DNA from: Octopus sinensis
Taxonomy: Eukaryota
Length of the DNA stretch: 64,000 nt
Assembly: GCF_006345805.1 (NCBI RefSeq)
Contig: NW_021832123.1
Span: forward strand, 62,001-126,000
Direction: 5' to 3'
In this document: piece after piece, positions 1-64,000 of the stretch
How positions within the stretch are numbered: position 1 is the first letter of the stretch
Layout of the letters: each line of letters starts with the position of its first letter
Made by a program: the position numbers and the translations under genes
Notes under the pieces: model-generated
Seen by the model: only the letters and a program-made list of their open reading frames with translations
What the model was told of the DNA's origin: nothing
Database searches by the model: none

Positions 1-1180
1 TGCCCAACAAACACAACCTCATATACTCGGCCAATTTGCTGTAGTCGTGGGATGACAGGGCCAAGGATCGGTAGAATCGACGGAGGAAGGCATGTCCGAA
101 AAAGAAGACAAGCACGGAATAAAACGAGTTGAGAACACACCGGAAATAGCAAATGGGTGAGGGGGAGGAGGAGATTCCCAGATACCCCAATGCGTGGGAT
201 ATATTCTTCTCACACTCCCCCACCTCCCCCTCTCCCAGCACATAGTACGCCCTCTTCAAGTGCCACTTGGAGTTGAGAGTGGCCTCCGACTCCACCGACA
301 GGAGAGTGAAGGTGAGGATATTCAGCATCAGCACCATTAAGAGAAACAGATTGAGGAGAAGGGCCAGTGCCCACAAACCAACACTCCTCGCCAGGAAATA
401 CACCTCCTCCCCCCACACCCATCTCCCATGGCCGTGAGCAAGCAGAGCACGAGTACTCACCCCCTTCCCACCCCCCAGGAAGGCGGAGAAGGCAAAGGCC
501 ACATCCGACCCGGACTGCACAAAATACGAAAAGGGGTTGATCAGGAACACGACGAACACGAAGAAGCAGAGGGCAAACCGTCCCAAATCGAGGAATTCCG
601 TGCCAGAAGAGACGAATTCGCCGACCTCGTCTGAGGGGGGAGTGGAGGAGTGTCCGGGGGAGTTCTCCAGTTGGCGAATGCGGTGAGTCAGCAGCCCCAC
701 TTTATTCCGCAGATTGTTGATGGTGGCCACCGCCTCGTCCAGAATTGCCCCTTTGCTCATCTTCGAGGCCGACCCCATCACCACCTCTTTGAGGGCTGAA
801 ATTTTGTCGTTCAGATTCTGGCGGTATCTCCGCTCGATTAGGTGGTGGCCGGTTGGCTTTTTGGGGGGTTTGCTGCTTTTGTCTTCTTCCACTCTCTCCT
901 TTATGGGCTCCTGGTAGTCGTACGTGGACACGGGGTGAGACGGTCGTGACTGGGAAATGACCTTGAATTGTCACGGGGAATAAACCTGTTGGAGATCCTC
1001 GATGGAGAGTTGGACCACTGTTCTGGATCCGTCGTTTATAAGTTGGACTCCTTCGGGTGAGATGTACTCTCCGTAATAGTCTTGACCCATTTCGTGGTGC
1101 AGGGGGGGTGAGGGGTAGTTCAGATGATTGCCACTTCGGAAGTAGGAATCATAATTGTCGTTGAAATAATTGTCGTTCAT
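1..1180 (-). CDS. SREBP: Sterol regulatory element-binding protein (bHLH-Zip, membrane-anchored); 3' part runs off the window
   Basis: Not in the ORF track because it has no stop inside the window. ATG at 1180, a 24-nt intron at 962-985, then an open frame to position 1. bHLH HHLIERRYRQNLNDKISALKEVV carries the SREBP-diagnostic Tyr; TM1 GRFALCFFVFVVFLINPF resembles the RLALC..NP site-2 region; RALL is an RxxL site-1-like motif; TM2 is followed by KWHLKRAYYVLGEG..ISHALGYLG. Confidence 0.88.
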
Positions 1181-1310
1181 TTATGGATAACAACAATTGT
1201 GAAGAATGTTCAACACAACAAGAAACTATTTAGCAAATAAATAACTTGGAATTTAATTCAAATCTAGTTTCAATATAATTTAACCATATTTAAATTAAAA
1301 CCACAAATAA

Positions 1311-4300
1311 ATGCATCCTGTCCAAAGAACGACACCCTGGCGACTCTGAGAATATATACCATCACCTCCTAAAGCCTCTGAATGAGACCTTCGTCACAGT
1401 GACCCCCAATAGAAGGAGGTCTCAAAGTGACGAATATAATATATAAGCAGTTTCCATGACACCTAAGTACTACAATCTGATGGCACGACAAATTGTACAC
1501 AACTCGGTGGGGGAGTCCGACGAGGGGGGTCAGAGAATCTATTCGGAAAGACACTCAGAAGACATTGAGGAAGAAATCACATCCCTCCTCAATGACTCGG
1601 TGGAGGATAACCTCGACTTTGTGTGCAAATCCCTGCGGAAATTGTCAGTCGACCCGAATTGGACGAATCGACAGAAATTCCTGTCGTTGACCAAAACGTG
1701 CATAACCCAGCTGGGTCAGCAAGGAGACTCGTTCATCACCAGAATGATGCCCCACGTGATCAACCGCATTTGCGACAGTAAACTCTCAAATGCTCGCAAA
1801 GCCATGCGAGTGCTCCACCTAATGTTCAGGAAGTGTCGACAGGGGGCACAGAATCTGCTCAGATTGCTGGTGAAGCACGGACTCGAGTCGAGAAGTACGA
1901 CAATGCAGACCACCTGCGTCTCCAGACTGTCCATTCTGCTGACACACAAACTTGTTCATCTTGACTTTTCAGAACTCATCGAAAGTCTCGTGGCCAAAAC
2001 GGACAAAAAAATATTCCGTCCTTCTCAAATCAGGACTGCCCTCGAGTTTCTGGAGGAACTGCTGGGGGTGGATAACTTTCGGAAAAACGTTCTCCAGTTG
2101 AGTGAAGGAGGCGGGAAGAGTGCTACAATCTCCTGGCAATGGACGAGTCCTCGGTTGAAAACAAACAGGACGAAAAGAGTGTTTATTGCATTCCGGAAAG
2201 AATACTGCGTGGATGCTACGACACAAGTTTCCATGTTCGAGTCGAGTCCATGTCCGAACTGAAGGCCTTCTTCGAGCAGTCCGACCAACTCGACTTGGCC
2301 GACTCGGAGTTCAAAGTCATTTTCTCACATCTCCTGGCCATCTCGAAGGAAAAGAGTTGGCAAATCCTCGACCAGCTGCTGCAAGTGGCCAAGGCGATAT
2401 GCTCTCGCGTGAACCACCTCAGCGAACTGATGATTCGATCCTTTCTTGAACTCATCCTCGTCGACTCTCTCAGCAAGTCCCAGGGACTGAGAGCAAGTCG
2501 GTATTCCTTCATCAGGAGACTGAATGTCAAAGTCTCGTCCCCCAACTCCGTCCTCGAAGTCCTCAACGTGGTCATCCGACAGAACAAGGCCCACGTGAAG
2601 AAGGAAGCAATCGACCTCATCATTTACTTTGTCCTCCTCAATGACAATTCGGACGTACTACACCTCGAGTCTCTCTACAAAATCATTGTCGTGTCGATGC
2701 TCAACGACAACTCCCAAGTCCGTCTGGCGGCCATGGAATGTCTGGTGGTCCTCCATTCCGAGTCCAAAAAGCAGCGACACAAACTCAAAAAACTGATTGC
2801 CACTCTCCAGCCAGCAGAACTCATCCACGGGGGGACTGGCATCATCGACGCCTTCAAGACCCGACTGAATAGAAACGTCCTTCCCAGGATCGACAGGAAT
2901 GGCACTCTCGTGTATGGACTCGACATTCCCGATGTCAAACATGTCTCCCACGACGGCCCCTTCAAACTCCTCAGTGGAAAGGATGTCGACTGGGTTCTCC
3001 ACTCTGCCAAACCCGACGCCTTTAATTCTGGGACCAGAGGACGGCGAGGACCACATTCTGATGTCACGGAGGATCAGTCGCCGCGGATATGGAAGGGTGG
3101 CACATTCTATTTACATCTCAGACGACACCCTTCTCGCCAGAAAAAAGAGTGCCAAGGTCTCCTTGACCGACTCGGGTTGGCAATCTTCCCACTGAACTCA
3201 CAGAACTGAAATTCCCGGTGAAACCAATGCTGGCTCGAAGTGCAAGCAACAGGGCCAGTCAACATCTCCTCAACGAGTTTTCCCGTCAACGGAAATATTC
3301 CGAGGACAGTTCGAACGAGGTAGACTTAACGACATGAGTGCAGACACTGGGTTGTCGCAACCTCCGCAACAGTGCATCCCGCAAGATGGCGGACCGCATT
3401 TTCAACGACAGTGGATACATGACTGTCTGCGAAGAGAGTGTTCGGTGTAGCACTAACGAGGACCATTCGGAAGTCCCCGATGGAAAAAACGTGGACTTGC
3501 GGAGGTGGACTTGGTGAGATATGATAGGACTCTCCGAAGACACAAACAACCTAATCCAAAAGTCGTGGAGGTCGACGGAGAAGCCACCAAACTGCGGACT
3601 CTGAAAAACAAGGATCTCGTGAAAGGTAGAGGCGTGGGATTGTCCGAAGGAGTCCACTCATTCCGTCCCTTCAGTTTGGAAGAAGGCAAATACGTCCCTC
3701 CTTCTGGTCCGAGGATTGGGGAGACAGACAAGGAGGTCGAGTCGGAGGGAGGAGTGGAGGGTAAGGCAGTGTCGGCCACCTCAGTTACCCCTGAGTCCAA
3801 CACAAAGGGCGAACACAAGACTAATCACTTGACTGGACACAAATTGGTGTCGAAAGTGATCGAGTTGTTGCAGAATCCCGACTGGTAATGTTGTCTTGGT
3901 CAATTCAAGGGAGAAAAAGTGCGAGGGTCTCAACATGGTGGCCTCTTCGGTGACAGTCGGCAAATTAGTGATGGACCCACAAACACAGCACGCAGTCCTC
4001 CTCCTGATAATCCCCGAAGTTGAGTGTCGACTAACTTGAAGGTCAAAAATCTGCGCTCGCAAGTGTCGAGAACGGCCATCAACTGCATCTCGGCAATGTT
4101 CAGACACCTCAAGACAGACTTGAACTCAGTTTAAACGCGGAAATCCATTTCCAGGAACTCGACGGGATCACCCAAGTCCTGATGAGCAAGTCGAGCGAAA
4201 GTGGACAGTTCCTACAGAATGAGGTCCACGAAACTCTGACAAATATGATTGAGAACGTGACACCCACCCGCGCTGTCTGTGCCATCGTCGACTGCGGTGC

Positions 4301-5536
4301 CAAGTATCCCCTCCTCACATTTGTAGACATAAAAATGCTCAAACTCGCAAACTCGCCTCCAATCTGCTGCTCAGACTGGTCGAAATGATGGGCACAACCA
4401 AAGTTCTTGAAGGTTCCCGAGAAATCCTCCTTCGAGTCCTTCCGGCCGTTGCCTACTTCTTGTGCGACAACGAGCCCCTGACACGGTTGGGAGTCGGAGT
4501 GACTGGCAGGTACAACGCGAGGAAGACTGTGAGTGTGCTGATGGAACATCCCCACTTTGGTCGAATTTGCCAGAAAAACCTGACAGTCGTGTCAGCAAAG
4601 TTGATATCTGACACAGTCGAGGTCATTCTCAAAAAGGTCGCCCTCTGACCCCAGTGACAGGGACTGGACGAACCCCCTGCGGACACAGCCAAAGTAAGGC
4701 CGGGGGAAAACGCCTCCCACCTCTCCGAGTATTACAACAATCTGCGGATGAGGAACGACCCGAATGTGCTCGAACTGGGAAACATCCTCGACGACATTTC
4801 TTCCGCTGACCACCGTTCGCGGGAACGAGGGTTTGTCTCCCTCGATGAAATGGCGAGGACGTCCTTGAGTGCAGTCCTGTACTACCTCAAGAGAGTAGTC
4901 GTGTCTCCTATTGCCAGATTGTCGACCTGCTCGTGGCCAAACTGAACGAAGCCAGCACTCGCTCCAACATGCTCGCCCTGAACACAGCCGAGCAGCTGCT
5001 TCCGTCCATTTCTGCACACATCCCCGACTCCCTCATGAAAGTGTTCATTGCGGCAGTCATCAGACAACTCATGTCCAAAAACAAGGACATTCTCAACAAG
5101 ACTAACAACGTCATCAACATTCTACTCCAAAACATCGGTTTCCCTTTAGTTAGACACGTGACTCAGATCCCTCCGTTATGATCAACTCCCTCGTGGCCAA
5201 CTTTGTGAACGGGACATCCCTCAGCAAGCCCCTGATAGTCCTGAAGCTCGCAGGTTGTCCTTCCCACTCACTTCAGACTCCATTTCTTTGATGGACAAAA
5301 AAAGGTCAAAGGACATTTCCAATTATGTTTTCCCCCTCTTTTGGAAACTCCTCGAGGCCTGTTCTACTACTGGACTGACACTGGGTGGGGTGATCTCTCT
5401 CAGGGAGGCCACAGCCAAACTGGCCTTTGCCTTGCAAAATCACGTGGGACCCGCATTGATTGCGGCGGCCAAGACTAACAACAACATTTCCCCCAAAAAT
5501 TTAAAGTTACTTTTTGACCTCCTGGAACCTCAATAG
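1311..5536 (+). CDS. TOGARAM1: TOG array regulator of axonemal microtubules (Crescerin/CHE-12/FAM179B), many micro-introns
   Basis: Spliced TOG3-like segment DWEKKCEGLNMV..EVKNLRSQVSRTAINCISAMF..VTPTRAVCAIV and C-terminus FPLFWKLL..LREATAKLAFALQNHVGPALI match TOGARAM1. The start is uncertain (1311 needs a frameshift; 1456 is in frame), and there is an apparent 1-nt frameshift near 2113. Confidence 0.9.
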
Positions 5537-5750
5537 TGTAGACATATTAACAAACTTAAATGTATTTTCTAAAAGTAACGTAATGCGTTTCATTCTCTTC
5601 AATCCGTTATTCATAAGCAATAAGAGTAGGTCAAATTGTGAATAGGCAAGTCTAAAGAGGCAGACTAACACCTCCAATCAAACTATGTAGGAAATCAAGT
5701 CCCTATTATGGAGTTTTATTATTGAAGTAAAAGAAGCAAACTGTCAAAAA

Positions 5751-6087
5751 TTAATTAGCCTGTCTCGCTCTATTCCTACTGGCTTTCATAAAAGTGCGAG
5801 GATGTATTGGAAGGTACCCACAAATTCCTGAACAGTCAGGTAAATGACAGACCAATTATTTCTGAGAGGTGGTCACTGAGGGTGGCCCCTTCCGCCAACC
5901 AAAAGTTGAATCGATTGAGATTAATCGCCACAATTGTCTCGTTGAAGTTATTGGGCAGAGGATCGTAGTAGCCCAAACGTTCCAGTTGTTTTGGTTTGGG
6001 TGATTTGTCCTTCGACTCGACCACGCTAATTGCGAAGAATGGTCTATTCGCACAACCATGTCTAACCAGACGTATTGCACTTGCCAT
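5751..6087 (-). CDS. MRPS16: Mitochondrial ribosomal protein S16
   Basis: IRLVRHGCANRPFFAI..ERLGYYDPLPNNFNETIVAINLNRFNFWLAEGA; a 25-nt intron, then GICGYLPIHPRTFMKASRNRARQAN*. Confidence 0.92.
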
Positions 6088-6131
6088 ACGAATATTAATT
6101 TAAATTCTATTAGTACTCATAAAAATTGAAA

Positions 6132-6983
6132 TTATCGGTTATATCCGAAACCAGGACGAATGACGGTTCTCCGGTTCCGTTCACAAGTCATAAACAACTG
6201 AGGGAGGTCATGCATGGGGTGCCACTGTCCTCCCCCCTCTCGTATATCCCCCCATAGGGCACACTCTTCACAAAGTCACGGATATCATTCTCCGGAACCC
6301 AGACTGGCATGTCCAGGTCGAAGCCACACAATCTGCCCAAGTGGGAGTCCGCTGAGCCGGCGTGGGCAAAGAGAAGGAGACAGGGCTGGTCGGTCGTCCT
6401 CGTCCAGTGATCGACCACACTCGAACACCGGTCGTAATACTCTCGGAATGTCTCCTTTGTCGCATTCCGCAGATCGTCCACGGAATACACGGGCTTGTAC
6501 TCCAAATCGATGTTGAATCCCAGATCTGTCAATTCCTGTGGGGAACAAAAGTCTGGGAAGTCGTTTTTCCAGTAATACAGCCACTCGAACGAGCCCGGTT
6601 CCACTTTGATGGGGACACCTCCTGTCCCTCCGTGATAACCCAACAGAAAATTGTGGGCGGTCTCCACACAGCGGAAGGAAGAGGAGGCAAACACTTCCTG
6701 AAACTCGATCTGGTTATCCCTGAAGGCCTCCCCTACGAGTGGAGAGGGGGGAGTGAACCGAGGAGTCTTGCATGGAACTTGCCGAGTTGAGTCAAAGGAG
6801 AGTCATTTTGGTAGGCGGTGATTCCGTTCTTTCTATTTAGGAGACACCTTGGCATGTTCAAGTCAAATGGCTGGCCTGGAATGGAATGACGAGGATACCC
6901 GTGTACTTTGTCATCCAGTCTCTGCCGAAACACATGTCCACTCTCTCCCCATGCCTGATCACAAATATGTCTCGAATAGCCAT
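6132..6983 (-). CDS. Histidine phosphatase of the UBASH3/Sts-1/EPPase type (phosphatase domain only)
   Basis: MAIRDIFVIRHGERVD (RHG motif), DSPLTQLG, SSSFRCVETA, IKVEPGSFEW, LLFAHAGS; two micro-introns. Stop at 6188 as written, or 6132 if a G is missing from the run at 6232-6237. Confidence 0.82.
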
Positions 6984-8000
6984 CACAGTACCACAAATAT
7001 CAATTTAATGTTTTAATTAACATACTTACTTTAGATCGGGTTTTATTACATATACAACAAACCACCCGTGGAAGACCTACAAATATTTTCCCGATAGATG
7101 ATGCGATTGTGAAAAAAGCATCAAAATCCAAAACTAATCTGGTCAACCGACTCAACTGTTCCCGAAGAACCCACAAAAGCTTACATTCAGTCGGTGGGAT
7201 GTGGAGAACATTGGAGAATATGCGTGCTGAACATAAGTTTTAAATGGTCCAGTCGGAAGAATGCCTAATGGCTTGGTTCATAAATGGAACAAGCTTTGCC
7301 GAGTGTGCCCATCGAACTGAGAATGACCGCAGAGTCCAGCTCTGGTTTGAAGAGAAAGTAAATCGACTGAGAGCAGGCGCATTAAACTTAATCACTCTTA
7401 TTATTTCCCCTCTTCTGTACTTTTCTTTGTCACCCTCACCCAACAGACCACACAACAAGGCAGATAACTCGGTGAGAACAAATATACTGACAAATCAAAT
7501 GGATAAATGCAGCCGCAAACATCACTTCACAGCTGCACCGAATAAACTAAATAAACCATATCGTGATATCAAGTCGATTACGCAGTCGCTCCTAAACTGC
7601 AGGTTATCCACCAAACCTAGAAGAAGATCAAAAAAATAAGATTGTAGTTCCCGGACAGTAACGAAAGAGTAAATTGACTCCTCAATGATTAGAACGAATA
7701 AGGAACAGAATGAAACTTCCAAACCATGCCGAATTTATATCAAAGATGCAACATAGTTTTGACATTCTCGAATAAAGTCACAAACTCGCACGGAAATTGG
7801 GGAGAGTATTTCGCGGAATCCAAACACGAATAAACAAAAACTTCAATGGGGAAGGATAAGGAAATGAGAGTTTAATAAGGCTAAAAAACGGAGATAAAGT
7901 GCAGACGACGACTCGACGAATTTCTTAAATAATCCAGTTGTTAATTAAATAATATTTTAATTAAGTAAATTTTATACACGTTTCACTTTGTTTCGTGTTT

Positions 8001-8146
8001 GTACTCCTAATGATGATAATAAAATCTGATGTGTCGACCATGCAATAGTTTATATTTTATTATTAATTACTTTCTTAAATACTATATAATCATATATCCT
8101 GCATTGGTCGATTTGCTGATCTAGATTATGAGAGCTGAAGGAGTAC
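8001..8146 (+). ncRNA. Candidate box C/D snoRNA or scaRNA, intergenic
   Basis: Perfect 8-bp terminal stem GTACTCCT (8001-8008) / AGGAGTAC (8139-8146); box C ATGATGA at 8010-8016; box D CTGA at 8135-8138; internal CTGA at 8026 and 8116; internal 11-bp hairpin TCGACCATGCA (8034-8044) / TGCATTGGTCGA (8100-8111). Confidence 0.68.
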
Positions 8147-8248
8147 TAATGTAATTCCTTTATTTTAGGAGTGGCTTTAAGCAATAGTTAAATCAGGAAG
8201 TTAGTGATAGAGAAAATAAAGTACATGATTAGTTGATAGAAAAAATGA

Positions 8249-10651
8249 TTAGTTGAGAGCGTAGTATTCAACGTCGTCAAAGTCCGCCACCTCGTATCCC
8301 GACAGTCCAAAGCCGGCGAATATTCCTTCTGTCACGTCAGTTGTACCCTCATAAATCAGATGACCTTCAATCCTGGCAGTAATTGTATTATTCTGGAACT
8401 CATATAATAATCAAACGTGTGCACTGAACCTCATCGTTATCCATTCGGGTACGGGCAGTGTGGTGGCGTTAGGAATCCGTGCAATCAAGGACAGGCGTGC
8501 TAAAGGCGAGTCACAATTTGCGTATACCCAAATCGTTGTAGAAAAGTGCTTCGTTTGACTGAGTGTTGTAAAAAAAGAAAAGTCCTCTGGCATTGAAGGA
8601 ATTGAGTCCTCCGTTGATCATTCGCAGCATTACGAACGGCATCACATTCAATTTGGGCAATATTTTCACTCTAACGGAAATCACCGAACTAAGTAGAAAA
8701 AGCATGCCAACTTGAGGGCGGACGGGAACAGAGTGAATGGTGCGTTGCAAGGAACGGGTGTCCAAAATACGGGCAACGCAGGCGCCATTTGACGGTAGAA
8801 ACGATTCCCACTTTCCTCCATCACTTCGAACGACCCGCATTGTTGGGAAAGGTAGGGAGCCTCAGAGTTCACTTCAAGCTGTTCAAAATTCTCAATGAAG
8901 AAGTGAGGGAAGCCGGCGGAGGGCGGAATGCTGGGCAGAGTGATGTCGTTGGTGTCCCTCGTACTAAACGAATACACACAGTCCGGCTCGAATGTAAAAC
9001 TGAATTCTCCGTCCACGATCTGGCTTATACACACAAATCAACCTCCACGTCCGCCATTTTGGCAAATTTGTCGCCATCGTTGGTCAACTTGGTCCTCCGA
9101 ACGTGTAACACCGTATTATTCTTCGAGACTATGAACTTGTCGTTTATTACGGACTTGACTCCCTGAACAAGTAAACCAGCCATGCAACCGTCGTCTCCAC
9201 CAGAATTAAAAAGTCCTCTCGACTAGGACTGGCCAGAGTAACGTAGGACCCAAAGTCGGCAAACCCAGCAGATCTTTCCAAAAACACCCAATCCATATCC
9301 ACGTGATGTGTCACATGAGCTGGGCGGTTAAGTTCGTCAAATCACCAATTTCAAAGAATGGGACCCTGACGGAGAAGTGGTTGCTCCAGGGTTGCGAAGC
9401 GAGGATGATTCCCGTTCCGTAGTAGGGGAGGCCCGGGTTGTAGGACGAGGTGAGGCACCACGCGAGGAATCCCGTCAGAGAGTGTTGGATGTAGTTCCTG
9501 TTGAATCTCTTAGAATATGCATAAAAATGGGACACAGCCACGAATCCGCCGTAGAACTGGTCTTCGGAGGCGATCTGGGGTTTTCCCTGAGAGTTGTAGT
9601 TGTAGTGGTCATCAGGGTAATGGAGTCTGATTGGTAGACAGAAATCAACCCGACGATATCCACCAAATCAGCAAGTGTGGCATCATTCTCCATATCCTGG
9701 TTGATGGTGGAGATTCCGTCTGCTGCGATTATTTTAGTGTTCGGGCAGCATCGGTCGAGATTATCCCGCAGAATCTACTCGGCTCATCCCACAGTCCAAC
9801 CTGCATGTAGTTCTTGTTGTACAGTTTCTCATTCCAAATCTGTGAGTTAGTCCAGGAATAACCCCGATGGAGTCAATCGTCAAGTTGTGGTGTTCCTTCG
9901 CCCCAGTAATCCATTTGGTGGTGTAGTTCGCCAGTTTGTGCGGATGCAAGTACGGGTCTCTCAGCCAGGAGGGGAAGCACCAGGAGAGTCCGCTCAGATG
10001 GAGTTTGTTATTTAACTATAAATGAAGAATAAAGACGACATTTTTGGCTGTAGTCATGATTTTCCACTCGTATCCTCGAAAGTAGTTTTCGTCGTGTTCG
10101 GTGTGCATGTGAGAGGCCTCACTGCCGCCTGGAGATGTGGCACTACTGGCTCACTTGAGGATTCACAGTCGCCCCCAATTTCAACTTTGAGGATTTGCAG
10201 AGATGCTCCGTATTTGGGCTGACCTGATTTAATTAATGAATTACCCGGAAAAGTAATTCCATAATTTGGTCGAAATTGGAATAATTGGTCAAATATTTGG
10301 ATGTCGCCTAAGAATAAGTTGAGGGGAAACTCCGCCGCCGCTGATTGCGCCGATCCCCATGTATTTCGAGGTCTTTGGGTCATCCAGGTCGATGACAGTG
10401 ACCGATTCTGGGATGCCGTTGTTATCCAGGTTCAGCACACGGGGAAATTGGGAGATTTCGTTGTTATCCAAGTCGATGACAGTGACCGATTCCCAGTTTT
10501 CGTTGCTATCCAGGTTGATCACAGTGGGGAATTGGGAGATTTCGTTATTCAGGGCGATCCCACTGAGGGATTGCCAGGTCTCGTGATTATCCGAGTTGAT
10601 CGCAAAAGAGGATACCAAAACTGTGAAGACAAGCATTTGGATTGCTGCCAT
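8249..10651 (-). CDS. GALC: Galactocerebrosidase (glycoside hydrolase family 59)
   Basis: Signal peptide; spliced GIGAISGGGATSK, PKYGASLQILKVEIGGD, HMHTEHDENYFRGYEW, GLSWCFPSWL, IDSIGIWNEK, EAPYLSQQCGSFE and C-terminal FGLSGYEVADFDDV all follow the human GALC order; about ten micro-introns. Confidence 0.93.
10382..10591 (-). repeat. Coding tandem repeat (42-nt / 14-aa subunits, 84-nt higher-order unit) in the GALC N-terminus
   Basis: NNEISQFPTVINLD-SNENWESVTVIDLD-NNEISQFPRVLNLD-NNGIPESVTVIDLD plus a partial upstream copy; DNA repeats such as TCGATGACAGTGACCGATTC occur twice. Confidence 0.9.
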
Positions 10652-10678
10652 ATATTATGAATACTCTTATTGTTTTAT

Positions 10679-13600
10679 TATTATTATTATTAGCACTGTC
10701 ATAGGAACATAATGTAATTTAAACTAATTAAGTTCCCACATGTGCCACATATGAGACTATCTTTTCGGTCATAATTTTCCATGATGTGCGGTTGTATGCT
10801 ATACTCCTGAGAGTATCTAGGTCGTCTCCATTTTTCAGTTGTCTTTTAACGCGTTGTAGTTCTTTTGAGATTACAATAGGTAATGTATTTCGTGGGCGTC
10901 CTCGGGACGCAGATCTTTCGTCCTTTGCGTAATATGATTCCATTGCCCAGTTAGCATAAACATCCTGGTCGAGTCTTAGAATGTGGCCCAATAGGCGCCA
11001 ACGTGCTTCGGTAATGTCCACACTGACGGGTCTGCTGTTGCAGATATTGTATAGGTGGGAGTTCTTGATTTTCTTTGGCCAGTTGATGCCAATAAGAATT
11101 CTTAACTGTCTTCTATGGAATGCATCAAGAGATTTTGATTCAGACTCAGATATTCCCCATGTTCCTCCGTTGTACAAAAGTATGGGTTTAATAAAAGCAT
11201 TGTATAATTTGGCACGTAAGGCGTTCCAACCTCGCGGTTTCGTAGCCAAGTGGTCCGCAGTTTGTTAAGTGCAACAGTCGATAGCATCTTTCTCCTCATA
11301 ATGTCTTCACTATCTCCTAAAAGAGTTCCAACTTTTTTCGAGTTTCGCCATTTTTCGTCTGTTCTATTTGCCTCCCGGTTGATTGTTACATATTCGGTTT
11401 TTTCTATGTTCACTTTTAAGAACCATTTTTCCAGTGCCTGAGGAGCAATGTTCAGCAGTTCTTCGAGTGTCGACTTATCATGAGACAAAAAGTCTACATC
11501 GTCGGCATATATCACTTCAGTTATTGAAGTAGTCTTCACTAGTTTTCTCAGATCTCTTAGTGCCGCTTCAAGATAGACAATGAATAGTACAGGTGATATT
11601 GAATCACCTTGGGGCGTTCCAATGCTTGTTTTGAAAGATCTTGATTGTACGGGTCCGATCTTCACCGTTAACTCGGTGTCTATAAGTAGTGCTCGAACCA
11701 TTCTGATCGAGTCACTGTCAAGAATAGTTTTGAGGATCTCCATTAGCTTGTCTCTGCGGATTGTATCAAATGCCCTGCTCATATCAATGCCCAATATTGT
11801 GGTCGCCATTTTAAATTTCTGAGATATGGCACAGATCCATCTATGTCCCCACTACATCTGCAGTTGATCGCCCAGGCCTGAATCCACTTTGGCTAGCCGA
11901 CAGATATTCATTAACAGGGTCCTTAATACGTTCCAGTGTTACGAGCGAGAAGATTTTCCTTATTGTGTTCAAGAGTATGATTGGGCGAATGTTGTTAAGA
12001 GGACCTTGCGGCTTGTTGGGTTTTTGGAGAGGAATTAGCGTTCCTTTCCCAATAGGCGGTATGGTATTTCCATGGAACATCTCGTTCAGGAGATTTGTGA
12101 TTATAGTTGAGATCTCCATTGGGGAGTACTTTATCAATTCACCGTTGATGTTGTCTGGACCGCCGCACACGGTTGTTTTTTAATTTTTTTATAGCCTTCA
12201 AAACTTCAAGGTGTTATTTTGTTGTTTAGATAACGTTCTTCACCCTCATCGAGAGCATCGGCCCTGCCATTGAATAGTATTTCGAAGTGGTCGGCGATTG
12301 TATTTACCATTTCGATTGGGTTTCCAATTGTTTTCCCATGTTCATCGTGCACAACCAGTTTTGTTTTCTGTGTCGTCGGCGTAGTAGTCTGATGGCTGCG
12401 TACATTTGCGCACCATCCTTTAAGTCTTCAACTTCTGATATTCGAGAGTTTAATAAAGCTTTCACGTATTTAAGATTTTCCTTCTTGATTGTTCTCGATA
12501 TTTTCCTACGTTCTCTTTTGAGTTTTTCCTTTGCCTCCTTGTCGTTGGTGTTTTCAATTTTCAGTTGGATGGCTTTTTGTTTGTTGCCATTTCGGCAACA
12601 TTTGGATTCAATGGGTTTGAGTGGTTTCTGAGTGCAGTCGTTCCAATGGTTTCCGTTGCAGCTTTGTGAATAAGTTTTTCTAATATATCCCAGCTTTTGT
12701 TTGGGTCTTTTACCGTTTCTGTTACTTTTAGGTTTTCGATGATTGCCTGGGAGTATTTTTCCTTGGTAACATCTGATGTAATCAGTTTTTCCACTGAGTA
12801 TCTAATTCGGTTTGATTCATTTTCTTTTGAAAGAGGCGATCCAAAAATTCTTTTCAGTCTCAATCGTGCCACAATGACTTTGTGATCGCTCAGTGTAAGT
12901 GCCCCGCCATATGACCTGGCATCCAGCAATCGATGTTTTTCTTCTTGTCTACAGATGATATAATCGATTTGATTATAGATGTTGACGTACTCCCCATTTT
13001 TGTTTCTTCTAGTCCCGGTCCACGTGGTTTTATGACGTGCCGCATGAGGAAAGACCGTATTGCATAGCAGTAGCTTGAATATGCTGCAGAAGTTCACAAG
13101 CATTTCGCCTGGTGCATTTCTTATCCCCCGTCCATGTCTGCCCATGAACACTTCTTCACCACGGCCTTTGCCTGCCTTAGCATTCCAATCACCGGCAATT
13201 AGTATAAGGAAGGATGTTTTTACTCGTGTAGGTCTTTGATAGCATGTGATAGAAAGAGTCTAGTTCATCCGCGTTCTTCTTCAGTCTTCCACTTTGTGGG
13301 GCGTAGACATTTATAATGCTGATTATTCGATCCGTGTTGGTCAAAGTTTTTTGTCTCAGTTGTAGTACACATATGCGGTCGTTCACACGGTAGTATTTGT
13401 GAATTGAATTCCAAAAGGTCTTATGAATGCCAAACCCCTGCCCATAATGACGTGATTCTGATGGAAGGAGAATGATTCGATACTCGTTGTGTATCTCATC
13501 TAGCCCGCCTTTGACCTTCGTTTCTTGAAAGCATCCGATAGTTGCACCATATGCATTCAGATCCCGGCATAGGATTTTTCGCTTGGATAGGTCAGATAGT

Positions 13601-13695
13601 CCTCTGACATTGAATGATAGCAAAGTAAAATCTCTTTGTAGCCTCATATGTGATTAAGACTTTGTGCAATAGAGTTGCGTCACTAACTCAACCAA
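10679..13695 (-). mobile_element. Near full-length RTE-group non-LTR retrotransposon (single APE+RT ORF, frameshifted)
   Basis: APE motifs SFNVRGL, GCFQETK, NVYAP, NQIDYI; RT motifs QSGFRPGRST, DMSRAFDT, GTPQGDSISP, YADD; (TAA)n 3' tail; 11-bp TSD TATTGTTTTAT at 10668-10678 and 13696-13706. Confidence 0.93.
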
Positions 13696-13770
13696 TATTG
13701 TTTTATAATTAATCTATTCAAGCACACGTTTCACCACTGAAAAAAACAAAATTAAATAAATTAATTTAAT

Positions 13771-14075
13771 ATGGGAAAAAACGGAAGACAGTTCCTCTAT
13801 TCGGTGGGTGATATTTTGGGGGATTGCCCCGACGTTCCTAAACGTGACGATGGGCCAGAAAACCACATTCAGGACTATAAATCAGTCGATCATCAAAAGC
13901 GGTAGATATTATTAGGTCAGTCTGTTCTAGTAATAGCCTCCCAGAAATTGTAGAGAAGATAATGTCTGGGTAAGGCGGCAAGTCTTATCCTGTGGCTGAG
14001 AGGCGAGCGTGTGTGCCCAACTGAAAAGGCAGAAATGCCGAAGGTGTTTTCTCTACTAACAGCCTCTTTTTACAT
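13771..14075 (+). CDS. Small hypothetical protein, probably spliced
   Basis: ATG after an AT-rich promoter-like tract; open frame MGKNGRQFLYSVGDILGDC..; GT-AG micro-intron-like segments. No family recognised and the end is uncertain. Confidence 0.25.
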
Positions 14076-14165
14076 AAATATTTCCCTTCCAAAAAGCGCT
14101 AAATATTATTAGCTCAGTCTGTAATTATTTTTTAATTAACATTGTGTGTTTAGGTGGTGGTCATT

Positions 14166-14884
14166 ATGAGGAAATTACTCAATGCACTGAAAAGGCCACT
14201 TTGCTCACTTAACGAGGCTTTTGTGGAGGGGACTGATCCTCGAACTGTAAATGAAATATGTTCCTCCGTGTTGCTCAGACAGGACTTTATCACCACTGAG
14301 GAAGAAGACCTACTGACCAAAGAGGTGCACTATCATCTAAAAAGAGCCAAATATCAAAACAACCATTGGGATGATGTAAAATCAAGATACACCACATGTA
14401 GGCCATTGTGGGCTTCAGAGAACTGGAGAGACGGGACTGGTCTCCCCCATTCCTCCGGATTATTACTCGCGCGAGGGAGACTGTCTTCAAACACGGCGAA
14501 ATAATGCCCTCCCTCCACGTACTGGACTTGAGCGAGGATGGGTACATCAAGCCGCATGTGGACAGTCCGAGGGTTCACTCCACTCCTCACTCGGCAGTTT
14601 GTGGGGGAGATTATATCAGGCATATCTTTGCTGTCGGCGAGTGTCATGCGCTTTGTGAGCACTGGGGACACCCACAGGCACGCAGACGTGTTGCTGGCTC
14701 GTCGGTCTTTGTACGCCATCAGGTTGGGGTTGTCATTATCTGCTTCAGTGGGGTTTCCCGATATGAATATACGCATGAGATTCTCTCCAATGACGCATCT
14801 GTTTTTAGGGGAGTCACTGTCCTTAAAAGCAGACGAATTTCCCTTATTTCCCGGAGTGCAGTCACCACCCACCATAATAAATAA
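14166..14884 (+). CDS. ALKBH7: Alpha-ketoglutarate-dependent dioxygenase AlkB homolog 7
   Basis: HWDDAIVGFRELE, LHVLDLSEDGYIKPHVDS, GISLLSASVMRF, RYEYTHEIL, RRISLISR; three introns of 25-26 nt. Confidence 0.9.
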
Positions 14885-15599
14885 AGACATTTATTACTGC
14901 ATGATTATTTCCTTCTTAGAGGAGAAACACGTGCGAGAGGACAGACAGCTCTTCATTCCCTCATGATGAGGATGAAGCAGGTGGTTACATCACTGCTATT
15001 CCAGCAATTTGTTCCTTGTAGAACAGAACATGTTCTGTACAAGTCATTAAGCAATATGGATAAGTGCTTGCAGGAAATAAGCATGTTTTATTAATCTGCT
15101 TAAGCTAAAATTTAAGCTTATGAAAGATTGTTTGTCATGGAGATTTTAAAGAATTTGTGGTGTTTTGACATTTCTTTATTATCACTTTGTCATTTTACCT
15201 CAATGCCGTCACTCTGCTATGTTGTTGATTTCAAAATGTCACGCAAATAGTCAACACTATTGAACAAACAACCATTTAGTTTTATTGGTGAACTTTATGA
15301 CAAAGTGGTGTACTTTATACCTCATTTCTTCTAAATCGCCTCGAAACCATAGAAAAAATCACTGTCCTGACTATACGGAAGCCAAAAGTGTAGCAAACAT
15401 GTAAGATAAAAGACGAACATTTAAGATCAATAATTAAGATACAAAGGTTATTTTGTAGAGAATAGTTGAGCGTTTTAATCACAGAATTACAAAATCACTG
15501 TCGAAGTTGAAGTATCCTAATAAAAATAAATGTGCCTCAATTCTTGAATATTCAGTTTATTGCTACAACGATGCACTCAATTTCAAATAAGACCCCATT

Positions 15600-16330
15600 C
15601 AAGCGTTATCGAAGAATTTTAGTCTTCACCACCCAATTCAAACAAATGTCGATTGAGCATGATGGAGGGTGTTTTAGCATTAACCATCTCATGTTCATAG
15701 ACGACATTAAACTGTTCGCTCCACTAACACCGAATTCTTACTAAAATGCACGAAACCTTGTGGAGTGGGTTAAGTGTATCCCAAAGGAAGTATGCCATCT
15801 TTGCTGTGAAAAAGAACGTGGTACATGGGAGAATAAAAAGCTACGTGTCGGCTAAGTATGGTGTGGGTGTTATCCAAGTTAATGTGAAAGAGCTGATCAA
15901 CGGAAACAGTGTAAAAAACTGTAAAGTAAGGCAATGACCGTTGACCATATAGCCACGAAGTGCGGGAGTATGATGTACTGTTATTACACATGGAGGCATA
16001 ACGAGGTGGTGAGATCCCTCCATGCAATTAGTATAGATTGAGGCGGTCCAGAATGGTGCGAACCCATATGGAATGGACACTAAATACCACAAAAAGTTCA
16101 GTTGGGCGTAGATAAATGTCTACAGGCTTATATGCAGTCAACTGTTCTTAAGAGGACACATGAGAGTATCTCGTTTGATGTTCGCAGATCCAGTTTTCTC
16201 CAGACATTTAATCAGCAAGAGCGCTGGGCTGCACCTTCTCTGAGGTCTACAGAGCCAGAGAAGAGGAGGAAGAAAGGAAAAGGTTTATGGAATGTCACCC
16301 TCTGTTCACTTCGAAGGCTAAGTACTTAGG
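15600..16330 (+). mobile_element. Degenerate non-LTR retrotransposon RT fragment (R4/Dong-like)
   Basis: SINHLMFIDDIKLFA resembles the RT core HL(L/M)(Y/F)xDDIKL; the surrounding frames are broken. Confidence 0.42.
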
Positions 16331-17188
16331 TAATTAATTATTTTCTTTAAAAAGTGTTTTATCACAAGTCAGCCACATTTCCTAATAACAAGATACTAAA
16401 AAATGTCACTAATTTTTAACAAAATCCAAAAAATAGGGCGTCCCGAACAAAAAAACGTGGAGTGAAATTTCAAGGGCGTCACCGAGGGGTCTCTGCCTGT
16501 GCCTAAGTATAACTATCGGCACATTACAGAGACATGGACAGAGTAAGTAAAGCGATTCCAATGTGCCAAGCAAAGGCGGAGTAATATCTACAGATTATAC
16601 CAAATCATACATCATAGAAGTCAGATTGTTCCTCCTGTAGAATATCTCGTGATTGTGTTGGAACTGAAATGGTGAATTAAAATGAACCCACAAAGTCGTC
16701 ATTCCCACGACTGCGAATATATTCCAACATAACCTCCCCACACCAGCCATGATTATATTTTAATTGCTAATTGGGAATAAGAACACAATGTTTTTATCCT
16801 ACAGCTAATATATGAATTAATAAACGAAACCTATTCGCGGTATTCGGGTCCGATTCTTTCAACAAGAAACAGTTACTAAACATATTTCAATCTCAATGGA
16901 CATGTCGGTGTAGCCTCAACTGATTCATAAAACTAGCCTTAGGCTCCCACCCGTGTCCTACGAGCTGGAAACATCTGCGAAGAAAGAAAAGCCATACTAC
17001 AACAGCTGCAAAAAAATGGAGACGTCATTTCCCACAAGGTTTGGAAAAGTTGCAAGACCACTAAAGTAGTTCCACGATATATAGACAGTGGGCTAATAAA
17101 CGTGTCCATGTCTAGACAAACCTGACTAATATTAGGGACAACTCGTGGAAATTTAGTTAAAACAAATCAAAAAGAAACGAAATGCCAC

Positions 17189-17714
17189 CTAACAAGCTGC
17201 TTTCCCTCTGTAAGAAGGCACTTTCTTCCCGGTCTTGAGAGACTTGAGGTAGTTCACCTTCCTTCGAATGAGTTTATTCATCTGAAGAATGACAAAACCA
17301 GCCCAACCTTCTGCTTGGCCCTCATTAGCCTATATCTGTCATAATCGTTCATGTTGGCTTTCTATAGACTAATATATGAGGCACACACCTTCTCTCGGGA
17401 CTTCATTTTGCGGTAGAAAGGAGAGTTCTCCCACTGATTGTCAATGTCCGCCAGTTCCCAGGCCTTGGTCAAAGTCTTCTTCTTTGCACCGAAAGTAATG
17501 TCGATTTTGAACTTGGTTGGGTACACCCATTTGGATTGGATGGTTTGTCTGCGAATATTGTTTCCGGGGGCGTCGATGATGTACTAATAATGGGTAGAAG
17601 TAGTATTACTGAGTTGTGATCGATTATATTTATTATGGCATACAACTTCCCTTTAGTTGCCTCTGATAGGCCATAGACAATTCTCCCAACTTGAATTAAT
17701 CTATCCTCAGACAT
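17189..17714 (-). CDS. RPL14: 60S ribosomal protein L14 (eL14)
   Basis: IQVGRIVY..GKLYAIINIIDHN; KANMNDYDRYRLMRAKQK; three introns of 26-27 nt. Confidence 0.92.
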
Positions 17715-17947
17715 TCCGCCACAACAAGAATAGGGTAAGAGCACGTTTAATTAATATTTAATTAATTAAAATAAAATACAATTATTAAATAACAAAATGT
17801 TATAATCCATAATTTATATGAGGAGTCTAAACGGATTGCATATAACTAGAACCCTTGCTTTTCCTCAACAATGGAGTGCATCAACTAGTCATTTTGTTTC
17901 CACATTGTGTAGTGAGTTACGCCAAGGACATCAGCCATGATAAACAT

Positions 17948-18720
17948 AACCTCTATTTGGGGCAGCCCTCTGGCTTGGGGAACCTCTATTTTGGGGGTAG
18001 TTTGAAAAAAATATAATTTTTATGCGGTAATTTCCAAATTTATAACCGGAACCTCTAAGTGGGGCACATGATTTTTAATTTATATACATGCTATTAAAAT
18101 TAATTATATAAAATTTTATTTGGAGGCCTCGTGTAATTTTTATATTTTTGTTGTTATGGCTCGTAAGCCTCCTTACGAGTTGAAGATCAAATTTTTTAGT
18201 TGACAATGAGAAAGAAAATCTGGACACGATAATCGCAGAAGTAATTGCTGAAATTGAAGAAGAAAATGATGAGTCAATATATGACTAATGATGATGCAAC
18301 TGTTTACACTTTTTTCAGCAAATTAAAATTATTGATAATTGTCGAAATTAATGTTGATTGTTTACACTTGGACACGATAACAGCAATGAATAACTTTGAA
18401 GAGAATATTCACGTTTGTTTCCCAATGCGTTTCAAGACTATTAAAATTTCAGAAAAATATGGGAAATAAATATGGTAATACATATCAAGAAATCTGCAAC
18501 AGGAAACAAAATAACAGATTATTTTCGTGTAATTTCTACTTGAAAATAATCTAATTATCAATAAAATTAGTGGAAAACATGTTTAAATGCTACTAAAAAT
18601 ACTTTACTTATTTATAAATTAATTAAAAATATGTTAAAACTATTAAAATGTTTATAAAAATGAAGAAAATTTCAGGATTCTATTTTTGGGGCAATTTTTC
18701 AAAATTGATGCCCCTGTATC
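17948..18720. repeat. AT-rich region with dispersed AACCTCTAwwTGGGG repeats, possibly a DNA-transposon remnant
   Basis: Copies at 17948, 17981 and 18050 plus a degenerate copy near 18678; no clear TIR pair or TSD found. Confidence 0.25.
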
Positions 18721-19558
18721 ACTTTACTTTATAAAACAAATCATCGGTGAATCATTCTCGGCATACTTTTTTCATAGATTACTGTGAAGTAGTGTGAATT
18801 TATTTAAAACAAATTTGTATGGTGCATTCCAGTTTGCACGTCCAGTCACTCAATTTAGAGACATTCTTCAGTTATAATCTTGATTGATTGCCCCAGTGAT
18901 GTATAAATTGTTTCTATTCCTAGAAAGGCAGTTTCGTACGCAAAGTTGGAACGGAAGATTCATGTATGTTTAATCATAAAAATAATCATGAAAATTCCAA
19001 AGACATCCTTGATTTAATTACTTTGTTTGACTAGGATAAAAATCCTTGCAAACATTATTTTAGGTCACTGTCTTAATTGTATTTCTGTCTTTGTTTGACC
19101 TTGCATTTTTTTAATCCTCTTAGCAATAAATTAAGCAATTCTCCATAAAATGACAATCCCTGTATTCCTTCAATAATACCCACTAAATCGACAAGTCAAA
19201 TGAAAGACTGGTGTCTATCGATTGCCTTGAAATGTTGTTGTAAGACATGTTCGTTAATTAATGACAAAAACATTGAGAGGAAGTTTTAATTAAAATAGCC
19301 AGTCTAGTTTACCAAAGAATGAGTTAATTTTCAGGGATTTGATTTCGGATTAACCTCGTTTACCATAATTTCTATCGATCAAATTTACGGCAATGTTAAC
19401 GTTCCACAGTTGACTTATTAACATATACCACGCCGAAAAATTACAAATTCTCAGGTTCGCTGCGCTTATTATTTTTCCTACACTGCTTTTGCTGTTTTTT
19501 GCGTGTAATGTGATTTTTTGCAAACAAATATTGGCTGTCCTTTGAGTATTGCAATGGA

Positions 19559-21614
19559 ATGCGAGATCGATTCCACCAATTCCTTTTTATTGATAGGATG
19601 ATTCTATTTCTCATTTTGTCGTCTTTTCGGTCAAGCCAACATGACTCCAGTCACTCAGACTGTAGTTCTTACTTTTCACACTCCTTAGATTGCATTCCGC
19701 CCACAGTAAAAAAAGATTTTCAAAACGAGATTTATCACTCAGACAAGCACGTTGAACTTGCCTGCCCACTTTCAATATTTCCTCTAGAACAGTATTTCAT
19801 TCTTGAACAAATTTAGGGATCTTTGGACCTGCGATGGCGAGCCAATCGAATTCGACAATTTTTTGTTTCAAAGACATCTGCATCGCATACAGTCAATAAT
19901 AATCTCCCCACTTTTATACAAGAATGTAGTCCTCAGATGCAGAGCAGTGACTCCCTGTGGAAATGTGACCTCCCCCAATATCACAGTGTATCATATGCCA
20001 ACTGGAGTTACAAGTATTCCTCATTCTTCACTCTAAGCCATATCCATCGACCAGTCTGAACAGGATGCTGTGATTTTGCGGCCTATCATTCCTTTCCATT
20101 TAATTCCTGATCTCCATTGGCGTCATAGGTTCATCAATTCCTACAGAGGTCCATATTTACCCGTTTGGGAAAAACTTGAAACTATCGACGGAAATCTTTA
20201 TGTGATTATGCTTGACGATGTCACTCACTGTTTCTTCTATTTATTCCCCGAGGGCCGAGTGGACTATATTATGTCTCGTAAAGGTGAGTTCTCGACTTTC
20301 ATTTCCCAGTCTTCACAGCCATGAAGACGAGAGTTCCGTGGCCAGTGTTTCCTCAAGGCAAGACTCTTTGGGTCGAGCTTGGTTCAAGTCCCGTTCTGTC
20401 TCCATGTTTCTTCTTTGGCAGGCATGGAATTTCTTTCATTCCCAGATACACGTTCAATGTTTTTGGGAGAGGAAATGAGTTGGGAGAACACGAATTTCTC
20501 AAATTGGAAAACGTGACCTATTCCGATGCGGGGGACGATTACTGGTGTTATCCACGAGACATGGAGGCGAATAGATTGTTTCACCTCAGAGCTAACTACT
20601 CCCTTCGTGTTTATGGTGTCTTTTTAGTTATACTTGACTGCAGAATCCATTTCGATCTCCCACAAACTCAGCTACAACATATCCGAAGGGGAGTCAGTCC
20701 GCGTGTCGTGTGACCCCACAACTGGTTTCCCAAAACCGAACATTTCGTGGATCATAAATGACGTCGAATATGGTACATGATCACGTTTATGTTTTAGATT
20801 CGGAAATATTCGTGCATGTCCAGCCGAGTGGAGAGTACGGTCTTCATGTGGACTGGAGAGCGGGATCTATGTCTTTGAAATGTAGGTTATGGAATGGAGT
20901 GCAAGACGTGACTTTCTCCATGTACGTCAAAGTCTACGGTAGCAATGAATATTTACAAGTCCAGGACGATTCCGAGTGTCAATGTCCCTGCCGAGTTCAG
21001 TGACAGTGTGGAATTTGTCCTACGTTTCCATCAACTGTTCGGTTGTCGGTTCTTCTCTCCGCTTCAACTATATGTACTGGTTAATCAACGGAGAGCGTCT
21101 GTCGTCTAAACACCGTGACATTGTGGTGGGAGACACCATCGACTACACGTCGCTCACTTCCACGAGTGTCTCCATTCTACTTTTCATTGATTCGAAAGTG
21201 TCAGCCACGAGAAAAAATGATTCTGTCACGTGTGTTGCAGACGATGGATTTCGAAGGAATTGGACCAGCACTCAACTTCAATACAAAATTCCTCAGAAAC
21301 CGAAAATGAAATTGTGGAGGAAACTTAAGATTACTTCGATCATGTTCGCTCCTCTGATCGCCACTGTCCTGTTTTTTATTGTCCTGGGTGGAGCCTTATG
21401 GTACCGTAAAGTGACCTTCCACGAGTTTGACACGTCGACGACCACTCCTATCTCTTATTATATTGCCCGTCGCAAGGAATTCGCCAGCTCCGAATCGCCC
21501 CACTACTACCTCGAGTCCTCGAATGCACAATCAGCCGTGTCCCGCGTGGATTCGAAGGAGCATCTCATCGACAAAATGTCCGAAGCGGCCTCTTCCTTGT
21601 GTAATAATTATTAA
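19559..21614 (+). CDS. Multi-Ig-domain type I membrane protein
   Basis: Repeated Ig Cys/Trp patterns (LACP..WTCDG..LRCRA; LENVTYSDAGDDYWC; INCSV..YWLING..VTCVA), TM IMFAPLIATVLFFIVLGGALW, Tyr-containing cytoplasmic tail; micro-introns. Confidence 0.75.
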
Positions 21615-21670
21615 ATTGTGTTAAATAAATGGTAAACAATTTAATTGAAATAACAACCAAATCCAATAAG

Positions 21671-23723
21671 CTAACAGAGAACAGACTGAGCAGCCTCGTA
21701 TATGCACTCTGCAGAGATTCCATACTTGTCAAGCAAATCGAGGGAAGGGCCACTGTGGGGAATCTCCCGCACGCACAAATGCCTCATCTGAATTCCTGCC
21801 ACTCCGACAAGGGCAGAGGCCACCGCCTCCCCGAGTCCCCCTGCGAATTAACAGGCTGGCCTACCCTCAGGATAATGATCCTCGGCAACCACCAGACGTC
21901 CGTTGGTGGCAGAAACAGCCGACTTGATGGCAGCGACGTCGAGTGGTTTGACAGTAAACACGTCAATCACTCGAAGGGGCAATTCCGGGTGAGTTTGCCC
22001 GAGTTTCATTGCCTCCACGAGCGTGACCCCTGCCGCAACCACCGTGCACACGTCGTCACCACTGCTTCTCACCACCCGAGCCTGCCCCACACTGAAGGAG
22101 GCCGCGTTGTCGTAGATGACGGGGAAATTAGGACGGGATGTGCGAATAAAGCAAATGCCCGGAGTGTTGGCAGCCAATTCGACAGCCCTTTCGGTGGACA
22201 CGGCATCTCTTGGATAAAAGACGGTGGAATTGGGAATGCTTCTGAACATGGCGATATCCTCGAGGGCCATTTGGGACGCCCCATCCTCCCCTATCGACAC
22301 CCCCGCGTGGGATCCCACAAAATTAGCATTGGACATGGATATTGCCCCCATCCGTATCTGATCAAAAGCACGAGTCCAGAATGCAGCGAATGTGCTGGCA
22401 TACACCACAGTCCGTGCTCTCGTGGCCGCCCCAATGGCCACCCCCGCCATGTTTTGCTCGGCGATGAAGCACTCCACAAATCGGCCATCTCCCCCAAACG
22501 AGTCCTACAAATTGAATATTTCAGAACACGTTGAATTTGGAGGCAAAGGTGGAATTCTTGGTGTCCCCGTCCAACCCCAGCACTGACGGGTTCCCCTTCC
22601 CCATCTTCAGTAGTCCTTCCCCGTAGGCACTCCGAGTGGCCACCTATCCGTCGAGGACTGTCTCTACCATTTGCCCTGTCGAATAATCCGGCGGGGAGGA
22701 CAGTCGGTACTCTCCTGATGGCACTTCCTCCACCAACACGGAAGGTTTGGGGACCAACTCGGACACGGGAAATGTTTGGTGGGACAAATTAGACTTCAAA
22801 TATTGGAGGACACCCTCCGCCTTATCCCCAAGCACTTTTCCATGCCATCCCCCACTGTCCTCAATCCCCGGAAAATCCTTTCCTTTCTTAGTCATGGCAA
22901 TGATGGCTGTGGGCTGGTCGAGGCAACTCCTGGCTGTCTCGAATGCAGAAATGAGTGCAGGAATGTCATGTCCGTCCACCACAAGTGAATTAAATCTACC
23001 AATTAAGGCCAAACACACCCAAAGGCGGCACAGCGGAGTCGATATGTGTCGAACTGGTGGCCAAGCATGGTCTCCTGGGACTGTCCGTAGACATTGCAGT
23101 CGATGACCACGACGAGGTTGGCCAGTCGGTAGTGGGCAGCCAAGGCCATGGCCTCCCAGACGGACCCCTCGGCGGACTCCCCATCACCCATCACACAGTA
23201 AACGCGATATCTGAGTGTGAGGGAGTGGAATACGGAGCTTTGTCGATGTATTTGGCCACATAAGCCATTCCTACGGCACTGCTGAGTCCCTGCCCCAACG
23301 ACCCGGTGGCCACGTCGACGAAGGGAATCCTCTGCTGGTTAGACAGGCCTGACATGCCGGAGTTGGGTGCCCTTCCAGACGACAGTCCAATTTACGCAGT
23401 TGGAGGAGTTCAGATTGCTCCACTTGGCCGAGTTCTGCCCAGACAGCGTAGAGGATTGGGGCAGCGTGTCCCTGGAGGTTAGGGAAGAGTGCACTTTGGA
23501 GAGAATGAATCGGTCGTTTGAAGGATTGAGCCAGTTGTGGGGAAATAACGCATTTCTTTGAAGAAGAGGACACTCATTATTTCAGCAATCGAACTGCAAG
23601 ATGTTGGGTGTCTATAGGGTGAGTTATCTCCTGTCATCACCCAGAATTAGCCGCATTTGTTGACAGAATTGAGCTAATACGAAGTCTTGTGGCGAGTGCA
23701 CGTAATTGTTCAATTGTGGTCAT
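21671..23723 (-). CDS. TKT: Transketolase
   Basis: [88 protein letters not shown]; eight introns of 23-29 nt; one apparent 1-nt frameshift near 23540. Confidence 0.97.
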
Positions 23724-23941
23724 TAAATTTAAATATTTTATTTCATCTTTTAATATTAGGTCGACCAATCCCCAAAAAATGGAATTTACCTCAATTTCCT
23801 TTTTCAATGAAATTAATTAAAATAAAATAATTATATACAAACAAATTTGTTAATAAATATTGCGTGCAGAAGGGCGAGTGTATATCGACTTGAACTTCAA
23901 TTCCCTATCACACTTCCGCAGTCTCTCCTTCTGTCGATAAA

Positions 23942-25274
23942 CTAAAATAATGACTCGAAATAACCGAGCGTCCACATGAGGAGGATTATCGTCGACAGGA
24001 TGAGGACTAAGACCAGGAGGGCAATCCAGGCGTGAACGTACTGCATCCTCGACTTGGACAGTTGAAGACTGAGCACGTCGATCTCAATTTCTTCTAAGAA
24101 TATAACAATTTCTGGTAACCTTTGACGAGAAGGGTTTGGCTGTGGTCCACGGACTGCCCGTTCATCACAAAACACGAAAGTACTCGATCCTGCTGCCCCG
24201 AAGAGAATATATCCTGATAATCCAAAATAATGGTCGACAAGCCCCGAGTGCCTCCAATTTCTACCAATAATTAGGAAAGAAGACCTGTGCTCGAATCGTC
24301 ATAGTACCAACGGATGTGGGGATTGGGTGACCCCTCAAATGAACAATCGAATTTGACTAACTTCTGAGAGACCAAAGTTCTCTCCTCGAAGTATTTCAAT
24401 ATTCGTATTTGCTCTATGCATACTCGTGTGGTTCAAACTCTCCAATTCAAGTCGAAAGTTCAGGACATTTCCTTGGCAGTCCTCACATTTGTAATTCCCG
24501 CTCTTCATCAGGCTAATGTTGAGGTCTTTCCCTTTTTGTGTGTATCGGATTTGTCCCCCACTGAAATGCTGAGGCGAGGAAACCAAAGTGAGGAGAGGCA
24601 GAGTGGGCCGACTGGGCTGCCGTCCGTGAGTTCAATCAGGCCGTTGTCGGGAGGGTACATCATCCCAGAGACTGTGTGGGTCACACATCAACTCACACCG
24701 TCGATTGGGAAATAAAACACGGCGTAGTCACAAATCTTAACCGATCCTTGAAAGCAGGCGACCGAATGGATGATTCCCTCAATATAGGCCCATTCTATCA
24801 ACTGCCAACATAACAACACCTCCGTCCAAAAACGTGACATCCTTCCCGCAGTCGATCGGTTTGTTGGGCAGAGACCTGAGGGGCAGCGAGGAGTATTTGA
24901 ACAGGAGCCCCTGGGGATATGTCTGTATGAGCCTTTTGGGCGACTGAACGGACTCTGTGGAGTGAATAGACTGAATACTGAGAAGTATCAATTCGATAGG
25001 AGGGGAGTATATCTTGGCCGAGTCATACGATGCGATGCACTGTAGTGTCCCGGAAAGAGGGGAAGGGACTGTCAGAATGTGAGTCCTGCCCACAGTCTTC
25101 CCGTCCAACCGCCACTCTACTCTGATCTGATGAGTACAAACACTACTCTGCCGAATCGGGATTCGTTCGGCAAACCAATTCCATGCCCGGATTGGAGTAC
25201 ACGCGAAAGTAGGGTAATTGAGTGAACTTGAGTCGTGCCTGTGTGAGGGCACAAATCAGAAATGTGGTGAGCAT
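23942..25274 (-). CDS. Ig-domain type I membrane protein with a very short cytoplasmic tail
   Basis: Signal peptide MLTTFLICALTQA; Ig motifs (LVCRT..VEWRLDG..LQCIA; GNYKCED; GSPNPHIRWY..LSCFVMN); TM AWIALLVLVLILSTIILLMW near the C-terminus. Confidence 0.7.
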
Positions 25275-26149
25275 AATTATAAACCGCATTTGTGCGCACT
25301 GGAGGTTTATGAGAGTTGACGATCACGCAAAACTCTGCTAATTTTACATTTCAGATCAATTCGAATATCACGTTTTTTGATCAATTTATTTTATTTATCG
25401 ACTTTTTTTATTATCGATCACGTGCTGGTTGAGGACAGGGGGGACTCTGTTCTCGGAAACACTTATTTGGAATGCAATATAGTTTATGTTCATAATTCAC
25501 GTTGCCAAGACTGCCTTGTTTTAATCGTATTGTGTTTCGAATCGAGTTTCACATTTAATATTTCTTTCGTATACATTTTTAATGCACAATGAAATCATAC
25601 CTCCGACGAGCAAATGAGCACTCAATACAACAAACACAAAATAAATTTAGAACTGAAGCAGCCCTTCTAGTGATGTTAGATTAATTCAGCTAAACTAATC
25701 ATCGAAACACATCACAAGGTTGAGTAGATTTAAGAATGGAATGTTAGAAAGCCACGATAATACGCAAACATTTGGACAATCTCATAGGCATGATAAGGAT
25801 GGAGTACACATTTTTGGAGTGCAAATAATTCGGATAATAATATTTATTTATAGTTATTCTGAAGGTTTTATTATTCATTAACAACTAAACCAAAAATGAA
25901 ACGTAATGAGAAATTAACCTGCTCTCCGGAAATTTTTCTCCTCTTGGGAGAACTATCTACCAACTCACTTTTTTTGATTTCATGGTCCGAATTATTTATA
26001 ATTTGCACATTTGTTTCATCCGGGAATCGTCGCAAAATCTGTTTGTCATTTCAACCAACTGGTTGCCGTAATGACTTCTCGAGGCGTATGAATCCCATGC
26101 CTATGCTCACCCCATGCTTTCTAGTGTCTTCTTCATCACAAGTGTCTGA

Positions 26150-26950
26150 ACGTATGTTTTCGCCGGCTCCTAAACTAATTAATTTTTTATTTGTAGCACA
26201 TTGAAACCATCTCGCCCCATGTTAGCACAATTGGAATATTTTTACAAATGCCCGTAAAGTATCTTATGTTCTCCACACTGAAGATTGTATTTATTCTCGA
26301 GTTTCTCCTGCGATGTAATTCCTACTTCAATTATGGTAATCTCATTCACAATCTTGTTGCAGATAAAGATATTGAACTGAACTTGGTATCTGTCAATATT
26401 GATGTATCCACCCGTATCGCGACACTTTTAGTTGATAAACTATATTTTACTGAATGGGACTTTAACTTCCCGTTTTCTTTACTTTAAACTGTCCACAAAC
26501 CTGCAAATGAATGCATCTCACATAGTCACTGTTTACCATTCTGTTACACCACTTGATATACTGTCTTTTAGTTTATTTGCAGTAACAACACAACGCACCA
26601 AGCACAGAAAAAACAAATTTCTATCTTGCAAGCGGCAACAGAAGGCTTCACTTGGTGTATTTGTCCCTTTGACAACCAATCACTACATTTTGAAATCAAA
26701 ATTAGAATCCCCTTTACATTTGAACATGACAGAATAAAATGATTTTCCAGTGATAGTTAGAAGCAAGAAATCCTGCGAGTTGCCATATGCGGTTTCTGTT
26801 TTTAATAACCCGCAAGATCCCCTGACTTTTGATTTCTTCACCAGGGGGTCGAAGAACTGAAGCAGCATTCAATATTATAAGCAATTGGTCAACCCCTTTC
26901 CCATGTTCTTTCATGAGAGTACAACCACTCTTTCTTTATTGGCTGGCATC
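26150..26950 (-). mobile_element. Degenerate non-LTR retrotransposon C-terminus (CCHC + restriction-like endonuclease, R4/R2-like)
   Basis: Broken frames give FCCRLQD.., VDTSILTDTK.., ITIIEVGITSQEKLE, typical of RLE-type elements; boundaries approximate. Confidence 0.5.
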
Positions 26951-27154
26951 AAGTCTATTTTAAGTGTATTAAGTAGTCTTTGTATTTGGAGATCAATATC
27001 ATAAAGTTCAAAAGGTTCAATATTGATTAATCCATTTATAAATAATAATTGTGAAGATGACGCGTCACTTGTGGAATTCCACAATTCAATTTAAGTCCTA
27101 ATTCTCTTCTTTCCAAAATGAAGGCAAACAATAGGCTTTTTATTAAGTTTTAAT

Positions 27155-28328
27155 TTATGAATTAGAAAACACAGTTGGATGCAAACTAAGCAAGTAGCTA
27201 ACAAGTTGAATGGCAGTTTCCGCGGCGACACATGTATCCATGTAACAAGTCAAGATTTGACTGATAATGAAATTATAAACTCCGTCAGAAACAAACGTCT
27301 TCCAGTCGCTGCACCACTTAATGGTCTGCTTAATGAATTCCTCAGTTAACTCCGAATCCCAAATATGCACACTGCGCAACAAAAATTGTATATCATTGAT
27401 ATTTTGTCGAGGAACGATGTAAGTGATTTTAATTAAAACGGGGAATAAGTTATACACGAATTAATAAAGAGCCTGGAGGTCAGCTCAAAGTCGCCGCACT
27501 GCGTATCGAGTGGCAGTTTCCGCGGAGCAATGTCGGCAAGAAGGCGAGTCGCAGACCTGCCGACAATTCCAGATGTTTCGAAGGCGAGGGGGACAAACTC
27601 GTAAGAGTCCGAAATATTTCCATACTTCGACCTCTTAGCCTCCTCAGCCTGAGCACTGGCGGAACCCGGGTTAGTGATGGACTTGAGTAACACCGACGCG
27701 GAGAACGAGTCAACACAAGTTGCGTCCCAAATCAGGGACTTGCCTTCCCTGAAAGGGAAGGTAGTCATCCCGTCAGGAGGCTTTCCATCACTCCGGCAGA
27801 GACCGACTGGCTCTAGAGTGGAGGGGAAACCTGCCGACTCTAGAGCCCTTTTCACGACGTCATTGAGGTGAGTGTGGCGAGGAATTCTACCAGCACTCTT
27901 CTTGCACGAGAGGGCGTGCAAACCGTTCGGAGAGATCGTGGACCCGCACCGGCATGGGTGGGGCTGACAGATGTCCAGGCCCAAGCGTAAGCAGACACCA
28001 ATCCGTAAGGATTCGTCATCCAAGAGATGTCCCGTACTAGGGGTAGGGAGTGCATTGAGCCAGTCTCCCGTATGCGGCTGGCAAGCGCAGTTGAGAGATG
28101 CCAGTTGGACTTGGTCCAACTTTGACCGGAGTTTGCACAGAGTCTCTGAGCAAAAGACTTCGTCATAATTAAGACAACGATGTAAGTAACATGAAATATT
28201 GCCAAATTCAAAAGATTTGGAGTGCAGATTGTATGGCTACTAATATTTATTTCTAGTTATAAATTTATTGGTAATTATTATAATAAATAATAAAATACCT
28301 TCGTGTTGGTCTTGTTGTTGTTATCCAT
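27155..28328 (-). pseudogene. Unknown host coding region interrupted by the CRE-like insertion
   Basis: The frame NLAIFHVTYIV on the right flank continues as TYIVPRQNINDIQFLL.. on the left flank through the 12-bp TSD. A possible first exon MDNNNKTNTK has its ATG at 28328, but I could not splice it in frame. Confidence 0.35.
27425..28175 (-). mobile_element. 5'-truncated CRE-clade non-LTR retrotransposon (zinc knuckle + RLE region)
   Basis: GDWLNALP..LRLG..CRCG..HALSC..RHTHLND..LEP.GL...DGKPPDG...GKSLIWDATCVD..FVPLAFETSG..RGN; 12-bp TSD AACGATGTAAGT at 27413-27424 and 28176-28187. Confidence 0.85.
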
Positions 28329-28370
28329 TGAATGATAAAAAGTACTAAAAATGGTTGCATTCAAGACGAA

Positions 28371-29377
28371 ATGGATGCCCGATCCTTGATAAGGATAAAC
28401 AATCTCAGCAAGAAGACAACGACGGATGCTCGTGCCCGTATTACAAAATTGTCCTCAAAGACTCCTCAAATCTCTGCCAGTCCAACAGTGACCTTCAGTT
28501 CAAAAGTGAGTGAGACCGTGAAAGTGAGTTCAAAGTCGACTCCCAACAACTCCCGCTTGGTGAAACTCAACTAACATTCCAGATAACAGTCAAATCCCCC
28601 CAAAAAACAGAGACCAGACAGATCACGACAAAGAGGGCATTCTCTGTGAATATTCCAGGTATAAATTAGCCAAAATATTAAGAAAACCACCTGACAGTGG
28701 TGACGATGGAGAAGCCCCCCAAGCGGCTGTCGGTGAGTGTAAATTCCCACCGGAATGTGCAGAGTGGACTGCCGGGAGTCGACCCATCTCAGTTGGACAA
28801 CAAAATAGACCGGGAAATTGATTTGATGCTCAAGTCATACGGTCATGTGGACTTTTCCCAGCAATACTGCGTGGGGGACAGACAGGTGGAGTGGTGTGGC
28901 ATTGGCAGGACATCGAGTTGATCAGTCCTCTGCAGGGAGTCCGCATTTGTGTGGTGAACATGCCCGAAATAGTGACAGTCGACAATATATACGTATTCTG
29001 TCGTGTCTCACACAGTCAATATTCTCCGTCGTGGGGGGTGTCCTCTATGTCCAAATGGGCAAGAACAGAGCACACGTCACCATGAGTTCGGCCAGCGAGG
29101 CACAGGCGGCAGTCAGCAAGTTTAACCGACGGACATTCCACGGTGAGTAGTGCTGTATTACTGCAGACCGCACTCTCGAGGTGTCCTTGGTGGACGACGT
29201 GGAGAGGATTGTGGATGCCCGGGAGGAGTACGAGTGAGTGTTGTGGTGTATTCCAGCTATCCCACCTGCGGACAGAAGACTGAGGACATTCCCCTCCCCT
29301 CCCATGACCGCATTCTGTCCTTCATGTCCAATGGGGGGTCCACTTCCAGGCCTGTCTCGTTCATGGTGTATCTCTAA
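28371..29377 (+). CDS. POLDIP3: POLDIP3/SKAR-like RRM protein
   Basis: N-terminal DAR motifs (MDARSLI, DARARITKL), C-terminal RRM (ICVVNMPEIVTVDNI..AQAAVSKFNRRTFH), ending RPVSFMVYL*; micro-introns. Confidence 0.65.
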
Positions 29378-29448
29378 TTATTTCCTGTCTAATAAATGTT
29401 TTGAGAATATATAGTGGTGATAGAAAGGGAAATAATAAAGAATGGCAA

Positions 29449-30919
29449 TTAGTGTCTAAAAGATGAGCCAGAACAGTCCATGGAATCTCCGAGGAGAGGA
29501 AATTCAGCCCCGACTGAGATTAGGGAGGACCACAACCATTTTTATATGCGAAGGGAAAGGGATCACTACAACGACCATCGCACTCCACGACCACCAACAC
29601 GTCGACTATGGGAGAACGATAGTCGGACAAGTCTCCCAAATAAGGAGGTGTCTTGCAAAGGAGGTGAATCTGCGGAATAACACGGACATTCAACACAAGT
29701 GGAAAAGTTTGGGTCACTGTCGACCGAACAACTCCAAATAATATTGGAGGTGTCGAAGGAGGAAGGACTACTCCACTCACACTGCTCCACCGAACGGAAG
29801 AAGATCACTTTGCTGTCCTTTCCAAAGTTCCTGCCCATCAACACAAAATCGTCCCCCCCTTGGAGAGAAAGAGCACATTTGGGGACGACGTAGGAAATCT
29901 CGGGCTGTCCGGGGGGCTGGCCTGGGATGTGTGGACACGCCAACCACAGAATATGGGCGAACTGACAGTCTGCAAAACCATAACGAGATTGTCAGGTGCA
30001 GGGACAGTCACTCGCAGAACGAGATGACAAATATTGCTGTTATTCCGTTCCTTCCGTCCAAACAGTGACTCCACGTCAGTATTGCGGAGACGGACTATGC
30101 CCAGACAGTCCAGGCTGGGTATGACACACACAGTACATAATAATCATGTCCGACTCGGCACTGAACGTCATTTCCACCACCGACGTCCCATTGCACAAAA
30201 ACTCTTTGGAAAAATGTGCATTCTTGACCTGCGTCTTGGTTATTTGGTAGAAATGGCAGGGATCGCCCTTCTCAGTGCCCACAAAGACGTGGAGACGGGC
30301 ATCCATCCCCCGATACCCACACAACTGCACGTGACCACCCCACCTACCTCCACCGTCGGAAAGGAGTTGTGACTCTGGTCTCTCAACACTCCCCGCGATT
30401 TCTCCGTGTTATATCGAGCACGGTAATTCTTTTCGGGCTGCTGGAGCATTCGAAGACTCACATTGTTCATCGAACTGGGATATCGACAGATCGAGCTCTC
30501 GTCCCCTGAATTCCTCCGTCGAATGCCTCGTTTTGTCTTCTTCCCCCCTCTCCGCCCATTCCTGGAGTGTTGGTTGACCTGCCATTGAGGGGAGTCCTCA
30601 CCTCCTGGAATATGCTTTGGGAGAGGAGATGAGAGGACTCGTTGGTGAGGGTGTTGTCCTCTATGCTCCCGTCCGATATGTTCAGAGTGGATATCACCGG
30701 TTCCGAATCCGCGTCTGAGTCCACCTTGGAGTGAGTGGTGGGCAATACTGGCCAGGTGGTGAACCTCCCTCGTTCCTCGTTGGTGACAAGTTTCTTCATA
30801 AGACTGGTGAGAGTGATTCGTTCAGTGGGATTGCTCATTGCTGACTCGAGGAGAGTGACAATGGAGGAGGGATGATGGGGAGGATGTTCGTCGTGGCTTT
30901 CTAATATATATTTGTACAT
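29449..30919 (-). CDS. NFAT5: NFAT5/TonEBP-like Rel-homology transcription factor, truncated C-terminus
   Basis: QPEKNYRARYNTEKSRGVLRDQSHNSFPTV, DCLGIVRLRNTDVE, LQTVSSPIFC, IPT domain QPEI..FVLMGRNFGKDSKVIF; stop shortly after the IPT domain. Confidence 0.9.
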
Positions 30920-31108
30920 CTAATGCGGTTAAATAATGTTAATTTATTGGGCATTACAACCGCAATACATTCAACACTCACCGGAGGACAACACGTCGGA
31001 TATGAACTCAAAATCAGACATTACTCAACCACACCAACCACCACAATACATTTATTAAATAATTAAGGCAAAAATTTAAAAATATTAGAAATATTAGTGA
31101 GAATGAAT

Positions 31109-31804
31109 TCAAGAACAAGAGCACTTACTACGTCTCCCAATCTTGTCCAGTTTTTGTCCAGCCACAGGATTCCCAGTCCCGGCAGAGGCCACCTTGGCTG
31201 CAATGGCTGCCCTGGCTGCCTTTATGAACAACTGCAATGTGACACCCAAATCACATGTTCGACGTTCCCCTGGTAGGCACTGACAGCCTCAAACTCCATG
31301 CTGTTGTTTCTGGCGTACTCAGCCCCCTCCTGGTTGGTGACAGCAATCCCCTCCTGCAAGTCGTTCTTGTTGGACACTGGAGTAGTGAGGGAGACCAACC
31401 AAGGATGGTGGACACATTGGACGAGTCGCAGTTCCGATCCTTTTCCCCAATCCATTTATGCACAGAATTGAAGGAATCACGGTTATTCACGGCGTAGACA
31501 ATGATGACTGCGTTGGCTCCCCGGTAGTAGCTGGGGTGAGTGGGGGACTGTACGAGGAAGTGATTGTCCGGAACCGTTCTTGGCCGGCAGTGTCCCATAT
31601 CTGCATTTTGACTTTCTGTCCATCAATGTCGAGGATCTTTGTTTTAAAGTCGACGCCGATCGTGCTGATTTGGTTGGCCGACACGGAACCGGTGGAGAAA
31701 CTGTTGAGGATGGAGGTCTTGCCGACGGCTGGAGGAGTAAGGGCAATCTGCTTACACGATTCGCCTATTAAAAGAATCTTAATGAGGTTGTGGGGTCCTG
31801 CCAT
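31109..31804 (-). CDS. Rab GTPase, Rab1/Rab35-like, divergent
   Basis: Spliced [43 protein letters not shown], and C-terminal CSCS prenylation motif; four introns of 23-27 nt. Confidence 0.92.
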
Positions 31805-32219
31805 ACAAGAAATTTAAATTTATGCCATGAATTATTCATTTAAAATTTATATCAATTCTCACACAATTTGTGTTAAACATTAATTTGTGGAATATTCTCC
31901 ATCTACTCTTTCCCACATTTAAGAATGTGATCAATAAATGCTTCGTTTCCCAATCAACATGTCATTATAACCTTGGAATACAAAGAGAAGAAAGTCGACA
32001 GACTAATTACTCAATTATTAACACTTTCACGAGAGCCATAATGTTTATAAACCAGCAGGAAAAGATATTTGAGAACTAATTAGACAAGCTCTCCTGTTCT
32101 TTGCTAGGTTCCTCAGAGAGTCCATATCTACACATTAGAGGAGGGGCGAGGGTGTGACGTGCATCGATTTTTTCTGCACAACTGTCAAGAAAAATGTCTA
32201 GAAAGCAGAAGATACAGGA

Positions 32220-33560
32220 GAATATGCTTGTCTTAAAGATTCTTACATTCAATGCAAAAGGAATATCTAAGCCTCGGTCAAGAAATATTCTCTGATGACC
32301 TTGAAAGATATAAAGTTTTTATTGGATGTATACAAGAGACAAAAATTACGCACTACCTCGATAAAAACCATAAAAAATATCGACTAATATGCCTACCCAG
32401 TGACTCAAAACACCATGGTCCCGAATTCGCCATTAACAGAAAACTATTAGTTGACATACAGATCTTGGTTGATGAGAGGATCTGCGTAATACAGGTCAAC
32501 TGAACAACCAAAGCTCCCCTAAAATACACAAATTATAAATGATATGCGCCACATTGTGAAAGAGTGGCAAAAAACCTGACCAAACTGGATGAATTTTACT
32601 CAGCATTATTAAAAATGTACAACAAATATGAGCCGTCCTCATATTCATTTCCGAAACAAAAAAGAACTCAAAAGATACCTTCATGGGAAGACACAGACGT
32701 GGGAAAAGAAACTTTTCTGCGACAAAACGTGGCCATTTCTGCACAGCAAACAAACTGTTTTTGTGCAACAACGCATTCTCCCATTGTGCATGTCACATAA
32801 CCACTTGGATGGGCGAACGAAGAAACCCAGAAGGAAAACTAGTCCGGAATAATGACAAACGCTCTCTTGTAAACATACACTCAACAACTGTCAGTGATCA
32901 CAATATCATTATCACCTTCAATCTGACAAAACATGGTATAAAACATAAGAAACACAACAACATTACAAACAATATTATTGAGAATACAAGAAGTGGATAC
33001 GCAACGAAAAAACTGACCTCTCATCCAGATACAGTCAAAAATTACAAAAATACATCTGCTCCCATCTGAAGGACAAAACAGTAGGAATTTCGTTGGATGG
33101 CACAAAGCATATAATAAAAGAAGCATTGGAACGAATAAAAGGACCAGAATACCTATTCGAAAGTAAAAGTGGGCAAAAAAGAAAGATCAACAGCTGATGC
33201 AGTATGGAGTCACAGATGGAGATGTGCGACACATCAAAGAGATTTGACAGAAACAAACTGATGACAGTTATTGACGAATGGATTATTGACGAAGCGAGTC
33301 TAAGAATGACCCAAATCCTTCTATCTAACACAGAGCTCCTTGCGAGAGTTAGAAAACCTACTCAAGGAAATTTGAAACAAACACAGACTCCCCGTCTCCG
33401 CCAGAATATACTTGGAGGCCGCTATGAGGGAACTAAAATAATAGAAAAAGTGATTTATGCCGATGATGTTAACCTAATCTCTGAACACAAAGAACTCCTA
33501 AAAAATGTCGCGAGATCATTCGGTTCGTTGGAGACTTTTTGGACACGTCCTAGACCCAAC
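32220..33560 (+). mobile_element. Degenerate, internally deleted RTE-group LINE (same family as 10679-13695)
   Basis: LTFNAKGI, GCIQETK, MGRHRRGKRN..LFLCNNAFSH.ACHITTW, VIYADDVNL; many frameshifts and stops. Confidence 0.75.
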
Positions 33561-33629
33561 ACTACTAAAATTATACAATTTAATAATAATATATTTATTT
33601 TATTAATAATAAATATTTAATTTGTGTTG

Positions 33630-34412
33630 ATGTCGTCCCTTGCTTGTGTTGGAAATGACAAAACCATGAACATTAACCCTCTAATTCTGACCAATATCCA
33701 GTCCTCTCTGTACTTCAAGAACACTCTGGTGGAAATAACATCCTACGGGGATATAATCGACGAGATCTACAACCGAGTGTCCCACTTGGAGCCATGGGAG
33801 AAGGGAACCCGCCACCAGGGAGGTCAGACAGGAATGTGTGGCGGGGTAAGTATTTCTGAAGAGTAACTCATATTTGTTCTCTTAATTAAGTAGGTCCGTG
33901 GAGTGGGGTCGGGAGGGATCATCTCCAGTTCATTCTGCCTCCTCTACAAACTCCACACCATGAGACTTGGGGGGAGACAACTCCACGGACTCATCACCCA
34001 CCGGGACTCCCCCTACATTCGGGCTATGGGCTTCATGTACCTCCGATTCACACAACTCAAGACTCTTTGGGGGTGGTTCGAGCCATTCCTCAACGACCAC
34101 CAGCCTATTGACGTGAAGGCGGGGGGAGGCCACGTTATTTCCATTGGGGAGATGCTCAGACTGTGGTTGACCAAGCTGGATTGGTTTGAGACTATTTTCC
34201 CCCGCATTCCTGTGCCAGTCCACAAGGAGATTGATGCCAAGTTGAGAGAACTGGGTCCGTACAAGTCCCCTGTTGAGGAGAAGGGGAGAGAACGGAGTTA
34301 CTCCCCCAGTCCGTCTCCCCCTCCCAGACGTCGACGACACCACCGGAGAGAGACCTCCTATGAACGAAGATTGAGGAAGGAACACGAACGAATGAGGAGA
34401 AGACGTCGATGA
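33630..34412 (+). CDS. PRPF38B: Pre-mRNA splicing factor 38B
   Basis: GNDKTMNINPLILTNIQSS, HLEPWEKG..GQTGMCGG|VRGVGSGGIISS.FCLLYKL, DSPYIRAMGFMY, FPRIPVPV; one 48-nt intron; short Arg-rich tail. Confidence 0.95.
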
Positions 34413-35066
34413 CCCATTTAAGATTGTTCATTATTTACTTCCGCATTGCTTTGCTGCTTAGTCACTTGTCTGGCTGTGTAGACTGAAATAAAAATCATTT
34501 TCACTCAACACATTTACTCACTTTGCAATCTGTTTCGAGATTTACAGTAAATGAATTTATTTGGAAATAATTCTGTAATAGAAGTACTGTATAACTTTGG
34601 GTTGGAATTGTGGCCTGACGTATTGGCATTACGAAACATTTTTATTATTGAAATTGTTATCAAGATAACGTCCCCCAAATGCCTCATATTTCAGGTATGA
34701 ATCCACTATTATGACACATTTTGTAGTAACATAAACAATGCTTAATCCATTCGGCAAAAATTTACGATCAATAGCTGAGATAAAAGAAAGGCGGTTATTT
34801 TGTTGGTGTTATAAAATTACTTCTTTCGACGCCCTGAACTCAACGGGATCCCAAATAGGTTTTCTTCTGGAGTCAGTTTGCACTTTGCAAGAAATCATTA
34901 TATCAATTTGTTTGTGGTTTTAAATTTTTCAAAATTTATCTTCAACATTGAATCGACCTTAGAGAAGTTAAGAAACAATTTTAGAACTCGTTCTAAGAGG
35001 GACTGACTACATTTTTGATTTTGAAAACGCTTATAAAACGTCGAAATTGACATAAAAAATATTTTT

Positions 35067-35205
35067 CTGGACATCTGAAGTAGTGAAACTTACCGGACAT
35101 CATTTTCGGAAATAGCAAAGCTGGTGGGGGATAGAGTTTCGTGGAGGTACCTGTCTTACAGAATCGCCAATGGCCGGAATCGGCTGAATATGGCTTAACT
35201 TAATT
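35067..35205 (+). mobile_element. Short 3' fragment of the RTE-BovB-like LINE at 55198-56936
   Basis: Near-identical to about 56795-56935 (CTGGACATCTGAAGTAGTGAAACTTACCGG...GGCTGAATATGGCTTAACTT). Confidence 0.82.
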
Positions 35206-35367
35206 TATTTTTTCATTCAAATAGTTAGTGCCACATCATTGAAATACGTCTTTTGACCTCCTGAACTTAGTGGTGCAATCAAAGACTCGTGAAAATTACA
35301 TATTTTGCTATAGTGAACATATTATACTATTAGCTAAATAACATTTTATTAGAAATGACCATTAATG

Positions 35368-36258
35368 TTATATGACTAAGTTTTGATTATCGTAAAATGA
35401 AAATCCCCGTAGTCTGTTTATAAATTCAATGTCGAATATATTTCCTTGTATAGGGACAGTGGATCCTACACGTTCCATTTTTATGTTGTTAGTAATTTCA
35501 AATAACCCACATTCTTCGTTTTCCGTCTGTGTAGATTTGTCAATATTACTAATTCTGGCCACAATTGTCCCAATTGAACTACCCTCATCATCACAAATCG
35601 CTGATTTAAATATTCCTGTTTCTGCTAACGAAACTTGATCCTCTATATGGCCCTCAATTGACTCAAATGCAATATTCTGTTCGATTGGCTCTTCCTTGTC
35701 GCTATGGTAGTTTGTCATTTCTTCTTTTTCGTCTTCAAAACTAATTTTCCGTTCAAAGTTTTGGTCCAAAGTAGCAATTACGGGCTCTTCGTCAGGAATA
35801 GATTTTCTGTGAATTGATCCTTGATTATTTGTAGACATTCTGCGAGACATATTGAAAAGTGATTCGACAGAAATTGGAGATTCGATATAAGATGAAGACA
35901 AGTACTTCATCTCGTTCTTATTTATTGACTCATAACACGAAGAATTGTTTGAAATATATATTTCGCTATTCATTGTGAGCCATTCTGGGTAGAATATTTC
36001 GAGTTGACTTCTGATTGAGGCCAAAGCGTAGTTTGTAGACTCGTCTGAAAGTTTTTCTATGATTGAGGGTTCTTCCAAAATAGGTGACCACTTCTTAGCT
36101 ACTCCATTTGAACACAAAATTGCTTCGTTTCCATTTTTATGCATTCCGCGGACGGTGATGTGACTGAAACATGTGATTTGAGGATAATTCAAATTGAAGG
36201 ACTCATTGTTTAATTTTGAATAATTTAAGTCTGGAGAAATACGACCTGGGCTTGGCAT
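35368..36258 (-). CDS. Large exon of an uncharacterised Ser/Glu-rich protein; the gene probably extends on both sides
   Basis: 296-codon stop-free ORF in AT-rich DNA with splice-like signals at its ends; no domain recognised. Confidence 0.5.
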   Translation of the reverse strand: MPSPGRISPDLNYSKLNNESFNLNYPQITCFSHITVRGMHKNGNEAILCSNGVAKKWSPILEEPSIIEKLSDESTNYALASIRSQLEIFYPEWLTMNSEIYISNNSSCYESINKNEMKYLSSSYIESPISVESLFNMSRRMSTNNQGSIHRKSIPDEEPVIATLDQNFERKISFEDEKEEMTNYHSDKEEPIEQNIAFESIEGHIEDQVSLAETGIFKSAICDDEGSSIGTIVARISNIDKSTQTENEECGLFEITNNIKMERVGSTVPIQGNIFDIEFINRLRGFSFYDNQNLVI

Positions 36259-36902
36259 TTTTACGTCTTGGTCAATTCTGGTTTATATATTTATCAAATC
36301 AATCAATTTAGGTGCAATACTCCAGAGAAAATAATACTATTCTCGCATGCATTTTTATAAACTATGCGTGGACCTATGAAGAAATGTTATCTGTGACTTG
36401 CTATTAAAAAATACTCAAAAAATTAGTATTATAACTACAAATCCGACAAACAACGGTTCTGATCGGTCAGGACCCTCACCGAACCTGGAATTGAGAGTTA
36501 TTGTCATCTTAGTATCGTCTTCTAAAGTGTTTTTTAGGCCGCTAGCCCCAATATTTTGACAGTCATCATTGTCAATCTACCCATTTCTGTATTCCACTTG
36601 GATACTTTCCAAGGTCTGCATATTCGCCTTATCTACTTTGAATGTATTCTGGTGGTGCCTATTAAAATTTCTTACAATACCCTCCCACCACCAAAAGCAC
36701 TATATCCACTTTATAACTGTAAGCAATGCTAATTCACTGGCAAGTAACTTTCCCATTTCGACTTGCTTTCCATGTTTATTATTGAGAACAGGAATATTTA
36801 TATGGAATCCACCCATATCTCTCACTGTATTATTCCAAACAAAATGCATAATTCATTAGAAATTAAACTGACTGCTCAACTAAAAAACTCAAAAAGTAAT
36901 AA

Positions 36903-39065
36903 TCAGTCTGACGAACTATCAGAAGAAGACGAGCTATCGGAGGAAGAATCATCACTATCCGAAGAATCCTTCTTAGCGGCAATAGCAGCAGACTTTAACT
37001 GCACTTCCAACAACTCCCTCGTCTCATTAGTCAACCCAGAAAGTCCAATCGCTGTGAAGAAATTAATCGAAAAGCGCATATTTTCCGCCGAGTCAGTCGG
37101 AAACAGCCCACTAAAACTCCGACTCAGCGTCCTTAAAAATAACACAAATCCACAACTCGTCGCTCAGTCGTTCGTGGAGTCGCTGAATGCTCATAAACTC
37201 GGACAACTCCTGGAAGAGATACTTCAAGAACACTCTGGAAGAAGATGTGCCCGACGGTGTGAGAGACATACAATCCATGGTCTGTGGAAGTCACACAACA
37301 CAACAACCCCCCACGAAATGGAGTCAGCAAACAAAAGATGGGCAAAAAACTTGGCAACATTCATCAACTTGACAATCTCCAGTCTGTGACAAGTGGAATA
37401 TTGTTGTCGTAGAAGGTTTTCGAAGGGAGGGACGAATATATCACTGAGGGCACACAGCCGCTACAATTGAGAGAGTGGGCCTACTTCTCCGACCAGTCCA
37501 TAGAACTTCATATATGTCCGTTGTTGGGCACAGCAATCCACCACCATTTCGCCCACCACCACCTCCTGTCCGTCCTGCAACTCCATTTGCAGTAGTTTGT
37601 GGATTGTCTCGTCAGAACTCAGACTCGACTGGAAGACCAAATATATTTTCTTGCGAAATTCCACAGTATTGCACTCCGTCTGGTCGAGAATGACCGACTC
37701 GTCCTCCTTGACTGTCTCCTCTTCCTCCTCCTCACTCTCATCACTGTCCAAAATATCTGCCATTCTCACAATTCAACCACCTTTCACAAACTCACGATAT
37801 TTCGCCTCATTCTCCGCGTATTTGTCATCAAACTTGAAGATATCTACAATCAGCAAAACAGTCAACTCAGTTCTTCATCCATGACTAGTTTGTCCATGAG
37901 GGAGAACATGTGGGTCATCTGGTCCTCTTCCTCTATCAAATCCAAATGTTCCTTCACCGAGGGATAGTCCTGGGGGTCAACCACTGACAAAACACCTTAA
38001 AGTTATCCTTGATGACTGCCATTATCATTTCTATTATATATGCTGTTTTGTTGCTGATTTCCCCCTCGTGGAGGATATTTCGAAGGGATGACTCGATGGC
38101 TGGCATTAATGACCCACCACACCTTTGAGTCCAGCAGGGGACAGCTCTTTCAACATGCCCCCGCAGTGCTTCAGGAACTCCACTGCTGTCTCAATACTAT
38201 CCGGGGTCACATTTTCCATAAAGAGGGTGAGTATCTCCAATGGCAGTATTTCATACACCTAACGCTCACCCAACCACACAACCATCCTCTGGTTAAACAA
38301 ATGTGCCAGAAAGCTGAGAGAAGCCAAACAAATGGTCTTGTCGTTCTGTTTATAAGCCCGACGGAACCTCAAAATGAGTCTCCTGGTGACCAAATCGCCA
38401 ATCATGGGGAACTGCTATGACCAGTCCAACTCACCTTCGAATTGACAATCGCCAGGAGAGAAGCATAGACGTGTGTGAGTGCAGTGAGCCCGCATTGAAA
38501 GGTGATGAAGGAATCGGCCACCAGTCCTCTACCACTACACACACAACCCAACCTCCCACGCACAATGTTTTCTCTCATCAGAGTCTTGGCCACTGCCCGG
38601 ACGTTGTGTTCGGTCACTTTGTTGAGTACTCCATTTATGGTTCGTCTGAGCACTTCGAAGGCCACTCTCTGGTACTCCACACTGCAGTGAGGACGGGAAA
38701 TACCTGTTTATGTTTTTGTCGGGACTGGTCTTGTATTCCATCAGCTTACGGAATGTCCAGAATTTGAGAGCCACGGGGGCTACTGGCTTTACTCGTTTTT
38801 CTCCTTCTTTGTTGACTTCTTTGATGAGAGATGTGTGTGTTCCATATATCGATATTCTGTCCTTTATTTTGGCTCGTGCTTCATCTGCTGTGGCAAATGT
38901 GTCATCCGCGGGTTTTTTTGCTTTGTCGTGGTCGAGTGGTTCTTTGTGTTTCCGTTTATGGTGACGGGGCTCTTTGTGGTGTCTGTGATCACGGAGGGTC
39001 TGGGGGGGTGAAGTGGTCAGCGGTTCCTCAGAGACATTCAGGTTGTCCTCGTTGTTAACCACCAT
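36903..39065 (-). CDS. CWC22: Pre-mRNA splicing factor CWC22 (MIF4G + MA3)
   Basis: YQRVAFEVLRRTINGVLNKV, RENIVRGRGL, THVYASLLAIVNSKFP, DCCAQQRTYMKFYGL, GLFPTDSAENMRFSINFFTAIGLSGLT; about ten introns of 22-26 nt. Confidence 0.95.
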
Positions 39066-40251
39066 ACACCAGACAAGGAAAAATTAATAATTTATTATTA
39101 ATTTAATTATAGATAAATATTTAAGTTTTTATTATTGGGTGACAAAAAAGTTTAATAGCAAATTTCTGTATTCTATGCAAAAATTGTTGCATAATAGTCG
39201 CCGGCTTCCTGCATATCAGAGCTGCAGGACTTACTAACTAATATTCTCGTTAAATATAAATTTTTTAATATTAATTAAAATATTTATTTGTTCTTCATTT
39301 TTAATATTTAAACCATCAAGAATAATAAAATATAAACCTTTCTGACCTAATTCATAAACATAGATGTTTCTAGTTCAATTTAACATATCTATATCTAGTA
39401 TTTTGTTCTTTTAAACTCGCTAAAACTCGCCCCCAAAAATCAAAATTATAACAGACTTGATGCAGACGAAGCCACCCCGTCAGCCAAATCCTTTACTCCA
39501 TTAAAAACAGACTCACTTGCAAAAGTTAAAAACATGAATAAAATATTCAAGAATGAAGTCCCTCGACCGCGATTAGGACTACCAATGGACTACATAGTCT
39601 ATAATAACATGCCTGCAATGATGAAGCCTGAATCTACACAGTCCTCAAAAATACAAAAAACTGAAGATGGATTTTTTGACAAACTGCAGCTTTGGGTTGT
39701 AGTTGATTGAATATTCATAGGTTTACAAGCACCGTTTATGGATTAAAATTTCAATAGTTTTATTTGTTACTTCACTTGTAATCATATTTTTAATTTATTT
39801 GTCAGTAAAATTATACCGACAGGTATGCTTTTTGTTCTATTTATTAGACTAAGCCGGCTGATACTGATGCCGATTCGATTTACAAACTTGTTAATTAATA
39901 AGGTGAGTCCTAACACGTCTAACACACTAATATATCACTCATACTCACTTATTGGTCCTATAAACATCATTTCCTAACTATTAGAATTAGTTTAACAATT
40001 TTATACATTCTTAAACTCACATTCTAACAAAATTATAACTTTTATCAGTTCAAATGAAATTTAAAATACAAATCTTTAAGAGATAAGTTGGGACCTTCAG
40101 GACATCAAAGACTCTCTTGATCGGATGTTGGAAAGACTCAACAGAGTATTTCCCGCCACGTCTTTCAATCCTATTAGGTCTTGTTTGCAGATTAAAAGAG
40201 AGCAACTAAATAAAGAGCGGGAATTCAAAATAAAAACAATTTATTTAAACA

Positions 40252-40627
40252 TCAATGATGTCGATGTTTGTGGTGTTTGTGACTTTTCTTCATTCTATTT
40301 GAAATAGTATAAAATACATACTTTTTGAGTTGTTTTTTCTTAGCGTGCTTAACGGCCAGGTTACGTAACTTGACTAAATTGATTAAAATGTGTTACTCAT
40401 TTGTTCTTGAGGGAGATATGAGAGAAAGTCCTCGGAGTCTGAACTACCGCTATCGGATGGATTGTGGCTTGACTTGATGTTTATATAATTTCTACATTGA
40501 AATGAAAAATGTCCGTCTATTAAATAATTGTTTAATTATATTTACTGTGCCCACATTTGCTGCATCCTTCCCCTGTACCGAACGGATTTACTACGTGTAA
40601 CGTTAAACACAACATACGCCCTGCCAT
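40252..40627 (-). CDS. SREK1IP1/p18SRP-like zinc-knuckle, Lys/His-rich small protein
   Basis: Absent from the ORF track. Spliced MAGLNPFGTGEGCSKCGH.GHFSF(Q)CRNYI..SDSGSSDSED..KKSHKHHKHRHH*; needs a 1-nt correction near 40500. Confidence 0.5.
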
Positions 40628-40720
40628 GAACCACACAACGATTAAATATTTTATTTATTATTAATATAATATTATCTAATATTAAACATTTTAAATATTA
40701 TCGAATTATTTTAGTACCTT

Positions 40721-41384
40721 TCATCTTAATCTTTTAAAATAACTATTATTTGAAATTAAATCTTCAATAGTAAAGATTTGTTGATGATAAAAAGATTCTA
40801 ATTTTCGCTTTTTCGTCCTTTGATTTGTATCAGAATCTTTTTTCAGCAAAACATTATTTCCAATTTCTTTCAATGTTTTTGAAGAATTTCTTTCCAGTCT
40901 TTCAAGATATTTGTCATTTATGATAGTTTGATTTTCATGTTCTTCAATTAATTCATCATCATTAAAATAAGAAATTTTATATTCTCTTGTTCGGAAAAAG
41001 TCATAAATGGTGACATATTTATAGAAGAATGAATTGAAATATTGTAGTGATATACAATTTCTAAAACATCTACCCATTTTTTCTATTTGTCTGTAAGTTC
41101 TTTTGCATCCATCTGAAGATGGTTTTATTGCAACGCTCCACTTGTCCCTGTGATTCTGGATGTCTTGATAAGATATTTATAGGAATCATTTATATCTGAA
41201 TAAAACGAAAGATCGACTAAATCAACTTGATAGCTAAAAATAAAATATTGAATGAACCTTTCTCGAATTCTTTGGCTACTATGTTGACTAGTGGATATTA
41301 AGTGCTGACTTGGCTGACATTTGTGGCATGATGATATTACATCCCTAATTGTGATTATTATAGGCACTTTAGTGATGCCATGGA
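40721..41384 (-). mobile_element. Integrase-type (Ginger/KRBA2-like) DNA element, downstream half, degenerate
   Basis: HGITK..IRDVISSCHKCQ..YQVDLVDLS..NDSYKYL: CxxC of the integrase zinc-binding motif plus the start of the DDE core. Confidence 0.65.
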
Positions 41385-44340
41385 TCATGACAAAGCTTGT
41401 GCAGCACAGGAAACAATAAGAGTAGTTAGTTTATTCCATTTCCCGCGATCTTGGGCGACGTCCCGTAGTGCATCGATTCTTTACCAGCCCTCTTTAGGTC
41501 TCTATCCAGCGTACCCGGGAGAGTATTTCTTGGTCGTCCACGGAAACGATGGCTCCCAGCTTCTAAATAGTCCTCCATAGCAACGTTTGCCGGTTCATCC
41601 AAATCCATCCTTAGAATGTGTCCAAACAGCCTCCATCTGCATTCGGTAATTTCGATTGGTTTGCTTGATGTTCTGGCATAAACTGTTATGCTACTCAGCC
41701 TTGAATGCCACTTGGAGGTTAGAGTACGTCGAAGGTGATCTCTATGGAAAGAGTCTAGTCCCCAAGTTCCGGCGTTATATAGGAGTATTGGCTTCACTAG
41801 TGAATTGTATAGTCGTATCCGTGTTTTTGTGCTGAGTCCTTTGCGTTTTAGCCAATTTTCCTTTAAGCTGCGTAGTGCACTGTTTGCATGTGTTTTTCGC
41901 ATAATCACGTCTTGTTCGTCTCCCAATAGAGATCCGAGTTTCTTTACTTTTCTCCAATGTTCGTCCAGCTTAGACTTCTGTCTTGCTAGTTCAGTAAATT
42001 TTGTTTTCTCCACGTTTACATTGAGGAACCACTCAGCAAGTCTATTTGGCATCACCTCCAATAGGCTTTCCAGAACGTCCCTGTCGGAAGAAATAAAATC
42101 CACGTCATCCGCGTATGCCACCACATTGATCTTTCCTTCATAGTATGGTTTTAGTTCTCTCAATGCAGTTTCCAGATATATCACAAATAGTATAGGAGAT
42201 AACGGATCCCCTTGAGGTGTTCCAGATGTTGTTTCAAATGGTTTAGAGCAGTGGTTCTCAACGGTGGGCGATTCGCCCCCTAGGGGCGATTTTTTCTGCC
42301 AGGGGGGCGATGGCTGATTGCTAATATTTGAAAAATTAAAATCTTATGTTAGAAGTCGATAATCTTTGAAAAAATAAAGATATATAATCGAGTCTAATAA
42401 TATTTATTAATAATATGATATTTTTATTATATTTTATTTAAATTTCTAAGCGTGATTTCTAGTTATCATTATGGGTCGTGTTTAAAAAAAAGTCAGAATG
42501 TATAAAGATGAATATATTTCTCTTGGATTTATTAAAGATCCTCAAGATCCTAATAAACCACTTTGTCTTCAATGTGGTACAATTTTTTCGAATGAGGCAA
42601 TGAAACCGTCTCGTTTGATTGAACATTTAAAACGAAAACATCATAATTCAATTGGAAAAAAGCCAGACTTTTTTCTAGAATTAAAAAAGAATTTTGAAAA
42701 TAAAAACACCTTACCGGCAATCTTTAATAAAAATATATCTCAAAATGTCTCTGGTATCTTATTCATATAAAGTTGCAGAGATAATCGCAAAAACTGGTTG
42801 CATTATTATTTTAATTTATAGGTAATGCCCATTCGATTGCAAAAAATGTCATCCGTCCTTGTTTAAATTTATTTATAAACGATATCTTACAAAAAGATTC
42901 TTCAAATATTATGAAGACTATTCCATTAAGCAACGACACTATACGAAGAAGAATTGATGAAATTTCTAATGAAATTGAACAATCTTTAATTTTATTTCTC
43001 AGAGAACGCAAGTTTTCAGTCCAACTTGTTTCCAAAATCTTTAGTCACGGATACTACAGGATTGTCAATATTCAAAATGTTTGAATCTTATTTATTCTTA
43101 AATGATATTCCATTTGAACATATTTTATCGTGCGCAACTGATGGCGCAATGGCTATGGTTGGAAAATATCGTGGTTTTTTAGCTTTTCTAAAACAAAAAT
43201 CTCCAATGTCCACTTCAATTCATTGTATTTTACATCGGCATCATTTAATTGCAAAAAAATTATCTGAAGAATTGAATGCATCAATGCAAATTGTTATCAA
43301 AGTTATCAATAAAATTAAAAGAAACAGCAAGTACGATCGTATTTTTCGTGAATACTGCACTAATCAAAATGAAGATTATGTTAGGTTACTTTTACATACC
43401 GAAGTAAGATGGTTATCCAAGGGAAATTGTCTTGAAAGATTGGGATATTATTTGATGCAATTGTTGATTTTTTAAGATTACAAGAAGAATTTAATTTTTT
43501 AATTCCTGCAAAATTCATAGAAAAAATATTTTTTATTTAAATTGGATTTTTAAAAAATTAAATGAAGTTTCATTGGCTTTACAAGGAGATTATGTTAATT
43601 TAATTGATTGCAAACGAATTATAAATACATTCATTGAAAAAATTCAATTTTACAAATTTAATTTAAGTAATAGAAAATTTGGAAAATTCGATTTTTATGA
43701 CCACACTTTTGATGACAACGATCTGAAAATTTATGAATTTCATTTAGAATCTTTGGAACAAGATTTGAAAAAAAGATTTGAAGATTTAATTAATTTAAAC
43801 TTTTCTGATTGGATGATTAATCCTTGGTTGCCCATTCATTATGATTCTGATGATGAATGTCAAGAAGAATAATAGAACTAAAAAACGACGAAGAACTGAA
43901 AATAAAATTTAAAAATGAAAACCTGACACAATTCTGGGGAGAAAAATCTATAAAAATTAAATTTCCGAAATTATGGGAAAAAATGATGCCAATAATATTA
44001 TGTTTTCCTACGTCATACTGCGTAGAGAGAGGATTCAGCACTCTGAATAGTATGATCGGAAAAAAAGAAACAAACTAAATATAGAAGAAAGAGGCGACAT
44101 TAGAATTACACTTACGAAAAGAAGTACAAATTTTGAAAAACTTGTCAATCTTCATCAACCACAAGGATCTCATTAAAACTCTTATTTTTTAAATAAAAAT
44201 TTTTACTAATGAAATAAGGGGGCGATATAAAAATTGGAGGGGCGAAAAAAATTCCAAGGGGGCGATACAAAAATAAAGGTTGAGAACCACTGGTTTAGAG
44301 CACTTGTCTCGTACTCTGACCGATAGATAGGTTTCTGATT
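41385..44340 (-). mobile_element. 5'-truncated RTE-group LINE (about 0.9 kb) carrying the hAT insertion
   Basis: KPFETTSGTPQGDPLSP..YLETALREL..YADDVDF..KKLGSLLG; the frame is continuous across the hAT TSD; possible 5-bp TSD ATGGA at 41380-41384 and 44341-44345. Confidence 0.85.
42249..44292 (+). mobile_element. hAT transposon, Buster/ZBED8-like subfamily, non-autonomous (deleted and frameshifted)
   Basis: 14-bp TIRs CAGTGGTTCTCAAC; 8-bp TSD GTTTAGAG at 42241-42248 and 44293-44300; BED finger (PLCLQCG..MKPSRLIEHLKRKH), TDGAMAM, HCILHR, EVRWLSKG, SYCVERGFS; subterminal GGGGCGAT repeats. Confidence 0.95.
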
Positions 44341-44700
44341 ATGGAAAAATTATTTATTTAATACTCTTCCATTTTATTAAATCCATATTGATAAATTGAA
44401 TGAATTCTCTCACAATGCGGTTTCATTGATTCAAAATCATTTGAGGCAATTAAAAATATTTTGTTTCCATCAGATTCTTTATAACATAGCACACCTATCA
44501 TTAGATTTAATAGTACCTCCAGAATTTACGAAATTTCTACATTTTTTGAGAAAACAAAATCTTTTTAATCTTGAAAAATCTTCTGGTATTGTATTATTTA
44601 TTAAAAAATCAAGAATATTCTTATACATCTGATCATCCTTTAAAATGTTGGCAAATCTCATTCCGATAATATTATCTCAAAGTTCGAAATCATCTTTAAT
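44341..44700 (-). mobile_element. Integrase-type element, upstream half
   Basis: YKNILDFLINNTIP..KRFCFLKKCRNF..ERIHSIYQYGFNKMEEY leads into the HGITK..CHKCQ segment at 41384 once the LINE is removed. Confidence 0.55.
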
Positions 44701-44961
44701 ATTGAGTTGATAATTGTCAAAAGATTAATTGAAGGTTTTTTTTAATTCAAAGCATGTAAGTCAAGGGAATGAGTTATTCACGAATTAAAGGAATGAGCTT
44801 AATTGAAGGTTAAAATCAAGGTCACAGCGTTTCACTGATGGCTCGTTATTTTATGACTGTTTAAAAACTTTGAGGTCATTTTATATAAAATCCTTAATAA
44901 AAAGTATAATATAATATTAACTTAACTTTGTGTGTGGTGCACAAATTCGTAATTTAAAAAC

Positions 44962-45480
44962 ATGAAAATTAACCACCAACATCTCGCCCAAATTGCCAAC
45001 GGACAAATCCCAACTACACTCTCTGGCGTGGCTACAGTGGTGTTCCCAGATGGAAGGACTTTGGATCTATTTATCAAACTAAAAGCAAATTTATTATTCT
45101 ACTACAACTGGCCGATCGAGGGTGAAGGTGTCCCTGTAAAAATACTATTGCCTAATATTGAAGGATGGAGTTCTCTTTCTGGTGGGTCATAGAGTGATTG
45201 TCCACTATTCCCAACACAAGGAATTCATACGAATAATTTTCCCAGGTTATTGACTCAATTTAGTCCAGACGAGTCCAGTTTTCTCATTTCTCCCGAGTGT
45301 CCTGCACTCCTCCCCTCCTGGTTCAATGCCCTGAGTGAATATCGCTACACCAATTTGGTCAATTCGGCCAATCTGCTGAAGGACGACAAGCCTGATCGAG
45401 ATGATTCGCCCTTCTCCTTTAAATTACTGCATAAACACTACGGCGATATCATTCACAAACATTACAGTGCTATTCACTGA
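44962..45480 (+). CDS. Sesquipedalian/PHETA (IPIP27)-like PH-domain protein
   Basis: MKIN.. start, FIKLKANLLFYY..PVKILL, and a C-terminal helix PSWFNALSEYRYTNL, as in Ses/PHETA PH domains; two micro-introns. Confidence 0.6.
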
Positions 45481-45958
45481 CCCTAATTAGATGTACTTAT
45501 GTGAAGTATTTCATTGATAGCCCACTTTAATAAGATCGATTTATTGCACGTTTTTTATTATCAGCTATAGACTAACTTGAGGGAATTCCCGGTGGGGGAT
45601 TTGGACGACTGTCTGAATAAGGGTGCACTATAGAGTGCATAGTTTATAGGACTGAATTACATGTTTAGAATTACTGAGTTTAATTTTGCTAAACGTTGTT
45701 TATTTTGATTACAAGTTAATCAGTTTTTTTTAATTAGTTAATCAATTAAAATAAGCTAAAAATAAGATTGCAATTAATATAAGCTAAATTGCACGTTATT
45801 CAATTAATATAAGCTAAAAATAAGATTGCTAAATTTTTGTCAGATAATTAAGCATTGGTCAAATTTCTAAATTAAGTAACGACTTGAGAAAAAACGGACG
45901 ATCGATAGTTTACCGCAAAAATAATATTTATAAACGATTTATCGCAAAAAACGCGTGA

Positions 45959-47640
45959 ATGGCATTGTCTCTGTTCTTTCTGACATTCATTGGTAATTGG
46001 TGGGTACATTCGTAGGACTGACGCAGTGCAGACTGACTGTCTTCCCCGCAAGTTTAGTCACAAATATGGAGGAAGTGACCACAGTTTGTAAGACCGATGA
46101 GCCAGGGGAGGTGAAGTGGTATAGGGCACATAAACAAATTCTTCCTGGGTTGTGTAAACATAAGTAGAGTGTAGACATGACAATTATGAACAGTTTGTAA
46201 TCCCTGGGGGAATTATGCTCAAAATTAATGTCGGTCCTGAGACTGTTGGAGAATACTTATGTGTCCTCAATGATTTACACGCTAAATTTATTTTAGATGC
46301 GCCAGGTATTCAAATTATTTATTTATATTTAAATATTTGTGTTTAATATTTTGCACGTAACTTAATATTTGTATTCAATAACTATGATGTTTCAAAATTA
46401 TTTTTCAAAAAGGTGTTAACATGGAATTTAAACACTGTCAATCAACGGTGACTGTGGACTATCTAAAGACAGCTTATTTGGCATGTTTCGTCACAAATGG
46501 CAGCAAATATACCACAAAATGGATTAAGGATGGCCAATATTTCGAAAATGAGTCTTGTAACCAAATTTATTCAAAAATATGTTCAGATCACTCAAGAATC
46601 GAAAAGACCAAGTTGGGTCTCCTCATTCGTACTACAGAAGTCAGTGACCAAGGGATTTACTATTTTTTGGTATTTTTGGGGAATATGCTGATAAAAACAA
46701 AGCCCATCAGGCTTATAGTGAACTGTATTCCACAATTTCTATCCACTAGTTGGACCAATCATCCACTTCGAGCCGAGGATCCTCATGCTCGGACAACCTA
46801 ACAACGTCACGTGTATAATAGAGGCCAACACAGTCATAACCCCGGATATAGTATCGGCCGACTTGGAAAAATCACTGGTATGTTGAAATATTCACAAAGC
46901 AGAATCCGGTGGTGAAAAAGACGACAATAAACGGATCGCTCGACGTTTTTGAACTAACGGCAGTTTTGAGGGGCAAAAGCGTGAATGATTCGGTTTTTAC
47001 TTTTTGCGTGGCGAAGGAAGAGATAGAAAGCACATCCAAGTTCGTTAGGTTTTTTTTTGCTGGTATTTTTGTTTTTTGTACAAAAGATGTGGCCCGAGTA
47101 TTAAATATGGGGAAGAATGAAAGTGTGGTCTGGTGGCGGGTCCAGTCCGAGAAGCTTCCCGTTTCTTCTTTCGTTCTTCGGGTGAAGTCAGTGGTTGTTA
47201 AATTGTTTTGAATTTTAAGAAAAACACTAAAAATTTGACGGTTGATGGTGTGATGTCTCAGATTGATTTGGAAAAATTTTTGAATGAATCTGGGACATAC
47301 AACGTGACAATGTGGGCGGTCAATCCTGTGGGGTATTCCAAGCCCTTCTCCATTTGTCTTGATTTTTCTAGTTTTTTATGTTTTTAATGAAATGTAGAAA
47401 TGGAGAAGCAAATAGAAAAATCGCAAAAACGTGTTGCAAAAACGACTTTTGTTGTTTCTGGTGTTTTGCCTTTGATTGTGGTTTTTGTCGTGATTTTTTT
47501 GGCCATTGCATACAAGAAAGGGCTTTTTCCATTTCGGCCGGATACGAGGAGTGGAGTTTCTTCTGTTTGTGCTGCATAGTTTTTCCTTACAATTGGTTTT
47601 TCAATAAATTTCTATTTTTTTAATGGCTGTCCACTAAAAG
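45959..47640 (+). CDS. Ig + FN3 type I membrane protein (cell-adhesion-like)
   Basis: Signal peptide; Ig motifs (TVCKT..VKWYR..GEYLC; LACFV..KWIKDG..SDQGIYY), FN3-like YNVTMWAVNPVG, TM VLPLIVVFVVIFLAIAY; 3' end approximate. Confidence 0.65.
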
Positions 47641-47973
47641 TTTATTTTAAATAGTGAAGAAATTCCGAAGAGAAAAACAAGCTTTATCTGCAAGCATTGC
47701 CAAAGAACAGTTAGAACCCTACCAAGATTAAATTACGTTATTTATTTGTCCTATTTTACCGTGGTCTTGGTGTTATAAAAAACGACGTGACTCTGTCTTA
47801 TTACTCCAATTCCTTGGGTCTACATGTATCCTGGATTAGTGCCTTGTAGAAATTATTACTCTTTATATATGTTTGAACACCATCTTGTGCAATATAGATT
47901 ATCGCAAATAATGTAATTATAAATAATGTAACCACCGAAGTTTGGTCGCAAAGTTGTTTTGTTGTGCCTAATA

Positions 47974-48280
47974 ATGTGACATGGGCGACGCGTCACGCAT
48001 GGGCTACTGGTCACATTTTTTGACCTTGTAATAAAATCCTTTGATTATCATGGCAATCATAAATTTCAACTGTTCATTATGCTGATTTTAATTTTTTGGT
48101 CACGTACTTAATTAAAAAAGTTATTTTTTAATGTTTTAAAACACTAAAACATACCAAAAGAGTGGTATGAACGGTAATTAATCAATGATTAAAATAATGA
48201 TATGTTCAAAGGTATAATTAGCAAATTTCAAGGTAAAAAGTAACCACTTGCTTATGCGTATTCAACCGCCAATGTCACAT
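47974..48280. mobile_element. Candidate MITE (307 bp)
   Basis: Inverted termini ATGTGACAT(G/T)GGCG with one mismatch; AATA on both flanks (47970-47973, 48281-48284); no coding capacity. Confidence 0.35.
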
Positions 48281-48496
48281 AATAGAACAGTTTTTCATTA
48301 AAAGTTTCTCCTTATCTAAATATATTTTTTAGGTAATCAACGTGCAGAAATCTAAACACGTTCTCGACCTTCGAATCAGGCAAGTAACCGCAAGATCAGG
48401 TTAATTTGATATAATTTGTATCGATAAGAACCGAATTAAATAGATTTACTTACAATTCTCCAAGAATAAACAAATATATATAATTAGTCCACAAAA

Positions 48497-49447
48497 CTAA
48501 AGAGCTTCCGATTCGATCAGAAAAGTGCTGCGAGGCTTTCCGATTGGCTTGAATTTAGCGACCAGAGTCTTTCTGAATCTGAAACTTGTGCACAAATAAG
48601 CCACAATCTTTAGAGCATAAACCGAATATCCCAAAATTAAATCAAGAAATGTTTTCTCAATTTTGAACCTAAAATAATGTCTCCATTGACTATTTTGAAA
48701 GACAAATGACTTGGATCGAGGAAAAGGAGGATCCACCAGACTGAAACTCCGCAAATAAAGTGCCGAAGACAACGTCGACGAAAAAATCAAAAAAAACAAG
48801 AATCCCATCCAATAAACACAATTCCCGTTGAAATCGTCTTTAAAGAATCTCTTCTTTGGGATCAAAATAGCGAAAACAGCAATTACCGTCAAGGGGAGGC
48901 CATATCCGATAATCTCCACAAAACACAACAAAATCATTTTTTGCGATGAATTAAATGCATAAGGTTTGGAGGTGGAAACAAAGAATTCCAAGAAAGAAAC
49001 GAGAAATGACAATATAAAACAAAATAATGAATTTATTAGAGCTATTTGGTCCCGGTATTGAGAAAAGAACGAGTAGCTGCGAAGGATGTAAAAATCATAA
49101 AGGGCAATTGCTAATATGTAGATTGAATTTATTTGGAATGTGTCGTAGAATATATGATATGAATAAGTGTTCACATTAAAATTGATGTTGAAATATATTT
49201 TGAGATGAACAGCAAACAATAAAAATATAAATATCAGATCGTTTAATGTCAGATATATTCCCCATTTTACTGTTCGTTTGCATCTCAGCTTTTCGTCGGA
49301 AAAAACCAAAAGTGAAAGAAAGTTCCCAGTTATTCCTGATATAAACATGACAACAACGATAATTTTTATTGCAATGAGTTGTTGCCAGTATTTGTTCTCG
49401 AATATCGCTTTAATCTCATTGTTGTTTAGCATGGTTAAATTTGTCAT
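48497..49447 (-). CDS. Divergent class A-like 7TM receptor, intronless
   Basis: 316 aa with about seven hydrophobic segments, TM1 GITGNFLSLLVF, TM2 LxxxD (LTLNDL), TM7/helix 8 AYLCTSFRFRKTL; no DRY motif. Confidence 0.72.
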   Translation of the reverse strand: MTNLTMLNNNEIKAIFENKYWQQLIAIKIIVVVMFISGITGNFLSLLVFSDEKLRCKRTVKWGIYLTLNDLIFIFLLFAVHLKIYFNINFNVNTYSYHIFYDTFQINSIYILAIALYDFYILRSYSFFSQYRDQIALINSLFCFILSFLVSFLEFFVSTSKPYAFNSSQKMILLCFVEIIGYGLPLTVIAVFAILIPKKRFFKDDFNGNCVYWMGFLFFLIFSSTLSSALYLRSFSLVDPPFPRSKSFVFQNSQWRHYFRFKIEKTFLDLILGYSVYALKIVAYLCTSFRFRKTLVAKFKPIGKPRSTFLIESEAL

Positions 49448-50909
49448 TATCGAGTTAATATTTAAAAAATGTGTTGATTAGATTAGTATAGGTTGTCCAC
49501 AAATTATTATTTTACTAAAATTAATAATAATTATGTTATTTATAGTTTTGCAGATCCATATCAATGCGCAACCTAGATTCAGAGTAGTCTCTGAATTGCG
49601 CAACCTACATTTCTGTTTTTACGTTTTTGCTCAATTTGGAAGAAAAACTTTTCGAAACGCCAAAAATAGAGATTACAGTTTTGTGAGATTTTTGAAGTTG
49701 CAGTCTTGGATCGAGGCTCTAGTTGAGAGCAGAGCAAAGTCGTGAGGTTAGATATTGATTTCAATGTCTCGAATTTAATATTGAAGTACTGGGTAATTAA
49801 TGGCTATTCACTTTCGTCTATCTTTTGAATTTCGATTTTGCAGACTCGACAACATCAGAAGCCCATTGTTTCCGGTCTTCATTTTTAACTTTGTCAAAAT
49901 GAACTGAAAGATCAGGTTTTATTATTTTTTGTGCCGCGAGCACATAATGGACCTCGTAATCTATGATCTTTTAATGTTTTCTTTAATATTTTTCGTAGAT
50001 TGGTCGTCAGGACAGTTTCTGTTCACATCGTCAAAATTAACAGGTCATTCTTTCTTGAGTTGTAGAATTTATCCCCGATTTTTTGAAACGTTTGGAAATA
50101 TGAACTGGGCAAGTTTTTCACAGAAAATGCGTTTTTATGTAACTTCTAAAACATGTCGAGATTTTTCCATGCTAGCAACCGAAAGATTTGATTTTTCCAG
50201 TAGTAAGGCACATTGTTGTGGTTAACCTGCTCGACTTTTTCCAAGATATCAAGAGACTTAATGTAATCTAACAAACAAAAGAAATTTTTTAGAAAAGCAA
50301 GTTTTATTTTAAAGTCTATTTTATTGATTCTTGGCATTAATCCGTTTTTTCTACATCCCTATGTTTCTACATCCAGATATCACGGATTCGACTATTGCGA
50401 GATCTTTTCGACGGAGTTACCGATTTTTCTAGAAATCGACAGACTTAAAATCCATAAATTTAGTCTCAATTGTGAATTTATGGTAATGACCAAGAATTTG
50501 AGACTGTTCAAAACAAACAAAATAAAAGTCATCCCTTTCTCTTTGACTTTTTAAAACGGTTCATTTCCCAAGCAAGTCACTTGCCAGGAATGCTCGGATA
50601 CCTCATTAAAGATCTCTAATTTTTGACCAAATTTTTTAGAGACAGTTTAATTTCACCAATCGCAGGGTCAAATGTTTTGTCGGACTTTGTTCAATTACAA
50701 GGCGGATAGAGAATGGAATTGCGACACTTTTAATAAGATAATCTCATTTTCCACCAACGTATATTATTTCATTGTTGCATCAGTCATACAATTTTAACGA
50801 TGAGAAATAAAAAAGAAAAAACAAAATTGAATCCTTCCCTGTTTACTTCAAAGTTTGCTTGGCTATTTAAAGAAGACATTCCAATCAATAAAATAAACAG
50901 AAATTCATT

Positions 50910-51314
50910 TTATAAACTGCTAAAACTATTTCCCCGTTTTTGAGCTAAATTGGCCATTGCCAAAGCCTTCTGATCACACTTTAACGCACTCATCCTGTTG
51001 TAGAGGGGCAGTTCAGTGTCCCTCTGACAAAGACAGCACGTTACTGTCCATCCTGTCTTACTGAGTTGGTTCAGAATACACTGGTGGCACATTGTGTGTT
51101 CACACGCTGTGAGGATTTCTGGTTTTCTCCCGTTTTGATTGTAAAAACACGAACATGACTCACAAATTCCGTTGTTTTTCTGCTTTATAGCTATCTGGTT
51201 CTTCTTAGGGGGGATAATTTCATCAACTGGCACTGACGTTGAGCTCAGTCTGTTCAAAAGGGCGAAATTTATGGCAAATGCGTCAAATGGGTTTGGGATC
51301 TTGTCTTGTGGCAT
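50910..51314 (-). CDS. RING-HC finger protein
   Basis: CESC..RKPEILTACEHTMCHQC..VTCCLCQRDT: C3HC4 pattern typical of TRIM/RNF-type RINGs; upstream exons possible. Confidence 0.75.
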   Translation of the reverse strand: MPQDKIPNPFDAFAINFALLNRLSSTSVPVDEIIPPKKNQIAIKQKNNGICESCSCFYNQNGRKPEILTACEHTMCHQCILNQLSKTGWTVTCCLCQRDTELPLYNRMSALKCDQKALAMANLAQKRGNSFSSL

Positions 51315-52835
51315 ATCGACATCACTGCAATGTCCTTATTTCTACTATACTATTTAACTTTGAAGGTCTCTTCGATTTTTGGTGCGGAGGGAGCATTATC
51401 GATTAAATTCGTGAACTCTTTCAACATATTAAAGAAAGGATTTGGCATTTCAAACTAACGGGAACTCGCCGTTTATAAACTAAATGTGGCACGCCTGATC
51501 TATTTTCCATTGGCGCGCTGGTTATGAAGTCGGATACAAAATCAGCGTCACACAACGGACTTACTTTACTAAAAGTTCTAATCCGATTTCATCTGTAATT
51601 TCACATAAAACTATATTTTACAAGTCTTAGTGATTCTACACATTTTATGAACTGAAAAATAAGGTAAATCTCTTCTTGGCGAATCAGAGAGGTCCTTAGG
51701 ATTTATTTTCGCATTATTACCCTCATAAATCCATTCCACGAGCAGAATTACCAAACTCTCTACTTTTGAAAATTTGCAGATTTCCAACATTTCAAAATCA
51801 CCACTGAGATCATATAAAAAGCCAAAATAATTTTACCAATCTCCGTCGAGTGTGCCCTTTCCTTTTACTACGACACCACTCGTCTTGAACAGTGAGAAAG
51901 AACACTGCTCTGGGAGAGACGTACTTCTATTCCTTTCAGGCTTGGTTAGAAGAAGAAACCATCGCCAATAAGGGCAATGCTGAGGTGTTGGAGCAAATAA
52001 CACCCAAATTTGCTTGCACGTAAAACAAATGTAATTATTTTATATGAGTGTTTTTCGTCCCATTTGCTAAGTCCAGCGAATTCCAGATCTACCGTACACA
52101 AGCGGTGGCAAGCGCATCAGAACACTCAATTTGTCATTGCCTATCCGTTTGCCATCTACCTCGACATATTCGCCTGAATTTAGTCTTTGCAGCATTTACG
52201 GCTTGAAAAGCCCATTGGACTTTGTCTGCAATGAACTCTACACAGCCCATGGCCAACGTTATTAATATTTTGTATCAGTTTTGTAGATAAGTCATGTTCA
52301 GAAGAGAATAGAAGGCGCTGTCGATGAACCGTAATTGGAGATTGTGGCTTACAGAATGATAGGAAAGAATAAATCGGATTCCCGTGATCTTGGTTGCGAG
52401 TTATAATCCACTGAACAACTCAGGCGGTGCCAAAATGTTTATAAGCTTACATTTTTGGCAATTATGCGAGAGTGCAATCCTTGTAAAACCCCACACGTCA
52501 CATCCGTTGAGCTTCTGTGACTCCTTTAATCTCCACTGAAAAAGCAAAAACTCCTGGCTTAGTTTAGTTACGACATGCAATTTTTGCCAATATTTTGACT
52601 CAAAGCTGATTGTTTAATTTATCGCAGGAAAATGAATTATGGTGCAGTGATGGAAAACGAATACCCGGTAATACTACACCCTGACCATACCCCCTTATAC
52701 AGTTAAATACTGCCGTCAAGACGTGTGATCTACACAGCAGTGTTGTCATAAATTGTCCCCGCCGACAAAACAGACCACTCAAAGAGACCTTGCAAGTGTC
52801 CTTAATTTTAAAAATAAAATTTAATAGCAAAATCA

Positions 52836-54068
52836 TTAAATTCTCAAATTACGTCTCATCACAGTCCTGTATTTCGACCGTCTTCGTCTGGGCAATTAAA
52901 TACCAAAAATACGATAATTTTTTGGTAGGACAAATCATATTTCGTCTCTGGAAATCAACATAATGCGACTTGAGCAGACTCCCTTCTGGCTAGCAATAAA
53001 CAACCCACAACACCTCCAAATGCAATAAATCACCCGGAAGTTCATCCGTCAGTTTAATCTCCAACGGCAGTGGTTCTACAAACTTTCTTTTCGCCAGTCT
53101 TCTGGTCCTAATCTGTCGGGAAGACATCTCCTTCCTCATTCTATCCTCATTCTGCTGTTCCATCTTCCGCTTGGCCTCTCTATCAAGCTGACTGCTCAAC
53201 TCCTGAATATTCCCGAACTGCCTGTCCCTCTGTTTAGCCAGACTCGACATTCTCCTCATCTTCTCCTACAAAACTCCACAAAACTTTAAACCCTTTTTAA
53301 ATTACGTTTCTTGGCATTATTCTGTGCACGTGTTTTCCTTTCACGACGGTGACTGGTCCTCATTTCATCGCCGCCCCCCAAACACGTCCTGCTCACCGTG
53401 ATGGGAGTATCCTCCGTCAGTCCGCTCAACATCATCTCACTTTCTTGTTTCTTAGCAGTATTGACACATTTAAACTTGTAACTCTTCTTTTGGAATGGCC
53501 ATTCCTAAGGCCATAACTTGCTCGCATTTTTCCACGTGCATTTCGTCCTTTTCGACTACTCGACTCGCCTCCCGCAGAAGGTCTTGGTGGGAGGAGGGCA
53601 GTGGATTGTAGGACAGGCCAGGATGGGGTGCCATACACGACTTGTGGGGCATCTTTGACTGTGCTGGCTGAGAGGACCAAATATCATAGGATATCGGCTT
53701 TTTTGTGTTTGTTGGTTGAAATGTGGAGTGACTTGGAACTATGGTCGATTTATTCTTTCCGGATTTGGGGATTTTGGTGTCGGGGTCTTTGATATTTATT
53801 GTCGATTTATTTTCGAGAGAATCAAGGCATCTTAGTTTTCTGTTTATTGGTTTTTCGAGTGTTTTCGAATCTTCGACCACCATTGATGTGTTCTTATAGA
53901 ATAGGTCAGTATCGTCTTTGGTCGAGACAAGTCCACTAAGGAGGTGAAAGTATAATTATACCCCGTGAATAACTGTGCGTTGTAGTTTTTGATACCGTCC
54001 TCGTAAACAGTCGCGTTTAATTTACGCCAGTTCCGTTTATTTCGTTTTGATCCCTTCTTTACTACCAT
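52836..54068 (-). CDS. NOP53: Ribosome biogenesis protein NOP53 (GLTSCR2/PICT1)
   Basis: KGSKRNKRNWRK, PGLSYNPLPSSHQDLL, RRLAKRKF..IKLTDELPGDL..PEGSLL...FQRRNMI; micro-introns. Confidence 0.87.
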
Positions 54069-54210
54069 TGCCCCACAAGAAACACAAAAACACGTTTTCT
54101 ATTTACTCAATATCAAAAAACAAAAAAGTTTTAATTAAAAAACATAAAAATCAAAATTATTTATTTTCAAATAGAACAACAAAACCCCCAAATTAAAATA
54201 AACACACAAA

Positions 54211-55078
54211 TCACCTTTGAAGAATAGAATATAAAGTAAATAAAGCCACCCTGGCCGCATTATTAGCAGCATCATTAGTGTTCTCCCCCTCCTCCGCAAA
54301 CACCAGCACTTTGGCCGTCCTGACCAACAACACAGCCACCGGCTTGCCTACAAATGCCTTCCCCCTCTACCTGAGTGATGTCTGTAGTAATTATGGAACT
54401 TGACGTCCATTCCCCTCATCCTGGCCACCATGTCCAGTCGGTGAATAAACGAGTCGAGAGGACACAGCGACTGCAGTCCATCCACCGTCACCAACCCACA
54501 CGATATAAAGTCCTCCACAATGTGTCTCAGACTCACGGATTGTCCGATCAATTTGTCCGTGACTGGACTTCTGTTTGGCACGGAATTAGAAAGTCTGGGT
54601 AGTTCATTCTGTCCAAAATGGCTATGGAGGCACTCGCCTTTGCTTGCTGCTTTTTTGTTCCCGTTCCAAACGCGGAAATGGGACCGACTGACAGTTGGCA
54701 AATAAAGTAGGCCAGTTTGGGGGAAATTTGACGTTTTTGAATGTCAATGTTTACTGGTGGAAGGTTTAGGCGGGAAATTAATTGGGTGAGTATTCCAAAG
54801 TTGTTGTTGTGGGTTACTATGTTCATTATTGAGTTCCAACAAGGGAGGGCTTCGATTTGCTTTCGAAATTCGATTATTGAGTTTTTTTTGGCTTCTTTTT
54901 TGGTTTTTCCAGTACCGATAACTTGAAGGTCTGCTGCGTGTAATTTGATTATATAATTAGAGAATATGCTATTCCGGGGTTCTTCGTTGAATATTGGAGG
55001 AGGAAATTTATGTTTTGAACAAAATAGGTTCAGCCACAATATAGAATCATTAAATGATTGCGACATTGAGCAAACCAC
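54211..55078 (-). CDS. Triple-dsRBD protein, TARBP2/PACT/Loquacious-like
   Basis: dsRBD1 GTGKTKKEAKKNS, dsRBD2 GTGTKKQQAKASAS, degenerate third domain GENTNDAANNAARVAL; linker splicing unresolved. Confidence 0.8.
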
Positions 55079-55197
55079 ACATAGAACACTATTTTAAATA
55101 TTTTATTATTTTTATTTTTTAATATATAATATAATTATTCTAAATTATAAAAGTTAATTTAATCATACAATTTCATATGACGTCGTAATTTACAAAT

Positions 55198-56936
55198 GAC
55201 TTTAAGAAAGGGCTTTTCAGGAATGCTTTTACTCAAGTGAGAAAATCACATACTCCTTTTACTGCTCGGAAAGGAAAAGTCAACGACAGGGATGGCAGAG
55301 AGTTATTCAGCGGTCACAGCGTCCGAAACAGATGGAGGGAGTTCGTGGAAGAACTTTATTCTCCAGAATACAAAACTTCAGCATCTCGTCATGGAACGTT
55401 TACTATCTTTCCGAACCCCGAAGATGATATCCGAGAAAGTGATGTTACATGGGCCGTAAATGAATTGCCTAGCAACAAGGCGCCTGGGCCGGACAATATT
55501 TCAAGCGAGATGCTTAAGGCCATTCCTTTATCAGCAATCACAACTCTCTGCAAGAATATTTGGAAAACTGGTGTTTGGCCTTCTGATTGGAAGAAATCAA
55601 TATTTATTATGTTGCCTAAAAAGGGCGACAGAAAAGTCTGCTCGAATTACCGCACAATTGCTCTCATATCTCATGTTAGCAAAATACTCCTGACGTTAAT
55701 AAAACAACGTCTATCTCCAATCTCAGAAAAGATTCTTTCAAATTGCCAAGCCGGTTTTAGACGTGGTCGTGGTACGAGAGATCACATCTCCAGCCTTCGT
55801 TGGATTTTGGAAAAATCCCGTGAATCCCAGAAGCCTGTTTTCATGTGTTTCATTGACTATCGCAAGGCTTTTGATTGCGTATCTCACGTGAAACTTTGGT
55901 CCGTCCTAGAAGAATTTGGAATTCCTCATCATCTCATATCGATAATAAAATCTCTTTATACTGACCAAGAGGGTTTTGTGCGGACCCCTTATGGAGACAC
56001 AGACTGTTTCGGTATTGGGAGGGGCGTCCGACAAGGCTGTATTCTATCCCCGCTACTGTTTAATATTTACACGGAGAAAGTCATGGAGGAGTTAAATTGC
56101 GAAAATGACATCGGAATCAAGATTGGTGGCCTAAACATAAATAATCTCCGTTATGCAGACAATACTACTTTGCTGTCTGAAACAGAGGATGGCTTGAGGC
56201 AATTAATTACGAGAGTCAAAGACAACAGTGCCTCTTTTGGCCTATTCCTAAATGTGAAAAAAACCAAAATAATGACAACTTCACTGTCTGGAAAAATTAG
56301 TGTCATCGTCGACGACGAAGAAATAGAATGTGTTGAAAGTTATATTTTTCTTGGAAGTCTGATAACCATAGATGGTGGTTGTGTTTCAGAAATTAATAGA
56401 CGGATGGCTATGTGCAAGAGTACGATGATAAAACTGAATCGGATCTGGAGTAGCAAGGATGTTTCTCTAAAGACAAAGATAAGTCTAGTCAACGCGATTG
56501 TGTTTCCCGTTTTTCTCTATGGTTGTGAATCTTGGACACTGTCCAAAGCTCAAGCAAAAGAGTGCACTCACTGGAATTATGGTGCTGGCGCAAACTTTTG
56601 AACATAAATTGGTACGAAAAAGTGTCAAATGTCGTTGTTCTCGAAAAGATTAAACCTACACTGTCGCTTGTGGCGAAAGTTTGGAAGCAACAATTATCAT
56701 ATCTGGGGCACGTGCTTCGGGGGAATGGTATAGGAAAAGGAATCCTGCTGTCTTCGTTCGCTGAAAAAAGGAAGCAGGGTAGACCGAAACTAAACTGGAC
56801 ATCTGAAGTAGTGAAACTTACCGGATATCTTTTGTCGGAAATAGCAGTGCTGGTGGGGGATAGAGCTTCGTGGAGGGACTTGTCTTACAGAATCGCCAAT
56901 GGCCGAAATCGGCTGAATATGGCTTAACTTTAACTT
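55198..56936 (+). mobile_element. 5'-truncated RTE-BovB-like LINE
   Basis: NKAPGPD, NYRTIAL, QAGFRRGRGT, DYRKAFD, GVRQGCILSP, LRYADN, YIFLGS; (AACTTT)n-like tail; 12-bp TSD TAATTTACAAAT at 55186-55197 and 56937-56948. Confidence 0.93.
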
Positions 56937-57540
56937 TAATTTACAAATACGTCATCAGTAATCCTAATCAGTCTGACGTATAACCTCAATTGCTCAATAA
57001 ATATTTAATTTTCATTCATTTAATATGAAATTATTTTTGGTATATTGTTGTTTGAATTTTTCCAAAACCACAAAATAAAATTTTAATTTACACCTTTCTT
57101 GTGGTTTCACGAATCCTTATTCATTCCCTCAGCACTGCAGAGATTGGCCTTTTGTAGTCCTCGATCACTTCCATCAGCCAATCTAAATTAATCATTTTAT
57201 TTTTACCACAGAGCGTTTTTCTACTGAATTCGCTGGTTACTGAGGACCCCTTTTTAAGCACTTTCTCCACGTTTTTTAGATTGAGATGTGTATTTAGAAT
57301 TGATTAATTAATGAAATTTGTGGCTTAATAATCTTAAAAATTTGTAAAAATGATGAAATAAATGATAAGTTATCAAATAATAATATTTTTTAATATTTTT
57401 GTAATTTATTATTAATAATTAAAATAATGTCGTCATTAAAAATTATATTTTATTATATTAATAATCCTTTATAATCTAAATATTTTTGTGGCATAGCTAA
57501 AATAGAATAAAATTTCAAATAATTAAATTTAAGTATCACG

Positions 57541-59199
57541 ATGAGACGCCCGACCATATTTCCTAAAAATGTGTCCTTCCCCCCAAAAATTATTTTGAGT
57601 CTGTTGACTCTGAATGAGGTAGTCGGAATGAGCTGGCACTCCTTTTGTCCTCGATTTAGATAACCAACAACGCCATCGTTTCATACACAGGACCATTTCT
57701 ACCCGAAATGATTCGCGTTTAAAACCCCTAATCACCCACGTAGTTCTTCGGTTACCCAGAAAACCAAAAGGGCTACTTTGCCGGATTTGTTCAGACTGCT
57801 TTCTACATCGGACGGATCTTCGGAAGGTTGGTTCTCCCTTCATTGCCTAGCATCGTCATCGGACGAGTGGCTGACAAGATCAGCAAGTATTTATTGCTCA
57901 AAATATGTCTTGGACTATCAGCATTATTCATATTTGCATTTGGATTTACTTTAAATATATATTTCGTGATTGTTCTGCGATTCCTCATTGGTATGGTCTC
58001 AGGTGGTCCCCACCAATCCACGTCCAGGGATCTCCATCATCGACAAATCCATCATCCACAACACGTGCAGTCAGGACAACCAATCCATTGGAATGCTCTT
58101 CTACGGAATTGGGGTGGCTGCTGCCTTTACTTTTGCACCGTTGATTGGAGGTTTGTCTGGTCTCTGACTGGTGAGGGTATTTGGCCAATCCAGTGAGACA
58201 CTATCCTTTGGTCTTTGGTGGATCCCCCACGTTGGAGCAATTCCCTTACCTCCTTACCTCCGTTTGTGTCGTCGGACTCATCCTTGTCAACATTGTGCTC
58301 GTTTTTGTGGCAGAATATTGTGCGAAAAACCGGTTTTCTGGAACTAATATTTTAGTCTGGCACAAGTCAACTCAAAGACCTTAATGACTGACGAAGTTAG
58401 TCATCAAAACGAGACCCACATGTCCACGTGTGAAGCCCTGGCTATAATATTTAAGTTGTTGTAAAACTGCTATTTTAGATCCAAAAAAACTGCAATTTCG
58501 CTTGTAATTTACATGGTCTATTCACTGGCCTCAATCGGGGTGGACGAGCTTCTCATCATTTTCCTGTCCACCACGAACTCTTCCGGTTGATTGATTGCCT
58601 TCAACGTGTTCAGGGGGACTGGGATTAAGCAGTCGAGACATTGGCACGTTCCTTATATACTCCTCTTTGCCTTCTGTCGTAATTTATATATTCGTCTTTA
58701 CTCAACTTATTCATAAAATAGGCGTTATTCAGGTTTGGCAGTGAAACTATTTTTAGTCGATAAAAACGAGTCATTTGATTTTGTTTCCCTTAGTTCTGGC
58801 CTTTCCAGTGACATATATACTGTGGGAAAAGAAATACACAGTGGGGGGATATGTCCTGCTCTATGTGTTGTACATTTTCGTTAAAATATGTGGGAATATT
58901 AACAGCAACTGTGTGGGGTTGCTAGTTAATAATTCCGTGAAAATGGATTGCGTGGGGAGCATCAACGGAATTGGTTTGTCGCTGTCCTGTGTGTTTCGGT
59001 GAGTTTTATGATTTGTGAGTTTAGGGCGTTGTCTCCGATTACATTTGACAGTATTTATGCTGCTGCTATATCAATCAATGTTGGGATTGGGAAGGTTGTT
59101 GGATCATTGATTGCCTTTACTTCAATCGCGTTCTTCATCCTCTTAATTATTATTCTTTGTTGCTTTATTCCAAAATCTCTTAATTTCCGGAGGAATTAA
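57541..59199 (+). CDS. Major facilitator superfamily transporter, ZIFL/YCR023C-like
   Basis: Spliced YTGPFLPEMIR..KGYFAGFVQTAFYIGRIF, GRVADK, LRFLIG, APLIGG..ANPVRHYP..QFPYLL; multiple TM segments and micro-introns. Confidence 0.8.
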
Positions 59200-59299
59200 A
59201 TTATTTTATAAACTGTTGATTTATTCCATAAACTTAAATTTTCTTAATTCTTATCAAACTTTAGAAAACCGCGAATTCCAAAATTTCCCACATTGATAA

Positions 59300-61450
59300 C
59301 CAAAAATTTTTGCATCACTTCAGATTGTCTTTTTATTACCCCTTCCCATCTTCAAAAAACGAAAAAAACCACTCCAATCTCAAAGAGTGGATCAATTTTG
59401 AAATCTTAATTACGTCTATAAGAGACCTCCGGTGTAATAATATCAAAACCAAAAACTACTGATAACTATTTTTTTAGAATATTTTGAAAAGTATATTTGA
59501 TGTGGAACAAAAAATTATTGAGTCAAATTGTAATATTATTCTGCTTTATATATTTTAAAAATTGATTTCAAATATGTGTTCAATTTATCTTTATATACAA
59601 TGCTTTTTTTAGTTTTTGGGTTCAAGATACAACTAAATTTTTCCCGACAACCAAGAATATCATCCAATCTGCAAAAAATGTAAACTTGGACTCCAGATTC
59701 TGTCCATGCTGATATTGGAGAATTCCCAATGTTCTTAAAATTCAGTTTTGACTTGTCAAACTAAAATTAATAATTAAATTAACCTCATTCACGTCAGACT
59801 TTTTAATTCCAATAAGCAAACTATAACCAGCAATGTCAAAACTAGCGAGGAACTGCAAATATGAGGATGTAAATACCTCTGTGTCTCGCTCCAAAGTTTT
59901 AAAAAATAGATTTCGGCAACTTTCTTCCAAAAATAGTCCGTTTTTGCATTCGTCAGAAAAGATTTTTTTAGAATTGGTCAGGTCCACTTTATATTGCTTG
60001 TCAATGTGATTCCATGGGGAAAAAATGTTAGTTCTCACAGAAAAATATTCTAAAGGTGACTTTTAAGTTTTTAAGTTCAAAATAAAACCTTATAGCTATA
60101 TACTCCCAAGTATTGAGGCAAAAATGAATGTTGGTATCGCAGAACAATCTAAATAAATAATCACAAGTCAATTCACAAGAATATAAGACGACAAAATCAT
60201 TTCCATTCGTTTAACATCTTTATCGCTTATTTTACTGATAATATATTCTCTGTCTTTGCTAAGATATATATTTTTAGTAGTATGGGCGTGTAGCGGTTGT
60301 CCAATTTGTTTCTATTTATACTTATTTGCTCATACTCGATAGGAATCAGGGTGGTCGCTGAACTTGCATTGCAACAAAGAAAAGAGCTGAGGCGCGTGAA
60401 TCACCAGTGTCGAAAAAACGTCAAGAGCGGGAATTTTATAGACACGTGCTATTCTAAAATCGATTTTATTTTAGAGAAATACTCTTTAAAATTCACGGCT
60501 CTTTTCCTTTCAAAAAATTTAATTGCAGTTTGGAACGTGATTTCGACGAAGTCTGTTGCAAATGCGATTTTGATTCCAAGAAAATGTTTTAAATCTTGAC
60601 CGAGTTCCGGGACATTAATCGATTTAGAATAATCGATTTTATTGTCAATGTAAAAGAAATAGTTTTTAAGCCATAGGAATTTGTTTGGTTTGTTCACAAC
60701 ATACACTCCTGAAAAAATATACTCCAGTTTTTTAAAAGCCAGTTTTAACTTTTGAATTTGTTTTTTATCTCCAATGGACAAACAGCCAAAATTTTTTGGT
60801 TGGTCAATTATATTTACTGCGTAGGGAAAACAACACCTCGTCATTAACTCTGAATCCGTAAAACACCATTTGAGAAGACCCAGATCTCTCATATTTATAC
60901 TTTTGACAACTTGGTTTTCAACAATTTCGTTCCCTTAAATAAATTTTTAAAAATACCCAGCTGAATCCAAAGTTCTAGTTCATTAGATTCTAAGGATTCA
61001 GACAAACTTTGATACCGGGGATTAAAAACTGGTGGGGTTTTTTTGAAGATGGGTTGCGATGCTTTTTGGCATATTCGACAAATTCAGAGATCACACTACC
61101 CAGACCCAAACTGGAAAAGAAAATTGAAATAATTTGTTCGCAGATCGGTCTGTTTTCAAAAACAACATCGACATTTTTTTGACGAATGTAAAAAAATATT
61201 TCCATGTTTTGATATTCAACAGATTCTTCGTTTCTCACTTTTTGGGTCTAAAATGTTTAGCAAACTTTACGTGTTTGTGTAAACTTCGGTATATTTTGAG
61301 TTTTAGGTCAAATTTGTAATATTTAGCAACACACTCGAGTGTTTTAATTCCGGATGCTATTAATTCTGTGGTGTCTGTAGAAAACGAGGCGAGTACAATC
61401 AGGTTTTTGTTGTTTTTTAAAACGTTTTTTATCTTAACCTTTAATTGAAA
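59300..61450 (-). CDS. Putative long AT-rich lineage-specific ORF broken by single-base shifts
   Basis: ORFs 59742-60038, 60449-60892 and 60990-61238 lie in series and partly join if one base is added at A-runs (e.g. near 61240); no domain recognised; boundaries approximate. Confidence 0.33.
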
Positions 61451-61532
61451 AAACGTACTTGTTCTTCACCAAGTAAATAAGGGACATACATTTTTTAGTT
61501 TATATCGAAAAAATAAGTTTTATATTCATTTT

Positions 61533-61904
61533 TTGAATACAATAGGATTATTTCACAAAATTTTATCGTATTATTTTCTAAATCGTGTTTTATTTTTTGT
61601 CAGATATATTTTGTGCTATTCCATTCTTTACGACGCTCAAGTGAAAATAATTCCACAGGTTTTGATTTGGGACGGGCTCGTTTCCAAACTTTTAAAGAAC
61701 TACATTAAAAAGTTGGCTATCGAAGACGCAACTCAGTCTTATATACAGTCAGTTGTATTGAAGAAAACATTGGAGAGTATAATTGTTGAGCACAGGCATG
61801 GAATCAGAATCACTGATGAGGATATAAATTCAGCCAGTAGCCTCTTAATTGAAGCAAGTCATTCGTATAAGATAATATGGAGAATGAGGGTAAAAGAGTC
61901 GTAA
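61533..61904 (+). CDS. Hypothetical protein or transposon-derived fragment
   Basis: 123-codon ORF with protein-like composition; family not recognised. Confidence 0.28.
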   Translation: MNTIGLFHKILSYYFLNRVLFFVRYILCYSILYDAQVKIIPQVLIWDGLVSKLLKNYIKKLAIEDATQSYIQSVVLKKTLESIIVEHRHGIRITDEDINSASSLLIEASHSYKIIWRMRVKES

Positions 61905-61949
61905 CTAACCTGGAGACAGAAGATCAAGAAGTGGTGTTGGTTAATCTCC

Positions 61950-62640
61950 TCTTCTAAAAAGAGGACTAACACCGTTCTTTGATGTGGTTTTGAGTAGTTC
62001 AGTCCATCTGAGATGAACTTAGTCAACTTCGTAAGATATGTAGAAGTTGAACGGCCTCTTCTGAATCCATTTTGAAAACTGGGTAATTCTAACGAAAGAG
62101 TAATTTTGTTGAGAATTAACTTTTCCAGTGTTCACGAGAGTTCAAAAAGAATTGATACAGGACGATAACTCCGTGGATCGTTCAGAGATTTGTCCTTTTT
62201 CGGTATCGGGTGTATGAATGATTTTTTTCATAATGACGGAATTTCATTTTTGTTTACCGAGTAATTGAAAACTTGGGTAAGGGCTTCGATTCCCACCGGC
62301 CCCAAGTGTTTTAATTCATCAATTGAAATATCGTCAGCACCTCTGATCTTGTATTTTTCATGTATTTAATTACATGAGGGTTTGAAATATTCATTGTATT
62401 GATATTTTTTCTTCTTGTGTTTCGGTTCATGTTCCATTTTCAAATACGGTTTGTGGGTTATGCTAACATAAAATTTCATTAGTGTGTCAGGAGTGACACT
62501 TGGTGTGTGGTGGCTGGGTATCTTTTTGAGTTTCCGTAAGGTTTTCCATAACGACGATGTTCTTGTGTTTCTGTTTATGTCCATTACAGTTGATTCTCAT
62601 TTTTCTCTGTTCATCTTAGTAATCCTGCTGGTTATTTCTT
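61950..62640 (-). mobile_element. LINE RT fragment (Jockey/I-like)
   Basis: SLNDPRSYRPVS..TLEKLIL..QNGFRRGRSTS.. on the minus strand, with frameshifts. Confidence 0.7.
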
Positions 62641-62804
62641 TATGTTCATTTTAGGGGTCTTTTCAGGACCGATCGCGTCATTTTGTGTTATTTAGACAAA
62701 TAAAAAAACAGATGAGCCAACTGCAAAATCACCACACACAAACTAGCCAAAAAACCATGAAATACACAATTAAATAACCAAAAATAAACAACAAAGCGAA
62801 AAAA

Positions 62805-64000
62805 TCACGACACTTCACTTTTCTTCATCACAACATATTTATATCGTGAATTCGGACAATATTTGGGACCCCTGGAAAACAGCCTTGCCAGTATCTTCTA
62901 ACAAACTAAAAGATCAATCCCAAACATGCCTGATTGAACAGTTGAACTTGCTGTCTGTTTCGAGAGTAGAACTCGGACCGAACCAACTCCTTCTTCCTTT
63001 CAACCACCTCAGGCAGTCTCTCGTAGATTCTCGCGTTCTGTTCTTTGATCTCAGCCTTCGACATCCGCCTCCGTTTTGGCAGGCTTAATCGACTATTCTG
63101 TTCAATTGATACATTTTGTGTTGTCGATTTGCTCGTTGTTTGGTCGTTTTTTACTTGTTTTTTGAATTGCTTGAGTATTTGCTGTCTCTGTTGGGAATTC
63201 CGGACAAATGAAGCTCGATGTAACTCGCAGGCTTCTTGGAGGGACATTTTAGAACATTCGACTCCATCAACGTGCGGAATTTCCCAACAAAATTGATTCA
63301 TTTCATCTTTTTGTGGTCGGAGATAAAAAATGCTAGAATTGCTACTGATTCGTCTTAGTTTCTCTGAACTACACGACTCATTTTCCGATATTTGATCCAT
63401 CAAATGTATTTCGAAATCTTTAAACATGCTGATTACTCTTAAGCCCCTCTCTATCAGCTCTGGTCGTCGTTTATTTGCATTTATCCACAGGTTCCACAAA
63501 CGAGAGGTTATCGGGGGGAATTCAAAGTCACTTTTTCTGCTATTTAGATTTTCTACTAAATTAATTTTATTAATATTATTAAAATAATTAAAAATGATTA
63601 AAAACCTTCATTATATAGGGAAGTAGTTGAATTTTTATACGAGTTGACTGAATTTTCCTCACTTAAATTTTCGTTGTTTTGGTTTTGTATATATTCTTGA
63701 AAATATATCACAGTATCGTCAGTTCTATTTAAATATTAATAAATTTAATAATATTTATAAATAAAATATTAGTTAATTACTTGTATGTCAGTCGTGAGTC
63801 ATGGGACTCATTTCTTCCCATAATAACCCCCTCCCCCGTCAATTCTTCCCTAATCCTCCAAATTAAATATTAAAAAATACATTCCATTAAAATATTGTTT
63901 ATCTGAGAAACACTCAACCACTTGTTCCACACGACATTGCTTGTTCTATACTATTATACATGTTAATACCTCACTCGGATAAGCAAAGTCATTAAAATCT
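62805..64000 (-). CDS. ALMS-motif centriolar protein (ALMS1/FATS/CEP295 family), 3' part
   Basis: SLQEACELHRASFVRNSQQR..RRRMSKAEIKEQNARIYERLPEV..RNRQQVQLFNQ matches the C-terminal ALMS motif; upstream exons continue towards the window edge. Confidence 0.8.

Follow-up and report, generated by a model that had tools for sequence, protein, structure and literature searches.

The element at positions 8001–8146 (+) of the window, by which we mean the whole 64,000-nt stretch of Octopus sinensis contig NW_021832123.1 that was analysed, is best explained overall as a box C/D snoRNA, very likely a counterpart of SNORD97/SCARNA97 that would guide the 2'-O-methylation of C34 (Cm34) in tRNA-Met. By every testable sequence criterion the element is a member of the SNORD97/SCARNA97/ceN56 family, failing only in its Rfam score. 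The function itself is already established in human cells and predicted for invertebrates, and what is new here is a further member.

Architecture of the element

The features of the box C/D element at 8001–8146 (+) were read directly from the sequence and are collected, with their surroundings, in Table 1. From 5' to 3' the element contains box C, a spacer, box D', an internal hairpin, box C', the candidate guide, box D and the closing half of the terminal stem, which gives the order C-D'-C'-D, and it has the boxes C and D and the terminal-stem kink-turn arrangement expected of 2'-O-methylation guide RNAs. A first-pass annotation, made from the letters alone, had described the perfect 8-bp terminal stem, box C with a 3-nt kink-turn bulge (AAU, 8009–8011), box D abutting the stem and two internal CTGA motifs (8026–8029 and 8116–8119), and all of these stand. 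Beyond the bulge, tandem G.A pairs are possible between G8012 and A8138 and between A8013 and G8137. The 11-bp hairpin and the 55-nt AT-rich loop of that annotation are also both present, but the pairing is not continuous: the arms, TCGACCATGCA at 8034–8044 and TGCATTGGTCGA at 8100–8111, are split into 7 + 4 bp by a bulged T8104. A twelfth pair, G8033.U8112, is possible in the MFE fold. The loop (8045–8099) consists of A20 C6 G1 T28, that is, 36% A, 2% G and 62% pyrimidine.

Table 1. Features of the element and its surroundings, in window coordinates.
Feature	Position	Strand	Basis or remark
MRPS16	5836-6087	-	neighbouring gene
Histidine-phosphatase gene	~6188-7000	-	neighbouring gene
AT-rich upstream tract, candidate promoter region (putative function)	7921..8000	+	GC 0.19, composition
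TATA-like element TTTATACA (putative)	7971..7978	+	-30 to -23 from first base of the terminal stem
Terminal stem, 5' half GTACTCCT	8001..8008	+	perfect 8 bp with AGGAGTAC
Kink-turn bulge, 3 nt	A8009-A8010-U8011	+	precedes G8012-A8013
Box C AUGAUGA (ATGATGA)	8010..8016	+	TGAT.A invariant in the 9-sequence alignment A1
Spacer from box C to D', 9 nt, A/U only, UAAUAAAAU	8017..8025	+	sequence reading
Box D' CUGA	8026..8029	+	sequence; CUGA at the same position in six homologues and the ceN56 consensus
Internal hairpin bridging D' and C'	8034..8111	+	MFE fold; stem there in every homologue and in the ceN56 Rfam consensus
Box C' cUGAUcu	8116..8122	+	RUGAU(N)(N) in homologues, 2-4 nt before the guide; TGAT is a component of the search pattern
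D-box antisense element AGAUUAUGAGA	8123..8133	+	exact complement of elongator tRNA-Met(CAU) nt 31-41 UCUCAUAAUCU
Box D CUGA (CTGA)	8135..8138	+	sequence reading
Terminal stem, 3' half AGGAGTAC	8139..8146	+	directly abuts box D
AATAAA of the GALC mRNA	8159..8164	-	sequence reading; 13 nt from the snoRNA
AATAAA, possible precursor 3'-end signal (speculative)	8215..8220	+	69 nt beyond the snoRNA 3' end
GALC (GH59)	stop codon TAA 8251-8249	-	Glyco_hydro_59, Pfam E 3.6e-10

The terminal stem, box C and box D would together fold as a kink-turn, which would recruit 15.5K/Snu13, Nop56, Nop58 and the methyltransferase fibrillarin, and the internal hairpin would juxtapose D' (8026) and C' (8117) as a second, internal protein-binding motif. 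The sequence of C' is degenerate, which is common for this box. The spacer in front of D' was considered as a guide and rejected: it is 9 nt of weak A/U sequence, it is unconserved, and the corresponding spacers of homologues range from 3 to 11 nt. It is probably too short and too weak for guiding, and we assign it no guide function.

The candidate guide and its tRNA-Met target

Directly before box D lies an 11-nt antisense element, which the first-pass annotation had overlooked. In its DNA form, AGATTATGAGA, it has the reverse complement TCTCATAATCT, which corresponds to nucleotides 31–41 of elongator tRNA-Met and covers the whole anticodon loop and three stem positions. A single nucleotide separates the guide from box D, so that position 5 counted back from the box (G8130, with G8134 as 1) faces C34; the element thus has the hallmark of the family, an antisense element directly before box D with C34 opposite the fifth nucleotide. 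With one mismatch allowed, the window still contains this 11-mer only once, while chance predicts ~0.066 exact copies per window and a probability of ~4.8e-7 at one fixed position. The predicted energy of the duplex between guide and tRNA-Met is -14 to -15.6 kcal/mol. U8122, on the 5' side of the guide, could pair only with A42 or through a G.U wobble, and most homologues have C at this position. The guide is identical in the SNORD97 consensus, in the ceN56 consensus and in all eight of the metagenomic homologues described below.

In human cells, SNORD97 and SCARNA97 direct 2'-O-methylation of C34 in elongator tRNA-Met, and invertebrates, Ciona and plants have a single SNORD97/SCARNA97 homologue, whose D-box guide is 'phylogenetically invariant' and picks out C34 (Vitali & Kiss 2019, PMC6601510). 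The target sequence TCTCATAATCT does not vary among tRNA-Met(CAT) sequences ranging from human to Arabidopsis (Suppl. Fig. S4, PMC6601510). A tRNA scan of the window found no tRNA gene. For the organism itself, we infer that its own tRNA-Met carries the conserved anticodon arm, that the RNA is expressed and bound by the core proteins, and that C34 is methylated. The 11-nt element would base-pair with nt 31–41 of tRNA-Met(CAU), in the anticodon loop and along the 3' strand of its stem, the 'fifth nucleotide upstream of box D' rule would put C34 in the fibrillarin active site, and the fibrillarin bound on the C'/D side would convert C34 of the guide-paired tRNA to Cm34. In human cells, Cm34 shields tRNA-Met from angiogenin cleavage; the snoRNA-guided modification is dispensable for growth of cultured human cells.

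Homologues, family membership and alternative readings

The comparison with Rfam that the first-pass annotation had proposed gave an answer in two parts. At gathering thresholds there was no match in the whole window, which agrees with its description of a box C/D guide RNA gene that had gone unannotated. A permissive scan of 7700–8450 returned exactly two matches, both full-length, on the + strand and below threshold: SNORD97 and ceN56. SNORD97 (RF01291) scored 24.9 bits, short of its gathering score of 45 bits, with an E-value of 0.066 in the 751-nt search and 5.6 for the whole window; ceN56 (RF01643) scored 18.4 bits against a gathering score of 60. The RF01291 threshold is a curation cut-off rather than a biological feature. 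In front of box D, the window reads AGAUUAUGAGA-G-CUGA, SNORD97 AGAUUAUGAGA-U-AUGA and ceN56 GAUUAUGAGA-G-AUGA.

Metagenomes were scanned with the pattern TGAT-N(1-4)-AGATTATGAGA-NN-TGA, which matched at least 120 loci, and matches were kept if they had a terminal stem and, upstream, the box C form TGAT[GT]A. Eight convincing, unannotated homologues were found among the matches listed (L111, L082, L048, L054, L088, L099, L041 and L042, to the last of which L112 is identical). Three further matches (L091, L072 and L008) were discarded as weak. About 108 of the at least 120 pattern matches lacked the upstream C box and stem and were presumed to have arisen by chance, most of them on what we assume to be prokaryotic contigs.

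All eight metagenomic sequences have the layout C, spacer, D', internal stem, C', guide and D. Several shared features were imposed by neither the search nor the filter: box C is followed by an A-rich spacer of 3–11 nt, D' reads CUGA in most homologues (L111, L082, L048, L088, L099 and L041), and an internal stem runs from a few nucleotides after D' to a few nucleotides before C'. Two of the eight, L054 and L041, match SNORD97 and/or ceN56 below threshold, scoring 34.4 and 28.9 bits with the SNORD97 model. Since these non-vertebrate sequences are also sub-threshold, the Rfam SNORD97 model appears to be fitted to vertebrate members.

In the 9-sequence alignment, all eight pairs of the terminal stem have changed on both sides, and the covariation score of the stem is 0.90, compared with 0.25 for shuffled alignments and at most 0.20 with the partners slid. 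Because the homologues were fished out with the window pattern and filtered for a C box and a stem, two further results are partly built in: the terminal stem is 100% paired in this alignment, and a covariance model (R1) made from the eight homologues, with the window excluded, matched 8004–8143 end to end with 40.2 bits (E 1.7e-6; the next-best match in the window scored 13.8 bits). Similarity to the family, in layout and in terminal-stem covariation, extends end to end and beyond the guide in this set of homologues pre-selected by the window's 3' pattern. Independent arguments for membership come from the 5' layout held in common, from the D'-hairpin-C' module and from the fit with the published family.

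Among known systems, SNORD97 of humans and other vertebrates (RF01291) resembles the window element in being a box C/D RNA of ~142 nt with the same guide, AGAUUAUGAGA, and C34 opposite the fifth nucleotide, in the A-rich stretch after box C, in a CC(C/U)...(A/G)GG terminal stem and in its full-length Rfam alignment. It differs in its location in an EIF4G2 intron, in box C (UGAUUA) and box D (AUGA), and in a pyrimidine-rich unstructured interior in place of the D'-hairpin-C' module of the window. Human SCARNA97 (SNORD133) has the same guide and target and acts with SNORD97 on Cm34, but this RNA measures 216 nt, comes from a LARP4 intron and owes its Cajal-body specificity to a 93-nt pyrimidine-rich tract, whereas the window loop is much shorter at 55 nt, with 36% A and 62% pyrimidine.

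Caenorhabditis ceN56 (RF01643) shares with the window the succession of box C, ~9 nt, a CUGA D' box, an internal stem, a UGAU C' box, GAUUAUGAGA-G and box D. It differs in box C (UGAUUA), in box D (AUGA), in a terminal stem of 4 bp and in the sequence of the internal stem. The C' box is UGAG in human SNORD97 and UGAU in ceN56. Rfam lists ceN56 as an sRNA and names no target; we regard the C. elegans RNA as an apparent member of the SNORD97/SCARNA97 family. The SNORD97 and ceN56 families of Rfam are probably one, because the SNORD97 model misses the non-vertebrate homologues found in this analysis and ceN56 shares the guide.

The insect, Ciona and plant homologue, a single gene with an invariant D guide, can be likened to the window element by its published description (Vitali & Kiss 2019, Suppl. 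Fig. S3C). In archaea, too, C34 of elongator tRNA-Met is a methylation target of box C/D sRNPs (Joardar et al. 2011, as cited in PMC6601510). These would share chemistry, nucleotide and guide logic with the window element, but by their description the archaeal sRNAs stand apart in their length of ~50–70 nt, their K-loop C'/D' motifs and their L7Ae/Nop5/fibrillarin proteins.

A different target had been put forward in the first-pass annotation, which treated the CTGA at 8116 as a D' box preceded by a guide, GGTCGATTTG, and compared the RNA to scaRNAs. As a rival explanation, the element would be a scaRNA-like single-domain C/D RNA whose guide GGUCGAUUUG before CUGA 8116 methylates the LSU rRNA motif GCAAAUCGAUC. 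The 10-nt complementarity, with one G.U pair, is arithmetically correct, UGAUGU (8027–8032) and CUGA (8116–8119) can be read as a second C/D-like pair, and the LSU motif itself is presumably real, given that yeast 25S rRNA contains GUGCAAAUCGAUCGUC. The position of the box, however, is that of C': it sits downstream of the hairpin, 3 nt before the D-box guide, and homologues carry RUGAU, the C' box, rather than CUGA at this place. If CUGA 8116 were D', the order C-D'-C'-D would call for a C' box after 8119, where there is no space for one. What was taken for the guide forms the 3' hairpin arm; its sequence differs in every homologue and is conserved in none, so that GGUCGAUUUG lacks the properties of an rRNA guide, namely an unpaired, conserved stretch of at least 10 nt before D or D' in the right box order. 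By the +5 rule it would select the U of AAAUCG, within GCAAAUCG, a position that is not known as a conserved Nm site. By a rough hand estimate, ~5.5 kb of rRNA would be expected to hold ~0.05 chance matches of this quality (10-mer, at most one G.U), before alternative guides are counted, and such a match is too common to offset the structural objections. An rRNA target is therefore very improbable.

The comparison with scaRNAs found no support either. As for an snRNA target, the one well-formed guide of the element is already accounted for by tRNA-Met. The Cajal-body signals described for C/D scaRNAs are a G.U/U.G wobble stem or a long pyrimidine-rich (purine-poor) tract (PMC6601510). Neither kind was found in 8001–8146, where G.U pairs number one at most in the internal stem and A makes up 36% of the loop, although invertebrate signals may differ. 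The hairpin simply bridges D' and C', as it does in all non-vertebrate homologues, and given this ordinary structural role it provides no evidence for a scaRNA.

We also weighed whether the element might be a chance cluster of motifs, the decayed remains of a pseudogene or of a transposon whose inverted ends measure 8 bp, or a minus-strand element of the GALC 3' UTR. Both strands of the window were scanned for RTGATGA...CTGA with a flanking perfect stem, and the scan was repeated on 200 dinucleotide-preserving shuffles. The element is the only candidate in the window, on either strand, with a stem of more than 4 bp; shuffled windows had stems of at least 7 bp at a rate of 0.04 per window, and a stem of at least 8 bp, like that of the element, was found in none of the 200. 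Its sub-threshold Rfam scores, the proximity of the GALC poly(A) signal (13 nt) and a good fold of the minus strand (MFE z-score -3.5, compared with -2.4 on the + strand) would fit readings of this kind, but the minus strand folds well simply because it contains the same helices. These readings are at odds with the intact state of all four boxes, both stems and the guide, with an 11-mer antisense to tRNA-Met in register (probability ~5e-7) and with a layout common to homologues end to end. The window holds no second copy of the element, which is thus single-copy there, and a repeat or MITE was rejected on this ground. Taken together, an origin by chance, decay or UTR function is highly unlikely, and a SNORD97/SCARNA97 counterpart is the reading we retain.

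Two other candidates in the window were rejected. A C/D-like candidate at 40962–40846 (-) has a stem of only 4 bp, which is at chance level (0.98 expected per window), and a SNOR75-like match at 43184–43257 (-), with an E-value of 7.7, is without box D and lies inside a + strand ORF.

Genomic context, expression and source of the contig

The element had been described as intergenic, and on its strand we see no protein-coding host. Neither strand of 7723–8410 carries an ORF of 50 or more amino acids (the next begins at 8411), and near 8001–8146 Pfam supports no + strand gene. It converges, as the first-pass annotation had noted, on the 3' end of GALC, a minus-strand Glyco_hydro_59 gene with its stop codon at 8251–8249 and AATAAA at 8164–8159. 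The AT-rich tract reported upstream was borne out by composition, with a GC content of 0.188 in 7921–8000 compared with 0.40 in 7801–7920. Introns of 23 nt had also been claimed; they are indeed tiny, but the three GT..AG introns that we measured, in the transketolase gene of the same window, are 24, 25 and 24 nt long.

How the gene is expressed is the weakest point of the proposed mechanism. An independent Pol II unit appears to be the most likely mode of expression, and we favour it with modest confidence because the element stands alone on its strand among minus-strand genes and because the three measured window introns (24–25 nt) could not hold it. Transcription would start ~30 nt downstream of the TATA-like element and be followed by trimming to the terminal stem. 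A TATATA motif is found at a similar distance in L111 and L082, both in AT-rich DNA. Transcription by Pol III was set aside, as T4 runs lie inside the RNA (8055–8058).

Most animal snoRNAs are intron-encoded. The same RNA, with the same target, might instead derive from an intron of ~204 nt (GTAAAT 7965 ... TTTTAG 8163–8168) in a non-coding host, or from read-through transcription. Splice-site-like GTAAAT and TTTTAG do flank the RNA, but DNA of 19–26% GC should contain hexamers of this kind by chance, and the putative upstream exon is AT-rich, lacks an ORF and has stops in every frame. Intronic-looking contexts are seen for five of the eight homologues (L088, L099, L041, L054 and L042); most metagenomic homologues thus look intronic, whereas the window copy does not. 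Some longer introns do occur in Dicyema japonicum, where the mean length of 38 bp lies above the mode (PMC6736024); those measured in the window, however, are 24–25 nt (n=3). Between the snoRNA and the 3' splice site only 22 nt would remain, and a TATA-like box lies at -30. An intronic or read-through origin is on balance unlikely, though we give it appreciable weight, and independent Pol II transcription remains our preferred reading.

The contig, although filed under Octopus sinensis, is very probably dicyemid DNA carried into the octopus assembly. We infer this origin from the introns of 24–25 nt, from the gene density of the window and from the residence of Dicyema in the renal sac of O. 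sinensis. Among animals, introns so short are reported only in dicyemids and myxobolid myxozoans (PMC13644364), and it is Dicyema japonicum that inhabits the renal sac of O. sinensis (PMC6736024). Homology searches with a GALC exon and with MRPS16 found no homologues, and an exact-protein look-up of two window ORFs found neither on record. The probable dicyemid origin of this 246-kb contig (VCDQ01000770.1, assembly GCA_006345805.1) matters to users of the octopus assembly.

For the element itself, a speculative rRNA or scaRNA reading is replaced by a specific, testable function, Cm34 of elongator tRNA-Met, and the SNORD97/SCARNA97 family is extended to a highly reduced spiralian parasite. The element also offers a concrete case of how a snoRNA gene may be expressed where introns are far too short for hosting. 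In spot checks of the dicyemid literature, which do not amount to a survey, we found no mention of snoRNAs. We suggest, tentatively and as a possibility rather than a probability, that dicyemid snoRNAs, excluded from introns of ~24–25 nt, have moved as a whole to TATA-driven Pol II units of their own; such a lineage-wide move is generalised from one gene and is reasonable as a conjecture to be tested. If true, the relocation would represent an animal lineage reverting to the style of yeast and plants, with the tRNA-Met guide as its first documented example. The dicyemid genome is among the most reduced of animals, with about 5,000 genes, and survival of the guide in such a genome would argue for strong selection on snoRNA-guided Cm34 of tRNA-Met.

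Homologues in metagenomes and a probable one in nematodes

Metagenome contigs from eukaryotes carry at least eight unannotated SNORD97-type snoRNA genes, and none of the eight listed in the table reaches the Rfam gathering threshold. Two of them (on L088 and L099) encode snoRNAs of 192 nt each with a pyrimidine-rich interior, a character found likewise in vertebrate forms. The sequence GTCGACCA(A)TG occurs in the hairpin arm of the window snoRNA (8033-8042) and in the 5' arm of the internal stem of the L041 homologue, and is absent from all other homologues among those listed; this match could be residual homology, with L041 a closer relative, or chance.

Rfam enters the Caenorhabditis sRNA ceN56 as a separate sRNA family with its target unnamed (RF01643). 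In the alignment of its consensus with window 8004-8143, ceN56 shares the tRNA-Met(CAU) antisense element of the window and reads GAUUAUGAGA-G-AUGA there. The two RNAs also have the C-D'-stem-C'-guide-D layout in common, and ceN56 looks like the SNORD97 homologue of nematodes.

Features in the window and on metagenome contigs
Feature	Location	Strand
SNORD97-type snoRNA	L111:182-309	+
SNORD97-type snoRNA	L082:1246-1374	-
SNORD97-type snoRNA	L048:257-358	+
SNORD97-type snoRNA	L054:223-375	+
SNORD97-type snoRNA	L088:9637-9828	+
SNORD97-type snoRNA	L099:2437-2628	-
SNORD97-type snoRNA	L041:547-653	-
SNORD97-type snoRNA	L042:8679-8849 (= L112)	-
Long ORF, LINE-type reverse transcriptase/endonuclease look (by eye)	window 10728-13647	-
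As above	window 41426-42184	-
As above	window 55237-56601	+
As above	window 27433-28119	-

Neighbouring elements

A second C/D snoRNA-like sequence with weak SNORD83/snoZ17 matches (26-28 bits) lies at L042:8868-8946 (-). Since it is ~20 nt away from the SNORD97-type gene, it suggests a snoRNA cluster in the source organism. At L082:959-1050, both strands of a near-palindromic hairpin match many unrelated miRNA families below threshold (35-55 bits); rather than a miRNA, the hairpin is in all likelihood a long inverted repeat of a generic kind.

In the window, at 8129-8164, the GALC mRNA is predicted from its poly(A) signal (minus strand, 8164-8159) to be cleaved inside or adjoining the 3' terminal stem of the snoRNA, which lies on the opposite strand. 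Because the signal would set cleavage so near the stem, the predicted gap between the converging transcription units is about 0-20 nt, and the units may overlap.

Origin of the contig

The LINE-like ORFs of the window would fit Dicyema japonicum, for which a high LINE content is reported (PMC6736024). Very short introns are a dicyemid hallmark (PMC13644364), and dicyemids live as renal parasites in Octopus sinensis (PMC6736024). Genes are densely packed in the window (VCDQ01000770.1, about 62001-126000, GCA_006345805.1), and GT..AG introns of 24, 25 and 24 nt interrupt the transketolase gene (21677-22832, minus strand). This contig, filed under Octopus sinensis, is therefore probably parasite DNA inside the host assembly.

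Follow-up and report, generated by a model that had tools for sequence, protein, structure and literature searches.

This locus raises the question of whether the short segments that break up its conserved coding sequences are spliceosomal introns and, if they are, by what signals introns of this size are recognized. We analyzed a window of 64,000 nucleotides (the whole stretch of DNA under study), for which a preliminary description had proposed that conserved genes regain their textbook protein sequence only after short GT..AG segments are removed, that these segments carry a branch-like A at a nearly fixed position, and that the spliceosome may measure a fixed distance from the 5' end of the intron. 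The example given was the transketolase (TKT) gene, which starts with an ATG at 23723 and whose stop codon ends at 21671, so that the interval below is the exact coding span; between these two points the reading frame switches repeatedly. Its features are as follows, with positions of A counted from the 5' end of the intron and a slash marking the restored junction.

21671-23723, minus strand: TKT gene, 9 exons and 8 micro-introns, 618 aa
23612-23640, minus strand: TKT intron 1, 29 nt, GTGATG..TAG, A at 16, 17 and 21, restores NSG/HPTSC
23538-23541, minus strand: frameshift in TKT exon 2, a 1-nt indel at a C-run, not an intron
23472-23494, minus strand: TKT intron 2, 23 nt, GTGCAC..CTAAC..CAG, A at 15 and 16, restores ILSK/GHAAP
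23332-23357, minus strand: TKT intron 3, 26 nt, GC-AG (GCATGT..CTAAC..CAG), A at 18 and 19
23211-23233, minus strand: TKT intron 4, 23 nt, A at 16 and 18, restores DKAP/YRVYC
22996-23018, minus strand: TKT intron 5, 23 nt, G/T-rich, A at 15 and 16, restores CAAFG/FNSLVV
22644-22667, minus strand: TKT intron 6, 24 nt, A at 17, restores TGQM/VATRSAYG
22505-22529, minus strand: TKT intron 7, 25 nt, A at 17 and 18, restores ASKFN/DSFGG
21841-21864, minus strand: TKT intron 8, 24 nt, A at 16 and 17, restores HYPEG/GLGEAV

Excision of the eight segments yielded a 618-aa protein that aligned end to end with human TKT (3ooy_A; residues 3-615, E 5e-216) and was gapless at all 8 junctions, just as had been claimed for this gene; a 2-aa length difference to the human protein adjoins intron 7. 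Removal of intron 3, with its GC donor, gave GHPTP/RIPFVDV, also gapless to human TKT, and none of the nearby GT donors that we tried by hand regained the frame. The frame change in exon 2 was assigned to an indel rather than an intron because no GT..AG pair was available and a single added base gave a gapless alignment with the human protein; most simply, it is a homopolymer error of the assembly. This indel is a point in favor of a reading in which none of the segments are introns and the frame changes instead reflect assembly errors, pseudogenes or recoding, since it indicates that the assembly is not error-free.

A codon-usage gene finder, which is blind to intron interiors, called numerous introns of 22-29 nt along the coding strands of the window. 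It found most frame-shifting introns, missed multiple-of-3 introns free of stops, called antisense genes, and placed boundaries that were off by multiples of 3 (20 versus 23, 21 versus 24 and 32 versus 23 nt); we rejected it as the source of a primary set and retained it for secondary use only. Because the gene finder misplaced or missed introns, validation was instead defined as gapless junction alignment of spliced models to solved structures, in five genes (TKT, CWC22, Rab, GALC-like and eL14). Corrections guided by alignment gaps each improved the score and closed the gap, with an 8-aa insertion proving to be a 24-nt intron and 1-aa insertions proving to be 3-nt boundary shifts. The four genes analyzed alongside TKT have the following features.

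36903-39065, minus strand: CWC22 splicing-factor gene, 11 micro-introns, corrected model 633 aa
Minus strand: CWC22 introns at 38682-38703 (22 nt), 38529-38552 (24 nt), 38412-38434 (23 nt) and 38259-38282 (24 nt)
Minus strand: CWC22 introns at 38100-38122 (23 nt), 37970-37995 (26 nt), 37844-37866 (23 nt) and 37757-37780 (24 nt)
Minus strand: CWC22 introns at 37461-37484 (24 nt), 37282-37304 (23 nt, or 26 nt if the donor is at 37307) and 37132-37156 (25 nt)
31109-31804, minus strand: Rab1/Ypt1-like GTPase gene, 4 micro-introns
Minus strand: Rab introns at 31729-31755 (27 nt), 31531-31553 (23 nt), 31377-31399 (23 nt) and 31232-31254 (23 nt)
8249-10651, minus strand: galactocerebrosidase-like (GALC-like) gene, nine validated micro-introns
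Minus strand: GALC-like introns at 10308-10330 (23 nt), 10219-10244 (26 nt), 10129-10154 (26 nt), 10016-10039 (24 nt) and 9840-9862 (23 nt)
Minus strand: GALC-like introns at 9775-9800 (26 nt), 9627-9649 (23 nt), 9320-9345 (26 nt) and 9163-9188 (26 nt)
17189-17714, minus strand: ribosomal protein eL14 gene, 3 micro-introns
Minus strand: eL14 introns at 17584-17609 (26 nt), 17358-17384 (27 nt) and 17282-17307 (26 nt)

The CWC22 model matched human CWC22 (5mqf_T) over residues 116-632 (E 1e-155), with gaps flanking a junction solely at the ambiguous 23/26-nt intron; other gaps fell away from junctions, the large ones in an acidic Glu/Asp-rich linker. The corrected Rab model aligned with Ypt1 (2bcg_Y; residues 7-167, E 4.7e-43) and regained the P-loop, even though its 27-nt intron (31729-31755) is a multiple of 3 and has no in-frame stop. 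In the GALC-like gene, a 63-nt micro-exon (10245-10307) lies between the first two introns (23 nt and 26 nt), and the model matched mouse GALC (4ccc_A, E 1.8e-80) gaplessly at the nine listed junctions. The eL14 model was gapless to 6d90_M over residues 5-130. Junction gaps were absent in all five genes, with the ambiguous CWC22 intron and the 2-aa difference beside TKT intron 7 as the exceptions.

These alignments yielded 35 homology-validated introns, comprising 34 GT-AG introns and 1 GC-AG intron, with an AG acceptor in all 35. The segments of mostly 22-29 nt whose removal had been said to regain conserved proteins are these introns, and the five examples given earlier had correct coordinates when read on the minus strand (23494-23472, 23233-23211 and 23018-22996 in TKT, 38703-38682 in CWC22 and 31553-31531 in Rab). 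The accompanying GT..AG rule applied to 34 of the 35, but failed for the one TKT intron that is GC-AG and for the one TKT frame change that is a 1-nt indel. Validated lengths ranged from 22 to 29 nt, with a mode of 23 and a median of 24: one intron was 22 nt long, 13 were 23 nt, seven were 24 nt, two were 25 nt, nine were 26 nt, two were 27 nt and one was 29 nt. Intron numbers per gene reached 8 in TKT and 11 in CWC22. Lengths of the 3n+2 class were in excess, and most introns that are a multiple of 3 contained an in-frame stop. The gene finder also supplied, from other genes, 23 introns of 20-30 nt that served as a secondary set and behaved like the validated ones; the two together make a larger set of 58, about a third of which are at least 25 nt long.

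Database protein searches found no transcript-derived proteins of the source organism or its close relatives, and when the spliced eL14 protein was used to look for transcripts or named relatives, none of the 8 candidates was significant. Relatives of a TKT exon were found at 72% identity; the one whose DNA was compared had a TKT reading frame uninterrupted at the intron positions and provided no comparative intron evidence.

The 5' splice sites carried little signal. Donor information outside the GT came to about 1.3 bits over positions -4 to +9: the last exon base (-1) was G in 57%, few donors had C at +3 to +5, where the other three bases were about equally frequent, and a pyrimidine stood at +7 in 30 of 35. 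Only 3 of 58 donors read GTRAGT, and 13 of 58 fit none of R-A-G-T at +3 to +6. The varied donors reported earlier were all recovered, including the hexamers GTGCAC, GTGTGT, GTTGAC and GTTTAT. At the other end, the acceptor was YAG, with C in 21, T in 12 and A in 2 of the 35 introns at position -3. There was no polypyrimidine tract between the A and the AG, where the spacing is 5-7 nt and positions -4 and -5 were unbiased. Interiors were G/T-rich, with two or fewer C residues, in 7 of the 35 validated introns, in agreement with the earlier remark that several introns are G/T-rich and have no such tract. We rejected assignment to U12-type introns: the donor hexamers were heterogeneous rather than a conserved /ATATCC or /GTATCC, and the lone GTATCC donor (4304-4326, plus strand) had no TCCTTAAC branch site. 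An Rfam scan of the window returned no family match and no snRNA genes (U1, U2 or U6).

The one signal within the introns was an A. Counted from the 5' end, it occupied position 17 in 21 of 35 validated introns and either 16 or 17 in 27 of 35, compared with an average of 11.0 for the largest single-position A count when interiors were shuffled (5000 shuffles, 0 of which reached 21). Around the A chosen by position, 24 of 34 introns had T at -2, 24 of 34 had a pyrimidine at +1 and 21 of 34 had T at +2. This context matches the yUnAy consensus of a branch site that pairs with U2 and marks the A as a putative branch point. Unsupervised EM gave the motif [C/G]T[C/G]A[C/A] (sTsAy); position-free assignment of branch sites by EM was rejected, the motif being too weak and the assignments scattering from 8 to 24. 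For introns of 22-24 nt, the earlier description of a YTNAY-like motif with its A at 16 or 17 was accurate: 19 of the 21 validated introns of that size have an A at either position. AG dinucleotides 2-4 nt past the A were skipped, for example in 38434-38412 and 23357-23332, and in the validated intron 9800-9775 an earlier AG, 6 nt after A17, was not used.

These observations bear on the reading that the segments are not introns, which we consider extremely improbable. It does not account for 35 segments that share GT or GC..AG ends, a range of 22-29 nt, a positional A and a YAG, nor for the gapless orthologue alignments regained on excision in five genes. Furthermore, control GT..AG segments of the same lengths drawn from exons of the same genes had an A frequency of 0.21-0.30 at positions 14-20, with no peak. 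The analysis confirmed that genes in the window are cut by what appear to be genuine spliceosomal introns of 22-29 nt, with nearly no 5' signal and a position-fixed, branch-like A.

The scaffold that carries the TKT exon reading frame is VCDQ01000770.1 (246 kb) of assembly GCA_006345805.1, which is that of Octopus sinensis (PMC10700109). The window is gene-dense and its genes are of animal type, including a Rel homology domain, a GH59 galactocerebrosidase, a bHLH and a CLASP_N domain as well as CWC22 and PRP38; stop codons are standard, with reading frames ending where those of their orthologues end. A ciliate origin was rejected on the basis of the Rel homology domain, GH59 galactocerebrosidase, bHLH and standard stops. 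The proteins of the window are also highly divergent, with eL14 sharing 5-residue words with just 8 database proteins. Since they are too divergent, PRP38 was the sole match in a Pfam scan of plus-strand reading frames of at least 80 aa covering up to ~34 kb. This PRP38 gene has a possible 48-nt GTAAGT intron at 33846-33893, and a rough model of its protein had no match in the PDB. The window also holds an RTE-like reverse-transcriptase reading frame, a search with which gave a best relative of 62% identity and recovered no copy belonging to this genome. Dicyemids inhabit the renal sacs of octopuses and are, to our knowledge, one of just two animal groups with introns of this kind. Given that the scaffold comes from an octopus assembly, that dicyemids live in renal sacs and that such introns are of restricted occurrence, the scaffold is probably dicyemid DNA co-assembled with that of the octopus host, i.e. 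a contaminant, an assignment that is circumstantial.

The published descriptions of dicyemid introns leave little here that is new. Short introns of uniform length were reported in Dicyema by Aruga in 2007 (26.2 +/- 1.9 nt, n = 16; PMC2222250), and Irimia and Roy found in 2008 that dicyemid 5' intron boundaries are the weakest known, at 0.5 bits, and detected no branch motif (PMC2483917). Genome papers from 2019 gave a median of 27 nt (Zverkov; PMC6543705) and a mean of 38 nt (Lu; PMC6736024), the former citing dicyemid micro-introns from Ogino 2010 (Gene 449:70). For myxobolids and D. japonicum, Hadjez in 2026 described 5' splice sites reduced to 'GTa' and 3' sites reduced to 'AG', along with 2-3 A residues that recede from the AG as introns get longer, a pattern said to be compatible with U2-dependent splicing by a mechanism left open (PMC13644364). 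The suggestion that this is an under-described system therefore fell, as micro-introns, the weak 5' site and the A pattern were published in 2007 (PMC2222250), 2008 (PMC2483917) and 2026 (PMC13644364); every element of the finding is already in print, and the differences seen here are minor.

The window shares with dicyemids (D. acuticephalum, D. japonicum and Dicyema sp.) an intron-rich animal genome, narrow intron lengths in the 20s (published median 25-27 nt), a 5' site of approximately GT(a), a 3' AG, no polypyrimidine tract, A residues upstream of the AG and a cephalopod host. Judged against the published descriptions, the introns of the window are slightly shorter (mode 23, median 24 nt), have A, G and T in equal shares at +3 rather than 'a', and show a strong positional A (60% at one position and 77% at two) where the published one is 'weakly conserved' (PMC13644364). 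Myxobolid myxozoans (Henneguya, Thelohanellus and Myxobolus) likewise have a median of 22-27 nt and reduced motifs, and they show the published length-dependent A pattern (PMC13644364), but these cnidarian parasites of fish and annelids are AT-rich (29% GC in H. salminicola), whereas genes in the window have about 50% GC and lie in an octopus assembly. Ciliates (Paramecium, 20-35 nt; Stentor and Fabrea, 15 nt) resemble the window in having introns near the physical minimum, a weak GT(A) and a conserved branch A that keeps one place within introns of fixed length (PMC9004412, PMC2222250). They are, however, protists with often reassigned stops, in contrast with the animal-type genes and standard stops found here, and introns in the window are 7-8 nt longer than those of the heterotrichs. 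Intron-poor parasites such as Encephalitozoon and Trichomonas also have short introns with a branch site near the 3' splice site (PMC2483917), yet their introns are few and their 5' and branch motifs strong, while here introns are many and the motifs nearly absent.

It was less clear which end of the intron the positional A is tied to. The idea that the spliceosome measures a distance from the 5' end had as its basis real introns, a near-absent 5' consensus and an A at 16-17, all of which stood, but 5' anchoring could not be separated from 3' anchoring. Because lengths are so narrow, most being 23-24 nt, position 16-17 is also 7-8 nt from the 3' end: 19 of 35 introns had an A at -8, and counting -7 as well raised this to 26, almost matching the count for 16 or 17. 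Among introns of 25-30 nt, the 5' rule applied to 12 of 22 and the 3' rule to 13 of 22, and in 26-nt introns A17 occurred in 5 of 12, A18 in 4 of 12 and A19 in 6 of 12. We compared the two with a hidden-branch-point model, scored by leave-one-out likelihood, whose position prior was tied to either the 5' or the 3' end. The difference (5' minus 3') was +0.1 nats for the validated set and -6.8 nats for all introns in the A-only variant, and -3.1 and -2.1 nats, respectively, in the PWM variant, with zero inside all four bootstrap intervals. The A centroid shifted by 0.35-0.5 nt per nt of intron length, a measure that does not discriminate, given that shuffled interiors shifted the same way (0.50, 95% 0.25-0.74).

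In the first of the two readings, the spliceosome would select the branch A by its fixed distance of ~16-17 nt from the 5' splice site, with little recourse to extended U1 pairing, and then take an AG downstream. Position 17 was indeed the single most A-rich position, with a relative entropy of 0.76 bits compared to 0.56 for -8, and A17 was kept in 5 of 9 validated 26-nt introns. A genome-wide statement for D. japonicum, which places the A residues of longer introns further from the AG, leans toward this reading (PMC13644364), and the donor consensus, from the counts here and those published (PMC2483917), is too weak for normal U1 pairing. However, the cross-validated likelihoods given above did not favor this reading, differing from zero by less than the bootstrap error, and a simpler per-position A profile leaned slightly toward the 3' end (-3.1 and -12.2 nats). 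In the larger set, moreover, A was found at -8 in 33 of 58 introns versus 28 of 58 for position 17, and A19 was as frequent as A17 in 26-nt introns. We consider a distance measured from the 5' end unlikely as the explanation.

The converse reading places the A at a set 6-8 nt before the AG, the arrangement of other compact-intron lineages, and would make the constant 5' distance a by-product of near-constant length. An A lay 5-9 nt from the 3' end in 57 of 57 introns and 6-7 nt from it in 43 of 57. The SD was 1.0 nt, against 1.4-1.9 nt when the distance to that A was measured from the 5' end, although taking the last A in each intron inherently favors the 3' end. The leave-one-out likelihood was slightly better for this reading in the larger set. 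Conversely, three validated introns of 26-27 nt (9188-9163, 9800-9775 and 31755-31729) have their sole plausible A 9 nt from the end, and the published trend in D. japonicum runs in the opposite direction (PMC13644364). Anchoring to the 3' end also seems rather unlikely to us.

The explanation toward which we lean is that these are ordinary U2-type GT-AG introns, reduced to roughly the minimum size that can still be spliced. The animal that carries them would be fast-evolving and rich in introns, and is most likely a dicyemid co-assembled with its octopus host. The signals that remain would be a GT with a preference for G at -1 and little C at +3 to +5, a yUnAy of degenerate form and a YAG 3' end. 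The branch A would be confined from both sides, no closer than about 15-16 nt to the 5' splice site upstream or about 6 nt to the AG downstream, so that a 23-nt intron would leave positions 16-17 alone for it and longer introns would allow it to spread over positions 16-20. This would explain why the A looks fixed and why, with the two minimum distances summing to the observed length floor, almost no intron is shorter than 22-23 nt. We infer that the two distances may be steric minima of the catalytic spliceosome.

In agreement with confinement from both sides, an A fell within positions 16 to L-6, where L is the intron length, in 22 of 22 introns of 25-30 nt. Confinement fits every intron and is the most economical reading, but it is also the most permissive model and the fit is accordingly a weak test: it is freer than either single anchor, and by a rough estimate an A would be present in a stretch of 4-9 nt by chance in ~70% of cases, given ~20% A. 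A more radical possibility is that the dicyemid spliceosome reads the 23-nt intron as a unit by its geometry (~16 nt from GT to A plus ~6-7 nt to the AG) rather than by U1-type pairing. Early assembly would then be remodelled or independent of U1, and the 3n+2 excess and the stops would reflect proofreading coupled to translation, as in Paramecium; we regard this combination as very doubtful.

Two practical consequences concern the use of this scaffold. Gene finders that bar introns under ~30 nt will shatter every gene on it, and its presence in a public octopus assembly makes it mistakable for host sequence. How a spliceosome built for introns of at least 50 nt excises introns of 23 nt without a usable 5' consensus is a question that is as yet unanswered (PMC13644364), and the introns validated here by homology, with their strong positional A, offer good material for work on this question of recognition mechanism.

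Among the 35 micro-introns (22-29 nt) supported by homology in the transketolase (TKT), CWC22, Rab, galactocerebrosidase (GALC) and eL14 genes, position +7 was a pyrimidine in 30 introns, a bias of ~0.35 bits that is similar to that for G at exon position -1 and that makes +7 one of few donor-side positions with a preference beyond GT. The only non-GT donor among these 35 introns was found in TKT:

23332-23357, minus strand: TKT intron 3, a GC-AG micro-intron of 26 nt (GCATGT..CTAAC..CAG)

Base composition, in turn, varied between genes. The CWC22 introns (37132-38552) were G/T-rich, with 68 G and 35 C, whereas the Rab introns (31377-31755) were C/T-rich, with 33 C and 12 G; the two genes lie on the same strand despite this opposite G/C bias.

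Intron lengths in the five genes fell into the 3n+2 class 25 times, the 3n class nine times and the 3n+1 class four times, and their distribution dipped at 25 nt. The preference for 3n+2 over 3n+1 gave a binomial p of 1e-4, albeit in a small sample. In-frame stops were present in 7/9 of the 3n introns, and the stop was often the acceptor TAG itself. Together with the 3n+2 excess, these stops may hint at translation-coupled surveillance, although the sample is small and the same two features may instead reflect boundaries sliding by whole codons.

Two further features lie in the TKT and GALC genes:

23538-23541, minus strand: one-base frameshift at a C homopolymer in TKT exon 2
10245-10307, minus strand: 63-nt micro-exon in the GALC gene, flanked by 23-nt and 26-nt introns

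An intron was ruled out as the cause of the TKT frameshift, as none can explain the frame change, and the lesion is probably a homopolymer indel remaining in the long-read assembly. The GALC micro-exon was missed by the codon-usage-based gene finder, which called the region as one 112-nt intron. In the predicted 5' extension of the GALC model (10330-10651, minus strand), NNEISQFP(T/R)V(I/L)NLD units are repeated. This extension has no homology support and might represent tandemly repeated DNA instead of coding sequence.

The window also encodes two spliceosome proteins:

36903-39065, minus strand: CWC22 gene, well conserved with human (E 1e-155)
33621-34409, plus strand: PRP38 family protein gene

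The PRP38 gene, whose model is provisional, may carry a longer intron of 48 nt (33846-33893) with a perfect GTAAGT donor.

In the second part of the window, from 39 to 64 kb, GC was lower (0.29-0.42 per 2 kb) and few genes were predicted. Two reverse-transcriptase sequences were identified:

55237-56601, plus strand: RTE/BovB-like non-LTR reverse transcriptase, encoded by an intact ORF of 454 aa
41426-42184, minus strand: second reverse-transcriptase fragment

The closest database relative of the 454-aa ORF was only 62% identical.

The whole window derives from the 246-kb contig VCDQ01000770.1 of the public Octopus sinensis assembly GCA_006345805.1. In gene density, in its micro-introns and in the strong divergence of its animal proteins, the window matches a dicyemid-like parasite, and the contig is probably a contaminant in the octopus assembly. 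The VCDQ01000770.1 scaffold is open to being mistaken for octopus sequence.
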